Positions 1 to 64,000 of a stretch of 64,000 nucleotides of DNA are shown here, piece by piece. Numbering within the stretch: position 1 is the stretch's first letter; every line of letters starts with the position of its first letter. The translations under genes were made by a program, and so were the position numbers. This DNA is from Setoptus koraiensis (lineage: Eukaryota > Animalia > Arthropoda): the NCBI GenBank assembly GCA_048013815.1, contig CM106586.1, positions 3,286,001 to 3,350,000 on the forward strand, written 5' to 3'. The notes under the pieces were generated by a model. It saw only the letters and a program-made list of their open reading frames with translations, was not told the origin of the DNA and did not search any database.

Positions 1-72
1 TCCCGGGAACTGCCTCTCTCTCACTCATACATTTGTCTTTACACAGTAAGCGCCTTTCAACTCTCAATATCT

Positions 73-148
73 TCAAATGATAACGTCAATTAATAACGTC
101 AAATAATGATTTATATATTTGACGTTATTAATTGACGTTATTATTTGA
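73..148. repeat. 33-bp inverted repeat (arms 73-105 and 116-148, 10-nt spacer) carrying four ATAACGTCA/TGACGTTAT units
   Basis: TCAAATGATAACGTCAATTAATAACGTCAAATA pairs with TATTTGACGTTATTAATTGACGTTATTATTTGA with one G-T; lies 90 bp upstream of the ORF at 238. Confidence 0.9.
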
Positions 149-237
149 TTTGTTAACATCTCCATATACGTTGCCGCTGTTAAATATTCTTGCTAATCAA
201 CAACAGGCCATAGTAGCGACCACTATACCTGAACGAA

Positions 238-1068
238 ATGCCTGCCGGTAAGAGGGTGACGATAGGATGCCTAAGACGATTGGATGCCCGTCGAGAGCTC
301 AGCGATTACGAGCAAAAGATCCCAGGCGACGAAGAGAAAAGGATCATTGCCAAGACCGCCCTGTTGGGCATTTTCAAGCAACACGAACTGCTAACCTTAG
401 AGATGTGCCTAAAAGAAGCTCTAGCGAGTGAACCTAGTCTCAAACAATTATACTGTACATTGGCCAACGAAGCCACTTTTGTCAAGCCTTCTCGGAAACA
501 ACAATTTCTCACACGTACCAATGAAGACATACAAGAGGAAAAGAAGACACTCTTACAGATTGCCAACTTGAAATCTAAACTCACCACTTTGGATGCAAAA
601 ATTGAGAAATTTTCTCTACTGAGAAACATAATTAGCGATCCACAACCTCGATTACTTGATCTCGAACTTTCACTAGATAATGAAATAATTCGTTCGAGGG
701 GAATGAAGATGTTAATTAAATTGAATTGTGAAAGAATTAAGGACTCGTTCGATTATCTCGATGATGTACTCGAACCCAACCAACTTGTCGCACTTGTCAC
801 CGTGGATTTGCAGAAATCGTCGGGCTATGACAGATTTATCAAAGATTTAGCTCTTTCAAAATCTACCCCTGATATTACAGTTATTAATGATGCCATTCAT
901 CTTGAAGTAGAAAGACTGCTCCGCCCATTGAGTGTGCTGGTAAGAAAAATGGCCTGGATGTATAAATTTTACACTGAAATTCTACCAAAAGAGATGGAAT
1001 ACAGGCGCAAATTCCATTCAATTCTTGACGACGGAACGATATCAATAAAATTGACGACTACACGATAG
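238..1068 (+). CDS. Uncharacterised 276-aa protein, helical/coiled-coil-like, intronless
   Basis: Long ATG-initiated ORF in AT-rich DNA with normal amino-acid composition; no family motif recognised. Confidence 0.65.
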   Translation: MPAGKRVTIGCLRRLDARRELSDYEQKIPGDEEKRIIAKTALLGIFKQHELLTLEMCLKEALASEPSLKQLYCTLANEATFVKPSRKQQFLTRTNEDIQEEKKTLLQIANLKSKLTTLDAKIEKFSLLRNIISDPQPRLLDLELSLDNEIIRSRGMKMLIKLNCERIKDSFDYLDDVLEPNQLVALVTVDLQKSSGYDRFIKDLALSKSTPDITVINDAIHLEVERLLRPLSVLVRKMAWMYKFYTEILPKEMEYRRKFHSILDDGTISIKLTTTR

Positions 1069-1257
1069 AGTGTCTTGATCGTCATATGTTCTTTGTTTAC
1101 AATTGCAAATCGATAAGCACATGCACTCACAACGCTGCAAGCACCGCCCCTCTAACGATTTTTTCACTCGCGTTCATGGATTTTCACTTGTATCTATCAT
1201 TGTTGCTACTTATTTTTGCCAAAAAACTGTCATTTTTCACCATCAAACGTCTGTTGT

Positions 1258-3474
1258 ATGTTCGAAATGCGATCATTCTTTTATGGGATCGTGATAACGT
1301 CCATTTTGTGGCTTCTGGCCCTATTTCTTATATTCCCAGTTGATTTTTGGACACGAACAAGCCACGAAGAATTTATTCACGATGGCACTAATCACAACAG
1401 AAGACTATCTAGGCGTCACCAGAAAGTGCAACATCATCGGAGTAACGCCGAATCTAGTCTAATTGAGTTCAGTTCAAAACATGAAATCTCGACCAGCATA
1501 GACAGCCTTCAGTCCGAGCTGATTCACATTGATTGGTTTTATCAATTCAATGTAAACGCGCCTAACACAACGGACAATCATCCTAAACTGGAACGTTTTA
1601 TATCTAAGGATGACCACGAAACCTCAACACAACGTTTGAGTATTATAAGGACCATATTAGACCAAAAGTTCAAATTGGCAGGATATAAGAGATTTGCATT
1701 TAATTTACTCATCTCAAATAGATTGGGTCTATTTCGTCCATTGCCTGATACTAGAAACGAACTATGTAAAAATGTTGAATATTTTGATGATCATTTATTA
1801 CCCACAGCATCTATTATCATATGCTATTACAATGAGGCACCTAGTGCCTTGATGCGAACCGTCTATACCATACTAGAACGGAGCCGTGGATTACCGTTGT
1901 TGGAGATAATTCTTGTCGATGACTTCAGTGATGACGAATTTACACGATACAACATGTCGGATTATGTCAAGTCTCCCCTTATAAGAATGTTGCGAACTCC
2001 CGAAAGAGCTGGACTAGTAAGAGCAAGATTGTTTGGTTCAAGGCAAGCCAAGGGCGAAATTTTAGTCTTTTTGGACAGTCATGTTGAACCAAACGAGGAC
2101 TGGTTGCGGCCGCTACTTCAAGAGGTGTCGAAAAATAATAACACTCTAGCCTGCCCCATAATAGATGTCATCAATCCTAACACCCTACAATACTCCTCAT
2201 CGCCCATGGTTAAAGGTGGCCTTAATTGGGGCCTACATTTTAAATGGGATTCTGTGACTAGAGACTTTTTAAAGACCAAGGCCGATTTTGTCAAACCAAT
2301 CCCATCACCAACTATGGCTGGTGGTTTATTCGCGGTGAATGCGCAATACTTCAAACATCTTGGCGAATACGATGAAGGAATGAATATATGGGGTGGTGAA
2401 AATATTGAATTGTCATTCCGAACATGGATGTGTGGTGGCCAAATAAAGATTCTACCCTGCAGTAAAGTGGGTCACATATTTAGACATCGCAGACCGTATG
2501 GATCATCTGAAGAAGAAGATACATTAGTCCACAACTCGCTGAGGGCTGCCCTAGTTTGGCTGGATGAATACAAGGGGAATTTTTATGATGCACATCCAGA
2601 ATCCAGAAATATGGATGCAGGAGATGTGATAGATCGAATCAATCTAAGGAAAAATTTGAATTGTAGAAACTTTACTTGGTATATCGATAATATCTATCCA
2701 TCGTTGAAACAAGAGAAATTGGCTGAGAAACTGACTGAGAAAAGACTAGATTCTAAGTGGCAGATGCTTCGAGATAAGTATGGTAATAAAACAAATCAAC
2801 GGAAAAATATGCAGAAATCAGGTTCTATGCGATATGATCTGAATAAGAAGTGGTCAAAGCAGAATGCTCTGTCTCGTGCGCTAGAATTCGACGAAAGAAC
2901 TCCCATTAGGTTGCCAAAAGTAGTTATGCGTTATCAGATACAATTATTTAATAGTAACTTATGTATTGAATCAAAGGATGGTGTTCTACACAAGGGGTCA
3001 CGCCTAATATTAAACTATTGTGCCAAAACTGACAATATACCAGGAAATCGTATAAATCAATTTGAAAATGTCGATAATTATCAAATTAGTAATCAATTGT
3101 GGTCTGAAACACAAAAGAAAGATCTTAGATTATCGGATATGTTATGTTTGGATGCAGTGAAAAACTTGCCTGTTTTGAGAAAGTGTCACAATGCTGGGGC
3201 GTATCAAGAATGGACTCACAGCAACGGAGTCAGAGGAGTTTCCATATACAATTCTGCCGGAGGACTTTGTTTGGGAGTTGAAAGAGCTCAAGCTGGAGAA
3301 CCATTACTGGTGACAATATGTGAGAATAACTATGACAATATTATAGATGGCAATTCCTGGCATTCCATGACATCTCAAAAATGGAACCTACTTATAGAAA
3401 ATCCCAACCATTCCAATCGTAATACGGCAGCTCCGAAACAGAAATACTCACATGAAATGTACAACACAATCTGA
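1258..3474 (+). CDS. GALNT11: Polypeptide N-acetylgalactosaminyltransferase, GALNT11/pgant35A-like, intronless
   Basis: N-terminal type II TM; GT-A motifs (FNLLISNRLG, VFLDSHVE DxH, GGLNWGLHFKWD, PTMAGGLFA, IWGGENIELSFR); C-terminal ricin-type lectin cysteines. First ATG is 1258; the track's 1216 start is TTG. Confidence 0.93.
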   Translation: MFEMRSFFYGIVITSILWLLALFLIFPVDFWTRTSHEEFIHDGTNHNRRLSRRHQKVQHHRSNAESSLIEFSSKHEISTSIDSLQSELIHIDWFYQFNVNAPNTTDNHPKLERFISKDDHETSTQRLSIIRTILDQKFKLAGYKRFAFNLLISNRLGLFRPLPDTRNELCKNVEYFDDHLLPTASIIICYYNEAPSALMRTVYTILERSRGLPLLEIILVDDFSDDEFTRYNMSDYVKSPLIRMLRTPERAGLVRARLFGSRQAKGEILVFLDSHVEPNEDWLRPLLQEVSKNNNTLACPIIDVINPNTLQYSSSPMVKGGLNWGLHFKWDSVTRDFLKTKADFVKPIPSPTMAGGLFAVNAQYFKHLGEYDEGMNIWGGENIELSFRTWMCGGQIKILPCSKVGHIFRHRRPYGSSEEEDTLVHNSLRAALVWLDEYKGNFYDAHPESRNMDAGDVIDRINLRKNLNCRNFTWYIDNIYPSLKQEKLAEKLTEKRLDSKWQMLRDKYGNKTNQRKNMQKSGSMRYDLNKKWSKQNALSRALEFDERTPIRLPKVVMRYQIQLFNSNLCIESKDGVLHKGSRLILNYCAKTDNIPGNRINQFENVDNYQISNQLWSETQKKDLRLSDMLCLDAVKNLPVLRKCHNAGAYQEWTHSNGVRGVSIYNSAGGLCLGVERAQAGEPLLVTICENNYDNIIDGNSWHSMTSQKWNLLIENPNHSNRNTAAPKQKYSHEMYNTI

Positions 3475-3624
3475 AAAGATAAAACCCCCCACTTGAGCTA
3501 TGCATGATTGAATACTCTGTCATTATATGAGCGTATGATTCAGCTTTTAGATATATTTATGATTTTATTGCATTTGATTGACCATGGATTGGTCGATAAC
3601 AGATCGCTATGGTGCTGTTGTTGG

Positions 3625-4230
3625 TTAGTATTTGTTTGAAGCTGGCTTCTCCTCTACGATGGATGCACAAACCCATCTATTCTTGTTTTCGGTTTTGTGG
3701 ATCACAATAGAGCGACCAATGATTGTGTTGGGTCCAGACAAAGACAATTTATCATCGGTAAAACTGCCAGCATAGTGTCCTGGATGGTTCTCTTTCGCCA
3801 ATGACAAAGGTCCGTGTTTTCCGCTGAGATCGCCCAATTCATAAGAATCAAATGGCGCAGATTTCGGTGGTAGAATGACGGTGATGTTGAATGGATTGAA
3901 ATGGCCTCCTGTCTCCTTGCACATTGTCTCGATTGCAGTTGCGTTTGTTTTTATTGACTCTAGATCAATGCCTGCTGGCAAAGGTTTCACATGAACATGA
4001 AAATATCTGTTGTTGTCTCGCAGGTTCTCAAGATTATATTCGCAAATGGTGGGATCGCTCTCACTTTTCTGAGTAAACTTCATATAGCCTGTTACACCAT
4101 CGAGGCCGTCAAATCTGGCAACTGCTTGACGCGGCGCCGGATTAGAGTCGAACATGAACCAGGCCTGGCAACATAAACCATAGATGCCGATGGCAACAAC
4201 TAAACTAGCCAAATGCGTCGAGAATTTCAT
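3625..4230 (-). CDS. Secreted single-domain superoxide dismutase of Cu-only type
   Basis: Signal peptide; FHVH, GGHFNP, ELGDLSGKHG, IIGRSIVIH, RWVCASI; Zn-ligand His residues and electrostatic loop absent. Confidence 0.88.
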   Translation of the reverse strand: MKFSTHLASLVVAIGIYGLCCQAWFMFDSNPAPRQAVARFDGLDGVTGYMKFTQKSESDPTICEYNLENLRDNNRYFHVHVKPLPAGIDLESIKTNATAIETMCKETGGHFNPFNITVILPPKSAPFDSYELGDLSGKHGPLSLAKENHPGHYAGSFTDDKLSLSGPNTIIGRSIVIHKTENKNRWVCASIVEEKPASNKY

Positions 4231-6557
4231 GCTGATGCTTTTTCTTGCTAGATAGTAGCTAAATGTTGTTACAAAGTATCAATTTAAATAGTTCACAGTG
4301 TTCACGATATGAATTCAACGAATGATTTGTCATTTATTTCACGATGATGTTACTTCTATGTCGAGCTGAATTGAACTGATCTCTGAGAGTCTTAATTGTT
4401 GTAATAAAGATTTGTCATTTTTGTCTGTTCAAGCACAAATATTTAGCTTTTTGTTGTTTCGTTAAGTTATGTCGATCCAATTCGAGTCGAATGATGACAT
4501 TAACAGCAACATCTAATTGACGAATGCAGGTTTTTGTTTAAGACCAGAGATAGGTATAGACATAGAGTCACCTTGAATTCTTCTTGAACTACTTGATTAT
4601 TTTTACACCATTCGTAGTCGCATACAAGTTGACTCAGGTAACATGTTGTTCATACTATTTATTATTAGAATTGAGTTGATGCTTATTTGTTCACCATCAT
4701 GGCCGTCATTCAAGAATTACTCAGTATACTGTTTCATGTCATGCAAACTTATTGAATTGGGCTCACTCAGCAGTCATGGTTCAGATTGAGAAAGCGTCTC
4801 TGTCGCTTCAATCAAGTTAGTAAGATTAACAGACAAACAGATAAATGAGCAAGTGGATTCTTTTACCATCATCTCACCTCATTATAATGATCACCCAAAT
4901 CACGATTGCAACAGTCTTGATTATGTCATGAATCATGACTTATTTAGAATCAAATCAACTACTTTATTGTTGATGCATGCTGCACCTCTAATGCATTAAG
5001 CTATAATTTTCTGAATTCAATCTTCATTTGCTGAAAGTGGCGCTAACTATTAATTGGCCGACAGTCGTCAACAAAGAATTCACCATCACTTTTCGAGTTA
5101 TCTAAACAGCTTTCGGTGTACGTAAAAAATAAGCTGAGATTCGGTCATTGGGTCACGGCAGCTTGTTTCAGTGGTATAGTTGAAAAGTCGGTGCATTTGA
5201 TCTTATAACTAAGTGCTCTTCTCTAATTGATATCAGATACTCAGTCGATAGACATGACCAGTATATCTAAATCATGAATGGACGGTTGGTTGATGATGGG
5301 ATTAAAAAAACGCTAGCAAAAGAATCAATATTAACGAAATAGCAACCAAAATAGATCACAGGAGTTGTCCAACTAATTTGAAATCGAAATTTTATATGTC
5401 AATGAACATAGATAATTGAAATACTTGGTCGTCCCATTCGATTGATTCCAAGAAAAAGAAGCATCTAACTGTGAGGTGATAGAGGATTCGGCAGGCAAAT
5501 AACTCATTCTTATCTGTTGGCGCCAAGTAATTAAATCAGTGCGAGATGAAGCGTGAGCATGTGAAACAGTGTACCCGTCCTGCCGTCTCTTCGGATCTGC
5601 CACTGTGTCCGTGGATTGTCACATCAGGAACAATGTCAGCTTGTGTGATGGTGGAAAATTCTTACAAGCTGTAAGTTATATTAACGTAAAAAGTAGTTGC
5701 GGCAGCTGGACACTTGATCATTAGATAGTCGGACAAACAAGGAAAAAAATTATGGGCAAAAAAAGTACACTCAGATCGTCTAATGTGCTGGATCATATTT
5801 TTACTTGTTTATTTTCTACGGACTACGTTCGTTATTCTAGCAGAATTGTATATTTCTATGACAGTAACCAAACAATTACGCAGCAAAGAATGGTACACAC
5901 AGATTATGGTTACGATTGAAACTGGAGTACCTAGCGGAGTTTGCGCACTATCGCCGAGCTCGTAGTTGTTCGAAGGCTTACACAGTTTGAGGTATTCTGG
6001 GGATTCTGTGCTGGTGTCTGAGCTGATGGGGTACGTGCTTGGAACGGCACAATAGTGTTAAATAGTGGCGTTCCTCACATAAACAAACAGCAAAAGCAGC
6101 AGTAGAAGATTCAAAATGATAGTCTCCATCGGTGGGGAAGTTGCACGTATTACTACGTGCAACCACTGCAATTTACTATGGTCATAGTATACGCGCGTGC
6201 ACTTTGGTGAAGTCTGAGTGAAGTGTACTGCTGGCTTGGAGCAAGTATCAATTATTATATTATTACGCAAGAGAAAAGGGTGCAAACAAGATAAACACAC
6301 ACGCACATCAGGCGCTTGATCGGGGCCAAATACTACAGCGGTTACTATCTATACATTATCTCATCCTTAGGCAAGCACCCCCACGTACAAGTCAATACTG
6401 TTTATCTATATTTATAAATATAAACGATATATATTTATTTATATGTATATATATACATATATATTGAATTCAAACACAACTAATAGTGGAATTGTTTGTG
6501 TGTACATACACACATGTAGTTTTTTCATCTGATTAGCGTAGAGAAAATAATACTAAA

Positions 6558-9150
6558 ATGGCCACCAGAAACCTAAATCGTCTGATAGTCGGTAACAACG
6601 ATAACAACCATCCGGATATCGAAACGATAGGGGCCGAAAAAAAGGTGCTCTCCGGTGGTAATAGTAAGGCTAGAGGTATTTTACGCAAGCGAAACATACA
6701 TAACGAGGCTACATCGCCAACCATACACCAATCACTCAGTCAGGTTAAGCAAAATCGCAGACCTTTGCGAAAAAAAATAAAAACAACCACATCAACAACC
6801 ACTACGTCAACCACCCCACCAACTACCACATCTAGCAGTACAGTGGCACCGGAAAAAGATGAACTAGAGCCGGGCGGTGGAAGGGCCGATCTAGACGACA
6901 AGACCGGGTCACCTGATCAATACAATAATAATGACAATGGTCGGTCCGGGGGTTATAACGATGCTGGCTCGTCGCCAAATCAGGATCAATTTGAGGAGCT
7001 ATCAACCCAGACAACTCCGTTGAGTGCACTAGTAACAACAACGCTGCCATCGGTCACAACAATCACCACAACTGCCATGACAAGGTTGATGAAATTTGAA
7101 AATAGTAGCGAAATGATGATAGCCAAAGTGGCGGAAAAGACCCATTTACCTATATGGGGTGTGTTCTTATCATTATTGTTTGTTGCTATATTATGCTTGC
7201 TAGTGTTTTACTTGTTTATACGCAAATGGTGGCGCAAATTCAGAGGCAAAGACGACAAAGGTAGCAGCATATTGCCTAGTAAGGTTGATTTGAAAAATAT
7301 ACAGATATTAGGCCAGCAATATAAGGAAAAGGTGCAACCAGATAACGAGCAATTGGCACAAAATATGGAAATGAATGAAGAGGCCGATAAAGAAAATGAC
7401 GTTAAAGATGAAGACAAATTGGGTAGGTTGCAATATCGAATAGACTATGATTTCAACAGCACCAATTTGGCTGTTGGTGTGTTGCAAGCGGAAGATTTGC
7501 CCGGAATGGATATGTGCGGCACCAGCGATCCCTATGTCAAGGTGTATCTAATGCCGGATAAAAAGAAAAAATTCGAAACCAAGGTGCACAGAAAAACACT
7601 GAATCCGGTGTTCAATGAGACATTCAATTTCAAGATACCTTACGCGGAAGTGACCACAAAGACGCTTGTGTTTGCAGTGTACGATTTCGATCGGTAAGTT
7701 CATGGATGAATTGTCGTTATTTGTCAATTAATGAAATGTTTCACTTTTCATTGTTGCAGTCTATAATGAATGACCCATCTACTTCTCTCTATTCTAAATT
7801 AGTTTTTCGAAGCACGACCAAATTGGTGAGGTACGCATTCCTTTGAACACTATAGATCTCGCTCAAACAATTGAAGAGTGGCGAAATCTCACCAAAGTAG
7901 AAACTGACGGAGGACAGGTAAGTGAAACATTTGCATCGATGTGTGCCATAGACCAGAATGACGACATACCTAGACTTAGCATTGCCAATTGTTTATAAGC
8001 ATAGTAGAGCTGAAGCGTTTAGACAATAGGCCCCATCTAAATGCTTATCATTTTCTAGTAGTAGACTATATATTAATTTACGTTAGTTGATGGCAAGACA
8101 ACTCGAATGAAGCTTGATAGAGGACACATGCGAGAGACATCTCTCATCTGCTAATCGTGTAGTCTACTTGAATGTCGCATCTCATATTCATATTTGTGTG
8201 CTATACAATTCTCTTCTATATACATATTTAAATATCAACAATCGCTATATACCCTATCGCCATGATCAACGACGCATTAAAAAAAACAAACTTATCGAAT
8301 TGCTTGAAACTTTTTCGCTGATCGCTATGCAAATTTACTATGTGAGTATATCAAACGCAACTTAGTTTTACTACAAATAGATCTAGATGATTATATATAC
8401 CCCAAAAAACCTGTATCATGTTGCTATAGCGCTTAGAAAATTAGTCTTTCCGCTGGCTAGTTTATGAGGCGCTTCATTACATAGCACAGATGGATTTCAA
8501 GTCTTAATTGCTTTCTTTTGATCCCCTCCACACACACACACTATGCTAATACCCGATCATGTCTATTACTTTCAAAACAACTGTAGGCAAAGCTTGGTGA
8601 CATTTGTTTCAGTTTGAGATATGTACCGACGGCTGGAAAGCTCACCGTTGTAGTGCTCGAGGCTAAGAATCTCAAGAAAATGGACGTCGGAGGTCTCTCC
8701 GACCCATATGTCAAGATCGCACTCATGATCAATGGTAAGAAAATTGAAAATCGAAAAATCGGTGATGCCTCAGTAGGCTCAAGAATGAGATGCTAATAGA
8801 TCAAAATTTGCATATATTCTGAATATCGACGACTTTTCATCTATCAACAAATAGGCAAACGTATCAAGAAAAAGAAGACTTCCATTAAGAAGTGCACATT
8901 GAATCCTTATTACAATGAATCGTTTACGTTTGAGGTGCCATTCGAGCACATTCAAAAGGTCCAGTTGGTTGTAACAGTGGTAGATTACGATAGGATTGGT
9001 ACATCCGAGCCCATTGGCAAAGTTATCCTTGGATGTACTGCTGCCTCTGGTTCAGAGCTCAGGCACTGGATGGATATGTTGGCTAGTCCTCGTCGACCCA
9101 TTGCACAATGGCACACCCTGAAGGATCCCGAGGATGGTGGATCCAGCTAA
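6558..9150 (+). CDS. Syt1: Synaptotagmin 1; exons 6558-7693, 7803-7917, 8587-8734, 8855-9150 (564 aa)
   Basis: TM helix, C2A ([32 protein letters not shown]), C2B ([37 protein letters not shown]); GT-AG boundaries join in frame (1695 nt). Confidence 0.96.
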
Positions 9151-9518
9151 CTATAGAATGTTCAGCTTTCTTGAACATGTAAATATGCATTGGACCTTAG
9201 ATATGAGTTCATGTTTGTTATGTTATCATCTGCTTGAAATAAGACGGATTTCTTTCTTTTCTACCTCTTTGTTACTGCTCGAGATGTAAATAGCTATGTT
9301 AGAACACGAACTGATCAGAATCCTATGTTAAGTTTTAATTAAGACCTCATTTCAAGCCAAATAAACTATATCCACTTTGGGATTTTTCAACCTCTATAAC
9401 ACTGATGGTAATAAATCAACATTAATATTAAATATTCACTTGCTAGAACACCTCACTGACATACACTCAGGAATGAGCGATTGTATCGCTCAGTTCGGTG
9501 CGAGAGGACGTCCTCTAG

Positions 9519-10775
9519 CTAAGAATTATCCGAGGTGCCAACGTGGGTTTCTTTCAACTTTTTTACTTGTAAAATTTCCAGTCTGTCCTCAAGACTGTCG
9601 CCGCGAGTTCGTTGCAGGAGCTGAGTGTATTTATTGGCTCCTAAACGATCACAGTCCAATCCAAAATTGGTCCATCCTTTCAGCTCGGTCTTGATTCCGT
9701 CAGCGCTTGTACCTTCCTTAGAGCAAGCATCTTCGAGCACTGAACCACTCAGTTCCTTTAGCACAGATTCAATCATTTGAGATTTGGTTGCATATTGGAA
9801 CCACAATTTCTTGAGATCTTTGATGACACTCTTCAAAGCTTCACTGTCATATAACCATCCATTGGGCATGTCACTGATGTCATAACTACAATCAAACAAG
9901 GTCAGAGGGAGCGGACTTGCCATGGTATAATGTGGTTTGCTTGTGCATTTATTGGTTACATCAAGCAAGTCCCTAAGAATAGTTGGCGCTTCCCGTTTCA
10001 TGCCAACAAGAAAGAGAATGGACATAATACATCTGATTTGATGATATAGGAATGCTTGACCAGTGATGATCAATTCATGATAATTGTATTCCGATGGTGT
10101 CTCCTCATGTTGATTCGAATACGTGCTTATCCTCTGTATTTTAGCCGAGTATATAGTTCGGCGATGATTGGTGACACCGTGTTTCAGATCAAAAGTGCAC
10201 AAATTTCTAAAGTCATGCTCGCCAATCATGTAATCCAGGGCAGCCGACATGGAATCAATACAGAGATCACCCAGTGGAAATAGATATCTATAAGACCTTT
10301 GTTTGCAGTCAAATCTAGCCGAGAAAGAGCGCTCGACAGGCGACCAAGCAATCACTCTGATGTGATCTGGGAGCACCTTGTTAAGTATGCTGACATAATC
10401 TAATTCTTTTGTGACTGATCTGTTACTCTTGGGATTGTGGGGTGGAGGTCCCTCGTAATCGTCGGGTGTAAATAGTCCAACATTGAGAGGGGATTGGTTA
10501 TCGGTGGTAATTAAGTTGGATCTAATATCAAGGCTAACCACTTGTCCATACGATGAAACTCCTTTGTCTGTCCTGCCGCATCTATTGTAATTGGATTTGT
10601 CCCTCGATTCCACCATACACGTCCTAATCAAAGCTTCGAAAAGATGGTATTCTATGGTATTGTTTGAGTTCTCCTGACAGGCCAATCCGTCATATTGCCA
10701 GCCAAAGTATAAGATCTGAAGAGCAACATGTCTCTTTTTGTAGAGTTTGAAATTGAATTTTCTTTTGTCGGCCAT
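9519..10775 (-). CDS. PUS3: tRNA pseudouridine(38/39) synthase, TruA family, intronless
   Basis: Catalytic RCGRTDKGVSS, FSARFDCKQRSYRY, GEHDFRNLC, FLYHQIRCIM motifs. Confidence 0.95.
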   Translation of the reverse strand: MADKRKFNFKLYKKRHVALQILYFGWQYDGLACQENSNNTIEYHLFEALIRTCMVESRDKSNYNRCGRTDKGVSSYGQVVSLDIRSNLITTDNQSPLNVGLFTPDDYEGPPPHNPKSNRSVTKELDYVSILNKVLPDHIRVIAWSPVERSFSARFDCKQRSYRYLFPLGDLCIDSMSAALDYMIGEHDFRNLCTFDLKHGVTNHRRTIYSAKIQRISTYSNQHEETPSEYNYHELIITGQAFLYHQIRCIMSILFLVGMKREAPTILRDLLDVTNKCTSKPHYTMASPLPLTLFDCSYDISDMPNGWLYDSEALKSVIKDLKKLWFQYATKSQMIESVLKELSGSVLEDACSKEGTSADGIKTELKGWTNFGLDCDRLGANKYTQLLQRTRGDSLEDRLEILQVKKLKETHVGTSDNS

Positions 10776-11576
10776 ACCCTCTAAATAGCGACTTGTTTAT
10801 AATATCAAAATGTCGAGTATTTGCATTCTTACATCGGCTTTTCTAACACAAATGTATATGAAAGAGCTCTGGAAATAATAAACCAATACGATACCATATT
10901 AGCACGTGATGGATTAATAATATTATTCTGAAATTAATTTGAAGAGAAGAAATGCACTGCAATGATCTGCGGATTGTCCGCTTGAGTATTTTCAGCCATC
11001 GTCAGAAAAAAAAATACAATGTGGCCGAAAACTCTAGTCACACTAGTACATTATTCTTGCGTGGATTCCAGTGCACAAGGTTATTTGCCACTGTACTCAA
11101 CGCTCATCTTTTCTCGATCCAGCGTGTTCCTCGCATGATACAGCGAGGTAGCCTTATTGTTAGTTTAGATAGGGTCTGAATAGAAGTGAGTTGTCTTAAC
11201 TTTTTTCGGCGAGATCAATCCAATCTATTTCTTCGGTTAATCCAATATTCGGGTTGATTTCTGGTCTATTTTGGTCTCGTGAGCATAATCAAATGGGAGA
11301 CAGTAAGCCTCTTAATAGAGGCACAATCAGCTATAAAATATCTTATGACTGATGGCCGATGTAAAGAGGCGTTGATCGGATTTTTCTTCGAGTTGATCAG
11401 GCTATGATTTTGGTACAAAGCAGCAATATGGTTTACAGCTCGAGTGTGCGCTAGTGTGTAGTGTTGCCAACTGAGGAGTATCCTATTACCAATCCAAAAA
11501 TTTAGTACGAAATCTCAATTCCGAAAGCAATCTCCTGAGTCAATGCAGCGACTTTTGAATAAATAGAGAAGAAAAA

Positions 11577-12725
11577 ATGGGTCCTGTTCTCGTGCAAACA
11601 CTGATGTATGCTACTACATGTGTTTTGTTGGCGATCTTAGTTCTAGCGCCTCACGAACATTTGGCAACAAGTGTTGCGGAACAACTAGAGCCAAAGGACG
11701 AGCCAGAATATGGCGATCATGAATCCGTGGAAGCGAATGAAAGGATCAATTCACCATTGTCTTGTGAGGTGGGATACGAAGGAGAGAAAATAAAATGGGA
11801 GCAAACAAAAGGAGATACAGAAGTTATGCCACCGAAAGAAAATACAGATTCGAAAGCTCACAGACCGGAAACGCACAAAGCTAAAAAGCGTTACGACGAT
11901 GATATCGGTGAATGTGGTATAAATCCGAATCCTTCTAGCCAAAAATGGATACCGGATAAGCAAAACATGAAAAGAATTCTTGGAGGCGAGGAGGCATCTC
12001 ATGGGGATTTCCCTTGGTTAGTGTATCTGCAAACAAAAGAAGGTATAACAACCTACGTTTGTGGTGGCTCAATCATACATGAGCAAATTGTAATAACAGC
12101 TGCCCATTGTGATTTTTCTGCAAGTACTGTGATCTTTGCTGGCGCACATGATCTATCGGTGCCCATGTCTGAAGGTGAAATATATCAACTGCGAAGAATT
12201 GAATATTTTGAAAGGCACTCCCATCTCGATGTAGCACTACTCAAACTAAGTAAGCCATTGCTATGGACAGATTATGTTAGACCTATATGCTTGCCACAAG
12301 CCGGGACAGGAAATCAATATCCTGATGATTTGGATCCAGGAACAAATGTCACTATAGCTGGCTGGGGAGTCAAAGGGTACGAATTTGGTCTACGAAAATT
12401 CCCAATCAAAACATTAGCTGCTGTTGTACCAATCCAGAGTCGTGCTTCTTGCTCGCGGAGAACACAGGAGATATTTATTGCTAATCTTGAAGCAGAAGAA
12501 TTTTGTACATTCGCACCAGTTGAAACTCGGAAAGATCCTCGGACAGCATGCCACGGTGATTCGGGTGGGCCAGCCTTGTATGTCAGGAATGGTCGGTGGG
12601 AAGTTTTTGGTATAATAAACCGAGGACATGCTGACTGTACCTTGGGAATTACTATCTACTCGAAGCTGAATACAGTTAAGATCAATATTGAACGTTTTTT
12701 GAGAAACAAATCCGGCTTTCGATAA
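11577..12725 (+). CDS. Secreted S1-family (chymotrypsin-fold) serine protease zymogen, intronless
   Basis: Signal peptide, acidic/basic prodomain, activation site KR|ILGG, triad TAAHC / DVALL / GDSGGP. Confidence 0.93.
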   Translation: MGPVLVQTLMYATTCVLLAILVLAPHEHLATSVAEQLEPKDEPEYGDHESVEANERINSPLSCEVGYEGEKIKWEQTKGDTEVMPPKENTDSKAHRPETHKAKKRYDDDIGECGINPNPSSQKWIPDKQNMKRILGGEEASHGDFPWLVYLQTKEGITTYVCGGSIIHEQIVITAAHCDFSASTVIFAGAHDLSVPMSEGEIYQLRRIEYFERHSHLDVALLKLSKPLLWTDYVRPICLPQAGTGNQYPDDLDPGTNVTIAGWGVKGYEFGLRKFPIKTLAAVVPIQSRASCSRRTQEIFIANLEAEEFCTFAPVETRKDPRTACHGDSGGPALYVRNGRWEVFGIINRGHADCTLGITIYSKLNTVKINIERFLRNKSGFR

Positions 12726-13735
12726 TAGACGACAAAGAAAAGCACAGTAAACTTTAGAAAAGAAGTCAGCAGGTGACAACAAAACAGAGACAGACCTTTA
12801 CTGAACTACGCTCGATAAACATAAGATTCTTCTTGCCAATATCTGGCCGATCTTTACATGAAAGAAAGGTTTATTGGCGACCCAACTTTTTCGTAGTTTT
12901 TGAAATAATGTAAATTCATGCGCGCTTTGTAGATCGTCTGCCATTGGGTGCAGAAAATTTCTATATTCTCTAGATTTCTAACATGATGCGCTCGTTGGCC
13001 TTTGATATCTGAGCCGCATGAATCATTTATAATTATCTCTTGAGAATAATAGAGAAGTTTCACAAATCCAAACGCTCACCGCTCAAACGTTGAAAACGCT
13101 CACCGCTCGAGATGCGATAATCTAGGATTGTCTATTTCATACTCGCGCAGATAAGTCTACAAGAACACAGCAGCAAAAGATTCCGAAATCTATTACATAT
13201 TCTCAAAAATCAAAAAACTCATGTCTATGTACGGTCCAAGTATATGTATCTCGAGCGCGTGAATCTACACTCTTCATACAGTCTTACACTAGTTCTGTAT
13301 CCGCATTTCGCAGGTTTGATATATCATTTCATTCTGAGCACATCAAGCGCTAGCTATTCACATTTATCGAAATGTTTTCTGGAATATGTCGATACCAACA
13401 CAAAAGTATATTAATTTATAATGTGTCAACTTTATCATCAAGAGGATCTGATGTTCCAAATGACACTTATTGAAGCCGTCTATTCATGGTTGACAACAAT
13501 GAATGGCAGGCTTCTGATGATGCATACGCTTACATTACTGACAGAATCGGCAGCAACAATAGATGAGGTGCCTGCTCGCTGGGCCTCCCAAGCAAAAGAT
13601 GAACGTCTATTCAACGTGCCAGAATGGTCGCCGACCGGTTTGAACAATAATGCTCTTCGAGATTGCCATCATTTGAAAGATTGTGTTTTTTAATCTGGAA
13701 TGATCTATCCCATGCATGTTTTGTTGACTTTGGCA

Positions 13736-14035
13736 AATTTCTGCCGTAGTAACAGGCAATTAGAACACTGTCCTAGGAAAGGGGAGTGTGTGATTCAAAA
13801 TATATATGACAGTTATATTTTTCATCTATCGCCATTGTAAAACTCCTGAGAAAATTTTCCGATGGCATGAATAATATTCGCCATGTTTCTATAATATTTG
13901 TGTTCTCAGGAAGTTTGTATCGCTGGCTCACAATGGCGATATGTGAAAACGGTATAACTACCATTTGTAATTTGAGTAATCGACTTCCCTTTCCCAGCAT
14001 ATCGTTCTAATTGCATGTTGCTATTGCACGAAATT
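13736..14035 (+). ncRNA. Candidate long hairpin RNA (~300-nt imperfect rod)
   Basis: Nine co-linear nested helices, including perfect 11- and 12-bp stems, with G-U pairs favouring the + strand; no expression data. Confidence 0.5.
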
Positions 14036-14626
14036 AATCAGAGTCAACAAGACGGGCTATGAGACGGATCAATCCCGGTGGAAAAGTATGATCCTCCAGA
14101 TATAGGCGGACCTTGCAAGCAGCATGATGCCGACAGGAGTTGGTCGCCAGCTAAAAAACGAGGGAAAGAGAGCGAGAGAGTCAGGCTTGTATGAACTACT
14201 AACAATACTGTCTACCAAACTTCTAAAGTTAACATTGAAACTAACATGGAGTCAAGGGAATTGGATAAATGTACCTAACCATTTCCAACTATTTTTGTTC
14301 CGAGACTGGTGATGATCCTTGCCGTACCAACGATATTAGTGCTGTCATTATGTCACGAGTGAGCTATTTGCCACCTCCCAACTAGAGATCTATGAGTCAA
14401 CAGGGGACTTTCACGTAAGTCCCATTCTCCAAATATTCTATTTATAAAATTTCAATAATATCGAAATAATAAAACTTTGTACATAAACTGAATCATTTTG
14501 CCATCATATAGAGATATTATCATTGGATACAGTACTTTGAAATGACAATATTGTTCTATTGGAGAAAATCATTGTGAAATATAGCTGAACACCAATTGCC
14601 ACTCTAACTAACCAACCAAATAAAAT

Positions 14627-14878
14627 ATGCATATCTCGAACTTATCAAAATTGCTTGTTGTGGCGCTTCTTATTGCCACATTGATCTGCTCAGTTATTGG
14701 TCAGGACAAGAAAGAAGCAGCGAAAAAGAAATGCTGGTCCAAGGAAGACAAAGAGAAGATTAGAGAGTGCCTCAATGCGTTGGGCGAAGCGGCCACTATC
14801 GGTTTAGAAAGTCTGGAAATGATGAGAAAACTCTCAGGCAGGGTTATGGCCGATGATTACTATCATGGACGCTTCTAA
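14627..14878 (+). CDS. Small secreted peptide precursor (83 aa; signal peptide, C-x11-C, C-terminal DDYYHGRF)
   Basis: ATG in AAAAT context, hydrophobic signal ending VIG|Q, charged helical mature region. Confidence 0.65.
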   Translation: MHISNLSKLLVVALLIATLICSVIGQDKKEAAKKKCWSKEDKEKIRECLNALGEAATIGLESLEMMRKLSGRVMADDYYHGRF

Positions 14879-15576
14879 ACAGACGCTAGACTTCAAAGCT
14901 TCAAACTTTAAGCAACATTTCTGCATCATGTAGAAGTCATCAATTAAGGCTCGTTTTGAATGTTCAGAAATCAATCATTAAAATATAAAAGTCTCGCAAG
15001 ATATCTAAATCTTTATATTTATTTTCCATTGTTACATTAACTTGAAAACAATCTCTCACCTGTCAGTCAGTTGATTTTTTTCTCTCGATCACATCAAGCA
15101 CTTTTTTCCTCGGTAACATGAGAAGTTCCCTGTCGTAAACTCGAGCTATGTAATAACAGTAACTTATGCGAGATAGCAAAGATTCCGAAGGTTCATGTTC
15201 AATGTAGCTTGCAACTGTGTTTGATGACACAACTAATTGCCTTTCTTGTAGACAATCTGAGTCAACGATGTAACTCTTTGTGGCCGATATGGCTGATTTA
15301 AGTTCAGTTACATCTTTCAGGCGAAGTAATAATTTGCAACGATTTCCTGACTGAGATTAAATCAAAGATTGCTTAGAATGATTGTTCTAACAAGGAACGA
15401 GCGAAAAAATGTATGAGAAACAAAAAGGAAGCGTAGGGTTTCCATGACTACTAAGAGGATTGCAGCAGGCGAAATCAACATAATAAAGACTTAATAATTG
15501 AACAGCTTTTATTGGTGGTAGAAAAAAAAATCACGACTTTGTTTTTGCTAGTCCACAGTTACTCACATAAATATAA

Positions 15577-15900
15577 CTAGTTGTTGGCCGATCTTTTGGC
15601 CGACCTTGATGGCATTCTCCCCATGCCCATACATTTCTCGAGGTGTGGCGCTAGCCTGGCAGCGGCCAAATTACGATCACAATTGGGACAGATACAATTG
15701 TACTGCTTCTTTGTCTTGGTCAATGGCTGACCAAAAACATCTAAACCGGCCTCGTCCTTAATTTTGCATGACTCATCGCCTGCATCCGTAAATATTAATC
15801 CCATCTTAGCCGCTCGATGAATTTGTAGGCACTCACTGAATATCACATAGTCGATCAAATTAGCTAATATGTCATCTGGACTCGGGCCTGCGCTGGACAT
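15577..15900 (-). CDS. Sgf11: SAGA-associated factor 11 (ataxin-7-like 3), intronless
   Basis: LIDYVIFSECLQIHRAAKMG helix, GLDVFGQ, Sgf11 zinc finger CPNCDRNLAAARLAPHLEKCMGMGR. Confidence 0.93.
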   Translation of the reverse strand: MSSAGPSPDDILANLIDYVIFSECLQIHRAAKMGLIFTDAGDESCKIKDEAGLDVFGQPLTKTKKQYNCICPNCDRNLAAARLAPHLEKCMGMGRMPSRSAKRSANN

Positions 15901-17005
15901 TCTGGTTCCTGTCCGAAAATTGAGTGTAATAATATATGCAATGATACCATCATATTATTATGCAATATCGAAAAATGTATGATGGAATGAATGATAAACA
16001 AAATAATGCCTGCCGACCTCTTTTCATCAGCATGCGGCTTCTGGACGGGCATGCGTGTTATTGTGTTTGTATTCGTGATTGTAAGAAGAAAACACATAAT
16101 TCGCTCGATTTTCCAGGATCTGATCCATTCTGTTGTTCTTTTTGTGAAGGAAATATTAACAGCTTTGATGATTCGAATTGGTTTCCGGTGAGTTTCCACC
16201 AGAACGCTACTCTCCACCGATCATGAATAAATAAAAAAAGCGTTATCATATGAGCGTTGTTTGCTACAATACGAGAGGAATTCGTCTCAGAATAGACCCC
16301 CAGTCCACTGAAGTGGAGGCATACTTCAGCAAAAATAGACAAGCGGTGGCTAGTAGTCACTTGTTGCTCGCGTCAATTAAACAAGAACGAGGCCAATCAC
16401 TTGAAAGGACGGATTGGCTATGATTCGGAGCGTCCGACGCTTTAGAGCTTTTATATTGTTGGAACAATGAGTCTCTTGAAGAATTAATTTCCAACTTTTC
16501 AGTTGAGGTAACATCGCACTAAGCTTTTGTTTGCTTGTGCAGACTGTGCACCGTAGAGAGAAAAGAGATTGAAACATTGTCAGAGATACATTTAGTTATT
16601 TATTGCTGCTAATTTTAGTTGATCAAGACGGTCAAGAATGGTTAGTATTATTTCTTCATTAACATAGATTCGGTAGCTGAAGTTTAATTACACTGCTGAT
16701 AAAAAACTGGTACAGCGAGTCCTCACTAAAACAAAGCTGATTGATTTAAATATTTGAACAGTCAATAGTACAAGTTCTGCTTTTGATTGCTGTAATATGC
16801 TGCAGTTGTGTATATAGGTAGTTGTGGTAATTATTAATACAGATTATTATTATCCAATTCTTACTATGCCCGATTAATGTTTGTATACATGTTATGTCAT
16901 TAGATAGATATCGTTGATATGTTATAGTCCAATAATAAGAATATTTTCAAAGATTCATCAAAATGATTGGTCATAGATCTAATCTATTCAGCTAACACCA
17001 ATATC

Positions 17006-20000
17006 TTAGTTGCCCGCACTTGCCACTAATTCTGCTTGTGTCTCCTCATCTAGAGCATGCTTGGATAGAGCCAATAAAACAATGGTCAGTTCCTTTTTGT
17101 TTATTTTTCCATCTCCATTTGAGTCGCATCCTTGCATTACCATACGCTCGAATTCCTCGATATCTTGTGTCTCTGGATCCTGTTTATTTTATCAATAAAA
17201 TAACAATTCTCTGAGTTAGAGCTAGGAAAACTTTGGACGGTCTCACAGTCAGTTGCTGAGTTGTGTTGGGCTATGGACCAACGAACTGCGTTCTCGTACC
17301 AACAAAGGTGACTTACCTTTCCTAGAAAGTCCATCAGGTCCTTGATGAAGCCTTTGAGTTCCTCGTTTTCGATGATGCCATTATGGTCCTATAAAAAGTA
17401 TAAAATCAAGCAATTAAAAGTTAGATCTAACAGCGTATCGTGGGCATTATCACAATCAATTATTGTCCGCTGATACCAACTCTATCGTATAGATTAAATA
17501 TGCGCTCGATGTCCTGTTTAACGAGTTTCTTGCTGCCACGGAATATGCCTGAACATTGTAGAAAATTCTCTTTGATTGATAGCAATCTAGCGTTGTTATA
17601 TTCATACAGTTTTGGTGATAATCAAAAAGAAAATATAGAAGATGATAATTATAGTTGCAGCTGAAATCATATAATTAGAGCATATCACAAGAGATTGCCT
17701 GATGAACTCACCTGGTCATTTCGCTTAGTTGCAATTTTCCATCTTTGTTTTGGTCGAATATTTTCAATAGAGTTTGTGTATACTCCTCGAGCTTTTCGTC
17801 ATTTATAGAATTACTTCTATTGTGATGCTTATTACTTGATGAGCCCGATTGTTGTTTTAACAGTAGATCTCTAAGAAAATTCTTCAACTCATCCGAATCA
17901 ATAAATCCACTAGAGTCCACATCATATCTGGCCCAGATCTGATTTGCATTCGAATAAAATATAATGAATGTTGTAGAATAATGATCGATATATTCTCAAT
18001 CATCATCATGTATATGCATCGTATGTAAGTTACTCACTTTCATAAATTCTACGCTTGAGTCAACTTGATTTTCGAATTTGAACAATAACATGAAACTCTC
18101 ATCCAATGGGAGCAACTGGGCCAGCTACACAAAGTTCAATATGGCGGTTGAGTGTTTGAAGCGGGTTAAAAAAAACGCGGGTTAGAAAAACGCCGGTAAG
18201 CCTGGAGAAAATTGGGTTTAGGGGGAGAAAAATCTACTAGATCAGAATGTAGATGGTGCTCACCTCTCTTATGTCGATCCTTCCATCTTTGTTGTTATCG
18301 TAGGCATCCATGAAGGCCTTTTTGAGCTCTTGAAGGAGGGCCTCACTCAAAGGCTAGATAAGTGATACAGGTGTTATGTTTGAATGATTAGACAGATGGC
18401 TGAATAGTTCTGCATAGGATAAGATGATTCAGACTGCCAGCTACGATATGTTGGTTAGAAAATGTTCTGGGACAAACTGCTAATTTGAAGCGTGACTAAC
18501 ACCGCGCTTGTTTTTATCATAGGAATGATTGCTGGGCTCGACCAGACTAGTCAATAATAGATTGCTATTCGATTTTCGAAACAAAAACTTTTCAAACTAC
18601 TTCTTTTCCCGATCATTACATGAGAATTATACGAGAATCGCACGTGAATTACACGAGAAGTCTGAAACTTGCTGAGAAGGACAATCGCTGCGATCCGGCC
18701 AAATTTTGGGTCTCGAACGCTTCTGTATTCACCGATTGTGGGATATCGAAAACTCAAAAAATTCGCTGGACGTTCACAGCGAATCGGTCGACCGATGATG
18801 ATATTCGGAAAAAAAAATCAGAACATTATTTTCCAAAGAAAGTGCCGAAAGAAAATTTCGGAAGCATTGGCCCTGATATTTGGGTCGTGTCGGGCGACGA
18901 CTGTCGCATCGAACTCAATAGACTGTTCCGATGAATCAGTACCTTACTGCTACAAATTCTAACTTATTGAAATTGATCTTCCGTGAGAATGCGTAGAACG
19001 AGGCCGGTTTCGAGAGCGAGAATCTCTGGAAAACTGAAACATTTTCCGAAAACATTCATAGACACGGTACACTGTGGGGGTGGCATGCCTGAGAGCGTCT
19101 CTAATCATACCAGACGATGTCTGGTTGACCAAATTTGCCTAATTGTATCAGTTTCACTTTGCGAGAGCGCGAACGTGAGCACTATTTAAAATGATACGGT
19201 CGGTTCATATTGTAGCGGGAGGCTATAATTAGAGATGCCAACTCTAAAGGAGAGCAACGGTCACAGCGGCGGACCTGTAATCTTGTGTCCAGCTTGGATG
19301 TGCCGCTGACAGTTAGACAGAATGGGGTCACGTGCTGCGCTTGGAGTGGCGTTATTTTGGGCGCAAGCACGCGCCTGACACACAAATCGGTTATAAAATC
19401 AGATTGTATTTCATGGTGGCTGGTTAGGCGTGCTTTTGATACAAAATGTGCAACTTGTGAATGTGTGCATTTCGCCAGTATATTCACCTGTGTTGTGTTA
19501 ACTTTGGCCGCTCGCTGGGGCCAAAGTTTGGCCAGTTCGACCACCACATTAGGCATATTACATAATGATGATATCGCTAATATATTAGGCAGATGGCTGA
19601 GCTTGCGAGACGGCCGCCAGTGGGCCGGCCGATTACTAATAATTGTGATTGGTTTCGTGTGCGGGTGCCATCAACAATAAACCCGCAACAATTTGGCCTA
19701 GGCCCTAGGTTCACCTATGGCACCTTTCGCGCCTTTGGCCCCGCGAATACGATCATTTGGCCGGCTATTAGCCATTGGCTCGGCTGTCAGCTAGTCAGCG
19801 AGTCGGCGAGTCGGCGAGTCAGCGAGTGATGTAAGCGCGCCGGGCCAAGGTGATTTTTATTGGCGCGCGTATATAATATAGATCTTTGTTTGTTTTCTTA
19901 ATTTATAGTCACTATGTGTTTATATGACTACATTAACGGGGCACAAAAACAAGCACTTATGTAATAACAGAAGCCGAGCCAGTGGAGTGAACTGCCTGTA

Positions 20001-23000
20001 ACGTGGTAACAACTGACTGGCGTTGCGAGCGCAAGAGCGAGACAGCGAGAGCAGGGGGCAATTAGTCGGCCGGTTGCACAGCCTGCACGCGGGCCCCAAT
20101 TGCGCAACAACAACAACAACAACAATTGTCACTATTGTTGGCGGCGCGCGCGCGTGTAGCCATTTCGAAAAGGGGCCCTCTGTGTAATTTGCATTTTGGC
20201 TGCGCCGGCGGTGTCTGCACGCAGATTGTGGGGCCCAGAATCTGGAGTGTATCAGCGAGTCTATGCCAGACAGTCCGTGCCACAGAGACTCTATGATAGT
20301 GACTCTATGAGAGTCCGTGCGGGGGTCTATGCGAAACAGTCCATAAAGCGCGGCGATGCTGCCGGCCAACTTATGACTTGAAGATCAGGCATATCATTAG
20401 AGCGTCTGTTTGCTTGTTTTTTTTTCTCGCTCGCCCGTTTTTGCTGAAATACTCATTACAGTGCAAATGTAGCTCGTGTCCGTGTGTATCGCATAGTGGC
20501 ATAGTCACATAGAGGCGCTCTGGTGGCGCGCAAACAACAAAATTGGAGCTAGACTCTCTCTAGCTAGCTGCTAGAGAGAGCGAAAGCTGGAGAGACGGAG
20601 GCAAAAATCTATTTGTTTATCAGCCGGCTACTCTCACCTTTCACCGGCCCGGCCCCATTATATTCACGATTACCGTTGGCCGCTAGAGCCGCTCTCTGCC
20701 GCGAGGGCCACCAATGAACACGAAAGATGATCTAACTGGCACATTGTAGCATTGCGGCGCATAGGTGACTCGAGCATAATAGTTAGTCAAATGTCTAATA
20801 GTGACCCCCACCAATGGCTGCCTATCCATGCGACCTATAACTGCGACTGATGGATGCCCGTGGCCCGTGATGCCGGCCCTGCCTAGGGCCACATTAGCAA
20901 TCTAATCTAGTTCAACACACTACATGTGTGTAATGTATGCACACTTAGCCTGTCAGACATGAGGGGGTTGGGGCCTCATTGAAAGATACACAGTCATTTA
21001 TGGCGAGAATATACCCACAGAAGGCGCAAGTCGCCCGATAGGCCACTTGAATGCACGCCAAACACTACATACATACCGGGCCCCGTGACAGATCACTTGA
21101 TAGGTATGTGTGGCATGCAAAGGTGGGGCGCATCCAGCTTGACACGTAATCAGTTTGTACAATTCGAGCCCGACGTTCTTTCGAATTCCGAACGATTCCG
21201 AGTCGACTTGTCCGGTTTTTGTTGCGCAAAAACGGTGATGTTATCTGAACATTGGAACATTAGGCCGAATGTGTCGCAAATTCTGAAATATCTGTTCTGG
21301 TTTCATAACTCGACTTGGGCGAAACATTTCAAGACGACGAAATCTGGCATCGCATATCAGCCAGTCAGGAATTTATGTTCAAGTTTGCCACAAATACCTA
21401 TCGACTCAATAGTATCGAGCAATTTCGCAAAATCAGAGGCGCGATAGGTGGCGGGCTGTATCTATCGGAGCATCAGATAGATAGAGAGAAAGAGAGAGCA
21501 TTAATATATATAGATAGCGGCTAAATGTTGCATAGATGACTGAATAGATAATGAGGCCAACATTCATCAATAAGTGTTTATCTGTGTCCCCTCGCGCAAC
21601 GGCTTAAGGGGCGATAATGACCAACACATGTTAGCGATATGTCGATATGCAATCTCTGTTTGGCCGGCACCAGTGAACTCGATCAATATCCGTTATCGGG
21701 GACATATCGCTAATGCTATCTAGTTATACAAACTGCCCGTATGAGGGCTCATAATGAAGACATTATGCGCACAAAAAGCCTTCTTTTATTGACCAATTTT
21801 AATTATGATAAAAGGATGCACTAACAAATGCAAATTATTATTATCATTACGGCATGTACGGCCGACGAAATAATGCTAAGCGTGCGCTGCATTTTGGCTG
21901 AATTGTTCACCAAATCGATGGTCTGGCGATAATAATTGAGACCATTGACCATGATGAATCATGGTCAATGGTCAACGAAATGGTGCCATCGAAGGCAGAG
22001 TTGCATGCATTTTGTGCAAATCAACCAAATGCAAATGGGAACGGACTAAATTTTCGCGCATATCCATTTATTTATCCGTCGCATGGTCCACACATACCTA
22101 TCGCATACTGATGAAGTTGCCTGTGCGCCTCAAGCGCCCCAATAACCGATGGCCTCAAGTGCCCAATGGCCGCCCCCATTCGGGCCTCACACACAGCTGA
22201 CTCAAATGGGCTCGGCCGACAATGTCGAGGCAATATCCAGATGTGGCTGTTTACCTGTCCAGAGACTGCGTCCAGTTGCGACCAGCGCCTCTAGAATATA
22301 TATGTATAAATATATATGGCATTATATTGCTCTATTGACATGGCCAAGCGGGCTGAAACTGCCCGTTTGGCAAGCTAGACGTGGCAAGCTAGACGTGGCA
22401 AGCTAGACGTGGCAAGCTTCGGGTGGCTTTAATCGCCGGTCTGGCCACTGTCTGGGAACATTTGGGCCTCGTTATGAATTTTGGCCATTACGTGGATAAT
22501 ATTGTTTGTTTTGCCACTTTTCAGCTGCCAGTCGCCAGCCACCAACAGCGACACCGGATTGGCGCCGTCATCCATCTTGTGTCCAGCCAGAGATCTTGTG
22601 CGCCCGCTTGCCGCCGCGAGCTGGCCGGATAAACTTGTAGCCAGACTCAATTTGAAAATGAGCCCCACAACGAGCTTCGCGTTGTTACTCAATCTGTTAT
22701 GCTGACATACAAATTATATGCAAGTGCTTTGCAATTTGCAAATCTCTCGCTCTCTTTCGAGTCAGCGACATGCGACATTAAATCTTTGCCTCTTTGACAA
22801 CTCATTGCGTTGCTAGGCACGAAGCACGCGCTGCCAGTGGGGCCCCACTGGCAGCGCGTCACTGGCAAGACCAAGAGCATGGTCGCTGACCCGGCCATTA
22901 GGGCAATCACACGCACAACAAGGCTAAACGAATGAAAAATAGTCCACTGAAAAATAGTGGCCATAATTTTTCAAAAATGCGCCGGCCCCAACAGCACCGG

Positions 23001-26000
23001 CGATCGCTGGTGCTGGCGATTTGCGCGCAATAAAAACACTTGTGCGCCCGAACATCCGACAGTTTGAGTGGCCGACTGTGTTGAGGGCCGCCACTGAGCC
23101 GGCCAGCCAGACGGGCCAATAATTAATATAAATCTGATAAATGCATCAAAGACTCGCCAGCGAGAGGCGTGAGATACGCGAACGTTTGCCGCTCAAACGT
23201 TTGAATGATCGATGATCCGCCAAACAACCAGGCCAGACCCGACCGGCTGTCCGACGGAAATAAACACAACAAATGAATACGTCTAGGCAAACAAGCCCGC
23301 ATACGTGCCCTCGTCGATGCCCAAAACGAGGCGTGCGAGCACAAAATCGTGGCCCGAAACCTGTACCGAGCCTCTGTGGCTGCCGAATATCCGATCTGGC
23401 GGGCGAATATCCGATCTAGTGGCCGAATATCCGCGCGAACATCGCAAGTGCAAATTGGCCAATTGGCTGTCGAGTGGCCGGTCCCAAAACAATTTTCCAG
23501 CGCCAAGTATTTCCAGAAAGCGAGACGGAGAGAGAGAGAGAGAGAGAGAGAAATTTTCCACTTTTGCGCACTCATTCACACCACACTCTCCGACAAATTT
23601 CATCCAGTCCAATTCGATCCAGTTTCAACCGGGGCCCCGCTCGCTGCATCGCAGCCTGTCAGCAGTAAATGGAATTGAAACAATGCACACGCACACCGGC
23701 CTGTTTGTTTGTTGTTTCAAAATTGCACGACTCACTGAATCGCACTCACTGGGGCCCCACCGTTTAGTATCGACGCTTGCCAGCAGCACGGCCCCGCTCC
23801 CGAGGCGACGCTTTGGGCCAATGCACGGGCGCAACCTTGACGCAGATTCCGCCGAAATGGATACCTGTGTGTGTGTGTGTAAGTGTGTCTGGGGAGCGGC
23901 CATTATTGGCCCGGTCAGCGGCGGCCCGTAGCCGGCCCGACGCGAGCATAATTCGCGGACCGCGTTATGGGCCGCGCCGCTCCGAGTGGCATCATTAGAT
24001 GCGGCGCGACTTTGCCTCAACTGCACATCGTGTCACTCGGACGAGATTATCGATCACATTCTCAGTGGCACTACACTAACATATATAAAGAATTAGCGGC
24101 AGATGAGGCGCTAACGAGCCGCCGTGAGAAGTGTCGACGCGACTCCGCTCAGAGTCTAGGGCTCAGACTCTGGGGCCCAGACAGAGCCGCGCAGAAGGAG
24201 GGGCCGACACCGAAAGTTAATTAGTCAGTGTACATTGTGCATCCCGGAAGTGGATTGTCGCATCGGTGCCTGGTGCCTGGCCGACAGGGGCCAGGAGAAA
24301 AATGCGCCAGGGTTAAGGGGCAAGGTTGCCGCTATTAACACGGGATTATCGGCGAGATGGCGCTGCCAAGATCGAGCAGGCTGCCGCGAGCCTCGAGAGT
24401 GGATATCGCTCTCGACTCGCAATAATGACATGTGGCACACGCGGCAACTGCCGGGCCTCAGCATCCCTTTTGCCGGCGCCCCCTCCCCCTCGCCGGCGTC
24501 TTGGCGCGTGCAAACTCGACAACGACGTCCATGGGCCGATGCAGGCACTTAAAAACTGACACTAGTCGATATCATGAGTGGATTTTGATGATTGCGCGCG
24601 ATCTTTGCAGCAGCGCGCCAGAGTGGCTCGAATTCCCGACTTCGAGCCTCAAATTGGCGAAATTCGTTAAGTTGGCCGCACAGAGCGAGCGAGCGAAAAA
24701 AAGAAGAGCAACGGCGGCGCCTCGAAATTCGGGAAATATCCAGGCCTCGATATTTCGCGAAATATCCAGGCCTCGATATCGGCGCCAGGCACACTTTTTG
24801 GGGCCCATCGGAGTGTCGTTTGGCTTTCAATTGGTCATGAGCACACACACACACACACACGGCACACAATGTTTGTTTGTGACCAGACACACCGTGCGGA
24901 GGTGACGCAATAGTGTGGCAAAGAATGGAAAAATGGATGGAGACGAGACGGAAAGATATGGAAAAAGTTGTGTGTGTGTGTGAGCGCGCCTCATAATTGG
25001 CACACAAAGAGGAGTCGGCGGGCCCCATTTCTATTTCGAACCGTTGCGTTTGTTGTTACGGCTGTGGAGTTTGTGCGTGCGGCCCGCCAAAGAAAGGGGC
25101 CCCTTTTTTCGGCTTTCACACACAATTCTCGCCAGCTATTCGGCAGCTTTTTTCGCTCGCGCTGTTGTGCGTGCGTCACAATGCGCGCCCCAAAGAATGA
25201 GAAGACAGAAAGAATGGCCGTCGCCGCCCCCGCCCACGGCCCATTATTGGGGGCCTGGCTGCATCGGGGGGCTGTCGCAATGCCGGAATTGTCTTCAGCT
25301 GTTGCGAGGCGAGGCGATGCGATTCGCTGGGGCGACACTTTCGCAGTTGGCGCCCTTCGGCCCGGTATTTCGACACAGATAATAGCCCGGCTAGTTATCA
25401 TAACCGAAACGTTCGAGACGCCGTCGTTGCGACTGCCAGAGCTCGCGACGACCGTGGGGCCATGTTGACACGGCGACACAACGTTTAGCCAACCTGTTTA
25501 GCGAGTGCTTAAGTGAGTGGGCCGTGCCACGGTTATCGGTTAGACGCGCGGGCACCCGCGCGACACGGGCCCGCGCGGCAGATGCGGCCAAACAGGGCGC
25601 TTGTTTTAATGGTTGCAAGTCGCCATTGCGGGCCCGCCACTGTCTGTGCCGGCAGCGGCTGCATGAATAAACTTATGCTTTTATCGCAGACGGAACAAGT
25701 TAATGATTTCGGTGGCGAGCACACAATGGGGCCCAAATGCATCTTGTCTATGTGCGCGTCAGCTGTATTCAGAGCTCACGGGAGCTGGCCCGTACGCGGC
25801 CGGCCCTAATCGGGCATCGGGTGGCCCGAACCGGGCATCGGGCGGCCCGATGGAAGCCGGTTGTGTCGCGCCCCCTGTTTCTTGCATTCTGTCGTGCCAT
25901 TCGTCGAGGCTGGCCTGACACACGAGGTGAGCAGAGGCCAGCGACGAGCCCGATTAATATAATTGATATAAATGATGGCGGCCCAGCCGAACCGGCGGGC

Positions 26001-29000
26001 CCACTGCGATGCAGTTGTGATTTTTTTTCTCATCACTTAAGCTCGCCAGCACGCTCGGGCCCGAGTTTAATTGTAATTGTCTATCACTCGGCTCTTCCAA
26101 CTTTTTCCACTTGCCCACTTCTTTATTTAGACATGGTGGAAATAATTTATTTGCCGCTGGCGCACACACTCATTTGCAATCACACACACACACCAGCTAG
26201 CAATTGGCGGCGGCGGCGGCGGCAAATGAATGAACTGCGTCTTGTTATCTCGGGGGCCCCCGTCCCGACTCGGCACAACGATGACACAACAATCGTCTAC
26301 GTTCGGGGCCCCAAGCCGGCCGCAGCCAGTAAGCGCTGGCGTGTCCCATAAAGTGAGCCTTGATTAAAGTAAGCTGTCAGTGGACGAGGCGTCGGATGAC
26401 GGCCTCGGTACAGCCGCCGAAATTGAGTCATTTGCGCGCCAAACTCTCAGTTATTTACTGTCTCAATAGGCGCCCGCCCGTGTATATTTATATGTCTTTG
26501 TGTATGGCCAGATATATATATCTGGCCATATACAAAGCCAGATATATATCTGGCATGCATGTATATGTGTGTTCCTGGTACGATATATATATATTTCGCT
26601 TATATGGCCCTTATATATATATGCTTAGATAAATATAAAAGCCAGATATACGTAAACGTGCATTAAGGGTGGCGCCACTTGACGAGCCAGCGAGGGCCCG
26701 GCGAATGGTTGCCGACGAACGAGATGAAGCAGTGCAATTTGCACATAGCGACATTCGCGACTTAAGCACACATACCGTTGCAGCAAGAGCCATTTGCCAT
26801 TTGAGCGCTTGCTTGTGCATGGCTAAATGGGCGCATCACTGCCAAACATAACGAATGATAATTTCAATTTGGTGACAACAACAAAATTGAATAGATTGAA
26901 TGGCTGGCACGGTGGTGATTGGATTGGATTGAAATTCAATTGGATTCAATTGAATTCAATTGGCGAGATGCGCGCCTCAATTGCCATGCGACGCATCGCA
27001 CTACCGAAACTACTCCACGACTATATATATATACATATATATATAAGTGTGCTAGCAGCCACTTGAGCCGGCTCTCGCGGGACCCTCTAGCTGGGGCCCC
27101 ACTCAGGCCGTCTCTGCCAGAGACTCTCTGGCTATCCCAGTTGTGGAGATAGCCAGACAACAGCCGGCCAGACTGGAGATGCGGCCCGAAAGCGGGGGCC
27201 TCTTTTGGGGCCAAACGATACCACTTGATAGTGGCGAATTCTTGATGAAGCCATCGCCGGCAAGCACTATCAGTCTTCTGGTTGGTTGAATGGCTGGAAT
27301 GGATTAGTTAGAGCCTAGTCAGAGCGAACGGCCTGTTTATTATGTGCGAGCAACGTGCTCAACTAATGTGCTAATGTGTTGCGTAATGTGAGCGGGGCCC
27401 GAGCGTGCGCGTTCCAGGCATGGGGGCGACGGGGCCAGTTTGCATTTATAACAATAATACTAATAATAATAGTAATAGTAATAACAACAACAACGACAGA
27501 CAATGGGCCCTCGAGTTGATATATATGTATAAGTGAGCGGCATCCCATAAGCTGGCGCGGAATCTGTCAAGCTCGTGCCCATAAGCTGACGATGAAACCA
27601 CAGTAAATTGGAGTTGTTATTAACTCTTTCGGCTGCGAGGGGGCGACGCAGCAGAAAGGGTTGGCGGCGCACACTCTTGACTGGCTTTATCTATTGGAAA
27701 CAAGGGCAGCTTGGCCAATTGGCCCCTTGTTGACTTGCCTGGCGACCCTGGCGGATGTGGCGCGAACAAAAAAGCGCCCGCGCCCGCCTCGTCGACAATC
27801 GATGTGTGCAATCATTACACTGTAATGAGAAGCGAGAAAAGATTGATTCGTTGGACACGCCGGAACGCATCAATTGACCACCAGAGACTCGCCGGGCAAG
27901 CTGAGCCGAGCGAGCGGGCCAATAAATAAGGGGCCCCGGACGGACAATCGGCCAGGTTAGGTGCGCGATGGTGCGCTTTCGTGATTGGCATGTCCAGTGG
28001 CCGGCCCAAGTGACCACTAAAAGAGGCCACTGCCGGCCGAGAGTGTCGCCTCTGCGGGTCACTCGCTCGCTTCTGCGAGCCGCTGGCGTGTTGTCGCCGG
28101 TGAGACGCTGGCAAGTTGTCGCCGGCGAGTTGTCGCTGGCAAGATCAAACGAAAGATGACTGATGACGGGGCAGCGGCGGTATAATCTGTTCTTGTCGAT
28201 CTACTCTGCTATGACTACTCTGCCATTGGGGCGGCCGCGAAACTCGTGTTGTTTGTAGGTACGGCACGATGTTGCCGTTGGCTCGGCGCTCTGTGCTCGG
28301 AGCCAGCACCTGAGTGAGTCTTGCTGTCGACCGGATTGTCTTGGCCAGCGACAGAGGCCGAGCGAGACAAGCCAGCGACAGAGGGGCCGAGAGAAAAACC
28401 AGCGACGGGCTGGCCAGAGGGCCCGAGAGGAGCAACAACTTTGTATTCGACGTGCGGAATCACCTGACACTGTCGCGCCGCGAGCGCGCCAACAACAACT
28501 GATCGAATCGGGCCCAAACAAGCGGCCCGAACGGTTGACACTGTCTCGTGGAGCGGGGCCGGGCCGGATTGGTGCTGACATCTATGATTACAGCGGCACC
28601 GACCGCCAGCAACAAACTGGCGACCTGGAAAAGCGATTCGCACACACCAGCACGATCAGCGCGAGTCGGATAACGCGCCAATAACTGGACGATATCAGCA
28701 GCAAACTAGACTCTGCTCGCCACAGTGTCTACTAGACACTGTCTAGAGCCAGTGTCTAGAGGGGCCGTTTGAGGCGCAGGAAATTGGTTTTGCGATTGGT
28801 GGGCGCCCAATAAAAACGCGCCCCTTCGACAGACTTAAAATCGAGCCGCGCCGGCCCACCGAACAACAGACAGAGCCGGCCGAACGTCGACTTTTGACTG
28901 TGAGGCTTTTTTCCGGGCTCCCAGGCCTCAATTTCTCGCTGCCTGGCAGCGCTCAATTTTGGCCGGCTCGCCGGCCAAAATCGATCGACGATCGCTCTTT

Positions 29001-30640
29001 GGGCTGCGGCCCAAAATCCAACGGTATCTGCTGCCGCCTCTAGAATCTAGAATCTAGAATGTAGAGTCTAGAGTCTAGAATCTAGAACGTGAGCATTTTC
29101 TCGAGCAACACGGAACGAGACAAACCGTCCGTTTTGTCTGTTTGTCTTCTCGAGAATCAACGCGGGGAGACGTGCCGAAAATAAGGTGCGTGGCAGCGAG
29201 TGCGTGTATTCTGCTCACGGACGACAAGCGAAAATATACAATGCAGCACTTGTTTCACTTTCGCTTCTTCGAAGCCCCAAATCTTGGGCCCACTAGCCGG
29301 CGCCAGATTCGCTGCTGGCGCTGCTGCTGTTGCTGTTGCAAAAGTTAATTACATAACTATTTATCCCTTGTTGGCGAGCGTGTCGGTGTCCGCAACAACA
29401 AACGAGTTTGCAGCGTCGTCAGCGATTGAAAAGCGCGATAAAACAAGATTCGACATACGAGCCACACAAGTTGTTCTTGGAATGGCCCATCATCGTGCTG
29501 CAAATGTCGCAACTTTTGAGCAGCTTGCCAGCGCGACAACGCACGGCTCGGGCAGGCGGCCGTAGTCTAAGGCCCGAACAAATTTCGCGAGAGACAGCGG
29601 TGTCGGTCGCGAATGCGGACCCTTCTGGTCACACGAGCGGGCATTTTTCGTGCTCGGCAAGCGCGTTGTCGGCAGCGGACAATTGGCCAGTCGCGCCTCC
29701 TGACTCAGGCATCCTGAGCAAATAAGGCCCACAAATGCGCCAAGAGACACAGGTGGCGGCTCGAGCAAATCAACGGGAGCTCGCATCGCGCCGGCGCTTC
29801 CTGTCGCCGGGCCCGCAGCTAGCAACTGGGGCCGCTGTCATGCAGCGCAACGAGATAAGCGCCAACCAGAGCGGGCCCCAATGCCACACTCATACTGTAT
29901 GACCTGTATACATAAATGACTGTATGTATGTTGGCGCCCTCGATATAATCCGCGGCACGACGGGATTGATTTTGCAGTCGCCAAGTGCGGGCGCTGCCGC
30001 CGATTTGCTGCCAGTCGCTGACATTTGGTTATTTATTCTTGCGACGGGCAAATATCGCATGAGTGGCCATTACAGCGATGCAAATTATGGCCACTTTGGT
30101 CGTGGGCCGCGCTGCCGACTGATTAAGACGATGGCCGGCTCGTGATGGATAATTCGCGATTTGCCAGAGATTTGTTTACTGGGGGCCGAGATTTGAGCAG
30201 CGATTTGAGCAAACAGTTGCCAGTTGTTTGTTGTGCTCACGGGCCCCATGCCTGTGTTTATCCCGTGGCTTATGCTTGTTAGCGACAAAAAGTTCCCCAA
30301 ATGGCAGCACTTGTTTGCCTATGCTCTGTCGAGTCACTGCGCCAGTTCAACCAGGTGACCGGCGGAGAATTGCGAGCTAGAAATGGAAAATTGACTAATA
30401 GACGCACGAGCACACAAATATGACGCAACGGCTTTGCTCGTGACAAATTTGTCGCAATTGGTCGAGCGCACACACACACAATTTTTCGTACAACTTGAAA
30501 TTTGGAGCGCTCAAGACGGCCGCTCTGTCGCCAGAAATCGAAGCGCCGGCAATGGCCGCTGTTGTCGCCGGATTATATAATACCGTAAATCGTGTGACAT
30601 AAGTCCGCATAAGTCCGTCGGCACACATTGGGCCGATTGA

Positions 30641-30671
<31 letters not shown>

Positions 30672-33600
30672 CACACACACGCACAAGCACGCACAGGTGA
30701 CAGGTAACAAACATGAAACGCACCGTGCTCACACAACGTTACCTGTGTTAATTGTGCCGTGCCCGTGCCACATGATGCCGGACCGGAAACGATGGGCCCG
30801 TGCGCAGTTTCTGGCCCCCAGATAAGAGCCTCTGTAAATCCACACAAGATGCTACAATATCCACGTGCCAGTGTTACGAGCCAGCGAGCTCGCTGACAAT
30901 GTGTGAGTCATGGGCGTTGTAAACACGAGCTGCTTGTGTCATCTGCTCGTGAGAGGAGCCGTGTGTCTCACATGTGACCCATATGTGAAATATATATATA
31001 TGTGAATTGGGGCGCCTCTGTTTGCATTGTCAAGTATCGCCCGAATAAGCCGGCACTTTGCAAGAGTAACCTTAGGGGACCCTTAAAAACGAGCGCAACT
31101 TTTTCAGTGTTGGGCCCCATTGTTCGATTTTGTGTCGACCGTTATTTCAGACGCTTTCAGGCTTTTGGGCTGGCCTTTCGCCCAATCAACTTTGATTGGC
31201 CCTAGCCAGCGATTGGCGTGAGTGGAGCTGGCAGCGAAAGCCAGCGTCGTCGATATAACGAGGTCGCGTTCGTTGGAAATGATCACGAGTTGAGTGCCCG
31301 CGACCTAAAAAAATTAAAATCTCCAGCGACCCCCGAACAAGCCACAAATGTGCTCTCAAGCTGCAAATGTCGGTCTTGAGAGTTGGCGGCCAACTGCACT
31401 CACCTGGACCAAACTTGGCCAAACCGAACCGAACTTGACCGAACCAAACTCGAAGCGCGCCGAGAAATCATTTCGGATAATTGGGTATAATTGTAGTTGC
31501 CGGGGCAGCGAGTTTTTGTCGGCGAGTCGCTAATCGGATTGGTGGCGCGCCTCGGTTCGGTTCAGTTCAGCCTGGTTCAATTTGGTTCGAGTGGGCAGAG
31601 TCACCGCTGAGGTTCGATAACTAACCTATATGTACCTCATATATATGACAATATATGTCTCTATTATGCCTGACCAATGGCTTGTTAGCGAGCGCTGGCT
31701 GCAACGGCTCCACGGCAGCGCCTGCCGGGAGCCCCCAACAAAGATGGCCTACTTTTGGCGCTATTCCCACTTTTTAGCTGTCTGGCTGTTTATCTTGCGA
31801 CCATTTTCTTGGCCCATTATTTGTATATTATCTGGGCAAAAAAGTGGCTGGCGAGCGGCACAACTCGCAGCCGCTTCGATGAGCCAGTGCGCTCGAATTC
31901 ACCTTGGGCAAACTTTTTCTCCCAGGCCGCTTAAATATACATCTATCACGGTGTGTTTATGCGCGCCACGAGAGCGCCGAATATGTGACATCATCATCAG
32001 CGACGCTTGCTCTGTCTGGCGAGACGTTTCTTGGTGGCTCCGTGGGGCCCGCTGGCTTTCGTTCGGCTCCTTCGAGTCGACGGGCTCCTCTGGCGCGTTT
32101 GGCCGGTCGCGAACAGTTGTTGTGACGGCGCGCTGGTCGCACAACAACAACAGCATCAGCAACAACAGCACCAGCAACAACAACAACACCAACAACAACA
32201 AAGGTGTCGCTGATGATGATGCAAGTGGCCATTTGTTGTTGTCGTTGTGGTTGTCGCTGCTGGGCGGCCAGCCGACAACAACAACAACAACGGCTAATAC
32301 AGCCAGTGGTTACGTCACTCAGTCAAAAGCTGTCCAAAGTTGTTTGTTTGTCGTTCTGCTCTTGGGGCCCCGCAACCCGACACACTGTGAGGCATTCATA
32401 CGGCATAAATATCAGATATGTATGGCGTCACATGAGACGCCATAAAGACACCATTAAATAGATTTGCGAGAGGCAATAATAAGAATATTATTATTATTTT
32501 CAACAATGCACCTATTGTTGCGGCGCGCACCTTGACTTGACTGGCGACAGTTCGCCGAGACAGTTGGCTGTCGGTTGGCCGTTTGCTGGCTGTTTGTTGG
32601 TTGTTGGTTGTTGGGGGCGCCGCGCACGGTAAACACAGTAAACATGAAATGGCGGAATGCATCCGTTTCTCGTCAGTAATTGTTTGAAAAAGTTTTTGTG
32701 TTGTCGGCTTCAGGCGCCGCGCCCAATCCGGCCCGCTGCCGATACCCGCGACGAGAGGGGGCCCCGTGGTCGGGAAACCGAGTCAGAAAAAAGCACACGA
32801 TGGCCCGCTGAATGGGCCGCTAAGTGGGTCGAATTCCGCCACTAGAGGGCCGGCAGGGGCGCCGAGACGTGCTGGCAAGCGAGCTGTCGTTTGGCGTCGA
32901 TCGGCACAAGTTGCAGTCAAGTGTTGCGATTGGCGCGAAGCCTTGGGCAACTCGAGGCTCGAGCGAGCCAACTAACACCGGCCCAAGTAACGCAAATAGC
33001 TGATAGCTAATGCCCGTCGTGATCGTTAAATGTTGGCCAAAGTATCGGCTGGCCGGCTTACGTAATGTGCGTTGTATTATTGTTATTGTTGTGCGTGTGC
33101 GTGTGCATGTGTACAGTACAATACGTGGCGCTGTGGCGCGTTGCGTAATGGGCCCATCATTCTGGCGGCGCCGGCTAGGCCCAATATTATATAACAACTT
33201 ATATAACAATATATAAGCCACCGAGTGGCCGTGTGCGGCCCCAAATGGGCCCCACTGCGGGCCGGTCGGCCAGCGTTGCTGCAGTTGACACAACAAAAGT
33301 CACCTGAGTGTCGTTCGCTTGTTTGCGGTCGCGCAATGTCGGTCGCCTGTCAGCACTGGCCGGCGCCCGCCAAGCTCCCCCGCCCGCTCACCTGTGCACC
33401 GTCGGCCGACGGTGCACAGGTGAGCTGGCCATTGTTTGTGTCATTGTTTGTAATACATATGCGGCGTATGTACATGCAAGCCAAGCCAAGCCAAGCCAAG
33501 CCACGTGAGCCTTACGCTTGAGCGTCACGAGACATAAATGCAAACAATGGCAGTGCATGAATACTGCCACTATCACCGCAAAGTTGCCGGCGAGCGATCG

Positions 33601-36600
33601 GCGCCAGGGCCCCATCGCACCCACTGGCCACCGGCGCAGGGCCCCACACAACGGGCGACACAAAAAGAACAGCGAGCAAACAAAATGAGAGCAACGCAAA
33701 CCGGCAAACCGGACAAATAAGGAAACGGTGTCAGTGCGGTCAGTGCTGGCATTGGCCAGATTTGCCGGATTTGGCGGACATTAGCCGTGTGCGACATGAG
33801 CCGACACTCGCTAATGAGGCCACAATGAGGCCTCAATAAATATGTGCAGCGCGTGACGCAGCACGAGCTCGCTTGTTGTGTCCGACGCTCGCCACTTGAT
33901 ACATGACGTATTTGTGTATCACGTGTGCCGGCGAGCGCAACGTGCGCCCTCTACATATCATATAGGCACATCTATCATGCCGGCCTCGACATGACATCGG
34001 CTCGCGGGGGCCGGCTCGCTGGCGGGCCCCTCTGACAGTCCGTGTGCCCTCCAGATAACGAGCGCTGCCCGTGCAGCCGGTCGAGCCGGCCAGTCGCCGG
34101 CCGCTTGCTCGCCGCTCGCTTGCTGGGGCCCCGCCAGCCAGCCGGCCAGTTATTCGACGGGCAGCCGTTAACGGACGGGCCGCCAGCCATCGGACGGGCG
34201 GACCGGCCGGTTGTGCGGGGCGGCGACTTGCAAATGGGCCGGCGGGCGAAGCAAGTCGCTAGATTGGCGAGAACAATGACAACAGCGACCATTTATGCGC
34301 CAGTGTCAATGCGAGCGCCAAGAGATCGAGAATGCGGAGCTTGCCGTTGCTGTCGTCGCGGGCCCGGCCATTCGACGACGACCGCCAACAACCGACGACG
34401 ACCGCCAACAACCGACGTCCAACATTTGTCAGTGGCGACATGCAAGCATTTGCATTCGCCGCCGAAGCCGCCGCCGAAGCCGCCGCTCTCGGCTGACAAT
34501 TCAATCAGATATCTCGCCGCGCGACACCGTGTTGTTGTCGTCTCGCTTGTTGTTGTTATTGTCGTTGTCGTCGGCGTTGTTGTCGACGCCGCGCCAGCAA
34601 GGCGACGTGTTTCCGACGTGTTCGCATGCCAGCGACGCTCGTGCCAGCGCCATTGTGGGCCCACACAAAGCCTCGAATTCCAGCGGCCGGCCCCTCGGCT
34701 CGGGTCAGCCGAGCCGAACCGAACCGACCAAAGATATTGTGTGCAGGCAGTTATTGCCGACGAGCCAGCGGCTCGTCTTATCCGACGCCAGCGCAATTGA
34801 ATCGGATAAAAAGAAGAGGCCCTCGGGCTGAGACGCTAATAGGCGATAATTTCATGCTTCACACACTCGCACAATGGGGCACATTTCCATCAACGTCAGC
34901 GTGTTCACGTGTTTATTTGTTTGTGCGAGTTTGTCGTCTCATGAATGAATTATATATAATTCATTGTCATCCACATTTAGCATAATCCGAACCCAAACGC
35001 CGGCGCAATGCATTACATAACCGTCGCTTGTTATGTACGCTCTCGGCTCGCGGCTCGCGGCTCGAAGCTTGATGCTTGATGTGCGTATTGTATGCGGGCC
35101 GCATCTTGACTATTATTGTCGTGTATTATCTGCATATTATGTGTTTATCCTAATATGTTTTGTGTGTTTGTGTGTCCTTTATCGCGACCTGTCACTCCAT
35201 TGACAGCGCGCATCTCGAGCGGCCTCAATCAATTAAACGCCAGCCCGGCGAAACTGCAAGCCAGTCGCTGCCGCACCGAGCGCCGGCCAGATCAGCCAGC
35301 CCGCCGATGAGCCAGCCGGCGAGCCAGTGGGGCCCCATTGTTGCCGACACAATAGCTTGTAATGGCACACACACACACACACACTGAATTACACTTTTAA
35401 AGCTCGTGTTAAGCCAATACAGGGGCGCCGTCTAGCGACTTTTGATATTTTTCGTCGCTATTCATCCGTATCGGCCCCTCACTGACTTACTGTCGGCAGT
35501 CTTGGCTCATTTGAGAGAACATTGTTAAGCGACAATGACAGCTCGAGAAGCCGGTTTGTTTGCCAGAGTCGGACAGGCACAGCGCGGGCATCGTGACAGT
35601 CACTAAATACTATTTAGTGACTCACTAAATAGGCCCGGCCGACAGCTCAGTCGACGGTCCCTCATTAGACATTCGGTCGGTGCCCATAATCAACGTTGAC
35701 ATTAAGAGCGGCCCACGGGTGCCGGGCCCGATTTTAAGTAGCTGCCCGCTGCAACAAACCGGCCGCGCTCCCATGAACCTCGGCGACCGACGACCGGCGA
35801 CAATACACATAATAATATAATGGGGCCACAATACAAGCAAACGGGCGCACGTTGCAGCCATAAGCCGGGACCGCACGCCAGCCAGAGGGTATCATCGCCA
35901 AGCATTCAGCGATTGGGATTATCGAGCCGGATTATTACATGTGTATTTGTTGGCGGCGAGCAAGCCAGCCAGCCAGCCCCTGGCGAGCAAATAATAAAAG
36001 CTGTCCCTCTCTCTCTCTGCTCGCCCCTTGCTCGTCGGGCCCTCCTCGTCGAATGCCGCCATATCCAGCCTAATGACTGCTCCGTCGGGCGGCGCCGGCA
36101 ACCGGGCTCGCAGCGGGGCCTCACCGCGCCCGCCCTCAACTGTGCGCTGCTCAATTTTTAAACGGCCCGACGTCCGGGCAACGGCCCGCCGAGTGTCTCG
36201 ACAGTGTCGAGTCGGCACGAACTGCGGCCCGTTTAAAAATTGAACAGCTCAAGCCGATTCTCAACCGGCCCGTACAGAACCGAGCGCCCCAAAAGCGCCC
36301 CAAAGAGCGAGCTGCGTCGCGATATCAGTCAAACGGTCACTTTGTTCGCCTGTCCGCCGGCGCTCTCAAGCTGTCAGATAATAACAATCACGCATTACTC
36401 ATGGCGGGCGATCGGTCGCTTGCATGTCGCCGTGACAGACAGCCATTGGACGAGACGCCGACAGCGGGTACGATTGTCGCGCAAATTGAATATCACGGCC
36501 GCGGCCGGCGGGCACCCGTTCCAATGGCGCGCCGCCCTCGCTGTTTATCAATACCGATATTCATATATACCCATGTTCATATACGCCGATGTTCATAGAC

Positions 36601-39600
36601 GCCGATGCTCACGTGTGCCGACGCTTACATGTGCCGATGTTCATATGTAACGGGGCACCCACAGCAAGGTGTACACAGCGAGGTACACATAGAAAGTGTT
36701 GGCGGGATCGCGCGAAAAAGTCGATCCCCCGACGGGCAGGTCGCTCGACAAGCGCCACGGCCGTTTCAGGGGGCCATTTCAATAAGTGTGCGCACGTAGC
36801 TCGCCCCAAATGGGCCCCTCGATCTGTCGAGAGTCTCTTTGTTGTGTTTTATTCGTTTGGCCGGCCGATTGGGCCAGGCAAGTTTCGGTGAATCGCGTGT
36901 GAACAGCGCGCGCCGGCCAGATAATTATGCAGCCAGCGATTAATTGCTTACAATTCCGACGCATTTAATCACTCAACGTGTGCGTGTCCGAACCGTGTTT
37001 GCTTCGCTCGGCATCTCCGACCATCCGACCATTTGACCATTCGACCATTCGACCATCTGACCATCGGGGCGGCATTTGCGGCAAGCAACTGCCCGGCCGG
37101 TAATAGTCACTGGCTAGGTGTGGTCAGCTTTATTCAACTGACGGCGAGCCGGGCCAATCTGGCCAATTGTGTGGATAAGTGTTGTGTTTGGCGTTGTTTG
37201 TTGTTGCTCGTTGTTGCTTGTCGTTGCTGTCTCTGTCCACTTGATCTGACGCCGAACAAAGCGTCTCGTTGGCAAGACGGCCGCCGCCGCCTGCCCATCA
37301 AATTAGCGAGCTAGCGAGCGTTAAACGATTACCTGAAAGCATCGATTAAACACACGCTACTTTTTGTGGAAATCTTCATTGTTGTTGAGTTGCTTTGTCG
37401 CCTCGCTGGTCGGCTTTGGGCCGGCTCGCCGCCAGGCTTTGGGCCGGCTCGCTGGTCGCCCGCCGACACCCAAGCAGCGCACCGGTGGGGCGCCATTGTT
37501 GCTGGCGTTATTGTGCGCTCAACAAGCACTCGCCAACCAACAATACAAATTGCGCTTGAGTGGCGCTGGTGGCCAGCGCAAAGTGACTGCGAGAGATTGC
37601 ATCATGGAGATTGTGTGGGCCCCACTCTGGCACAGCACAAGTGGCCAATGCGCTGTATGATTGAATACAGACGAGATAAACATCACCTCGTGTCCTCATC
37701 CCCATGTTTGTGCCTCATCTGGCCAATTGGCCGCCGCCATCTGAGTCGCCCATCAAGCCAGCCAGCCAGTCAGCCAGCTAACTGGCACTAGACGGCCAGC
37801 TATCCGGGCTAAGCTGCGGCCGACATAAGCTAAGTGAATAATCGAGTGGCGGCCCTCTCAAACTGTCCGCACTCTGGCAAACAAATGCCAGTCGCGCACT
37901 CTAGCAAATTCTCTGGCCGGTCGCTCTCTAGCGAATTCACTGGCCAGTGGGTTCGCCAGGCCCGAAATAGATATAACTCTGCCAGGGATAATTGTCTAGC
38001 CGGCTTAGATCAACAATGCGCTCCAAGATAAACAGATGCCTCGCCCTCGCTGGGCACCGCCGAGTTGTTGTCGTCGTCGTCGTCGTTGTTGTTGCGCAAC
38101 ATTAAATATTAAACTGGCCGGCCGACTCACAACAACAAAACGTCGGATAAATATATAAATAAATATATATATATATATATATATTGTGTGGGGCCCCTTC
38201 GCTCGATCGTGGAGTAAAAAGTCGGCCAACGAGCAGGCAGGCTTTTCATTTTTTCTCTTGCAGCGTTCTCGTTCTCTTTTGCTCTCTTGCGACCGGCCAA
38301 CAATTGTCGACACACACGCACTGGCCGACACAACTCGACACAGATAGTTGTGACAATTAAAGCATAATGCCAGCGATAACACTGGCAGCGCGGGGCCTCG
38401 CCAAATCGATTTGGCCTGGGCGCCGCCAAACGGGCACCGCTGGCCAGGCGATCGGGCCAGCTCGATTGAGCCTCCATTGGGGCCAGCTCGATTGGGGCCC
38501 CCAACGACAATTGCTGCAGGCCGTGCCAACAGCAAGCACAGAACTGGCGCTCTGACAGAATGGCCACCAATATTTCACATTAATACATGATTGGCACATG
38601 ATGGGCACACCGAATCGGTTTGGTGTCAGGTAGGCCGCACATGTAAACATGGAGCGAACATCAGATGAGCCATAAACTGGTCAGTTGGCCGCTGCAAGCA
38701 AACCGCTCAGTCACCTTCGGCATAACAGGTAACCATTGCTCTTTTGGTGCTGCCAAATCGATTATCACAAGTTGTCAGTGTCTGTCGGTTGTTCGCGCCA
38801 ATTACAATACAAATCTGCGTTGATCCGGCCGCAATTTGGGCCCGATTTGTTGCACCCATTTGCTGTCCGGTCAAGGGTGACCGGACAGGCGATTTGTTGA
38901 GACAGCAGCGACGACAGCACCAATCATCGTTGCCGTCCATTGTTGTTGCATGGTGGCCTCGTAGCCTGGGTCTGGTGGCCAAAATGAGCCTGTTGGCCAA
39001 ACTGAGCCTGTTGGCAGCGTCGTTGTTTGTTTGCTACTCACCTCTTGGTCGGCCTCCCTGATGGAAGAAACAAACTCGCGCAAGAAACTGTCCAGCTCGC
39101 TGCCCTCGATAAATCCATTTCCTGCATAACAGTGGGCGAGACAGTCGGAAAGTTATGGTTAGTAGATGGTGTATATGGTGTCTACCTGAGCAAATCAATA
39201 TCCATGTTTGCGGGCACAATCATCGCCAGAATTGGCCGACATCGGTGCGGGCATGCTGGCGACATTCGTTGATTGTTGTTGCCGGCATCATGCATCGATT
39301 TATCCGCATCATATTCGCTTGACACAGTGCTGCACACTGCCTGACGATAAATCACCGCCGAACACTACCCAGCGATCTAGCGCCCAGCGGGGGGCGGGGG
39401 CGGCCGGCCTGACAACCAGCCGGCTACTCACGATCGGGGGCCCACGATCGCTCGCTCGCCGATCACATGCTGAACGGCAGGTGATGATGGCCACATCATA
39501 CAGAGAATAATAAACAATCGCCTAACGATCAATTCATACACACTCCCCCCCCCCCAACCGTTTGCTGCAAACTGCCAGCCACTCCCCCCTATCCGGTTCC

Positions 39601-40445
39601 GTCATTCGCGCGCTCAATATCCCCTTGCAGCGGGCGATCTAGCCAAGACGAGCTAGGCAAAGTGTGCGGGTGTCGCCCGGCGGGTAATTCGTCAGGACAG
39701 ATTTTTCTGACAGGCTATCAATCTGTGTGTGTTTGTGTGCGTTAATCTCTGCGGCTGCCGTTGCATAATGTCGCGCCGGAACACAAACACAAAGTGCATA
39801 GTGCCGACAGCTCCAGTTGCCGTACGTTCGCTTGTTGTTGTTCGTCCGCCGCAGTCTCTGTGCCCCTCTGCCTGCTGGCAAAATGGCTTCTCTTTATTTA
39901 TTGTAATATCAACCAGGCATCTGCGCTGTGTCCGCCGGCCCGACGGTGCGCCATTTTCAGCTGGCCCCACATTCAGGGTCATGTGTCGCTCGATAGGTGT
40001 CTCACTGATGGGCGCCCAACGGTGTCTAATCATATGCGCTGTCCAATCGCATCCCACGGTGACGGGCCGCCAAACTCGTCGCAAATGAGTGTGTGCTGAA
40101 AGATTAGGCCGCTTCAATTGGGCTCGACTGGGCTCTGTTGATGGCGCTAACGAACAGCGAAATATACTATATCCATAAGCGACTTTTGACAAGTTTGCAT
40201 GCCACTTCGCCACACTTTACACTCCGCTCAAATTCGCATCCAACCCATCATAGCTCAAATATTGATTTCTACTACGGCGCAAACTTAATTAAGCGGCTCT
40301 ACTCACCGTCTTGATCGTAATTGTTCCAGACCTCGAGGAATTGTTGGGACGTCAAATGCTTCAATGCTTTCGTGTTGGTGTCACGAAATTTGCTCATAAA
40401 GTTGTGCGGACCAGCTTGGCCACTTGTTACCAATGACGATGACAT
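17006..40445 (-). CDS. Cbp53E: Calbindin-32/calretinin-like hexa-EF-hand protein; exons 40445-40307, 39121-39042, 18353-18264, 18124-18038, 17938-17712, 17586-17481, 17388-17317, 17179-17006 (975 nt, 324 aa)
   Basis: Manually joined exons keep frame with GT-AG ends and give EF loops (YDQDGNGFIEGSELD, YDNNKDGRIDIREL, YDVDSSGFIDSDEL, FDQNKDGKLQLSEM, YDRDHNGIIENEEL, CDSNGDGKINKKEL), co-linear with Drosophila Cbp53E as recalled. Confidence 0.93.
18620..18934 (+). mobile_element. Possible decayed non-LTR retrotransposon ORF2 fragment (endonuclease-RT linker)
   Basis: IRESHVNY...DPAKFW...TDDDIRKKKSEHYF resembles the 'IR.AK..Y...DPKKFW...TD...KA..FN.YF' linker of LINE ORF2; weak, by eye only. Confidence 0.25.
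22368..22418. repeat. Tandem repeat, 14-bp unit TGGCAAGCTAGACG x3.6
   Basis: Exact copies read directly. Confidence 0.95.
26496..26554. repeat. 42-bp near-perfect palindrome (26496-26537) followed by an 18-bp perfect palindrome GCCAGATATATATCTGGC (26537-26554)
   Basis: CTTTGTGTATGGCCA-GATATATATATC-TGGCCATATACAAAG, one G-T. Confidence 0.92.
29039..29087. repeat. Tandem repeat, 7-bp unit TCTAGA(A/G) x7
   Basis: Read directly; one copy is TGTAGAG. Confidence 0.92.
33386..33425. repeat. Perfect spacer-less 40-bp palindrome
   Basis: GCTCACCTGTGCACCGTCGG|CCGACGGTGCACAGGTGAGC. Confidence 0.97.
36553..36646. repeat. Degenerate 16-bp tandem repeat (core GCCGATGTTCAT), 4 clear copies plus 2 decayed
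   Basis: Units start at 36583, 36599, 36615, 36631. Confidence 0.8.
37017..37064. repeat. Tandem repeat, 8-bp unit YYGACCAT x6
   Basis: Read directly. Confidence 0.9.
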
Positions 40446-41145
40446 TTTCACGACGGTACTTGCTTGATGACTCGGTATGTATGCTTGCTTGTTTGCTTTA
40501 TTCTTATTTTACTAGATTGGATATAGTATCATTTAGTTATTCTTGCGATATAGTCTTTGCCTCTCTTTCTCTCGGCTAGACGATAACAACACCAACTCTT
40601 CACTTGCACTACCAATTGCGATTGAATCGGTTTGGTTAGAGCTCGCAACAGTGGATGAACAACAAAAGCGACTTGTACAACTTTTGCAACAGCGACCCTC
40701 CAACTTCGATCATTCTGATGCCGGGCGCCCCACTAGGTTCACCTAGGACATATCGCCTAAACGCATGCGCCCCATGATGAAACTCACTAAAGAGTGGAAG
40801 GTGGACGAGCCGGGGTACACTGTCGTCCAAAACGATTGTGCGCACACGATACGGAGGCGCTGGATGAAATTTTGCAAAACAATTTTTCGAGCACTTGTCA
40901 TTCGATCGATAAATCATTCAGACAGGATAGACAAGCCAAACAGGAAGCAGGACAAGAATGAAGGTTCACAAAGGTGATAGATTAGATTACACACAACTTG
41001 ATTTTAGTTTAATATTTATAGATGACAATCTATGTAGACAATATATACTTTGTATTATAATATTGTAACTCCATTATCTTTTTTATCTAAATCTTCAATA
41101 GTAATGATATTTCAAGCACACCAAGATTAGTTCATCCTATTAATA

Positions 41146-42399
41146 TTAATATCTACCCCTGGATAAACTGCGAGTTGAATAAGGATTGGGTCTTAGTAGA
41201 TCAGGTTGCGCATTTTGCGGATTGGAACCAGAGTTTGCAGGTAAAGATTGCTGGGGTGGAAAGTATGATGGAGCTCCGGCGTATGACGGCGCATAACTTG
41301 GACCCCTTAGACTACTACTATTGCTTGGTGCTTGCTGTTGCGGATAAGGCGACGGGGGTGGATATGGTGCGGGCGGCGGTTGAGAGGTCGCTTGATGGTT
41401 GTTGAATGGTTGTTGCATGCGATAAAATTGAGGAGGCGGCGGCGGAGGTTGCTGCTGCTGTTGTTGTTGTTGCTGCGATTGAGGGGGCGGTGGCGGCTGA
41501 TGCGGAGGTGGCTGTAGTTGAGGTGGCCCCTGTTGCATCTGCTGCGATGGCTGCGATTGTTGTAGTGATGGTTGTAGAGGATCCCCTGACTGAAGCGGCG
41601 GCGCCGGAGGAGCAGGCGGGCCTGGAGGAGCCGGTGGACCCGGTGGACCAGGAGGACCCGATTGATGACTGTTGTATGGTGGTTGCATGCGATAGAATTG
41701 AGGCGGCGGTGGCGGTGGTGGCTGTTGTTGCTGTTGCTGCTGTTGTTGTTGCTGTTGCTGCAACTGATGCTGCTGTTGGAGTTGATGCTGTTGTTGTTGT
41801 TGGCTCTGTTGATGTTGCAATTGTAGCTCCTGTTGTAATTGCTGTTGATGCTGGCCAGCTGATGTCTGTTGTGGCGCAGTTGGAGGAGCCGACGAGCTAT
41901 GGGTACTATCGTTAGCCTCATTGAGAGGATCGAACTCTTTGTTGGATCTAGCAGATGTGTCAGCACCATCGGACGGCGTTGGATCTACAGTGGCAGTCGA
42001 ATCAGGGTCAGTGAAGTCAGATAAATAGATCGACATTTTTTCAATAAAAGATTTCAGTTCCTTGCGTGCCCTAGTGTTCAATAGAGGATTAACCATTTTT
42101 GTAGGTTCATCATAGTCTACAATAGATAGGTTTAGCTTAAGAATGTTATTAGATGTTTGAATAGCCAGCTTTAAATCAGTGTCATCTGTGATGGTGATAA
42201 GGTCGCCGTCATCGTCCTTGTATTTAATAAGCAGCGGATCTTTGACGTCAATTTTGCCAGAAAAGATTCTTTGCATCATGCATTCCAGATCGGGTTTAGT
42301 AAGATCTTCGTTGTTGATGGCAACACGACGAATGTCATCATTAAATTGCACCTTGATTATAAAGGTGCCACCACCGGTTTGAGCCTCCATATTGTTCAT
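41146..42399 (-). CDS. TFG: Protein TFG (PB1 domain plus Pro/Gln-rich tail), intronless
   Basis: IIKVQFNDDIRR and LLIKYKDDDGDLITITDDTDLKLA PB1 motifs; polyQ/polyP tail; C-terminal PNPY. Confidence 0.93.
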   Translation of the reverse strand: MNNMEAQTGGGTFIIKVQFNDDIRRVAINNEDLTKPDLECMMQRIFSGKIDVKDPLLIKYKDDDGDLITITDDTDLKLAIQTSNNILKLNLSIVDYDEPTKMVNPLLNTRARKELKSFIEKMSIYLSDFTDPDSTATVDPTPSDGADTSARSNKEFDPLNEANDSTHSSSAPPTAPQQTSAGQHQQQLQQELQLQHQQSQQQQQHQLQQQHQLQQQQQQQQQQQQQPPPPPPPQFYRMQPPYNSHQSGPPGPPGPPAPPGPPAPPAPPLQSGDPLQPSLQQSQPSQQMQQGPPQLQPPPHQPPPPPQSQQQQQQQQQPPPPPPQFYRMQQPFNNHQATSQPPPAPYPPPSPYPQQQAPSNSSSLRGPSYAPSYAGAPSYFPPQQSLPANSGSNPQNAQPDLLRPNPYSTRSLSRGRY

Positions 42400-43672
42400 T
42401 GCCTGCTGGTGTTCGCTTCAAAGTAGTGACTGTTTGACAAACAGATTAATAGTTTCAATTACTAGATTGTGACGGCCGTAATGAGTGTGTATAAGTGTAT
42501 AATAGTAGTAAATAGTTAAATTAATAATAGTGATTAGTAATAATGATAGTTGAAGATGCAAATTAAAGCCGATTGACAATAGTGGAAAATCCTCCTGACG
42601 CACACCGTAGGACACGTAACCATATTCCTGTAACTCACAGGCTGTATAGGTGTGTGTGTGCCTGGCTTTTGACTCTGCAGGACCGTTCGATCCGACGTTG
42701 TGCGCATGTGTAGAAATGTGACCGCGAATTACGAAAGGCGTTAAAACGAAAAGTTGATTTGACTGCGAATGGCGATCAGCAGTGGCGTTTGTTAGCTAAC
42801 ACTTGTACTGTACACTTGTAATGGCCAGTCTGGTGATTTGCCAATTTTACGTTGCCAATGTAAAATTGACAAATCCCCCTGTCGCAACTAATGGGATTAG
42901 GCAACGTATAAAATTCATTTTGGGGTTTTATTGGGCAACAGACAAACGGGACACTAATGCGTGCGTTACCTGTGCGCTGGCCTCCACAGAGAAATAAGCG
43001 CACTGCAAAAGGTTCGCATGATTTGTTCGGTAGGGATATTTCAATGTGCAAAGCGACTCATACACAGAATGTGCGTCTCCGTTCGATTGTGTGTGTGTGT
43101 GTGCGTTTCTTTCTCTCTTGTTTGCGAAATTGCACTGTACACAATTCTGCACACGGTTACAGCAGTGTTATTGGAACAACACTCACAGCACAGCTACTTG
43201 TGTTTACTTTTCAAGTCAACGCACTGCAATAATACTGTTATCTATAGATAGCTTCTCCTCTGGTATACCAATGTAATCTAGCAAACAAATTGAGAGACAG
43301 ACAGAGAGAGGAGAGAGTATAAAACAAAGGAATATCATTGGCATAGGTGAACGATATTTATTATTGTCGTAAATAGAGATTATTAATTATTATTATTATC
43401 GAGCTGTTACCACAGACGCAAAACACCTAGATAATTGCACAGATTATTAGAGTGTTTTTGTTATTATGTCGTATAAAACAACAACCATCTCTCCACACGC
43501 TCTCTAGTCACTCTCAACAAAGGAATTGCACTTGAGAATTTTTGTAGTGACTAACACTCTATCGCCAACCAACAGACGACACGCACGCTATTTGGTTACA
43601 ATCAATTCGCACCAATTATTTGTTGGTATTTGGTACTGGCTACATTGGACCAGTGATCGGACCCCTTGGACA

Positions 43673-46600
43673 ATGAACTCATCTACTCTTGTGGCTACAG
43701 TGTCTATTAACTACGAGGACTTTGCTCAGGGCTTTCTAACATGTAGCACCTGTTTTCACGCCTACGACCAGGACGAGCATCCGCCAAAATTGTTATCTTG
43801 CTCTCACACAATATGTCGCAGTTGTCTCGAACGAATTGCCTCGACGCCCTCACTCAACAATTGCCAACCAGGACACATAACGTGCCCAATGTGTCGCCAG
43901 ACCATAGCCATACCAGATGGTGGCGTTGGAGCTTTGCCTCCGTCATTTCTTATCAATCAACTGTTTGATTTATTGAACAAAAAGCCGCGAGAATTTATAC
44001 CAAAATGCTCTGTACATGACACACAAGAGCTACTATTTTGTGAGACATGTGACAGCGTTTTTTGTGATTATTGTGAAAACGAATCTGGTCCAAATAAGCA
44101 TATCAACGATATTAATAGAGACACGCAAAACACTTCCAGCACTCAAAATATTATCAATAATAATCAACAACAACGTACAAACGCTGATGTTAACTTGAAC
44201 CTCACCTCTGATACAACAGATGACAATGCAAAAAAGAATATCACCGATGCTTCACAACTATCATCATTCAATACTCGATCTCAGACATCAGCCACCAACA
44301 TACACGAAACAGATGGCAACAAGACCAATGGCTCCATTGCAGAACATACTGTCATACCTTTCTCTATTGCAATCAAACGAATGTCAGAGATTCTACATTA
44401 CAGAGGCCAACAGTGTATTTCAAAGTTGAACGAGGCTGCAGACAACGTGCAAAAAGAAATTTCCAAGCTTGATGCTAACTCAGCCACTGCTTTGGAGGAT
44501 ATAGATAAGGCTTTCAATCAAATAAAATCCATAATTGATAAACGCAAAAAGGAGCTTGTCAGCGAAGCGAAGAAAGTCAAAGAAAATAAGAGAAATGTCC
44601 TCATGGAACAGATGAAAATTATCGAAAATGAAAAGTCAAAAGTCAATCTTGATGGTGTCAAAATTAAAAACCAGATGGATGTCAAGAATCTCAGCAAAAA
44701 GATCAGCGAATTAACAGAACGCAATGATGCAGCCCAGACTTTATACGCGCCAAGAGAGAACTGCTTCATTTGTTTCGAGGAACAACAAAAAGAAATAATT
44801 GATTGCATATCAAAATCTGTCAAAAGCTTTGGTTCTGTTAGAACTAGCAAAACTTATCCACCTTATTGCACTGCATCCATTGTGAAATGTGCCACATTTC
44901 TAAAATCAGTCGCTCAAGTACAGAGTATTGATTACAATGGCTGCAAACAAAAATTTGGAGGAGATCCAATCTCCGCTCAATTAAGACATTGTGAATCAAA
45001 ATCAGTCATAGATACCATAGAGATAGTCGACAATCGTGATGGAACTTATGAGGTATTTTTTGTGCCCCCAGAACCAGGAAAATATCAGCTATCTATCTTC
45101 ATATTTAATCGTCCAATAAAAACAAGCCCTATAGAGTTTGAAACTTGTGCTCATCACAATCCTGTGAGCATATTTGGGCAAAGAGGTAAAGATATCAATC
45201 AATTTGACCAACCAGTCTCACTTGCAATCAACAGGAACAATGGCAGACTCTACATTTTGGACTCTTTCAATAGTAGATTGAAGCTACTAGCTCAAAGTGA
45301 CAATAATCAAGATCCTTTCAACTTTATGGTCCATATAAAACCCCAATGTCTTGGTAGATCGTGTACAAGCGTAGCCCTTCTCTATAAGCAATCCGATGTA
45401 TCTACGAAGGACGATCATCAAGACGGACACAAAGACTTGGCAGAACTGAAGCTAATGTCTCAAGAGTCTATCCACGACATCTATACTGAATCTCAAGTTG
45501 TGCTACCTTGCGTTGTTACAGGGCAACAGAATGCAATGCCTATCAATATGCATGGAAGTCCTAGATTTCCAAATCCAAATATTCTAGTCACAAATTGGCG
45601 CGATCACGTTGTTTATGAGCTTGAGCCCCATGGAATTATAGCAAAAAAATATGAGACTGAGGACATGGTTGAACCAACCATTGTAACAGTCGACAACAAT
45701 AATAATGTAATAGTGGTTGACCGTAACCTAATATTCATATTTGACTCGACAAACGGAAAGTTGAAGACAAAATTGACTGGTTATACCTACGCGGACAAGA
45801 CAATTACCAGCACCGATGAATCAAGTGCCACCAAGACAACCTTAAGATCTGAGCTTACAAAAAAATCAACCAGAAATACTCTGCCAGTTCCCCCGCGTCC
45901 TATTATTTGCACTAACAATATAATCATCGCTAGTAATCAGCCCAATAATGCCAAGATTGACATATCAAACAACAAATCTTCTACTCTGAAACCTACATCC
46001 GGGAAGAAGTCATCTCTGAATTCGAAAGCTTCATCATCGCTACAACGAGGTTCGAAGGCCATGTTTTCGGCAGCCTCAAAACTTAAGTCAACTTTTACAT
46101 TGCCCCACTCATCATCTTTAGTAAATGCGGTTTCCTTGCAATCTATGTTCAAGAATCAGCACCACGAATCGCCGGCTAACGATAACAAGAAACCGAACAG
46201 CAAAAATAGTAACATCAAATCTAATATTGTATTGGTAACCAATAATGGTTATCAAATTGACTATCTTGAAGAGAAAACCGTCAAACCTGACCTAACGAGT
46301 GAATCTTTCGACACAAAAGATCTGTTAGGGCTGGAAAAAGTCTGTCCCGCACCCTTCGGTGTGATTGGCGCCATTGCTATCGGTCCTGATAATGAGCTTA
46401 TTGTTGCGGACGAGTCAAAACTAAGAATATTGTCACCCAGCTCACAGTATTTTGTCATTAGAGAAATCGATATCGATGCAAGTAGTGAAAAAACTAAGAA
46501 TAGCAAAGGTACTTTTAGTGGTCTGGTGTACGATTCTGACAGAGATTTGTTGCTATGTCTCCGAAATGAGAAAGCCAAATCATTCATACAAATAGTTGAT

Positions 46601-46741
46601 TATCGCCTCGGTACATTAAAATTCACTATAGATAGCAATGACTCCCGTCTTATGAGACCTAGCTCAATAGCGATCTACAGTAATTATGTGTATGTTACCG
46701 ATCTGGGTAATGACTGCATCAAGAAGTACCGCTACTATTGA
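43673..46741 (+). CDS. TRIM-NHL E3 ligase (RING, B-box, coiled coil, filamin repeat, NHL repeats), TRIM2/3-like, intronless
   Basis: VSINYEDF..FLTCSTC..PKLLSCSHTICRSCL..CPMC RING; CSVH..CETCDSVFCDYC B-box; GGDPISA..DNRDGTYEV filamin; NHL repeats. First ATG is 43673; the track's start is TTG. Confidence 0.92.
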   Translation: MNSSTLVATVSINYEDFAQGFLTCSTCFHAYDQDEHPPKLLSCSHTICRSCLERIASTPSLNNCQPGHITCPMCRQTIAIPDGGVGALPPSFLINQLFDLLNKKPREFIPKCSVHDTQELLFCETCDSVFCDYCENESGPNKHINDINRDTQNTSSTQNIINNNQQQRTNADVNLNLTSDTTDDNAKKNITDASQLSSFNTRSQTSATNIHETDGNKTNGSIAEHTVIPFSIAIKRMSEILHYRGQQCISKLNEAADNVQKEISKLDANSATALEDIDKAFNQIKSIIDKRKKELVSEAKKVKENKRNVLMEQMKIIENEKSKVNLDGVKIKNQMDVKNLSKKISELTERNDAAQTLYAPRENCFICFEEQQKEIIDCISKSVKSFGSVRTSKTYPPYCTASIVKCATFLKSVAQVQSIDYNGCKQKFGGDPISAQLRHCESKSVIDTIEIVDNRDGTYEVFFVPPEPGKYQLSIFIFNRPIKTSPIEFETCAHHNPVSIFGQRGKDINQFDQPVSLAINRNNGRLYILDSFNSRLKLLAQSDNNQDPFNFMVHIKPQCLGRSCTSVALLYKQSDVSTKDDHQDGHKDLAELKLMSQESIHDIYTESQVVLPCVVTGQQNAMPINMHGSPRFPNPNILVTNWRDHVVYELEPHGIIAKKYETEDMVEPTIVTVDNNNNVIVVDRNLIFIFDSTNGKLKTKLTGYTYADKTITSTDESSATKTTLRSELTKKSTRNTLPVPPRPIICTNNIIIASNQPNNAKIDISNNKSSTLKPTSGKKSSLNSKASSSLQRGSKAMFSAASKLKSTFTLPHSSSLVNAVSLQSMFKNQHHESPANDNKKPNSKNSNIKSNIVLVTNNGYQIDYLEEKTVKPDLTSESFDTKDLLGLEKVCPAPFGVIGAIAIGPDNELIVADESKLRILSPSSQYFVIREIDIDASSEKTKNSKGTFSGLVYDSDRDLLLCLRNEKAKSFIQIVDYRLGTLKFTIDSNDSRLMRPSSIAIYSNYVYVTDLGNDCIKKYRYY

Positions 46742-47762
46742 CACTAGCATTGTTGTGAACGAAGAATTAATTAATTTAGGCCTACTGGCAACCCAAAATA
46801 TAACAACTACCTGTTCATATGTTGAATCCTATCAGCGCATAGTATTCTATGCCAGACGAACAAGAAGCTGAAATCATACTTTTCTAAATAGTTATAATCC
46901 CAACAAGCGGGTTAATAGCTAATTAACCGAAGCATATAGATTTGCAATATATTTGTAGAGGAATTGATTTCTTCGGAACCAACATTTAGAACTGATCTTG
47001 TTAAGAGCCAATGACAATTGACATGCAGGTCTTGAGTAGAGAGCTGCATGATAGATGCAAAAAATAGGACTTATCATTCTGGACGCCGCCTCTGTTTATA
47101 TCTAAGTATACCTGTTAGTCACGATAGCATCCGCAGTAGTAGAGAGATCGTTGTCAATATAGAGATCACACAACGCAAACCGCTATTATTACAAGACACC
47201 AAAGAAACAATTCTATACTGTACATCGTTATAATTCTCATTAAAGATAAAAAATATTGCTACACTATCAGTGGTATCGTTGCGTCGACAGCTTAGAAAAA
47301 GTGAGCTTTTTATTTGGTTTTTACTTACTTGGCTAATTATATTTACATAGAGTCATATGTCGAGTGTGGGCATGTCTTGCGAGCTCTCATCGACTTATTG
47401 TCAATATTTGAGCCGGCTCTAATGATTCAGATGAATAAAAAGCGGCTATTTGCGACGAATGAGTATTTCATTTGCGGTTTGGCCAGTAGTGGAGACAGGA
47501 AGAGATTGGCAAATCTGTTTGGTGTTCGTTGTGGAGGAGGAAAGAATAAAAAGAAAAATAATAGTATTGTCTACTGGATATCCTCGATTGATTTTTTTAC
47601 GTCACTCTCCGTCTTGTACCTTCACCAGTGGTAGTTGGGCTGCCATCTATGATGGTACTATATATCCGCTGATTATTTATCTGGTGCAGAGCATTATGAA
47701 TTTGTCGCCGAAAGAGAAGGACATAAGTTAGATACTGAGAGTAGAAGTGAGTCATCAACAAT

Positions 47763-49940
47763 ATGAATCTCAACACACACACCAACACTGTATATCAGCA
47801 TCTTCACATCAGCAATAACTCACAATTGTCAGGCACAATGAGTTGCGATAAATCGTCGTCTTCGTCCCATCTAATTAAGTCTTCTGATACAGCAAAAATA
47901 ATTGAGTTATCTAAAAGAAGCCGCAACTACTCTGCCTCACCGTTCTGTTGTGCGAAAAAAGAAGATCTCGATTCACTGGGCAAATGTCAACATTATCACA
48001 AATACAAATCGTCGTCAAATAAACTAATTGCTTCCATATTAAGTGTTCGGCTCCGCTGGTGTCTTATGTTGCTAGCGATATTGCTGATCACGATATCAGA
48101 GCGTTGGCAAATTGTTTCGGCTAAGCCAAAGGGTTTGATTTACAATAGAGATGGAAAATTCATCTATCGCTCGCCAAAGTCAAGAGATGGCAACATCATT
48201 ATCATTGAGGACAGGCCAGAATTCAACAAACAGCGAGCCTCATCAGCGTCAAACTATGAACCTGTGCAGATGATTAGCCCCAGATTGGGTGGCTCCGTTG
48301 GGGGGCCCCAAACCCACACTCCAATTGGCGAACATAATCCCTATCTGGAATTTTATTCGCCCATTGAAGTCGATGCAATGGTAGACGCTGGCTTGCTGGT
48401 GCCCATCAATGAACCTGGCGCGGCGCACCCGGTGAGCTCAGACGGCGTCAGGATGAGCCCCGACAGTTCTAACGGTGTTGAGGCAATAGAAATTGGTGGC
48501 TCCGACCAGCAAGGAGTGCAGGTGATCAATATGGACAATATGTCGCCGTCAACAGCAACAGCGGCAGAGCATCGTGAGGCCTCAGAGGAGCACAATGATC
48601 ATTTGTTGAATTCGGATCAATTGTCGTCGGCGATGCAACAAACCATTCAGGTGCCATTCGATCCACTGTCCCGCCAGAGTTACAATCGTCAGCGACGCCA
48701 GCCACACCAACATGTGGCCATCGGGGGCCCCTTACTGGCCGCGACACCTCACATGAATGGTCGCCTGTACAAGCAGCAAGCTGATGCGTGGCAGTTGAGG
48801 CCCGCGAGCCACATTCCCATCCAAGCCAATCATCACCAACTGTTTCCGTTTGCCAGCCACCGGTTGATGCAATTGGCAAATCCTCGAGCACTCTTCTTCA
48901 ATCAGCATCATCACGGGCCTCTACCAATGGCGCCCATAGACTCGAGATCAATGATAGACCGGATATCGGCGTCGCAGAATCATTTGCGATTGCGTCAGCT
49001 GTTGCCGCCAAATCACATTCGAGCCTACAATCAACAATTGTATCAATCGTTTTGGAATGCCGCTCGACCCAATCATGGTCAGCGTTTTAATTTGAATGGG
49101 GCGATGGCGCAAACAGCAAGGGGCGACAGCTTTGGGCCGGATAAAAATGTCGCTCATGTCAGGTCCGTGCCACATTGGCCAGCGCCCAATTCTTACCATA
49201 TGGAGACACAAATGCAAACGCAACGACAACTGCCGCAGGAGATATTTAGGCCTCAAACATTGCAACAGCAGCCGGATGTGATATTGCAGGACAGTGGACC
49301 GGTTCCGCAACAGCAGCCTGGCCAGGCCGGTCAGGCGGACGTCAGCGACAAAGCGAACGTTGATTATTTCGAGTCACCCAACGAATATTCAGAATCGTCT
49401 CAAACAGGTGAACAGGTTGGCGCACACCAGGTGGAGCCCAAGGAGGCACAACAGGTGACAGGCGAGGAGAGAGTTGGCAAGGGTAATAAGCAACAAGGCA
49501 ACAAAAGCGATATCAGTGCCGTTGATAATGCCGGCAACAATAGTGATAATATCGGTAATAACAGTGACAGCGACAATGACAATAGTAGTAATAGTGGCAC
49601 CAATGGTGACAAGACTGCCATGCCAAATAATGGCGACATGAGGCCCGATCAGAGCGACCAGGGCAGCGGCGAAGAACAGGGCCAGTTGTCGGATGAGTCG
49701 GATCAGGCGGACAGCAGCGGGCCCGGCCAGAGCAAGCAACAAGCGGCTCCGAAGACCGACAACAATCGGTCGGTCAACAAGAGCGTCAGTGCTAGCGCAA
49801 ACGGGTCGCACAACAAATCTTACCGATCGTTCACCAATTTGGACCCAAAAGAAAACATCGATCTCAGCGAGGACAAACCCAGGCGGGACTACAACGCATA
49901 TTGGAAACAATTCTCGAACCAGTACGACATAGTGCAGTAG
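47763..49940 (+). CDS. Secreted or membrane-anchored low-complexity (Gln/Asn/His/Pro-rich) protein; start may be M102 at 48066
   Basis: 725-codon ORF; signal-like MLLAILLITISERWQIVSA followed by KPKGLIYNRDGKFIYR...GNIIII. Confidence 0.75.
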   Translation: MNLNTHTNTVYQHLHISNNSQLSGTMSCDKSSSSSHLIKSSDTAKIIELSKRSRNYSASPFCCAKKEDLDSLGKCQHYHKYKSSSNKLIASILSVRLRWCLMLLAILLITISERWQIVSAKPKGLIYNRDGKFIYRSPKSRDGNIIIIEDRPEFNKQRASSASNYEPVQMISPRLGGSVGGPQTHTPIGEHNPYLEFYSPIEVDAMVDAGLLVPINEPGAAHPVSSDGVRMSPDSSNGVEAIEIGGSDQQGVQVINMDNMSPSTATAAEHREASEEHNDHLLNSDQLSSAMQQTIQVPFDPLSRQSYNRQRRQPHQHVAIGGPLLAATPHMNGRLYKQQADAWQLRPASHIPIQANHHQLFPFASHRLMQLANPRALFFNQHHHGPLPMAPIDSRSMIDRISASQNHLRLRQLLPPNHIRAYNQQLYQSFWNAARPNHGQRFNLNGAMAQTARGDSFGPDKNVAHVRSVPHWPAPNSYHMETQMQTQRQLPQEIFRPQTLQQQPDVILQDSGPVPQQQPGQAGQADVSDKANVDYFESPNEYSESSQTGEQVGAHQVEPKEAQQVTGEERVGKGNKQQGNKSDISAVDNAGNNSDNIGNNSDSDNDNSSNSGTNGDKTAMPNNGDMRPDQSDQGSGEEQGQLSDESDQADSSGPGQSKQQAAPKTDNNRSVNKSVSASANGSHNKSYRSFTNLDPKENIDLSEDKPRRDYNAYWKQFSNQYDIVQ

Positions 49941-50061
49941 TGCCATTTGCGAGCCACCGGCACACGCCAGAGTGGTTTGTCTTGGATGCAAGACGAACCT
50001 TCAGATTCAGTTTTCCGGTTTTCCCGGAAATTGCAGCCAATGGGACAATTGCGGCAACATG

Positions 50062-50157
50062 CGGCCATACAAATGGCCAGACAAGCGGCCGGACAAATGG
50101 ACAGACAAGCTTCCGGAAGAATGGACAGACAAGCGGCCAGACAAGGGCACGGATGAG
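50062..50157. repeat. 12-bp tandem repeat x8 (YGGMCAGACAAR) with 24-bp alternation
   Basis: Units read at 50062, 50074, 50086, 50098, 50110, 50122, 50134, 50146. Confidence 0.85.
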
Positions 50158-50332
50158 GGGCAGTTTCGTTTGCTTTGATTCGCGCTCGTTTATTACAAAT
50201 GTCTCCATGCAACCATGTCATGTTACTCATGTTGTGCGATCATAATAATCTAATATCCGTTCGTTTGAAACCTGAATTTATCCCTATTATCCTATTTGTT
50301 GTTGGTGTTGATGTTGTTGTGCCAGCTTTGGT

Positions 50333-51720
50333 TCATTTGGCGGTCGTTGTTGTTGTCGGCGGCGTGGAGGTGGCTCGATTGCTGGCCGCATCGCCGCCGT
50401 GATGCTTACCTGTGACTACCTGTGAGTGCCTGTTGTTGTGCGATAAGTGGGCCGAGTAGTTGTTTATGGATTTGATCAACGAATTGAACGTGCTCATCAC
50501 CTGTTCTGTGTCTATGTACGGGCTCAGTTTGTCAAAGAGGGCGCTCGACACACTGCTCACGCTAGATCGCTGCTGTTTTCGTCCGTTGACAGTGGTGCTG
50601 GCGGTTGTGCCCGACGCGCCCGTCAGACTGACCGAACTGGTGCCACTGGTGCCCGAATACATGTTGAACAGGGCCAAATGGATCATTCTGTTTGTATCTA
50701 GATAGATCTGTACACTCACCGTGAGGAAGATTCGGGGAAAGCCTCTCTCTATAGTATTCTTGACGTTCACATAAAATAACAACCAATCTTTTCATATCGT
50801 CACTAGGATCATCCGATAGGACAGCTACTGGTTACCGCCAACCACAACCATATTCAATTTAGATAGAGCCACTGTGGCTAGCTGAAAAATTACTAAATTG
50901 TTTACAATCACTCCAATGGCGCCTGACAGTAGGTAGACATACAGAGAGTCTAGTTCTTGTTGCACGATGTCGGTTGATTCATAGGGCGACTCAACAATGA
51001 TGCGTCCTCTCACGGCAGTTTTAATAAATGGATGAAGCGGGAAGAATGCAAGCAGTTGTTTGCGAGTATAGCCAATACATCGATCATGCATTGACCGTAA
51101 CATTTTGTTGGTCTAGTAGTTAGCCGATGGCTCAATTTGGCGTAGTTGTTATTGGCAAGCTGCTCTCTAGAATAATCCAAACTGCCATGGGTGGATATTG
51201 AGTTACCACCAATTGGAGAGAAGACATCTTGCAATCGCTTATATTGAGGCGATTTGAATGCATCGGCGTCGTGGTCCTCAAGCACAAAATTACATTACTT
51301 TAGCTGAATGACGAACAAAATACACTCAGAAATTAGGCTGGAGGTAAATAAACGCTTCTATAGTTTAATGAGCAAGGTTGTATTCTATTTAGCACCCCCG
51401 GTACCCTCGGCACTCTCGGCACCAATGCAACAGTTGTCGCGCCGACGACTCCGTCAATGCCCCCAATCGAATCGGCACCCAGCCCGGTTGCAAATGTAAG
51501 CCAGGTGGGCGTTTTTGCATTCGTCCGATTCTACTTGCCTGATCACTCACCACCACCGCTTGACCACAGCTATCACTACTGCTACCACTACTACAGTCAC
51601 AATGGACCGATGGAAGGACATGGAAGATCACTGCAGGACCATGGATAGCCCTCCTGATCCTCTTTTCGGGGGCAGTATCAGTGACCGTGTCGCTAATAAT
51701 TAATAATTAAAAAGACCACT
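50333..51720. other. Unresolved, probably coding multi-exon segment(s)
   Basis: Protein-like frames (e.g. minus 50333-50782, Ser/Thr-rich) and strong donor motifs on the minus strand; several competing parses on both strands. Confidence 0.25.
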
Positions 51721-52392
51721 TGCAATAAGGGTCTCCAGAATCAAACTGGCCTGACATATATATATATTTAGTATTTTTGTGATTGGAAGAGCCTCCTGAT
51801 CACGAATATACCGATTGCATCACCATTCAGTTTGACGTTTAGCCGCTAGGCGGCGTTGTTGTTTTTGACTTTCGGGACCTCCGAGGCCCCAGTCCTTTGT
51901 CATAGAGACACGTTCTTGGTATCTTTAGATAGATCTTTAGAGGACTCATCTGTAGAGGGTATAATTTTTTCCAAGACTCGAATTCAAATTTGAAAAAAAT
52001 TAAAAATAAAACTTTGGCCCCATTTTGTGGGGCCCCAGGAATGTCCGCTCAAAGATTTGACAGCTCATAAAAATAGCCCTATAAAAGAGCTTTAAAATAA
52101 TGTATGATACAACGAAATCAAATCGAACGTCGATGACCAAAAATGAAAAAAACCACACACACATCCCCCCGAATTAGAGATACAAGGCGGATCGGGAGCT
52201 CTGTTGATTAGAAGTGTCACTGATATCATCGCACCGCTGCTGCTGCCACACCACTGGTTGACGTAATCAAAGCGTCGATATCACATTCGGCTGTACACAC
52301 AATGTTGTCACAATGTTGTCAGTGGCGGCTTGCCCGCACAACAACAGTGAACAAGCGGCCATTACGTAAGCGTAACGGTCATTTATGGTGCC

Positions 52393-52459
52393 TTATGATT
52401 CATAACTTATGAATCAGAACTTATGAATCATAAGTCGTGAGTCATAAGTTATGAGTCAT
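52393..52459. promoter_or_regulatory. Array of five TGA(T/A/G)TCA AP-1-like sites at exact 14-bp spacing
   Basis: TGATTCA 52396, TGAATCA 52410, TGAATCA 52424, TGAGTCA 52438, TGAGTCA 52452. The pattern is certain; the function is inferred. Confidence 0.55.
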
Positions 52460-54381
52460 GGCTGGCGACTTGTGGCAAGTAAGCCAACGGTTGCAACAGA
52501 GTGCGTCTATTGGCTCGTAAACGCCACCGGCTCGACAATAACCGAATGATAAGTGTTCTTGTAATAACCTTGTTGATGTAATTAGTTGACACGTAATTAT
52601 TAGCCGCCGTCAGTCGGCGGAGTCAGACAGCTCGCAACGTAAACGATCGGGTGTGCAAGCAAACACAAACACACAGCCAACAGGTTGCTGCAACAGGTGC
52701 CACAAGTTGTTTACACTGGCGACAGTTTGGAGCGTCGGCCACTTCTCATATTGGCCAACTGTTGCTGCTTGACTTGTTGCTTCCGTTTGTCCACTCACCT
52801 TGCCCAAACTCACGGCTGGCAGTGTGAGCGATATGGGCGATATGTCTCGCTTTCCTTGGGTCGCTGCTGCTTGCCGGCGCCAAACAGCCAAGCGGCCCGA
52901 TGAAGCCGAGCCCGGCAGCTAGGCGAGCCATGAATTGGCGACCGGTTGAATTGGCTGCAACATTCGGCAAATCGGCTGCAATTTCGGCAAATCGGCCGCC
53001 ATTCACAAATAAATGTCACACACAAATAAAATATTTATATATATAGTGGTGGCCAGTGAGCTCGCCGAAAGTGTCGACTCTCTCAGTATACTTTTATGTG
53101 ACTAAACTAACGCATAAAAGTATACATAAAACGCATTCACAATTATCGGCCCTCCTAAAACTGTGAGCGACTGCAAGCGTAAAGCTCATGAGATTATATA
53201 ACACCTATTGAACTCAACTTCCTGCTGACTGGTGACATTACTTAACTTGTGTCACACACACACACACACTTTCTTAGAACACACATTTATGCAAACCAAT
53301 CAAAATTATGCTAAATGAAAGTGTTGTGTGTTATTATGTAACTGTTTATGTAACTTGTCGCTTGGCCAATTGGCTGCTATTGGCTGCTGCCGGCTAATTG
53401 GCAGCGTCATACTGTCACTGTTATTGGTCGGCCGTGCCCCGGGTGGCGCTCCAGTGAGGCTCGTAAAGCGTACAAGCCGGCAACTATAATCTACAACTGC
53501 TGCTGCTATCCTGCATTTGTTTTATATTCGTAATGCTATCTATAGTTGATCTGTCAGTTGATTGCGCAAGCTATCAAGGTCTGCCCGTTGACAGTGCGCC
53601 CAAACTGCAAACAATGTCAGCTGTTGACTGTAAACAGTTAACTGTCGCAAGTTAACTGTCTCACACTCTGTGAGCTGTTGCCCAACGCCGGCCAAAGCTG
53701 CCACAGGTGAGTGCGGGCGCCCATTACACATATTACATATTATTACATTACTTAACGGTGCCACTGTCGGTTCCTATCCCGTTGCCAGCTAGTCGCTGCA
53801 CTGGCACCCGAGCCGGGCCATAGGTGCCAGGGTGTGTGGTTCAACCCTTCACTTATAGGCAGTTATAACAAACCGACTCTTATCTTACTTATAACTTTTA
53901 AGTTTCAAGTATCTGAATTGGCCGGTGCGGGGGCGGGGGCGGCCTCTGTCGTTGTGTGTGCATAGTGGGTGACGTGTGTTTGTGCAACTCGGGCCGTGCC
54001 AAGATTCGGTGGCATTTTGCAATCAGTGCAACAGCAGCTAATGTCGGTAACAGTGGTGACAGTTATTTGTTTATGTTTATGCCCGTTATATATGCTTGTG
54101 CGACGGCCACTGAGGGCACAATAATCGAGAGTGGCTCCACAGGACAACATCGCCGCCATTTGCCAATCAGTTTGCCACTTCAGTTCGAGTGAGTTCAGTT
54201 CGAGTGACTTCCGTTGAGTGACTTTGGTTCGAGTGTCCACCGACAAGCGGCCCCAGCGAGCGATAAGTTGACATTCCATTGAAGCGGCGCCAGCCAAGCA
54301 AACCAGACAACAACCAAGCAACAACCAGACAACAACATCAATCGGTGGTCAGCAAACGCAACAGCAACAACCGACGGCAAC

Positions 54382-55429
54382 ATGACGCAGCGACGGCCAA
54401 CAGCAAACAGCAAGCTCTTGTCACCCCTGTCGTGCGCCCCACTGCTCGTTGTTCTCATCTGCTTGTCGGGCGTGATAGAGTGCAAAAAGAACAAGGGCGA
54501 GGACATCATAATGTACAAAGGCAAGCTCATAATGCGCGGCGGCAAAGACGAAGGTACGCTACCCACCACAATACCCCATACCAGTGACCCCCAACACTGA
54601 CCCCCAACACTGACACCCACAATGACAGACGTGATGACACACGTGATGACAATCACGGTGATAAGTATGATTAGGTATAATTAACGACTCTTGTCCAATT
54701 AACTCTCGCCCAACTCTTGTGTGACTCTTGTGCACGCGTTCTCGGCACTGCACGTGCGTGATGAACGCGTGATATATGCGTCATGTTTGCGCAACACCAG
54801 GCAACCTCATACTAGACACGGGCAAGGGCCACGAGGAGCACCACCAGCACCAGCAGCAGCACATCATACCCGTTCCTATATTTATGCAGCACCATCACCA
54901 CATGCCGGCCATGCACCATCACCAGCCCCTCATGTATCCGCCCATCATACTGGAGTCGCACGAGGCGCCCGCGCACCACCAGTACGAGCACTACGAGCCC
55001 CAGATGCACCATCAGGCGCACCATTTTGAGCACTTTGAGCCCCATCACGAGCACACATATCAGCAGCACCACGAGTCGTATGAGCCGCAGCACGCGCTGC
55101 CCCTCTTGCTGCACCATCACCAGCATGAGCAGCATCACGAGCACCATCCGCAAATGGATCATCATCAGGTGCAGCACTACCAGCATCAGCAGCACCACGA
55201 GGAGCCCGCTTACCATCACCACGGCGAGGCCAGCCAGCAAGTGCGCCAGCAGGTGGCGCCCCAGCAGCAGCAATACCAACAGCAACCGCAATACCAACAG
55301 CAGCAGCAACAACAGCAGCAACTTGTTGGGGCCGGCTCAGTGCAACTGCCAAACATTGTGGGCATCGGAGGCGCCTTTGGCCCGCTTTGGGCCGGCAACA
55401 GTTGGCTGCAGTGGCCGCAGAGGCGCTAG
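54382..55429 (+). CDS. Secreted His/Gln-rich protein; exons 54382-54553 and 54801-55429 (266 aa)
   Basis: Signal peptide ending VIEC|KK; phase-1 GT-AG intron joins GGKDE-G-NLILDTG in frame; strongly GC3-biased CAC/CAG/GAG codons. Confidence 0.82.
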
Positions 55430-55758
55430 GCCGGCCGCGGCTCACTGACGCGCGCTTGAGACGGCCGATTGGCACTGGACACTTCGGACAATCCGAAGTT
55501 CGGATTGCAACGTTTGGCAGGCTTTCAGTAGCAACACCTCACAGCGACACTGCACACTCGACACCACAATGCGACTCAATGCTACGCAGACGATACATAG
55601 GCGACATACAATGTGCAATGTGATGTAACGCGTATCGTGTTGCAGTTCGTTTGGCAGCCGAACGATCAGTGGGGGCGAGACACCGACACACAACGTTGTT
55701 ACGAGTTATCAAGTTATTTAAATTAACGCAACAGCGCAAACTGCACGCCGTACCTGTA

Positions 55759-55793
<35 letters not shown>

Positions 55794-56321
55794 GCTGCCC
55801 GCTAATCGGGCAGCGAGCGAACAAAATAAAAGAATCCAATTATAACACTGTTGCATGTCGGTAATTGTTTCCTTGTTTTTGTTGATTGGCGTACGCAAGT
55901 TGCATAACGGTTGCAACGGTGCGAGCGGCGCAGCCGACCAGCCAGCAGCGCAACTTGTGACTCACAAGTTGTGAGCGCGCCAACACTCGCAACAAGCGAC
56001 CTGTTGCCCGCCACCCAACAACGACAGCCCAACAACGACAAGCCAACGACGACACTCGTCTCCGCGCGCCGGCCCGCTTCGTCGACGATGATTAAGAGCC
56101 GGCTGATCGCAATCGGGCGACAGTGATAAAACGGTTTGTATTGTCGCTGTCAGAACGCGCGCCGCCGCTGTCAATGACAACTTTGCCCGGTCGCGGCCTG
56201 GCTGTCGGCCGAGCTCGCAACAGTCGCAGCCGGCGACCACGATGATACTAAATCATCGCTCATAGATAAATCTGTAGTAATCTGAATAACGGCGATGCCG
56301 CCGTGTCGCGCCACGACAGAT

Positions 56322-56369
56322 GCCAAACTCTGGCAGCCAAACTCTGGCAGCCAAACTCTGGCAGCCAAA
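56322..56369. repeat. Tandem repeat, 14-bp unit GCCAAACTCTGGCA x3.4
   Basis: Exact copies read directly. Confidence 0.95.
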
Positions 56370-59300
56370 GGGTTCACTTGTGGCCGTCGGTCGTTGCTGT
56401 TGTTGGCGTCTGTGTCGGTGTTGCCGCCGCCGTCGGTGTTGCCGCTGCCGAGCCAAAGGCCAACTTCCTCCTTCGTCCACTCGCAGCGCAGCGCATTGTC
56501 TCGACCGGCCGCCTGGCTGGCTCGCCAGAACACTTGACACAATGTCGGCAGCAAGTGGGCAGCTTCCTACTTGCTCGGCGGCTCGCCGGCTCGGTGGCTC
56601 GCCGGCTGCCAGCGGACAGCACACGATGCCGCTCAACGGCCGGCCGCTCGATAGATGCCTATCGTGGCACCCTCAGCCAGCGGCCATAACAGCGCACCGA
56701 CTCGCCCGCCGAAAACCGGCCGGGTCTCACTCCAAATATACTCTCCGAGCCGCAAGCACATTCTCAACATGCCAAATATATGTCTATATATCGCTCCGGA
56801 TGTCGCTTCGAATATCGCTGGCAAGCGCAATATTCGAAGCCGGCCTTAGTGCCTTCGTCGGCGCCGGCGCCGGCCAGCAGCGGCGCTCGGGTGTGCCCGA
56901 CGAGCGCCGCCATAAATCAGAAAAGTGCCCAAAAGTGCAGTGTGGGTGCCCATTTTGGCCGATTGTGTGTGTGTGTGTGTGTGTGTCGGCCGGCGATTGC
57001 AATTGGCAAATTCAATTGCCCATTTCAACTGGCCAGTGCACCTGTCAGTTAGATATTGCGGCCGCTAGAGCGGCGCCAATCAATACAATGCACTCTGCAA
57101 TTGCCAGTCGGCCAGCCGGCCAGCCGGCCTGCCAAATGCATCTAGCCGGCGCGGCGTTTCCTCTTGCTGGCTACCTGGCCGGCTAACTCAATCTAGTGTG
57201 CGTCTAGTTTGCGATGACGGAAGAGTAGTGGACAACGCAAGTTGGTTGAACTCTCCTCTCCGCTGCTGAGTGAGATAAACATAGACCAGATGAGGGGATA
57301 AGGGGATGAGAGCGAGCGAGCGAGAGAGAGCAACAACAATACGACAACGACATGCTGATCAAGCCAGCGCCGTTCCTCTGCGAACAAACTGAACCAACCG
57401 AACACTACAACGGCACGACCATTAAGACCAACATCATCATCATCATCGTCGTCATACAACTGCTAACAACTTGTTGTTGTCGCCGGTGCAACCGAAGCTG
57501 CCACCGCCAACATTGCACTCTTGCCCACTGTGCTCTGGCTAGACACCATTCTGTTACCGTTACCATTTTCGCCATGCTCAATTCGCATACGCACACACTC
57601 ATTCGCTGCAAGTCGCAAGCAAGTGAGCCAGTTAGTAAAGTTACGTAATACCTAACGTTTGATAGCACACACAATGTATTTGAAATAATAAAATTCTTCA
57701 TGTGTTCATGCCTTGTAAATAGACCCGTCGCTCTAACTGAACCAATTTCTCCGTCGCAATGTTGTGTGTCTGTGTGTGTGTGTCTGTGTGTCTGTGTGAC
57801 CACCACTACAACTCTCGACTATGGCAAGATCGGCCAACAGAATCATCATCATGACTACGTAACATCAGCTGATCAACTGCTCATGTTGCAAGTGTGGGCA
57901 ACCTTCCAGTGCTAGTAAATGTAAAAACAACAACAACAACTACTACTACTACAATAGATGAATGGTTACATAGTTGGCGCATTTTCCAACGGAACTAGCC
58001 AAATAATAGAGCCAATGACCTCTCAATGGCATTATCATGTCACTTCTTTCTATTCTTTTCTTTGCCGTTTTTTTCTTCTTCACTACTTCACTCATCTCTC
58101 TCGCTAGCCATAGATCCTATTCTTTTTGCTTGCCTCCGTCAAACACACCAACAAACAGGCGCCACTGTAACCAGTTAATTGACGCCGAGTGCCTATTTAA
58201 CTGGCAACTTTAGCAACAAGATGATTAAAACTATACTACTACCATTACTACAAACTTTGATAACTTATGCATAGATAAAACAAAAAACTCGAATGAATAA
58301 ATGCAACTTGTCCTTGTTATTCCATCTCATGCCCAGCTTAAACCCCTTTATTGCTTTCTGGTTACACAGACTGACACAAAAATACATATTTTTACATACT
58401 CACAACATATACACATGCATTCATACCTATAAATTATATCATTTGTATATGGGTATCGATGCATTTATATATATGGCGACTATGTATGTTAGTATACCAC
58501 ATACACATACTACACAAACTAGTGCATAGACATATCATCTCGGTGATCCTTCGTCTTCATTAGTATTAATCCAGATAAAAGTATATTCATGCATCAAAAG
58601 CAATTGAAGGTTGAGATTTAAATATGATAATTTTCTCTTGCTCTCGAAGGAATTCGCTGATGGAAACATTAACTTGTTGTTTATTATCATCATGATAGTT
58701 TAGTAAGGAGAATCCGAAGTAGAGAGGGAACAAAAGTAAGCGGCGGCAGAAAAGAGAACAGTCGATTCTTTTCAACTCCACCAAGTTACATCCTTCTCTC
58801 GTTATCATTTCGTTTCTTTTGCCATGTGCTTTTTGATGTTTTAGTTGCTTATGGTTTCATTGCTTTAACGTTTTTTTTTTATTTTTTTTAAATTTTTTGT
58901 TTTTTTGTGAAGAATTCTTCCGAAATTCTAATATCATCTGATCGCATGTAGTATATCCTTTCGTCGAATTTGAGATTCAGTCGCACTTTTATAATATTAC
59001 AATTATATAAAGATTGTTTTGTTGTGATTATTACGAAGCTATTTTTGTTGCAATCATCCAGTGACGTGCTTCTTTCCGTTTTGTGTGTATGTGTATGGTC
59101 GTGGTGGTGTCTGAAGTCGTGTGGTTCATGTGATGCGATTCTAATGAGGATATTGGCAAGCTTGATATTCAAATTACATTTACCATTATAAACTTATATA
59201 TATCTAGACCATTACAAATGATCACACTTTCTTTCTTTTTGTATCGAGGTGATAGTATGATTTAATCATAAAGTTTCATCATCAAATGTTTTGTTTAGGT

Positions 59301-59721
59301 TTTTTGAGTTGTTTTGTATTGAACTATAATATGCGTGGTATCAAAAAGGGGTTTTTCGGGAAGGGGTTTCATCGGGTGGTTTGTATCCTATAGTTGAATA
59401 GTCGTAACTCTCATTCAATTAGTCGGATCGAATTAGATTCTCTTATGGTATGGTGTGTTACTGATAGTGTTTTGGTTGTTGTTTTTGGTGTTATGTGATT
59501 GCCTTGAGTGTTTTTTGTCTGAAAGTTAGATTGCTGTTTTTGTTTGGTTTGTTGTAGTTGTTGTTGTCTTTACCGGTTGTGCTTTAAGTCTTCTTTAATG
59601 AATAATGTGTTCCTGTTTTTTTGTTTTGTTTTATTAAGTGTGTGTGTCTTGTTGTTTGTGTTGTCTATAATTGTTCGTCCAGATTATTTGTTGCTGTTGT
59701 TGTTATTATTATTATCATTTT

Positions 59722-61152
<1,431 letters not shown>

Positions 61153-62199
61153 CTAGGTTGTCTTTTGTTTGTTAGTAGTCTACTATCCGATAATTGGCCG
61201 TGTTAGTTATTTACCGATCACTGATGATTGTTGGTTACTGGTGATGTAATAGTAGTAGTAGTTGTTGTCGCGTCTACGATCAGATTATTCGTCGAAGAAG
61301 AAGATGATCGATTCAATCCAGATGTACGCTGCTGCCGCCGATAATAAAATAATAGCAATATTGCAGTTGTTGTTGTTGTTGCCAGTGCTGCTGGTGCTGC
61401 CACCGCGGGCGCTGCCGCTGCCGTTGTTGTAGTTGTGATTAATAATGATGCTGTTGTTGTTGTTGTTGTCGTTGTTGGTAGTCGCTAATGTTGTTGTTGT
61501 TGGTGTTGTTGTGGATATTGAAAGTGTGTGTACGCAATGTGGAGATATTACGAGATGATGATGATGTCGGATGTTGTCTCATCTCATCTTGCCAACTACA
61601 TGTTCACTACTTGAATGTGTGATAAATACACACACACTAACTCACTCACTACTACTCACAAACAGATTCTGTTTAACAGAACATAAACACACACACACTT
61701 ACGCACACTAACAAACATACACGTATATATTTATATGTATAGTAATAATCCCATATATATATATAAATATATATATATTTATATACGATGTATGTATACG
61801 TGTCGACGATTGTTATTATTATTATTATTAAATATTATATTATTATTAGTGTTTTAAACGCTGGCGCTGTTGTCGCTGGTCGCTAGTGGATATTGTTGTT
61901 GTTGTTGTTGTTGTCGGTGATGTATATACGCAAAATCAATAGTGATGCTGATATTGGATATACATGGGGTATAATAATAATGATAATAATAGTAATAATA
62001 ATAAATACATACAACAGTCACAGTAACACACTACACGCAGACTACATCAACAAAAATTTCGTCTTCGTCGCCTAGGCATTCGTTGTCGAAATTTGTTTTA
62101 GTAGAATGGTTTAGTTTGTTAGTGTAGTGTAGTGATGGCCGATGGTGGTTGCATCTGAACGCAGCCAGTCACAGTCAGTCGGTCCAGCCAGCAATTGTA

Positions 62200-62550
62200 G
62201 ATCGAACGAACGGACGAACGAACGAACGAACGAACGAGCGAGCGAACGAGCGAACGAGCGAATTAACGAGCAAGCGAACGAGCGAACAACGAACAAGCAC
62301 ACACACACACAGTCATTACAGACACAAAGAGAACTTCTAGAAGTTTCATTTCTCTTTGTGCTCCCTCTGTCTCTGTGCTAACAACTGGCCCGAGTGTTCC
62401 AGTGCACACACACACACACACAGCACGCACAACAACGAGCACAACACAACAACAACGAGCACAACACAACAACAACGAGCACAACAACAACACAACGACC
62501 AGCACAACAACAGCACAACGACCAGCACAACACAACAACAGCACCACAGC
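62200..62550. repeat. Microsatellite cluster: (GAAC/GAGC)n, (CA)n and (CAA/ACA)-rich tracts upstream of Mnk
   Basis: Read directly. Confidence 0.85.
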
Positions 62551-64000
62551 GAACAGCAGACTGCTGCCTGAACAGACGGGCACAGAACGCTGAGAACAGA
62601 CGGACGGGCAGTCTGATAAAGTTCCACACAACGTACAGCCAGCCCTGGCAGCGCCTGCCTAGACTAGGCCCAGCGCCGTGCGTTACACACAGCCTATTAC
62701 ACAGTGTGTAACGCGACAACAAAAACAACAACAACAGCGGCGACCGTCTGCGCACGGCACTCGCGTCTGCCTTCCCCCACCATGCCATCGTGCCACCATT
62801 GGCAATCCACAGCACAGTCACTGCCACACAGAGGAGGAGGGCTCGCAGCGCGGCCCCCGTTCCCAGGCTGTTTACAAGTTGAGCCACTGTGACAGGGGCA
62901 CTGTTGCAGAGGGGGCGCGCGGAACGGGGGGGGGGCATGCAGTGAACAGCATGCGCTCATGTTATCCAACTGCCCCGTAATGCATGCACCAACGCAGCAC
63001 AGTAGAGCGTACAAAAGTAGCGCTGCATGTGAGACGAGTTGCTTTTGTGCATTCTTGGGCACCCATAGCCCACTGGCGACCATGCAGCAGCGCTGCCGAT
63101 GGCACGACCAGTTCCACTGCTGGCACCTCAGGCACCGGCAGTTAATCCAGTCTGCGAGACTGCCAGTCTGCACACAGTCGTGCACGGCTCGCAGGCAGTT
63201 GCAGGCAGGCTAACCGTGTCAGCATACTCGCTCGGCCTGCACTGCTGCCAACCAGTGCACTAGCCGCTGCGGGTGCGCCCGTCAACTATTCAGATGCACC
63301 TCTCTACGGCCAGCGGCAGCACTGGATTAAGTTGGCACGACTGCACCGATGATGCTGCACTGCTGATTGCAGCAGATAACACATCAACTGCCAACTGCCA
63401 GCAACAACAACAACGACGGCAACAACAGCAACAACAGCGACGGCAACAACAACAATGACAACGACAGCAGCATCAACAGCGACAACGGCATCGACAACAA
63501 CGAAGCCCACAGATGGCATGAGAAAGGGAGGCCGAGTTTGGAGCCCCCCTCGGCAGGACCCTCACTCAGTTGGCCGTAGCGGAGCGAGCAAGTGATAAAT
63601 GTGCATGGAGTAGCCCGAAGCCGAAGTAAACAGATGTAGAACAAAGAGGCTTGTTTTTGTTTTTATTTATTATTTTGTTTTTAGTTTCGCTGGCACTGGC
63701 ACGCCTCACCTTGCCTCGAGACAGGCACTGGCCCGGACAAGTTTGCTTCAGTGCGAGCAAATCGCTCGAGACAACACCAACAACTGGCTTGTGTCCGGAA
63801 CCTTAACGAGCCGAACAAGTTGTTTACATGGTTGCGCCATGGTCATTGCGACGAGACGATAATCGCCACGACGGCTGCAGGCTGGCCCGGCGACAGCAAC
63901 AACGACAACAACAACAACAACAACGGCCAGCACAACACGCTCCAGCCAACAAGTTTTGCAAATGCCCTTATATTGCAGTTGGCTGCGAATTGTCGCCTCG

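What the first reader, a model, noticed from the sequence alone, without database searches (positions are those of the whole stretch)
3625..4230. Stand-alone Cu-only superoxide dismutase in an animal
Seen: all four Cu-ligand His positions are kept (FHVH, GGHFNP, IVIH). The Zn-ligand positions equivalent to SOD1 His71 and His80 are lost (the latter is Glu in YELGDLSGKHG), and the electrostatic loop is deleted (H-KTENKN-RWVCASI). A signal peptide directly precedes one domain, which is followed by a stop. Established: this pattern defines Cu-only SODs such as Candida albicans SOD5. Single-domain forms are described from fungi and oomycetes, whereas animals are described as carrying the domain in multi-repeat CSRP/RSOD proteins. 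Inference: either a CSRP reduced to one repeat in a streamlined genome or a horizontal acquisition; possibly secreted to counter host oxidative bursts.
Basis: partly seen in the sequence, partly recalled or inferred. Interest (0 to 1): 0.7.

Follow-up and report, generated by a model that had tools for sequence, protein, structure and literature searches.

The report
Single-repeat copper-only SOD in mites
This plant-feeding mite carries an intact, conserved gene for a small secreted copper-only superoxide dismutase with a single domain; animals were thought to have this domain only in chains of 4-12 repeats, and it most likely arose from one such repeat.

Summary
Window 3625-4230 (minus strand) is an intronless 201-aa ORF. 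It has a signal peptide and one Sod_Cu domain (Pfam E 1.8e-15). All four Cu-ligand His, the disulfide Cys pair, the catalytic Arg and the SOD5-type Glu/Asp pair (E131/D134) are present. Zn ligands H71 and H80 are lost and the electrostatic loop is deleted.

It is not an exon of a repeat protein. The 64 kb holds no other SOD domain, and a convergent GalNAc-transferase gene ends 150 bp downstream. A 77%-identical orthologue has the same length and neighbours, with dN/dS 0.22. At least 37 single-domain homologues of about 200 aa exist. One is named, from the eriophyoid mite Aceria tosichella, and others lie on arthropod contigs.

The family profile scores 105-162 bits on repeat 3 of animal CSRPs, against 62 for Candida SOD5 and a median of 34 for fungal proteins. 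Trees place the family with CSRP repeats 3 and 5 (support 99-100), and two signature residues are shared. AU tests are only borderline (p 0.05-0.4).

Horizontal transfer from fungi is disfavoured. I found no paper describing this family. I rate it a new variant of a known kind, of moderate interest.

The parts
3625..4230 (-). Complete intronless CDS of the single-domain Cu-only-type SOD (201 codons plus TAA stop)
   Evidence: ORF list. Pfam Sod_Cu at E 1.8e-15. A 77% orthologue of identical length lies on L001. dN/dS is 0.22.
4162..4230 (-). Predicted signal peptide, residues 1-23 (n-region MKFSTH, hydrophobic core, CQA|W). The family consensus is ADA|WW.
   Evidence: Read from the sequence and alignment A1. 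A23, W24 and W25 are nearly invariant. No signal-peptide predictor was available, so this is an inference.
3649..4131 (-). Sod_Cu beta-barrel domain, residues 34-194
   Evidence: Pfam. AF2 model with pLDDT 79.6 and 8 strands. Foldseek hits SOD1 and SOD5 at E about 1e-6.
3991..3999 (-). Codons H78-V79-H80, two Cu ligands (SOD1 H46/H48)
   Evidence: invariant; mite 12/12 His.
3901..3903 (-). Codon H110, equivalent to the bridging His of SOD1 (H63)
3697..3699 (-). Codon H178, fourth Cu ligand (SOD1 H120)
3829..3840 (-). Codons E131-L-G-D134. This is the SOD5 E110/D113 signature that replaces the Zn site. Y130 just upstream is shared with CSRP repeats 3 and 5.
   Evidence: Alignment to SOD5. Review definition in PMC13017621. 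Column counts.
3919..3921 (-). Codon C104, first Cys of the conserved disulfide (SOD1 C57)
   Evidence: invariant.
3667..3678 (-). Codons R185-W186-V187-C188. These are the catalytic Arg (SOD1 R143), a Trp shared with CSRP repeats 3 and 5, and the second disulfide Cys (SOD1 C146). The shortened loop VII lies just upstream, at residues 179-184.
3934..3981 (-). Family-specific insert of about 10 residues after the PLP motif (about residues 84-99), carrying the conserved N-glycosylation sequon N95-A-T. It is absent from CSRP repeats, fungal proteins and P0187.
   Evidence: Alignments.
3564..3569 (-). AATAAA on the minus strand, 56-61 nt after the stop: candidate polyadenylation signal
   Evidence: Read. 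This is a consensus match only.
4283..4290 (-). TATTTAAA on the minus strand, about 55 nt upstream of the ATG: candidate TATA box
   Evidence: Read. This is a consensus match only.
1267..3474 (+). Convergent neighbour, a polypeptide GalNAc-transferase (GT2 plus ricin lectin). It ends 150 bp from the SOD stop, leaving no room for further repeats.
   Evidence: Pfam. The orthologue on L001 is 89% identical, in the same arrangement.

Best explanation
The ORF is a functional, single-exon gene of an eriophyoid-type mite. It encodes a secreted, soluble, monomeric-type Cu-only superoxide dismutase.

Proposed mechanism, inferred from the SOD5 and CSRP literature:
- The protein enters the secretory pathway through its signal peptide and is N-glycosylated at the conserved NAT sequon.
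- It folds as an eight-stranded SOD barrel held by the C104-C188 disulfide.
- It binds one Cu through H78, H80, H110 and H178 in an open site, because loop VII is cut to about 6 residues.
- E131 and D134 take over the organising role of the lost Zn site, and R185 steers superoxide.
- It therefore dismutates extracellular superoxide without Zn.

In evolutionary terms it is not a fungal-type gene. It belongs to a conserved mite family that descends from one Cu-binding odd-numbered repeat (repeat 3/5 type) of the animal multi-repeat CSRP, set free as a stand-alone gene with its own signal peptide.

Shown here: gene integrity, conservation, purifying selection, the residue pattern, single-domain architecture and affinity to CSRP repeats 3 and 5.

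Inferred only: secretion, Cu binding, activity and the site of action (mite body fluids or gut versus saliva and the plant interface).
For: Gene and architecture:
- Complete ORF with Pfam Sod_Cu at 1.8e-15, truncated at profile position 113/133.
- No second SOD domain in 64 kb.
- The convergent GalNAc-T gene ends 150 bp downstream.
- The orthologue P0001 is 77% identical, also 201 aa, with the same neighbours. dN/dS is 0.22.

Family:
- There are 33 word-search homologues of 184-238 aa, all starting with Met plus a signal peptide. Three more distant single-domain representatives bring the set to 37.
- One homologue is named Aceria tosichella A0A6G1SI58.
- Other contigs carry Spaetzle, trypsin or CBM_14 genes.
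- Invariant residues are H78, H80, H110, H178, C104, C188, E131, D134 and R185.

Animal context:
- The window also encodes a TRIM-NHL protein, C2-domain and trypsin proteins and a kinase, and its base composition matches at this position.

SOD5 likeness:
- The family profile aligns end to end with Candida SOD5 (62 bits). The match includes HVH-KPVP, E-x-GDL-GKHG and the short loop before the C-terminal Cys. SOD1 matches are fragmentary.
- The fold is confirmed.

CSRP origin:
- Per-domain scores of the mite profile are 105-162 bits on repeat 3 of six-repeat CSRPs. The best is the second complete SOD domain of the arthropod CSRP fragment P0099, which pairs with repeat 3 of the millipede CSRP.
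- The same profile scores at most 94 and a median of 34 bits on 119 fungal-type proteins.
- The split {mite + R3 + R5} has support 99/91 (84 rows), 100/98 (57 rows) and SH-aLRT 99 with 17 named fungi.
- Y130 and W186 are shared with R3 and R5 (8 of 9 each). Fungi have Cys (16/17) and Ile/Leu at these positions.
- Identity of the window domain is 44% to the second complete SOD domain of P0099 (repeat-3 type), 41% to R3 and 33% to fungi.
Against: - There is no expression evidence for this gene.
- Secretion, metal content and activity are untested.
- AU tests do not formally reject the alternative placements. Mite plus outgroup set held together gives p 0.175 and 0.418 under the mixture model. 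All CSRP repeats held together without the mite family gives p 0.129. Mite plus named fungi gives p 0.0505 under LG+F+G4.
- The alignment has only about 150 columns.
- The family is sister to R3+R5 rather than clearly nested in the arthropod repeat 3. A descent from the mite's own CSRP is therefore not shown.
- I could not search the rest of this genome for a surviving multi-repeat CSRP.
- The Zn-loop remnant (residues 123-136) is modelled with pLDDT below 50.
- Many family members, though not this one, carry His-His shortly after the bridging His. Their role is unknown.
Confidence: 0.7

Rival explanations
1. Horizontal transfer: the gene was acquired by an eriophyoid ancestor from a fungus or oomycete that has single-domain Cu-only SODs.
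For: It has the same architecture as fungal enzymes: a signal peptide plus one domain of about 200 aa. The language-model feature search lists Basidiomycota, Ascomycota and Oomycota clusters first. AU tests do not reject mite plus fungal at 5%.
Against: - The mite profile scores at most 94 and a median of 34 bits on fungal-type proteins, against 105-162 on CSRP repeat 3.
- The trees put 17 named fungi on the far side of a 99-100% branch.
- The forced mite-plus-fungi branch has zero length and costs 41.8 lnL.
- Fungi have Cys and Ile/Leu where the mite family, R3 and R5 have Tyr and Trp.
- The gene sits in ordinary mite sequence with conserved synteny.
Confidence: 0.05
2. Ancient retention: the family is a surviving single-domain opisthokont Cu-only SOD that was never part of a repeat protein. 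It is sister to the lineage that gave repeats 3 and 5.
For: In three trees the family is sister to all R3+R5 rather than nested in one of them. Holding all CSRP repeats together without the mite family is not rejected (p 0.129).
Against: - It would require a gene older than the sponge-bilaterian split to survive in these mites alone. Only 6 of the best 150 representatives are single-domain members of this family, and the rest are multi-repeat proteins or pieces of them.
- Odd and even repeats are separated by strong branches, which implies the R3/R5 type arose inside a repeat protein.
- The LG tree and the 57-row tree nest the family weakly inside R3, next to the arthropod repeat.
- The family stem is long (0.36-0.61), which fits a basal pull by fast evolution.
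Confidence: 0.1
3. Convergence: a canonical extracellular Cu/Zn SOD of arthropods lost its Zn ligands and electrostatic loop independently.
For: A phmmer search with the single protein ranks yeast SOD1 slightly above SOD5. Foldseek does not separate SOD1 from SOD5.
Against: - The family profile gives canonical SOD1s 38-58 bits with broken alignments (Bombyx SOD1 39, human about 40), against 62 for SOD5 and 105-162 for CSRP repeats.
- The shared motifs HVH-x-PVP, Y-E-x-GDLSGK and RW-x-C are CSRP-type.
Confidence: 0.03
4. Non-enzymatic use: the protein keeps the Cu site but works as an extracellular copper binder or buffer, or as a recognition protein, not as a superoxide scavenger. This rival concerns function and is compatible with any origin.
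For: The review (PMC13017621) describes SOD-fold proteins with other roles, such as oyster dominin and Cu-less CSRPs. Cu-only SODs bind Cu weakly. The conserved family-specific insert and the invariant AWW N-terminus have no known catalytic role.
Against: Every residue needed for catalysis is invariant across 34 sequences of 46-77% identity. This includes the second-sphere E131/D134 pair and R185, which matter for turnover rather than for mere binding.
Confidence: 0.12
5. Annotation artefact: the ORF is one exon of a larger multi-repeat CSRP gene.
For: Arthropod CSRP genes are split into exons that roughly follow repeats (L009: ORFs of 611, 184 and 148 aa).
Against: - The ORF has its own Met and signal peptide and its own stop.
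- The same 201-aa frame is kept in the orthologue, and about 200-aa frames in 37 relatives.
- No other SOD-like stretch exists in 64 kb.
- An opposing gene lies 150 bp beyond the stop.
Confidence: 0.02

Closest known systems
[quoted passage not shown]
   Same: These are its nearest relatives by profile score, tree and identity (41-44%). Shared features are the barrel, the disulfide, four Cu His, the E/D signature, loss of the Zn His, the short loop VII, the Tyr before the Glu, and the Arg-Trp-x-Cys C-terminal motif. Both are extracellular by signal peptide.
   Different: It has one domain instead of 4-12 tandem repeats, at about 20 kDa instead of 100 kDa or more. It has no Cu-less N-terminal repeats and no GPI signal. 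It carries a family-specific insert of about 10 residues with an N-glycosylation sequon, a conserved AWW at the predicted mature N-terminus, and His instead of Phe/Tyr in GK(H)G.
Fungal and oomycete Cu-only SODs (Candida albicans SOD5, PDB 4N3T; Metarhizium 'cell surface Cu-only SOD')
   Same: Shared features are the single-domain secreted architecture, size, Cu ligands, E110/D113 equivalents, the GDL-GKHG motif, HVH-KPVP, the deleted electrostatic loop and the open site. The expected chemistry is therefore the same.
   Different: It is a different lineage, with 33% median identity and a position on the other side of a strongly supported branch. It has no GPI anchor. Most of the fungal proteins sampled have an extra Cys before the Glu (16/17) and Ile/Leu where the mite family has Trp.
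Canonical Cu/Zn SOD1 and SOD3
   Same: Shared features are the fold, the Cu ligands, the disulfide and the catalytic Arg.
   Different: It lacks two of the four Zn ligands and the 16-residue electrostatic loop. Canonical enzymes score only 38-58 bits, with broken alignments, against the family profile.

Membership tests
Cu-only SOD (SOD5 type), as defined in PMC13017621 | [quoted passage not shown] | tested here: met
   Pfam Sod_Cu at 1.8e-15. AF2 model with pLDDT 79.6 and eight strands. Foldseek matches to SOD1 and SOD5 at probability 1.00.
Cu-only SOD (SOD5 type), as defined in PMC13017621 | Intact Cu site (four His) | tested here: met
   H78, H80, H110 and H178 align to SOD1 H46, H48, H63 and H120. 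They are invariant in 34 sequences. Metal binding itself was not tested.
Cu-only SOD (SOD5 type), as defined in PMC13017621 | Conserved intramolecular disulfide | tested here: met
   C104 and C188 align to SOD1 C57 and C146 and are invariant.
Cu-only SOD (SOD5 type), as defined in PMC13017621 | No functional Zn site | tested here: met
   The SOD1 H71 position is Val/Ile and H80 is replaced by E131. Only the bridging His and the Asp remain.
Cu-only SOD (SOD5 type), as defined in PMC13017621 | Electrostatic loop (loop VII) truncated, giving an open active site | tested here: met
   The Pfam match stops at 113/133. H178 to C188 spans 10 residues, against 26 in SOD1 and 9 in SOD5. Openness of the site is inferred.
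Cu-only SOD (SOD5 type), as defined in PMC13017621 | E110/D113 signature | tested here: met
   E131-x-x-D134 aligns with SOD5 E110/D113 and is invariant in the family.
Cu-only SOD (SOD5 type), as defined in PMC13017621 | Extracellular location | tested here: inconclusive
   An N-terminal hydrophobic signal-like segment and AxA-type site are conserved, as is a conserved N-glycosylation sequon. No predictor or experiment was available.
Cu-only SOD (SOD5 type), as defined in PMC13017621 | Cu-dependent, Zn-independent SOD activity | not testable with these tools
   This needs recombinant protein, metal analysis and an activity assay.
CSRP (Cu-only SOD repeat protein) | [quoted passage not shown] | tested here: not met
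   It has a single domain and 201 aa. There is no further SOD-like sequence in 64 kb, and an opposing gene lies 150 bp after the stop. All 37 relatives are also single-domain.
CSRP (Cu-only SOD repeat protein) | Descent from the animal repeat lineage | tested here: met
   It groups with repeats 3 and 5 at 99/91, 100/98 and SH-aLRT 99. Y130 and W186 are shared. Per-domain scores are highest on repeat 3. AU tests are only borderline.

The most novel reading that the evidence does not exclude
A lineage of minute plant-parasitic mites freed a single Cu-binding repeat of the animal CSRP and turned it into a secreted stand-alone Cu-only SOD. That is the same solution pathogenic fungi use against host oxidative bursts. 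In this reading the mite delivers it at the feeding site, in saliva, to blunt the plant's apoplastic superoxide. It would be an animal effector convergent in architecture and use with fungal SOD5. It would also be a natural 'minimal CSRP', showing that one repeat is a competent enzyme.
Probability: 0.2. Interest if true: 0.7.

Novelty: new variant of a known kind. Interest (0 to 1): 0.45.

Why it matters
The current review of the field (Peterson and Culotta 2026, PMC13017621) makes three statements that this family qualifies:
- Open-site Cu-only SODs of about 25 kDa occur only in fungi and oomycetes.
- Animals carry the domain only as 4-12 tandem repeats.
- The arthropod CSRPs examined lack Cu sites.

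A conserved family of single-domain proteins with intact Cu sites in mites is a clear exception. It gives a natural experiment on why animals keep the domain in arrays. It also offers a small animal Cu-only SOD that should be easy to express for biochemistry.

Eriophyoid mites are crop pests that provoke reactive-oxygen defences in plants, so a secreted SOD is a reasonable effector candidate to test. The practical consequence is modest: one more branch on a known enzyme family, with an open question about where it acts.

Tried and rejected
There is no read-level support for the transcript, its ends or the tissue.

2. Foldseek against the PDB and the Atlas shape search confirm the fold but cannot separate SOD1, SOD5 and CSRP.

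3. My first 'fungal' outgroup (the P0037 group and P0198-P0205) turned out not to be named fungi. The P0199-P0205 consensus runs on into a second SOD-like repeat. I relabelled these sequences as unknown and repeated the tree with 17 named fungi.

4. E. coli SodC as root attaches among the degenerate repeat-1 sequences, which is long-branch behaviour. I therefore rely on unrooted splits, not on the root.

5. AU tests have little power. The constrained searches simply re-hang the long fungal branch onto the mite clade, while the mite family stays next to repeats 3 and 5. They do not contradict the free tree, but they do not clinch it either.

6. Synteny beyond the closest relative does not hold. 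The trypsin genes near the SOD in the window and on L002 are not orthologous.

7. Literature searches for Cu-only SODs in mites, SODs of eriophyoids or Aculops, and the Aceria transcriptome found nothing on this family.

8. The scan's own notes hold nothing on this gene.

9. One search was an aborted script with no output. Searches failed on a thread setting and on time, and were redone.

10. I could not search the rest of this genome or other eriophyoid genomes for a surviving multi-repeat CSRP or for paralogues. No canonical eukaryotic Cu/Zn SOD sequences were available to add to the trees.

Full report
**What is there**

The minus strand of window 3625-4230 holds one open reading frame of 201 codons that begins with ATG and ends with TAA. 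Pfam assigns it to Sod_Cu (E 1.8e-15, residues 46-183). The match stops at profile position 113 of 133, which is where the electrostatic loop of Cu/Zn SODs begins.

Aligned to yeast SOD1 and to Candida SOD5, the protein keeps these features:
- Four copper ligands: H78, H80, H110 and H178.
- The disulfide pair C104 and C188.
- The catalytic arginine R185, three residues before the second Cys as in SOD1.

The Zn site is gone. The SOD1 H71 position is aliphatic and H80 is replaced by E131. E131 and D134 reproduce the E110/D113 pair that defines Cu-only SODs (review PMC13017621). Ten residues separate H178 from C188, against 26 in SOD1 and 9 in SOD5.

The N-terminus looks like a signal peptide and the C-terminus has no hydrophobic tail. 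An AlphaFold2 model built on the family alignment is a SOD barrel (pLDDT 79.6) and matches SOD1 and SOD5 structures equally well.

**It is a complete gene, not an exon of a repeat protein**

- tblastn of the ORF against all 64 kb finds only the ORF itself.
- A polypeptide GalNAc-transferase gene on the opposite strand ends 150 bp beyond the stop codon.
- An AATAAA lies 56 nt after the stop and a TATTTAAA about 55 nt before the ATG. These are consensus matches only.
- The closest relative, P0001 (77% identity, also 201 aa), lies on a 6.4-kb contig with the same convergent GalNAc-transferase and the next gene beyond it.
- The transferases are 89% identical. The SOD genes give dN/dS 0.22, which indicates purifying selection on a somewhat faster-evolving protein.

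**It belongs to a conserved mite family**

The word-index search returned 33 single-domain proteins of 184-238 aa at 43-77% identity. All start with Met plus a signal-like segment. The exhaustive profile search added three more distant single-domain representatives.

One homologue is named: Aceria tosichella, an eriophyoid mite (UniRef A0A6G1SI58). Other members lie on contigs with Spaetzle, trypsin or chitin-binding CBM_14 genes.

The window itself is ordinary animal DNA. It encodes a TRIM-NHL protein, C2-domain and trypsin proteins and a kinase, and GC is 39-40% around the gene. Earlier notes of this scan call the genome a mite's.

Across the 34 aligned sequences the invariant residues are the Cu ligands, both Cys, E131, D134, R185 and the GKHG motif. 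An AWW motif at the predicted cleavage site and an N-A-T sequon inside an insert of about 10 residues are nearly invariant and specific to the family.

**Where it came from**

The profile search of 1.84 billion representatives found 1524 relatives. Apart from the mite family, nearly all of the best 150 are proteins of 600-2000 aa with 3-12 matched stretches, that is, CSRPs.

Scored domain by domain, the mite profile gives 105-134 bits on repeat 3 of six-repeat CSRPs. Examples of the per-repeat pattern:

| Protein | Organism | Scores by repeat or matched stretch (bits) |
|---|---|---|
| P0052 | chiton | 15, 16, 134, 63, 97, 25 |
| P0056 | hemichordate | 19, 15, 16, 132, 47, 85, 20 |

The best score, 162 bits, is on the second complete SOD domain of the arthropod CSRP fragment P0099. 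That contig also carries a group-7 mite-allergen gene, and its repeats pair with repeats 2, 3 and 4 of a millipede CSRP, so this domain is of the repeat-3 type.

The same profile gives much lower scores elsewhere:
- 62 bits on Candida SOD5 and 58 on yeast SOD1.
- At most 94 and a median of 34 bits on 119 fungal-type proteins.

Maximum-likelihood trees of single domains agree with the scores:
- The mite family is monophyletic (100/99).
- The split uniting it with CSRP repeats 3 and 5, against repeats 1, 2, 4 and 6, fungi and the outgroup, has support 99/91 with 84 rows and 100/98 with 57 rows.
- With 17 named Zoopagomycota and Ascomycota proteins added, that split has SH-aLRT 99.

Two alignment columns behave as signatures:

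| Position (window numbering) | Mite family | Repeat 3 | Repeat 5 | Fungi |
|---|---|---|---|---|
| 130, residue before the Glu | Tyr 10/12, Phe 2/12 | Tyr 8/9 | Tyr 8/9 | Cys 16/17 |
| 186, after the catalytic Arg | Trp 12/12 | Trp 8/9 | Trp 8/9 | Ile, Leu, Val or Tyr in all 17 (Ile 12, Leu 3) |

Identity of the window's domain is 44% to the second complete SOD domain of P0099 (repeat-3 type), 41% (median) to repeat 3 and 33% to fungi.

**Limits of the phylogeny**

With about 150 columns the topology tests are weak.

| Constraint | Model or data set | Cost (lnL) | p-AU |
|---|---|---|---|
| Mite family plus first outgroup set held together | mixture model, 84 rows | 18.6 | 0.175 |
| Mite family plus first outgroup set held together | mixture model, 57 rows | 5.0 | 0.418 |
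| All CSRP repeats held together without the mite family | mixture model | 25.9 | 0.129 |
| Mite family plus named fungi held together | LG+F+G4 | 41.8 | 0.0505 |

In the last test the forced branch has zero length. Inspection shows that the constrained trees keep the mite family next to repeats 3 and 5 and merely move the long fungal branch.

The family is usually sister to repeats 3+5 as a whole. It nests only weakly inside repeat 3, next to the arthropod sequence. Its stem branch is long, so a basal pull is plausible, but descent from the mite's own repeat 3 is not demonstrated.

I could not search the rest of the genome. Whether a multi-repeat CSRP survives beside this gene (a spin-off) or not (a reduction) stays open. 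The review's Table S1 lists multi-repeat CSRP/Rsod genes in Dermatophagoides and Varroa, so mites ancestrally had one.

**How it most likely works**

By analogy with SOD5 and Cu-binding CSRPs (PMC13017621, PMC12217663), the steps would be:
1. The protein is exported.
2. It is glycosylated and oxidised to form the disulfide.
3. It is loaded with one Cu in an open site.
4. E131 and D134 replace the structural role of Zn, and R185 guides the anion, giving Zn-independent dismutation of extracellular superoxide.

All of this is inference from invariant residues. Where it acts is unknown. A salivary role against the plant oxidative burst is attractive for a plant-parasitic mite, but nothing here tests it. 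An internal extracellular role in gut lumen, haemolymph or cuticle is at least as likely.

**Comparison with what is known, and novelty**

The 2026 review states that open-site Cu-only SODs of about 25 kDa are found only in fungi and oomycetes. It also states that animals have 4-12-repeat CSRPs and that the arthropod CSRPs examined lack Cu sites. Tan et al. [quoted passage not shown]

No paper I could find mentions Cu-only SODs in mites. The Aceria protein exists in UniProt under the generic name 'Superoxide dismutase'.

The family meets every sequence-level criterion of a Cu-only SOD. It fails the defining criterion of a CSRP, tandem repeats, although it descends from that lineage. I class it as a new variant of a known kind: a single-repeat animal Cu-only SOD. 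Interest is moderate. It contradicts a textbook-style generalisation and offers a tractable minimal enzyme and an effector candidate, but the chemistry and fold are known.

- No sequence in this work looked human.
- No reads tool was used, because the first was closed.
- The costly representative search was used once, because the claim depended on who the nearest relatives are.

Noticed in passing
L009:10001-13034 (also L010): This is an arthropod multi-repeat CSRP gene next to a group-7 mite-allergen-family gene. Its repeat-3-like and repeat-4-like domains both keep all four Cu His, the disulfide and E/D. The millipede Chamberlinius CSRP (P0069) likewise has intact Cu sites in repeats 3 and 5. 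The review's remark that arthropod CSRPs lack Cu sites (based on Bombyx and a tardigrade) therefore does not hold for all arthropods.
   Followed up: partly
L004:5086-8507: Two single-domain Sod_Cu genes (166 and 168 aa, four Cys each) lie in tandem near a tyrosinase gene on a metagenome contig of an unidentified eukaryote. In the trees this group sits with the even-numbered CSRP repeats (4 and 6), not with named fungi.
   Followed up: partly
Proteins P0199-P0205: These called proteins of 213-246 aa come from large ENA eukaryotic contigs. They continue after the first SOD domain into what looks like the start of a second one. They are probably first pieces of repeat proteins, not single-domain enzymes.
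   Followed up: no
Protein P0265: A 184-aa 'Photinus pyralis' (firefly) UniRef entry sits among Metarhizium-like fungal Cu-only SODs. It is likely fungal contamination of an insect transcriptome. This is a caution for database claims of single-domain Cu-only SODs in animals or plants. Whether the 'monocot' entries of Tan et al. 2025 are eriophyoid or fungal contaminants is my speculation only.
   Followed up: no
window:20000-40000: GC content rises from about 39-40% to 50-56% over about 20 kb and falls again. The scan's own note s1-307618 links this to a GGGCCC-rich calbindin locus. I did not examine it.
   Followed up: no
window:238-1068 and L001:5314-6111: A 276-aa ORF with no Pfam match is conserved in position (265 aa) beyond the GalNAc-transferase in the related mite. 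It is an unnamed conserved gene.
   Followed up: no
same genome, about 18.2 Mb beyond this window (note s1-330319): The scan lists a 'secreted mucin-stalk protein ending in a metal-free Cu/Zn-SOD fold'. It could be a remnant or relative of the CSRP lineage in this genome.
   Followed up: no
Alignment A1, columns after the bridging His: Most family members, though not this window's protein, have His-His four and five residues after the bridging His (NPHH). The meaning is unknown. It could be an auxiliary metal-capture site.
   Followed up: no
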